Positions 1 to 13,372 of a stretch of DNA of 13,372 nucleotides are shown here, piece after piece; positions within the stretch are counted from its first letter, which is position 1, and each line of letters begins with the position of its first letter. The notes beneath the pieces are model-generated. The model saw only the letters and a program-made list of their open reading frames with translations, was not told the DNA's origin and ran no database searches. The stretch comes from Armatimonadota bacterium. GTDB lineage: Bacteria > Armatimonadota > UBA10988. The stretch spans positions 1 to 13,372 of the forward strand of contig JACRKZ010000176.1 in the NCBI GenBank assembly GCA_016235455.1, in the 5' to 3' direction. A program made the translations under genes and the position numbers.

Positions 1-2
1 CC

Positions 3-1457
3 TTCCGCAACCGCTTCAGCTACCACGAGATCGGCTTCGTCACGGTCGAGGGCCTGTCGCAGCCACCGGCGTTGGGCGATGTGGTGGGCTATCAGGTCAC
101 CAACAGCCGTCGGCGCGTAGGCGGGTTCGACTGCTCCGACCGCCTGCTCCGGCGCATCTACGATGTGACCGCCTACACCTACGACAACCTGAGCACCGGC
201 GGCATGACCGTCGACTGCCCGCACCGCGAACGGCTGGGCTACGGTGGCGACGGCCACACCAGTCTGGAGACGGCGGTCGACAGCTTCTGGTCGGCGCCGT
301 TCCTGGCCAAGTGGGCCCAGGACTGGTGCGACATGCAGGGCCAAAGCGGCCGCATCTACCACACCGCGCCGACCATGGGCGGCGGTGGCGGCCCGGCCTG
401 GAGCGGGTTCATCCTGACCATGCCGTGGGAGGTCTATCAGACCTACGGCGACCGGCGCATCATCGAGCGCACCTACCCGTATGCGCGGCGCTGGCTCGAC
501 TTCATGGAGGCCAACGTCGGCCCCGACGGCCTGGTCAAGCAGCTGCCGGGCGGCTACTGGTTGTACCTGGGCGACTGGGTCACCCCGCACGGCAGCGAAG
601 GCAGCGACAAGCCCGAGGCCGCGCTGTTCAACAACTGCTACTACGCCTACGTGACGCGCATCGCCGAGCGCGAAGCGCGCCTGCTCGGCCATCAGGCCGA
701 CGCGGAACTCCTCGCCGCGCGCTACGAGCGGCTCCGCGCGGGCATCAACAAGCGCTTCCTCGACGCCTCGGCGGGCATCTACCTCGATACACGCCAGACG
801 CACCTGGTCATGCCGCTGGTGGCCGGCGTGGTGCCGCCGGCCTATGAGGAGAAGGTACGGGCCAATCTCGAGCACGAGATCGTTGTCGGGCAGCGGGGCC
901 ATGTCGATACGGGCCTGCACGGCACGTACTTCATGACGCGCTACCTGACGGAGATTGGGCGGAGCGACCTGGTGCACACCTATGCCACGCAGACCACGCC
1001 ACCCAGTTACGGCGCGCTGCTGGCGGCGGGCTACACCACCTGGCCCGAGGAGTGGGGCGGCTCGCCCTCGCGGCTGCACGGCTGCCTGAACGGCATCGGC
1101 GGCTGGTTCCAACGCGGCCTGGGCGGCATTCGCGCCGATGAGTCGACGCCGGGCTACCAGCGGTTTGTCATCCGGCCGGCGCTGGTGGGCGACCTGACCT
1201 GGGTCAAGGCGCACCATGAGTCCCCCTACGGCCGCATCGAGTGCGCCTGGCGCCGCGCGGATGGCGAGCTGACGCTGGAGGTCACCGTGCCGCCCAACAG
1301 TTGGGCGACGCTGTATCTGCCGACCAGCGACCGCGCGCGGGTGACCGAAGGCGGCCGGCCGGTGCGCGGCGCCGCCGGCGTCACCTATCTGCGCGAGGAC
1401 GACGGGGCTGCGGTGTATCAGCTCGCGGCGGGCCGCTACCGGTTCGCCGCGCCGTAG
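3..1457 (+). CDS. Alpha-L-rhamnosidase (glycoside hydrolase family 78), 5'-truncated by window edge
   Basis: Frame is open from position 3 (FRNRFSYHEIGFVTVEGL..., matching the GH78 'PRFTYHGFRYV' segment). GH78 motifs: VDCPHRERLGYGGD, LGDW, TGLHGT, GYTTWPEEW, and a C-terminal 'GYQRFVIRP...LTWVKAHHESPYGRIECAW...LEVTVPPNSWATLYLP' domain. Stop TAG 1455-1457. Confidence 0.92.
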   Translation, partial: FRNRFSYHEIGFVTVEGLSQPPALGDVVGYQVTNSRRRVGGFDCSDRLLRRIYDVTAYTYDNLSTGGMTVDCPHRERLGYGGDGHTSLETAVDSFWSAPFLAKWAQDWCDMQGQSGRIYHTAPTMGGGGGPAWSGFILTMPWEVYQTYGDRRIIERTYPYARRWLDFMEANVGPDGLVKQLPGGYWLYLGDWVTPHGSEGSDKPEAALFNNCYYAYVTRIAEREARLLGHQADAELLAARYERLRAGINKRFLDASAGIYLDTRQTHLVMPLVAGVVPPAYEEKVRANLEHEIVVGQRGHVDTGLHGTYFMTRYLTEIGRSDLVHTYATQTTPPSYGALLAAGYTTWPEEWGGSPSRLHGCLNGIGGWFQRGLGGIRADESTPGYQRFVIRPALVGDLTWVKAHHESPYGRIECAWRRADGELTLEVTVPPNSWATLYLPTSDRARVTEGGRPVRGAAGVTYLREDDGAAVYQLAAGRYRFAAP

Positions 1458-1471
1458 TCGAGGAGAGCATC

Positions 1472-2230
1472 GTGGACGTTCACGCCTACAACGCCGACGC
1501 CTGGGACCAGCAGGTGGCCAAGGGCAACCAGTGGACCCAGCCGGTGAGCGCCGAGGTCATCGCCGACGCGCGCGCCGGGCGCTGGTCGGTGGGGCTGATT
1601 GAGCGCCGGCGTGTGCCCGCGCACTGGTTCCCGCCGCTCGCCGGGCTGGACCTGCTGTGCCTGGCCTGCGGCGGCGGGCAACAGGCGCCCACGTTTGCCG
1701 CGGCCGGCGCACGCGTCACTGTGCTCGACGCCTCGGCGGCGCAACTCGGCCAGGACCGGCTGGTGGCCGAGCGTGAGGGCCTGGAACTGCGTCTGGTGCA
1801 GGGCGACATGCGCGATCTGAGCGCATTCGGCGACGGCTCGTTCGACCTGATCTTCCATCCCGTGTCGAACGTCTTCTGCCCCGACATCCTCCCCGTGTGG
1901 CGCGAAGCCCATCGCGTGCTGCGGCCCGGCGGGCGGCTGCTGGCGGGGTTCATGAACCCCGCGGTCTTCCTGTTCGACGATGCTCCCGAGGCCGACGGGC
2001 GGTACCGCCTGAACTACCGCCTGCCGTTCGCCGCCAGCGCCGACCCCGACGGCTGGCGCGCCAAGTACGGCGAAGACACGCCGTTGGAGTTCAGCCACAG
2101 TCTGACCGAGCAGATCGGCGGTCAGCTCGCCGCCGGGTTCGCGCTGCTCGAACTGCACGAGAGCACCAACCACGAGCCGCTGGGTGAGTGGCTGCCGGCG
2201 TACATCGCTACTTTGGCGGAGAAGCGGTGA
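1472..2230 (+). CDS. Class I SAM-dependent methyltransferase (Methyltransf_11-like), 252 aa
   Basis: SD AGGAG 1461-1465, then GTG 1472; the track start at 1241 overlaps the upstream gene. Motif I LLCLACGGGQQ, followed by VTVLD, VQGDMRDL, SFDLIF and HRVLRPGGRL. Confidence 0.9.
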   Translation: MDVHAYNADAWDQQVAKGNQWTQPVSAEVIADARAGRWSVGLIERRRVPAHWFPPLAGLDLLCLACGGGQQAPTFAAAGARVTVLDASAAQLGQDRLVAEREGLELRLVQGDMRDLSAFGDGSFDLIFHPVSNVFCPDILPVWREAHRVLRPGGRLLAGFMNPAVFLFDDAPEADGRYRLNYRLPFAASADPDGWRAKYGEDTPLEFSHSLTEQIGGQLAAGFALLELHESTNHEPLGEWLPAYIATLAEKR

Positions 2231-4556
2231 AGGCCTTGAGGTCGGCCTGGTAGGCGGCCTCCTCGGCGTCGAGCCGTGCCCTGCCGGGCTCGCCGGCGCG
2301 GCGCAGGGCGTCGGTCAACAGGCCGCGCAGCGTGCCGTACCAGGCCTCGGTCACCGGCTTGCCCTTGGCCAACGCAAAGACCGGACGCCTCGCCTTGATC
2401 TCGGCCAGCACAGAGCTCAGCCAGGCGTCGGCCTCGGCCGGCGGCAGCGCGCGGGCCGTGCGGGTCAGGCTGGGCAGCAGCGTGTCGAGCGACTTGGCAC
2501 GGTCCTTGGCCGGCGCGCGGTCGAACTGGGCGACGAGCCGGGCCAGCGTGTCGCGCTGCTCGCGGGCCTTGGCCAGTTCGGCCGCGGCGAACTCCTTCAG
2601 GCGCTTGTCCCAGGCGGCTCCCAGCGCCTTGACCTCGGCTGCGCCAGGCTTGCCCAACCGGCCCAGGCTCGCGGCGCGCAGCTTCTGCAACTCGGCAAAC
2701 AGGCCTTCGGCGGCCGCCGCGCCCGCGGCGTCGATGTCCAGTCGCGGCGCGACGGCTTCCAGCGCCGTCTGCAGCCCACCGATCCAGGCCGCGGCCTCGC
2801 GCGGCGGCTGCGCCTCGGCGGTGAGGCGAGCCTTGGTCAAAGCGTTGGCGACCGCGCTCGCGCGCGGCTTGCCCGTCGCCCGGTCAGCCGCCGCCACGGC
2901 CGCCGCCGCGGATTCCTTGCCTTGGGCCAGGCCGTCGGCGGCCAGGTCGAAGCGGGTCGCCAGATCGACGCTCAGCGCCGCGCCATAGGGCACCTTCTTG
3001 GCCTCGCGCCGGGCCAGCTCGGTGCGCAGCAGGTCGCGCGCGCCGGCCAGATCACCGCCGGCGCGGAGCACGCGCTGGTACATCTCGGGAGCGAGTGCGT
3101 CGCCCACGATGCGGGCGATGTCGGTGCCGTAGTTGGCCATCTTGTTCATCGCCGCGGGGTCGGCGGCGGCACCCAGCTTAGCGAAGTCGGTATCGGGCGA
3201 CAGGCCCGGGTCGGTCAGCGCCAGCGCGCCGTCGGGCGAGAACAGGTAGCTGTCCAGCCGCGCCAGCAGCGCATTGGCCGCGGCGGCGCCGCTGGTCAGC
3301 TCAGCCAGTTCCTTCCACGCGCCCAGGTGGTAGGGGTTGAACTGCACCGCCTCCTCATACAGCGCCCGCCTCGCCTCCGGCGAGGCGCCGCGCTTGGCCA
3401 ACAAGGCGGCGATCTGCCCGTTCTGGTAGCGGTCGAGGCCCAGGTTCATCGCGGCCACTGTGGCGTAGCAGTGCACCGCGCGGCCGTTGAGGAAGCTGTT
3501 GTGGTACGGCAGGCCGAGGCCGCAGGTAGTCGCCTCCAGGCCGGCGATGCTCTGCCCAACGCCCACGCCGTATCGGCCCGACCGGGCGTCGTAGCTGTAG
3601 GCGATGAACGCGCGATGGCCCGGCTGGCCGACGCCCTGCGCGGGCAAGGCCAGCAGTCGCCGGAAGCAGTCGGCCATGGTCGACAACCGGCCGCACACAC
3701 CGCCGTCGGACCACATGCGCACGATGGCGCTGGGGTTCCAGTCGCTGTCGCGATACTTGACCTCGGGCTTCTCGTAGTCCCAGGTGTAGCGGCCATAGCC
3801 GATGATGCCCGCCGGCTGGCCGGCGACGCGGCCCCAGTAGCGCTCCCAGGCCCAGTCGCACTCGGCGCGCGGCACCGTCTGCTGATACCAGACCAGCAGC
3901 GGGTAGGGCGCCTTGTCCAGGGGGAACAGCGGCCAGGCCTGCTTGGCGTCGGCCGGCGCGGGCTGCTCGAAGTGGTCGATGACCCAGGTCACGAAGTCGG
4001 GGATGCTCTGGCCCAACCGCGGCGGATAGGTGCCAGCTTCGTAGGGCAGCCGGCCCCAGAAGGCGTTGTCCTTGGCCAGTGCCGCGGGCAGACCGGCCTT
4101 GGTTAGCGTGCCCGGCTTGTCGCCCATGGCCTGCAAGTAGGTCACGTGGTTGGCCTTCATCCAGGCGGCCATGGCCTTGACGTTGTCGGGCACCGGGCCC
4201 AGGTCGGTCTGCGACTTGGGGTCGATGGCCGTGGCCCGCAACGACACCGCCAGCAGCAGATGCGCGTAGCGATCGGCGCGCGCGGGCCCCACCACCTGGC
4301 GCATCAGGTCGAGGTTCTCGGCATAGACCGGTGGAGTCGGGTCGGCGGCGGTCAGCAGGCCGTTCTTGATGTCCGCGTGCTTGTCCAGCCAGGCCCAGAA
4401 GCCGTCGCTGACCTTGGCCGAGGCGCGCAGTTGAGTCTCCGCGCCGGTCAGGAAGGCCTGCCGCTGCCCGGCGGTGAAGACCGGCGCTGCCGACACTGGC
4501 CACGCCGCCGCCAGAGCCAGAACAAGCGCCACACGCGCTGCCGAGTACCGCTTCAT
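2208..4556 (-). CDS. Secreted hypothetical protein (782 aa) with transglutaminase-like Cys-His core and helical/TPR-like C-terminus
   Basis: SD GGAGG 5 nt before ATG; Sec signal peptide MKRYSAARVALVLALAAAWPVSA; motif DGGVCGRLSTMADCFRRLLALPAQGVGQPGHRAF; Ala/Leu-rich helical C-half including the TPR-like 'ALYEEAVQFNPYHLGAW'. Its 3' end overlaps the convergent methyltransferase by 23 bp. CDS is well supported; function is tentative. Confidence 0.8.
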   Translation of the reverse strand: MKRYSAARVALVLALAAAWPVSAAPVFTAGQRQAFLTGAETQLRASAKVSDGFWAWLDKHADIKNGLLTAADPTPPVYAENLDLMRQVVGPARADRYAHLLLAVSLRATAIDPKSQTDLGPVPDNVKAMAAWMKANHVTYLQAMGDKPGTLTKAGLPAALAKDNAFWGRLPYEAGTYPPRLGQSIPDFVTWVIDHFEQPAPADAKQAWPLFPLDKAPYPLLVWYQQTVPRAECDWAWERYWGRVAGQPAGIIGYGRYTWDYEKPEVKYRDSDWNPSAIVRMWSDGGVCGRLSTMADCFRRLLALPAQGVGQPGHRAFIAYSYDARSGRYGVGVGQSIAGLEATTCGLGLPYHNSFLNGRAVHCYATVAAMNLGLDRYQNGQIAALLAKRGASPEARRALYEEAVQFNPYHLGAWKELAELTSGAAAANALLARLDSYLFSPDGALALTDPGLSPDTDFAKLGAAADPAAMNKMANYGTDIARIVGDALAPEMYQRVLRAGGDLAGARDLLRTELARREAKKVPYGAALSVDLATRFDLAADGLAQGKESAAAAVAAADRATGKPRASAVANALTKARLTAEAQPPREAAAWIGGLQTALEAVAPRLDIDAAGAAAAEGLFAELQKLRAASLGRLGKPGAAEVKALGAAWDKRLKEFAAAELAKAREQRDTLARLVAQFDRAPAKDRAKSLDTLLPSLTRTARALPPAEADAWLSSVLAEIKARRPVFALAKGKPVTEAWYGTLRGLLTDALRRAGEPGRARLDAEEAAYQADLKAFTASPPK

Positions 4557-4585
4557 GGTGCCCTCCGACGGGTGGTAGACAACGT

Positions 4586-4615
4586 ATTATGGCGGTTCGG
4601 CGGGTCGCTCGTCAA
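4586..4615 (-). promoter_or_regulatory. Putative sigma70-type promoter of the 782-aa gene
   Basis: Minus strand TTGACG (4615-4610), 18-nt spacer, CATAAT (4591-4586), about 30 nt upstream of the ATG. Confidence 0.55.
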
Positions 4616-4625
4616 GCTTGCTCGG

Positions 4626-5543
4626 CTAGTGGGCGAAGAAGCGCCAACGGCCGTAGTGTTCGTGATGCCAGCCGGATCGGGCCTCCATCCGCTCGTGGTC
4701 GGAGCCGCGGTCGGGCAGAGAAACGCGCAATCGCCAACCGCCGGGCTGCGCGGTGACGGGCTGGTACGAGAAGTGCGGGCAGCACGACCAGCCGGTGCCC
4801 GGCACGCGCGACAGGTAGGCTGGGACGAGGGCATCGAGGCTGGCTGGCGCGCGGCCGTGGTCGGCGGTGTAGCGGTCCAGCGCGCGGCACATGGGTTCCG
4901 CGCGCTCGGTGAGCCCGATGATGAAGTGATCCTCCAGCCAGCAGACGGTGGCGAGCTGGTAGCGCCCGCCGAGGCACAGCAGGGCAGCAACGAGCCCGAC
5001 CTGGACCCACTGCCGCGGGCGCCAGCGGGTGGCGGCCGCGGCCGGCAGCAGCACCGAGGCGAAGAACAGCGCCATCATCGGCAGCATCCACGGATCGTGG
5101 TCGCCCGGCAGCCAGCCGGGCAACACGAACTCCGCCGCGTTCACGGCGACCAGGCCGGCGATGAGTGCCGCGCCATGGCGGATCAGCGGGTCAATGACGT
5201 CGTCGGCCTCGCGCAGCAGGCGCCGCGCCTCGTGCGATCCCACGCCGCCGCGCGCGCACACAGCCCTGGCCAGCCACAGCAGCGTCGACAGCAGCACGCA
5301 GCACGGCGCGGTGGCGGTCACGTAACCGCCCGGCAGGCGGACCATACCGATGGTGTAGCACCAGCCACCCACGCTCAGCCAGCGATGCGGCGCCGCGGGC
5401 AAGGGCAGGAAGTTGGGCAGCACCAGAGCGTAGGGCACCCACGGCACGGCCGCGACTGCGAGCAGCCCCAGTGGCCAGCGCCAGCGTTGCCATCGCGTGA
5501 AGCGGACCCGTGTGCCGCTGCCTGCAACCCGTGATTCGACCAT
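4626..5543 (-). CDS. Hypothetical multi-pass membrane protein with C-terminal GspG/pilin-like module (paralog A, 305 aa)
   Basis: Several hydrophobic segments; C-terminal 'RALDRYTADHGRAPASLDALVPAYLSRVP' resembles the type II secretion pseudopilin G helix-loop motif; colinear with the upstream paralog. Confidence 0.8.
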   Translation of the reverse strand: MVESRVAGSGTRVRFTRWQRWRWPLGLLAVAAVPWVPYALVLPNFLPLPAAPHRWLSVGGWCYTIGMVRLPGGYVTATAPCCVLLSTLLWLARAVCARGGVGSHEARRLLREADDVIDPLIRHGAALIAGLVAVNAAEFVLPGWLPGDHDPWMLPMMALFFASVLLPAAAATRWRPRQWVQVGLVAALLCLGGRYQLATVCWLEDHFIIGLTERAEPMCRALDRYTADHGRAPASLDALVPAYLSRVPGTGWSCCPHFSYQPVTAQPGGWRLRVSLPDRGSDHERMEARSGWHHEHYGRWRFFAH

Positions 5544-5582
5544 GTCTTGTCTTCCGGAACTAGGCCCGCGAGGCCCCGACGA

Positions 5583-6638
5583 TCACCAGGCCACGTAGGT
5601 CCAGCGGCCGTAGCGCTGATGGTGCCAGCGCTCCTTGGCGACCATCAGCTCGCGATCCATCCAGCGATCGGGCAGCGACACGCGCAGTTGCCATCGGCGG
5701 CGGAGCTGCGCGGCGACCGGCACGCCGTAGTTGGCGATACCCTCGTGAAGCGAGTCGACAAAGGTCGGGTAGAGAGACATGCTCTCCCCGGTGCCGTCGA
5801 AGTCCGCGGTGTTCACGCCGCGCCGGGTGATCCAGGTCATGCGCGCGACGATGACCCGGTACTCGAACCGCGGCGTACACGACCAGCCGGTGCCGGGCAC
5901 GCGCGGCAGGTAGGCCGGGACGAGGTCGTCGAGGCTGTCCGGCGCGTAGCCATGGTCGGCGCTGTAGCGGTCGAGCGCGGCACACAGCGGCTCGGCGCGT
6001 GCGGCCAGGGCAGTGCGGGCCCGACCCTCGGCGTAGCGGATGACCGGTCGGTTGAACTGGGCGCTGAGCAGCAGCAGGCCGGCCACCAGCGCAACCTGCG
6101 CCCACTGCCGCCGGTTCCAGCGCGTGGCCGCGGCGATCGGCAGGACCGTCGCGGGGAGCATGGACGCTGCGAACGGCACAAGCCACCAGGCGTCGTCGCC
6201 GGGCAGGCACAGGCTCAGCGCGCCGCCCACTGCGGTCAGTGCGAACAGACCGACCACGATGGCCGTGCCATGTCGGATCAGCGGGCTGAGGACGCACTCA
6301 GCGGCGCCTAGCAGCCAAGCTGCCGCCTCCGCGCCGTGTCCCCCGCGGGTCCGCGCCAACCGAGCCACCCAGAGCAATGCGGTGAGCAGCACGCAGAGCG
6401 GCACCACGCTGGCCACGTACTGCCGTGCGTTGTCCTGCATGTCGACGGCGTAGTACCAGCCGAAGAAGGTCAGCGAGTGGTTTGGTGCCGCGGGCAAGGG
6501 CAGGAAGTTGAGCAGCACCACGGCGTAAGGCACCCACGGTAACGCCACGACCGCGAGCAGCCCCAGCGGCCAGGGCCAGCGCCGCCATCGCGTCAAGCGC
6601 ACTCTGTCCCGATAGGCCCGACCCCGTGACTCGACCAT
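5583..6638 (-). CDS. Hypothetical multi-pass membrane protein with C-terminal GspG/pilin-like module (paralog B, 351 aa)
   Basis: Start reassigned to ATG 6638 (MVESR..., same N-terminus as paralog A; GGAG 8 nt upstream). Motif ALDRYSADHGYAPDSLDDLVPAYLPRVP. Carries a 45-aa insertion relative to A. Confidence 0.8.
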   Translation of the reverse strand: MVESRGRAYRDRVRLTRWRRWPWPLGLLAVVALPWVPYAVVLLNFLPLPAAPNHSLTFFGWYYAVDMQDNARQYVASVVPLCVLLTALLWVARLARTRGGHGAEAAAWLLGAAECVLSPLIRHGTAIVVGLFALTAVGGALSLCLPGDDAWWLVPFAASMLPATVLPIAAATRWNRRQWAQVALVAGLLLLSAQFNRPVIRYAEGRARTALAARAEPLCAALDRYSADHGYAPDSLDDLVPAYLPRVPGTGWSCTPRFEYRVIVARMTWITRRGVNTADFDGTGESMSLYPTFVDSLHEGIANYGVPVAAQLRRRWQLRVSLPDRWMDRELMVAKERWHHQRYGRWTYVAW

Positions 6639-6780
6639 CCCCGCTGCTCCGTGTCTGAGCCCAGTATTCCCCGCCGCTGCGCGGCTCAACCGCCTGGGAG
6701 CGCGCTCCTCCAGGTCCGCCCGCTCGCCCCTGGCGCCTGAAGCCACTTCCTGGCACACTACGTCGCGGAGCCCGGCCTCA

Positions 6781-8391
6781 ATGTCCACAACCTCGCTGAC
6801 CGCACTCGCCCTGGCCGTCCTGCTGGCCACCCACACCGCCGCCGCTGAACGCCGCGTGGTCGTCTCGGGCGGCCGGCCCGAGGCCGCTCAGTACGTCGGC
6901 GCTGCCTGGAGCGAGACCGACGGCGGGCTCAGCGCCGAGGGCGTCGGGCGCTTCCTCTACGCCGACCGCGGGCTCGGCTCCGGCGACTTCCGCATCACCG
7001 CGCGGCTGACGCTGGCCCGGCTGGAGGGCACGGCCGCGTCGTTCGTGCTCGATGGCAGCCACCTCGGCTTCGACGGCCGGGGCAAGCAGCTCTTCGCCGA
7101 AGGCCCGCTGTTCGGCGGCGCCACCCGGGCGCTCGGCGCGTCCGAGGCCTGGGTCCGGCCCGGTCAGCCGTTCACCTTCGAGGCCATCCGCCAGGGCGGC
7201 ACGACGCGCTTTCTGGTCGACGGCCGCGAGGTCACGCGCCGGGAACACTGGGATGGCCCCGTCGCGCGCACTGGTTTCCGGCCGCAGCGCAACCGCATGA
7301 CCGTGCAGGAGTTCCAGATGTCCGGTAATCTGACCGTCCCACCGGCCGCGCCCAAGCCGCTGGGCACGCCGGTGTTCATCGGTGGCCAGTTCGGCTACGA
7401 CACCTACCGCATCCCCGCGCTGGCGGTGACCAACGCCGGCACGGTGCTGGCCGTGTGCGAAGGGCGCCGGCACTCGGACAGCGACTCGGGCGACATCGAC
7501 CTGCTGCTGCGGCGCTCGGTCGACAACGGCCAGACCTGGGCCGAGCAGCAGGTGATCTGGGACGACGCCGGCAACACATGCGGCAATCCCTGCCTGGTGG
7601 TGGACCGCGACACCGGCGTCATCTGGCTGCTGGTCACCTGGAATCGCGGCGACGACCACGAGCCGCGGATCATCGACCAGACCAGCCACGATACACGCCG
7701 CGTCTACGTCTGCCACTCCGAGAACGACGGGTTGGCCTGGTCCAAGCCCAGCGAGATCACCGCCAGCACCAAGCTGCCTGCCTGGACCTGGTATGCCACC
7801 GGCCCCGGCAGCGGCATCCAGCTCCAGCACGGCGCGCACCGCGGCCGGCTGGTCATTCCATGCGACCACATCGAGGCCGGCACCAAGCGCTACCTGTCGC
7901 ACGTCATCTACTCCGATGACCACGGCGCGACCTGGCAGCTCGGCGGGACGTCGCCGCGCGACCGGGTCAATGAGTGCGAGGTGGTCGAGTTGTCCGACGG
8001 GCGGCTGATGCTGAACATGCGCAACTACGACCGCACCAAGCGCAGTCGGCAGATAGCCTTCAGCGACGACGGCGGCCAGACCTGGCGCGACCAGCGATTC
8101 GACGCGACGCTCATCGAGCCGATCTGCCAGGCGGCGGTGGACCGCTGTGGCGACGTGCTGCTGTTCAGCAACCCGGCCAGTGCCGCGGAGCGCATCCGCC
8201 TGACCGTGCGCGCCAGCTTCGACGATGGCTCCACCTGGCCGCGCTCGCACCTGCTCTATGCCGGGCCGAGCGGCTACTCCGACCTGGCCGTGCTGGCCAA
8301 CGGCGAGATCGGCTGCCTGTATGAGTGTGGCGTGGTGCGGTCCACCGAGGACATCGTCTTCGCGCGGCTGGCGCTGGACGAGCTGCAGTAG
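6781..8391 (+). CDS. Secreted exo-alpha-sialidase (GH33, BNR/Asp-box propeller) with N-terminal lectin/ConA-like domain
   Basis: Signal peptide; YRIP motif; five Asp boxes (SVDNGQTW, SENDGLAW, SDDHGATW, SDDGGQTW, SFDDGSTW); candidate catalytic residues in VNECEVVE, MLNMR, ERIRLTV, GYSDL and LYE; GGAG at 6767-6770. Confidence 0.93.
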   Translation: MSTTSLTALALAVLLATHTAAAERRVVVSGGRPEAAQYVGAAWSETDGGLSAEGVGRFLYADRGLGSGDFRITARLTLARLEGTAASFVLDGSHLGFDGRGKQLFAEGPLFGGATRALGASEAWVRPGQPFTFEAIRQGGTTRFLVDGREVTRREHWDGPVARTGFRPQRNRMTVQEFQMSGNLTVPPAAPKPLGTPVFIGGQFGYDTYRIPALAVTNAGTVLAVCEGRRHSDSDSGDIDLLLRRSVDNGQTWAEQQVIWDDAGNTCGNPCLVVDRDTGVIWLLVTWNRGDDHEPRIIDQTSHDTRRVYVCHSENDGLAWSKPSEITASTKLPAWTWYATGPGSGIQLQHGAHRGRLVIPCDHIEAGTKRYLSHVIYSDDHGATWQLGGTSPRDRVNECEVVELSDGRLMLNMRNYDRTKRSRQIAFSDDGGQTWRDQRFDATLIEPICQAAVDRCGDVLLFSNPASAAERIRLTVRASFDDGSTWPRSHLLYAGPSGYSDLAVLANGEIGCLYECGVVRSTEDIVFARLALDELQ

Positions 8392-8397
8392 GGCGCG

Positions 8398-10548
8398 CTA
8401 CGGGCTGTGGACCACCGTGACATCGAGGGCCGGCACGCGCACCTCGCCCCCGGCACGCGGGTAAGCGAAGCGCTGTTCGGTCTCGGTCACATTGACGAAG
8501 GCGAGGGCGGTCCGGCCGTCGGGTAGCGTCCAGCCGCTGGCCAACACCGGTGGATGCATGAGCTTCTTGGCCACGCTGTGCCCGTCTTCCCACACGCTGA
8601 AGGCGAACTCGGCGGGGGCCAGCGGCGGGGGCTCGACGGCGACCGCTTCGCCCTGGCTGACGAACTCGCGCAGCGGCCCGCAACGCGCCCGAGTCACCGC
8701 CGCCAGCAGCCGGAGTTGCGCCGGATCGAGCTTGTCGGGCGTGGGCAACAGGTCGTCTTCGCCGTGCTTGTAGAGGATGCCGAACAGGCCCAGATTGGTG
8801 CTCGGCAGACAGCCTCCGGCAAAGGCGCGGGCGGTGAGCAGCAGTTGGTAGGCGTCGGGCGTCACCGAATGCTGCACATCGATGCACAGCGGGCGAGCCA
8901 ACGGCCCGTAGACGAAGGCGAAGGCCGGCACCACCTCGGACGCGGCGCCGTTGGCGGGCCACTCGGTGATGTTGTCGGCGCGGCTGACGTAACTGTCCAG
9001 CACGGGCAGCAGCACTTCGCTGGGATCCTCGAGCGAGGTGCCGAAGTCGGACCGCACCTCGCGGCCGGCGGCACGCGCCGCGGCCACGAAGCGCGTGACG
9101 GCTGCGCTCATCCACGCCCCCGGGCCCTGCGGGTGGCCATGAGTGGTGGCGTAGCAGGGCGGGCAGCCGCCGCCGTTCATCTGGTCGAACTCGAACAGAT
9201 CGAACCCGGCGCCGGCCAGCCGGCGCGCGGCGTCGGGGAAGTGCGCCTGCGTGAAGGCGTGGGCCGGGCACATCTTGGCCTTGCGCCCATCCCAGTTGAA
9301 GAAGGGCGCGTCGATCTGCACCTGCCCGTCGCGGCCAACGACGCACACGGCCCGGCCGTCACGCTCGAAGCGCGCGCGACCATCGAAGCCCGTTACCTGA
9401 TAGGTCCGGGTCTGGTAAGGCTCACGTTCGATCATCCACTGCAGCCCGGCCACCATGGCCGTGGCGTGGGCCGACTCGGCGCGAGCTCCGGCCAGGAGCG
9501 CCTTCAGGCCGTCGTCGCTGGGGTACAGCGGGAAGTAGAACGGCGAGGTGTAGATGCCGTCGTGCTCCCATTCGCGCAGGTCGAGGAGCACGCTCGGTGC
9601 ACCGGTGGCGGCTCGGAGCCGGCGCACCACGTCCGGCCACTGCTCGGGCTGGACCGCGAGCCGGCCCAAGCCCAGCGGCCGCAGTTGGCCACCGAGCGTG
9701 ATGAACCCGCCGTCGAGCCAGGCGGGTGGGGCGTCCGCACCGCGCTTGGGCCTGGCCCACGGTTGCTGCCGAGCCCAGGTGCGGTACATGGCTGCTGCCG
9801 ACTGCCAGGTGCTGCCGCACGGCACCAGCCGCGTCGGCGGCGTGGTGAAGCTCTGGCCGGCCACGAAGGGCAGGGCGTGGCTCACGCGCAGCTCGATCCA
9901 CTCGTGCTCGGCGTCGTAGGGTGCCTCGAAGGCCTTCGGCAGGGCTTGAGGATCGCGCGTCTGGAGTGTCAGTCCGCCATCCTGGCCGAACAGCGCCAGG
10001 TACTGCATCGACGCGTGACCGGGGTAGCCGCGGCCGTTCCAGGGCTTGGCGCGCCAGCCGTCACGGCCGACCAGGTAGCCATCTCCGCCCGGCACGAACA
10101 GCCGGGTCCCGTCGGCATCACCGTGGACCGCCGGCCGCAGACGCAACATGGGCGCAGTCACGGACTCCAGGATGGCCCCGGAGTCGTTGGTCACTGCCGT
10201 CGTGGCCTCGATACCGTCGTCGACCGCGCGCCACGTGGTCACGGCGGTCAGCCGGCGGGCGCCAAAGCGCGCCGTGGCGACGATCTGCTGGTCGTCGGCG
10301 CGGAGCGTGACCTGCTCGGCGTGGCCGGGGTCGAGCCACTGCGAGGTGCGGTCGGCGGGGTCGGTCAGGCGCAGCAGGAATGCAGGCGATGGCGCGGCGA
10401 GCAGTTCGCGGCCCGCGCTGGTCAGCGAGACGAGGCGGCCGCGCTCGGGCTCGACCTCGGCGCGCAGACCGCCGGAAACGAGCACGGCCGCGGGCAAGCC
10501 CGCGGCCGTGACGATGATCAGTGCCAGCCGGACGAGATGCGTACGCAT
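8398..10548 (-). CDS. Secreted DUF6259-like putative glycoside hydrolase (716 aa)
   Basis: Start reassigned to ATG 10548 (GGAG 9 nt upstream, signal peptide MRTHLVRLALIIVTAAGLPA). Motifs 'YPGHASMQYLALF', 'TWQSAAAMYRTWARQQPW', 'KMCP', 'FDQMNGGGCPPCYATTHGHPQGPGAW' and 'VPAFAFVY' are what I recall for DUF6259/GH36-like TIM-barrel proteins. Confidence 0.8.
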   Translation of the reverse strand: MRTHLVRLALIIVTAAGLPAAVLVSGGLRAEVEPERGRLVSLTSAGRELLAAPSPAFLLRLTDPADRTSQWLDPGHAEQVTLRADDQQIVATARFGARRLTAVTTWRAVDDGIEATTAVTNDSGAILESVTAPMLRLRPAVHGDADGTRLFVPGGDGYLVGRDGWRAKPWNGRGYPGHASMQYLALFGQDGGLTLQTRDPQALPKAFEAPYDAEHEWIELRVSHALPFVAGQSFTTPPTRLVPCGSTWQSAAAMYRTWARQQPWARPKRGADAPPAWLDGGFITLGGQLRPLGLGRLAVQPEQWPDVVRRLRAATGAPSVLLDLREWEHDGIYTSPFYFPLYPSDDGLKALLAGARAESAHATAMVAGLQWMIEREPYQTRTYQVTGFDGRARFERDGRAVCVVGRDGQVQIDAPFFNWDGRKAKMCPAHAFTQAHFPDAARRLAGAGFDLFEFDQMNGGGCPPCYATTHGHPQGPGAWMSAAVTRFVAAARAAGREVRSDFGTSLEDPSEVLLPVLDSYVSRADNITEWPANGAASEVVPAFAFVYGPLARPLCIDVQHSVTPDAYQLLLTARAFAGGCLPSTNLGLFGILYKHGEDDLLPTPDKLDPAQLRLLAAVTRARCGPLREFVSQGEAVAVEPPPLAPAEFAFSVWEDGHSVAKKLMHPPVLASGWTLPDGRTALAFVNVTETEQRFAYPRAGGEVRVPALDVTVVHSP

Positions 10549-10565
10549 GGCTGGCGACTCCAGGG

Positions 10566-11309
10566 CTAGCCCTCGGGTTCGAGCTTCTCGAGCGGCTGCG
10601 CGTTGCCGAAGACCATCTTCGGCCCGTTGCACAGCGGCGCCGCCCAGCGGCAGCCGTTGGCGATGATCTTCTGCACTTCGGCCTGGTAGTAGGTCGGATA
10701 GGACTCATGGCCGGGCCGGAAGTAGAAGATCTTGCCGTGGCCGCGGTTATAGCAGCAACCACTGCGGAAGACTTCGCCGCCGGCGAACCAGCTCACCAGC
10801 ACCAGCGTGTCGGGCGCGGGGATGTCGAACGGCTCGCCATACATCTCCTCATGCGGGATGTCGACCCACTCGCCGATGCCTTCGACGATGGGATGGCCGC
10901 GCTCGATGACCCACAGGCGCTCCTTCTCGGCGGCTTCACGCCACTTGAGGTTGCAGCAGGTGCCCATGAGCTTCTGGAAGATCTTGGAGAAGTGGCCCGA
11001 ATGCAGGACCACCAGGCCCATGCCGTCGAGCACGCGCTGATGGACGCGAGCGACGATGTCGTCCTGCACCTCGCCGTGCGCGCAGTGGCCCCACCAGATG
11101 AGCACATCGGTGTTGGCCAGCACTTCGGCGGTCAGGCCGTGCTCGGGCTCATCGAGCGTGGCGCAACTTGCGTCGATGCCGCCCGCGGCGTTGAGCGCGT
11201 CGGCGATGACCTTGTGCATGCCCTCGGGGTAGAGGGTGGAAGCGGGGTGGTTCTCGTTGCGCTCGTGCCGGAACTCGTTCCAGACCGTGACTCTCAGCTT
11301 GTGGCTCAT
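10566..11309 (-). CDS. thuA: ThuA-family (trehalose utilisation) protein, class I glutamine amidotransferase-like fold
   Basis: Signature [10 protein letters not shown]...YPEGMH...[11 protein letters not shown]...DVLIWWGH...[16 protein letters not shown]...[11 protein letters not shown]...GGEVFRSG...[13 protein letters not shown]; SD GAGGA upstream. Only 17 nt separate it from the DUF6259-like gene, so they likely form an operon. Confidence 0.93.
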
Positions 11310-11404
11310 GGGGTGTTCCTCACTATCGGGTCCAGCTTGTCGCCCACGCGTAGCGGACAGACCCCCAATGCGCCGACCGTCCGGCGGTTCCTGCCGAGCC
11401 GCCC

Positions 11405-11443
11405 AAAAAGGCAGCCGGCCCCTCGCAATAGGCGAAGGGCCGG
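11405..11443 (-). terminator. Intrinsic terminator-like hairpin upstream of thuA
   Basis: Minus strand CCGGCCCTTCGC-CTATT-GCGAGGGGCCGG: a 12-bp stem with one G-U pair that works only on the minus strand, followed by CTGCC-TTTTT. The U-tract is offset by 5 nt, so efficiency is uncertain. Confidence 0.65.
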
Positions 11444-11542
11444 AAATCGACTATAGACCGTTGAGATCCCGAGACAACACCGCTGGTCCCAGACCGGCCC
11501 CTAGTGGGTCCCAGGTCGGCCAGAGAAGCCGGTGGCCTCGGG

Positions 11543-11599
11543 TCAGAGGTCCGGCGGCATTCTCCCGCTCAACAGGCGACGAACAACTACGAAGCGCAT
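11543..11599 (-). CDS. Putative leader peptide/uORF MRFVVVRRLLSGRMPPDL (18 aa)
   Basis: Manual translation from ATG 11599 to TGA 11545-11543; SD-like GGTGAAAGGGG ends 8 nt upstream. Below the ORF-track length cut-off. Confidence 0.4.
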   Translation of the reverse strand: MRFVVVRRLLSGRMPPDL

Positions 11600-11845
11600 T
11601 CCTGTCGCCCCTTTCACCATTCAGCTCGCCTGCTCTCGCCCGGCTGTCCGCGGTCGGAGGTGCATTGCGCGATCAAAACCGCATACTGACGGGAACCGAC
11701 GGCACCTCGACAGCTTCCACGAGGAAGCGATCGCGGTGGCGACGTCGGGAGCCCCGATCCGCACTCGCACCGCCCAACGGGACGAGAGCCCGTTGACTTG
11801 ACGGCGTCTCTGTGACCCTGTGGTCTCCGTCCGCCGTCACTAGTT

Positions 11846-11874
11846 AGTATCGTCCACCCGCCCCGGTGTTGCAG
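11846..11874 (-). promoter_or_regulatory. Putative sigma70-type promoter for the structured RNA
   Basis: Minus strand CTGCAA (11874-11869), 17-nt spacer, GATACT (11851-11846); the first hairpin begins about 6 nt downstream. Match to consensus is weak. Confidence 0.4.
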
Positions 11875-12217
11875 GTGCGTCAGGAGCAGTTTCGCAATGC
11901 CAGTGCAACATAATGCCGGGGTGCGCCGGTCGTGCAGGGCGCCGATCCGCTTGCCATGCTGGTTTGCGCGGGCGGCTCTGGGCGATAGATGATTTCGACG
12001 ATTTCGGCGCGCGACGAGCTGACCGGCCAGTCTCGCCCGACGGCGTAGGTGGCGCTGAGTCCTCGCTGGCCAGAATTGGCCCATTGGGCGGATTCGGCTT
12101 CAGTAGGCGGGCCGGCGAGCCGAATAGAATCGTGGCAGTGGCAGGTAGTCGCCACGGCCGACGGTGAGCACCGGCTTTCTAGTCTGACCGGGCCGCCACC
12201 ACAGTGAGGTACTTGCT

Positions 12218-12388
12218 ATGGCTTGGTGTATCCAGCGCGGCGCTGCCGCGCCGTCAGCCCCGCGGCCCCCGGCCGCCGCTCCGACCGCATCTCCCGGCGT
12301 CATGCCACGCTGGCCGCGCGTGCCGTGCGTCCACCGGGTCGACACCGCTATGCCCATGCCCCAGCTGGCGCTATCGATGCCGGACTAG
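12218..12388 (+). CDS. Possible small Pro/Ala-rich protein (56 aa)
   Basis: GAGGT at 12206-12210 then ATG 12218; MAWCIQRGAAAPSAPRPPAAAPTASPGVMPRWPRVPCVHRVDTAMPMPQLALSMPD*. No recognisable homology. Confidence 0.25.
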   Translation: MAWCIQRGAAAPSAPRPPAAAPTASPGVMPRWPRVPCVHRVDTAMPMPQLALSMPD

Positions 12389-12520
12389 CACCCTCGGTCT
12401 CACCGCCCACGCCACTCGTGTTGGACGCGAACCGCACTGCTGGTTTGCGCCCAATGCTTTTTGGTTTTTTGCATCCATTGCATTGATGTTCTCAGTCAAT
12501 GGGCGGTCTATATTTTCTCC

Positions 12521-12547
12521 TAAACTTATGTCGAGGTGGGCCGATAA
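12521..12547 (+). promoter_or_regulatory. Sigma28 (FliA/SigD) promoter
   Basis: Perfect consensus TAAA (12521-12524)-N15-GCCGATAA (12540-12547), about 85 nt upstream of a flagellin gene. Confidence 0.93.
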
Positions 12548-12557
12548 CACTCAGCAA

Positions 12558-12631
12558 GGGCCCATGGACCCGAGGATGAGCGCCTCTATTCTAGTTGTGA
12601 GGCGCCTCCTGATAGTATCAAGGAGACTTCG
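12558..12631 (+). promoter_or_regulatory. Structured flagellin 5' UTR with CsrA-type GGA sites
   Basis: ATGGA 12564-12568, AGGA 12573-12576 and AAGGAG (SD) 12620-12625; hairpins GCGCCTC/GAGGCGC (12580-12605) and CTCCTGAT/ATC-A-AGGAG (12606-12625), the latter covering the SD. Confidence 0.55.
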
Positions 12632-13312
12632 ATGGCTTTCAGTATCAGGAACAACACCACAGCCTTGTTCACGCAGCGCAGTATGAGCGCGACGCAGGCC
12701 GAGCTGAGCGGTGTGATGGAGCGGTTGTCGAGCGGCTACCGCATCAACAAGGCGGCCGACGATGCGGCTGGTCTCGCCATCAGCGAGAAGCTGCGTGCCC
12801 AGGTGCGCGGTCTGAACCAGGCCTCGCGCAACGCCCAGGACGGCGTGAGCGTCATCCAGACGACGGAAGCCGCGCTGGGTGAGGGTGGCAGCATCCTCCA
12901 GCGCATGCGTGAACTGACGGTGGAGGCCGCCAACGACACGCTGACCTCGGGCGACCGCGCCAACATCCAGAAGGAAGTGGATGCGCTGCTCTCGGAGATC
13001 GACCGGTTCGCCGGGGCGACCGAGTTCAATACCCAGAAGCTGATCAGTGGCTCGCTGGCGACCACCGCCATGACGCTGCAGATCGGCGCCAACCAGAACC
13101 AGACGATCAGCTTCACCGTCATGACTATAGCTCAGAGCTCCCTGCCCGCTTTGCCGGCATCCGCCGGGCGTCCGCTTAAAAGCTGGACCAGGCGCAGGCA
13201 GGTGACGAGCGTGATCAGACCGAAGCCTACCGCCACTGCGCCATGCGGAATCCACATCGGGATCCGCCCCATGTCGCTGACGCGGCCGAAGATGAACATC
13301 TGCTTGACGTAG
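12632..13312 (+). CDS. fliC: Flagellin, N-terminal domain only; truncated at ~13125, remainder of the ORF is antisense read-through
   Basis: Flagellin_N motifs MERLSSGYRINKAADDAAGLAISEKLRAQVRGLNQASRNAQDGVSVIQTTEAAL, ILQRMREL, DRANIQKE, TEFNTQKL and LQIGAN. No C-terminal flagellin helix (LGAxQNRL...SRIxDxD); the last ~60 aa are the reverse complement of a dctQ-like gene. Confidence 0.9.
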   Translation: MAFSIRNNTTALFTQRSMSATQAELSGVMERLSSGYRINKAADDAAGLAISEKLRAQVRGLNQASRNAQDGVSVIQTTEAALGEGGSILQRMRELTVEAANDTLTSGDRANIQKEVDALLSEIDRFAGATEFNTQKLISGSLATTAMTLQIGANQNQTISFTVMTIAQSSLPALPASAGRPLKSWTRRRQVTSVIRPKPTATAPCGIHIGIRPMSLTRPKMNICLT

Positions 13313-13371
13313 TAGCTCGAATTCCACAGCACGAAGCCGGCGAGCATCGCGATCACCGTCAGCTCGGCAAT
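13132..13371 (-). CDS. TRAP transporter small permease (DctQ-like), 5'-truncated by window edge
   Basis: Frame open from 13371: IAELTVIAMLAGFVLWNSSYYVKQMFIFGRVSDMGRIPMWIPHGAVAVGFGLITLVTCLRLVQLL. This is two TM helices around the 'G..S...IPMWIP..A..VGF.L' DctQ signature; stop TGA 13134-13132. Confidence 0.8.
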   Translation of the reverse strand: MAELTVIAMLAGFVLWNSSYYVKQMFIFGRVSDMGRIPMWIPHGAVAVGFGLITLVTCLRLVQLLSGRPADAGKAGREL

Positions 13372-13372
13372 C

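Follow-up and report, generated by a model that had tools for sequence, protein, structure and literature searches.

The window analysed here is a stretch of 13,372 nt from a metagenome-assembled genome of an Armatimonadota bacterium (6.5 Mb in 185 contigs, 93% complete; G000 below), and upstream of its thuA gene lies a structured RNA gene of about 435 nt that is real and very probably expressed. We favour the reading, to which we give a probability of about 0.5, that its product is a stable, structured non-coding RNA (ncRNA) which stands alone and belongs to an uncatalogued family. The first-pass annotation of the window had suggested, for the minus strand, either a new large ncRNA or a leader resembling a riboswitch, with ends expected near 11840 and 11405. 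This proposal is supported, and none of the outcomes named there as speaking against it (a strong Rfam hit, no covariation among homologues, a folding energy no better than that of shuffles, no minus-strand transcript) was found; between the two readings that it offered we lean towards the stand-alone ncRNA rather than the leader.

Results

The RNA lies in a gene-free gap upstream of thuA

The GC content by codon position shows no coding signal from 11310 to about 12620, which leaves a 1.3-kb gap between the two flanking genes, thuA and a flagellin gene (Table 1), and the RNA region occupies the thuA-proximal third of this gap. Two long ORFs span the RNA region and a Pfam search found no domain in either of them; on this ground and for the absent codon signal, a protein-coding reading of the region was rejected. 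Homologous copies are available from G001, the single other genome of the source genus, and from a metagenome contig, L026, in which the 5' end of the RNA is cut, giving two full sequences and one partial one. In all three copies thuA is the downstream neighbour on the same strand, and in the window its start lies 95 nt past the U-run of the terminator described below. The neighbour on the other side is not constant; it is the flagellin gene in G000 and a different one in G001, where the two long ORFs found on that side of the RNA have no Flagellin_N match.

Several other features of the window were recorded. Beyond the RNA, a further 770 bases before the flagellin start (11860-12630) have neither coding signal nor Rfam match, with GC down to 40-55% around 12400-12600. 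The last 62 of these bases, just before the flagellin start codon (12569-12630), share 84% identity with C142:603-663, within the same genome, and, judging by this match, may be a leader shared by flagellin paralogues. The product of the gene after thuA (8398-10632, minus strand) is 744 aa long and contains a DUF6259 domain (E 2.2e-21). The listed ORF of this gene runs 67 bases into the end of thuA, and thus its true start is probably further in. ARAGORN reports no tRNA or tmRNA in the RNA region, and its call of a "tRNA-???" with a four-base anticodon at 7011-7088 (plus strand), inside long ORFs of both strands, is probably false.

Table 1. Features of the RNA locus and contigs from RNA libraries that cover it (positions are those of the window; the ends of the transcript are predicted).
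Feature	Position	Strand	Basis or remark
thuA, ThuA-family protein, 247 aa	10566..11309	(-)	Pfam ThuA, E 6.1e-35
Flagellin gene	from 12632	(+)	Flagellin_N, E 2.2e-42
ncRNA primary transcript, predicted, about 435 nt	11405..11840	(-)	Ends placed from promoter-like block and terminator
Promoter-like block: -35 CTGCAA (11874..11869), 17-nt spacer, -10 GATACT (11851..11846)	11846..11874	(-)	Conserved in G001
P1, 5' hairpin GACGGCG/CGCCGUC with inner short stem	11799..11839	(-)	In independent folds of both copies
Hairpin CAACGGG/CCCGUUG	11775..11795	(-)	13/14 cells paired, 1 double change
P2 domain, long-range helix (5' strand 11787..11765, 3' strand 11663..11634)	11634..11787	(-)	Encloses P3 and P4
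P3, variable-length arm closed by CGGGG/UCCCG	11690..11756	(-)	Base pairs kept
P4, hairpin UGCGGU-UUUG-AUCGCG	11668..11683	(-)	5 pairs, 1 double and 1 one-sided change
P5, hairpin domain, inner stem GGRGCG/CGCUUC (11611..11606 with 11596..11591)	11573..11632	(-)	Folds of three copies
P6, variable 3' domain, CCCGAG (11542..11537) with CUCGGG (11473..11468)	11455..11549	(-)	Stem by eye
Intrinsic terminator: 12-bp stem (10 G-C), 5-nt loop, then CUGCC and five U	11405..11443	(-)	Scan
Block B1, UGGGCGGUGCGAGUGC	11762..11777	(-)	Identical in G000 and G001 (alignments A1, A3)
Block B2, CCGCGGACAGCCGG	11641..11654	(-)	Identical in G000, G001 and L026
Block B3, UGAGCGGGAGAAUGCCGCCGGA	11550..11571	(-)	Identical in G000, G001 and L026
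X20 contig, 364 nt	11465-11819		15 other letters, no gaps
X19 contigs	11450-11688 and 11659-11789		Second one identical to the window
X10 contig, 211 nt	11590-11794		11 other letters, depth 2778.5

A terminator and a conserved promoter-like block frame the RNA

A terminator scan returned one intrinsic terminator, on the minus strand, with its stem at 11443..11415 and its U-run at 11409..11405. The stem is present in the folds of all three copies and carries one double and three one-sided changes in G001; the U-run is weaker in that genome, which makes read-through into thuA plausible. At the other end, a promoter-like block stops 5 nt ahead of the first helix and would, on its sequence, set the transcript start near 11840. 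When the alignment is read by eye, the block is kept in G001 as GTGTAA-N17-CATACT, and it also resembles, again by eye, the TTGCAA-N17-TAGTAT that precedes the 6S gene of genome G006. A consensus promoter scan gave no site at the 5' side of the RNA and none between the terminator and the thuA start, its sole promoter-like match being at 11477..11450, inside the RNA. Of the boundaries suggested by the first-pass annotation, a candidate promoter and a terminator, the scan therefore recovers the terminator and not the promoter, though the promoter-like block is conserved in G001.

Three invariant blocks and a narrow distribution

BLAST of the region against 61 related genomes gave a match in G001 only, where the copy also lies upstream of thuA. 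The overall identity of the two copies is about 75% in the RNA region, with indels whose lengths are not multiples of three, and three blocks of 16, 14 and 22 nt (B1, B2 and B3) are 100% identical between the two genomes, as compared to 79% for the DNA of the adjacent thuA. An exact 20-mer of B3 is found in 11 stretches of metagenome contigs, among which L026 alone is a homologue, closer to the window than G001 and again followed by the terminator and thuA. One of the remaining stretches (L031) lies inside a coding gene, and the nine others were set aside because the other blocks are missing, and on that ground alone. When up to three mismatches were allowed, the B3 pattern matched 19 of 401 genomes of the phylum, as against 8 control matches; the other blocks are in place in none of the matching genomes beyond G000 and G001, and one match (L020) falls inside a coding gene. 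A search for B1 in viral contigs gave no match.

An nhmmer profile built from the three copies finds a single copy in G000, in which no repeats or further copies of the RNA were seen, and has no match at 81 other thuA loci (80 from other phyla and one from G005). Two covariance models, R1 for the 3' half (three sequences) and R2 for the P2 domain (two sequences), match G000 and G001 only in searches of 151 and 40 genomes, respectively. Among the reference genomes covered by these searches, a single genus carries the RNA.

A separate locus of G003 (L015; contig C586, about 1400-1920, minus strand) is free of genes and flanked by a pilC-like gene and one other gene, not by thuA, and it contains B3-, B2- and B1-like words as well as a terminator-like hairpin. 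It scores 18.5 bits with nhmmer, for a locus pre-selected by pattern, and 15.2 bits with R1 when the filters are off; the R1 and R2 genome searches miss it, BLAST started from it does not find the window, and, its homology not being established, it was left out of the analyses above.

The two full copies fold alike on the minus strand

As a single sequence, 11400-11850 folds better than 100 of 100 dinucleotide shuffles on both strands, with z-scores of -2.94 (minus) and -3.04 (plus). The comparison with shuffles by which the first-pass annotation had proposed to check the fold thus comes out in its favour; the advantage is modest, and since the z-scores are alike on both strands the shuffle test alone selects no strand. 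Much more structure is shared between the copies than shuffling would give. When G000 and G001 were folded separately (minimum energy) and both folds were projected on an L-INS-i alignment, 54 base pairs fell at identical columns, with 6 double and 8 one-sided changes, while 100 column shuffles that keep the conservation pattern gave 1.6±2.7 shared pairs (maximum 11). Concomitantly, the RNAalifold consensus energy is -116.9, as compared to -73.5±6.1 in shuffles. On the reverse complement, that is the plus strand, there are 23 shared pairs and the consensus energy is -93.3. At least 9 of the shared pairs are G-U in one copy, and the earlier argument for the minus strand, drawn from G-U pairs, holds, as does the expectation of compensatory changes among homologues. 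Altogether, the shared fold, the G-U pairs and the terminator indicate the minus strand.

In the sub-alignment A5, all 26 pairs of P2, the base of P3 and P4 form in both copies, with three double changes, whereas 35-50% are paired in controls with the partners slid by 1-3 columns; with just two rows, a shuffle control of A5 (59/500) lacks power. The whole-length alignment A3 misaligns P5a, P6 and the terminator, so that its column counts fail there, and it was replaced by A5 and the L-INS-i alignment. The structure is partly derived from the same sequences that test it, so that these controls flatter it, and with only two and a half sequences the predicted fold is provisional.

Architecture of the predicted RNA

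The helices listed in the first-pass annotation are all present in the sequence, and three of them are weaker in G001. The one closest to the 5' end, TGACGGCG/CGCCGTCA, is kept in G001 with two double changes and one mismatch, and the CAACGGG/CCCGTTG hairpin that follows it is likewise retained (Table 1). The loop and 3' strand of this hairpin double as the 5' strand of the long-range helix P2, and the two would therefore be alternative or pseudoknotted; the long-range alternative appears in both independent folds. P2 comprises 18 pairs (A5 columns 13-36 with 144-169), all of them formed in both copies, with two double and two one-sided changes. It joins the B1 region to the B2 region, B1 being the 5' strand of its inner part in both folds. 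The helix GCGGTGCGA/TCGCACCGC, also proposed earlier, has 16 of 18 cells paired and no double change, and both folds prefer a long-range rival to it. Of the proposed pairing GAGGTGC/GCACCTC, just 3 of 7 positions exist in G001.

Within P2, the peripheral P3 arm varies in length, as the peripheral arms of functional RNAs do. One RNA-library contig has 20 other letters in place of 53 nt of this arm (11699-11751), and its tip is wholly different in G001. The GCTTCC/GGAAGC stem suggested for this tip is not kept as a sequence; another 6-bp stem with a UUCG loop, GUGGCU-UUCG-AGCCAC, takes its place at the same arm tip in G001 (by eye). The pseudoknot that had been put forward as possible, CGCGATC/GATCGCG (11674..11668 with 11735..11729, inside P3), gains from the comparison, with 13 of 14 cells paired and double changes in 4 of its 7 pairs. 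It uses the 3' strand of P4, and P4 and the pseudoknot are thus alternatives.

In P5, the loop of the inner stem is variable in length and sequence, and a G-U pair of this stem becomes A-U in G001. The outer stem CAGGCGA/UCGCCUG is kept in L026 and its register is shifted in G001 (by eye). Two further helices of the first-pass annotation, GGCGAC/GTCGCC and GTTGAG/CTCAAC, can be followed into L026 but are not evident in G001. The sequence of P6 is strongly divergent among the three copies, and its inner stem survives via G-U pairs: CCCGAG/CTCGGG, which had also been listed, persists in both G001 and L026 as CCCGGG/CUCGGG, one pair being G-U (by eye).

Contigs from RNA libraries cover the core of the RNA

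According to a run index, 20 sequencing runs hold words of 10566-12700, and six of these are metatranscriptomes with 7-11% of the words each. Contig coverage was examined in three metatranscriptome runs from three studies (X10, X19 and X20) and in one DNA run, the small shares in others (X11-X18 among them) being left aside; these data are assembled contigs, which show no strand or ends and whose depth gauges expression poorly. In all three metatranscriptome runs examined, contigs cover the core of the RNA (about 11450-11822; Table 1). The presence of the transcript, which the first-pass annotation had expected on the minus strand, is in this way borne out for the core, the strand not being readable from contigs. 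Besides the 211-nt contig, X10 contains a second variant of the RNA (300-nt contig, depth 263.1) and an 817-nt thuA contig that is about 95% alike, a similarity close to that of the 211-nt RNA contig, at a depth of 13.4. On the assumption that the RNA and thuA contigs come from one organism, the depth of these neighbouring loci differs about 200-fold in one run, which is unlike DNA carry-over. The RNA is, in all likelihood, transcribed and probably abundant.

None of the four runs examined has contig cover on 11862-12077. In X10 the thuA contig ends at 11346 and there is no contig on 11358-11501; this gap would fit separate transcripts, a missing contig cover proving nothing by itself. Of the stretch 11860-12630, a contig of the DNA run X4 covers just 12118-12336.

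The RNA matches no catalogued family

None of the 4227 models of Rfam 15, which include RNase P, tmRNA, SRP, 6S, riboswitches, OLE, GOLLD, ROOL and HEARO, reached its gathering score anywhere in the window; the first-pass annotation, for its part, could match no signature of RNase P, tmRNA, SRP, T-box, cobalamin, c-di-GMP, c-di-AMP or raiA. Up to E 10, only six weak unrelated matches are found in 11250-12000, the best at 18.2 bits for a gathering score of 45. The region is neither RNase P RNA nor tmRNA, the genome's copies of which lie elsewhere (C131:20741-21114, 261.9 bits, and C70:12506-12888, 169.3 bits, respectively). With the 6S model RF00013, G000 gives no match up to E 1, and the region itself gives none up to E 10. 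A 6S RNA is an unbranched rod that the 5' and 3' ends close and that opens into a large bubble at its centre; here, the minimum-energy fold is branched in both G000 and G001, with the 5' end in a local hairpin. RNA sponges of the CsrB/RsmZ type have many GGA motifs, mostly in hairpin loops, and such an identity was rejected, as the 435 nt contain 11 GGA, compared to 8.2±2.5 in 1000 shuffles, and one ANGGA. A search of the literature on Armatimonadota or Armatimonadetes found no description of such an RNA; supplementary files were outside this search and a listing there is possible.

Discussion

As a stand-alone ncRNA, the RNA would be transcribed from the minus strand by its own sigma-70-type promoter, with a start near 11840, and would be released at the intrinsic terminator, with an end near 11405. 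It would fold in the order P1, P2 enclosing P3 and P4, P5, the variable P6 and the terminator stem. The blocks B1, B2 and B3, which lie in or next to the P2 helix and its junctions, may form the working core and are a candidate binding site for a protein or other partner, and the arms would be free to vary in length and sequence. With the 3' strand of P4 predicted to pair either locally or with a segment of P3, the core may switch between two conformations. The RNA would act in trans and accumulate as a stable species, rather than control thuA in cis.

What speaks against a stand-alone RNA is its leader-like arrangement, with thuA downstream on the same strand in three of three copies and a differing neighbour on the other side. 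The main rival explanation, which we consider possible but doubtful, is a cis-acting leader of the thuA operon, either a riboswitch of very large size or a transcription attenuator under the control of a protein or ligand. The core would then act as the sensor of some signal, such as a metabolite derived from sugar, and the terminator, at 95 nt from the gene, would decide on transcription of the operon; the abundant RNA would be the terminated leader, which could also be far deeper than the gene. The position of the RNA is that of a leader, immediately 5' of the gene on the same strand, with the terminator between the structured domain and the start codon and no scanned promoter-like site from there to thuA. 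Moreover, the invariant internal blocks resemble a ligand pocket, and the alternative pairing of the P4 3' strand, with its double changes in 4 of 7 pairs, suggests a conformational switch. However, this bistable element is about 230 nt away from the terminator, and the search upstream for a partner of the terminator's 5' arm gave no pairing stronger than shuffled arms give (shuffles are at least as good in 0.37, 0.96 and 0.43 of cases for the three copies), while the site of the best upstream duplex is not conserved in G001. The lack of such a partner and the absence of the RNA from 81 of 81 other thuA loci by the nhmmer profile argue against cis control, the association with thuA being found within one genus only. 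At about 435 nt, the RNA also exceeds the larger riboswitch classes about twofold in length, and G000, where there are other sugar-use loci, has just one copy of it. Conservation of the neighbour is compatible with a stand-alone RNA, as judged from Ms1, which is described as retaining a conserved flanking gene without being its leader and as traced across actinobacteria by synteny (PMC9130861); with raiA, it offers a precedent for an abundant trans-acting RNA that keeps a neighbour gene without regulating it.

It is very improbable that the region is non-functional, that is, GC-rich intergenic DNA with chance hairpins that is conserved by kinship and owes its presence in RNA libraries to read-through or DNA carry-over. 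The carriers are indeed close relatives only, the single-sequence z-scores do not differ between strands and RNA libraries can contain DNA; but kinship would have to account for intergenic blocks that are 100% identical next to coding sequence at 79%, and chance for 54 shared pairs with compensatory changes where shuffles give 1.6±2.7. The terminator, too, is maintained by compensation, and the 200-fold difference in depth between neighbouring contigs of one RNA run stands against carry-over.

A special case of the stand-alone ncRNA, which we regard as improbable and which is drawn by analogy with Ms1, is that the RNA functionally replaces 6S RNA in this lineage, being abundant and bound to RNA polymerase. 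Ms1 binds RNA polymerase in actinobacteria that lack 6S. It is described as abundant, about 300 nt long and variable in sequence between genera, with its flanking gene kept (PMC4191392, PMC9130861). In G000 the Rfam 6S model matches nothing even at E 1, and the same model matches none of the six genomes of family f1 (G000 to G005), as compared to 47 of 101 genomes in a phylum sample, G006 of the sister family being among those matched. The 6S gene of G006 (L143; C62:11889-12083) lies upstream of a cluster of ytxH, rsbV, rsbW and a sigma factor. The rsbV-rsbW-sigma-transporter cluster of G000 (C110) is syntenic to it and has no 6S match upstream, and the high contig depth in an RNA library would also suit a 6S stand-in. 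This proposal is countered by the branched fold with its 5' end in a local hairpin and by the lack of a 6S score on the region even at E 10. Furthermore, the other four f1 genomes have neither a 6S match nor this RNA, and the missing match may therefore merely mean that the Rfam model misses family f1. The model is known to miss lineages, and the same 6S search was positive in just 4-5 of 14 control genomes. Family f1 would thus either have a 6S RNA invisible to the model or use something else. As a replacement for 6S the RNA is a speculative candidate, reached by elimination alone, its sole support being the contrast of 0/6 with 47/101. That a branched 435-nt RNA took over the sequestering or tuning of RNA polymerase, with the either/or pairing of P4 as a release switch, has in our view a low probability; if true, polymerase-binding RNAs would have, besides those of 6S and Ms1, a third architecture.

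Large, highly structured bacterial RNAs without known function are few, and those that have been studied (raiA, OLE, GOLLD and ROOL) have, by published accounts, opened new biology or architecture. The present candidate has clear boundaries, shared-fold evidence and a footprint in public metatranscriptomes, and its host belongs to a poorly studied uncultured lineage. If trans-acting, it would be a new RNA class; if a leader, a sensor of unusual size that precedes a sugar-use operon. The present claims are limited by the narrow distribution of the RNA and by the very few sequences.

With terminator-type riboswitch or attenuator leaders, the RNA shares a conserved structured domain followed by an intrinsic terminator ahead of a same-strand operon, and an alternative pairing that has covariation support. 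Unlike these, it has no conserved antiterminator and no link with thuA outside the genus, its size is about twice the usual one, and none of the known riboswitch classes in Rfam 15 matches it. The raiA motif RNA, as portrayed in PMC10861870 and PMC12968392, is named after the gene usually found downstream and is studied as an independent ncRNA whose biochemical function is unknown. In these accounts it is likewise a structured, multi-stem RNA of a few hundred nucleotides, very abundant in Bacillota and Actinomycetota. In contrast to raiA, which occurs in over 2700 species, the RNA described here is found in two genomes of one genus and in environmental relatives; it has no Rfam score (raiA included, if it is in release 15), and its neighbour is thuA. 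The RNA differs from 6S in its predicted branched fold and in the absence of a 6S model score. Abundance, stability and a stand-alone gene with a terminator, which are features of 6S and Ms1, are those that we propose for this RNA, and the likeness to Ms1 as described in PMC4191392 and PMC9130861 goes further, both RNAs being longer than 6S, hard to trace beyond close relatives and accompanied by a flanking gene that is kept.
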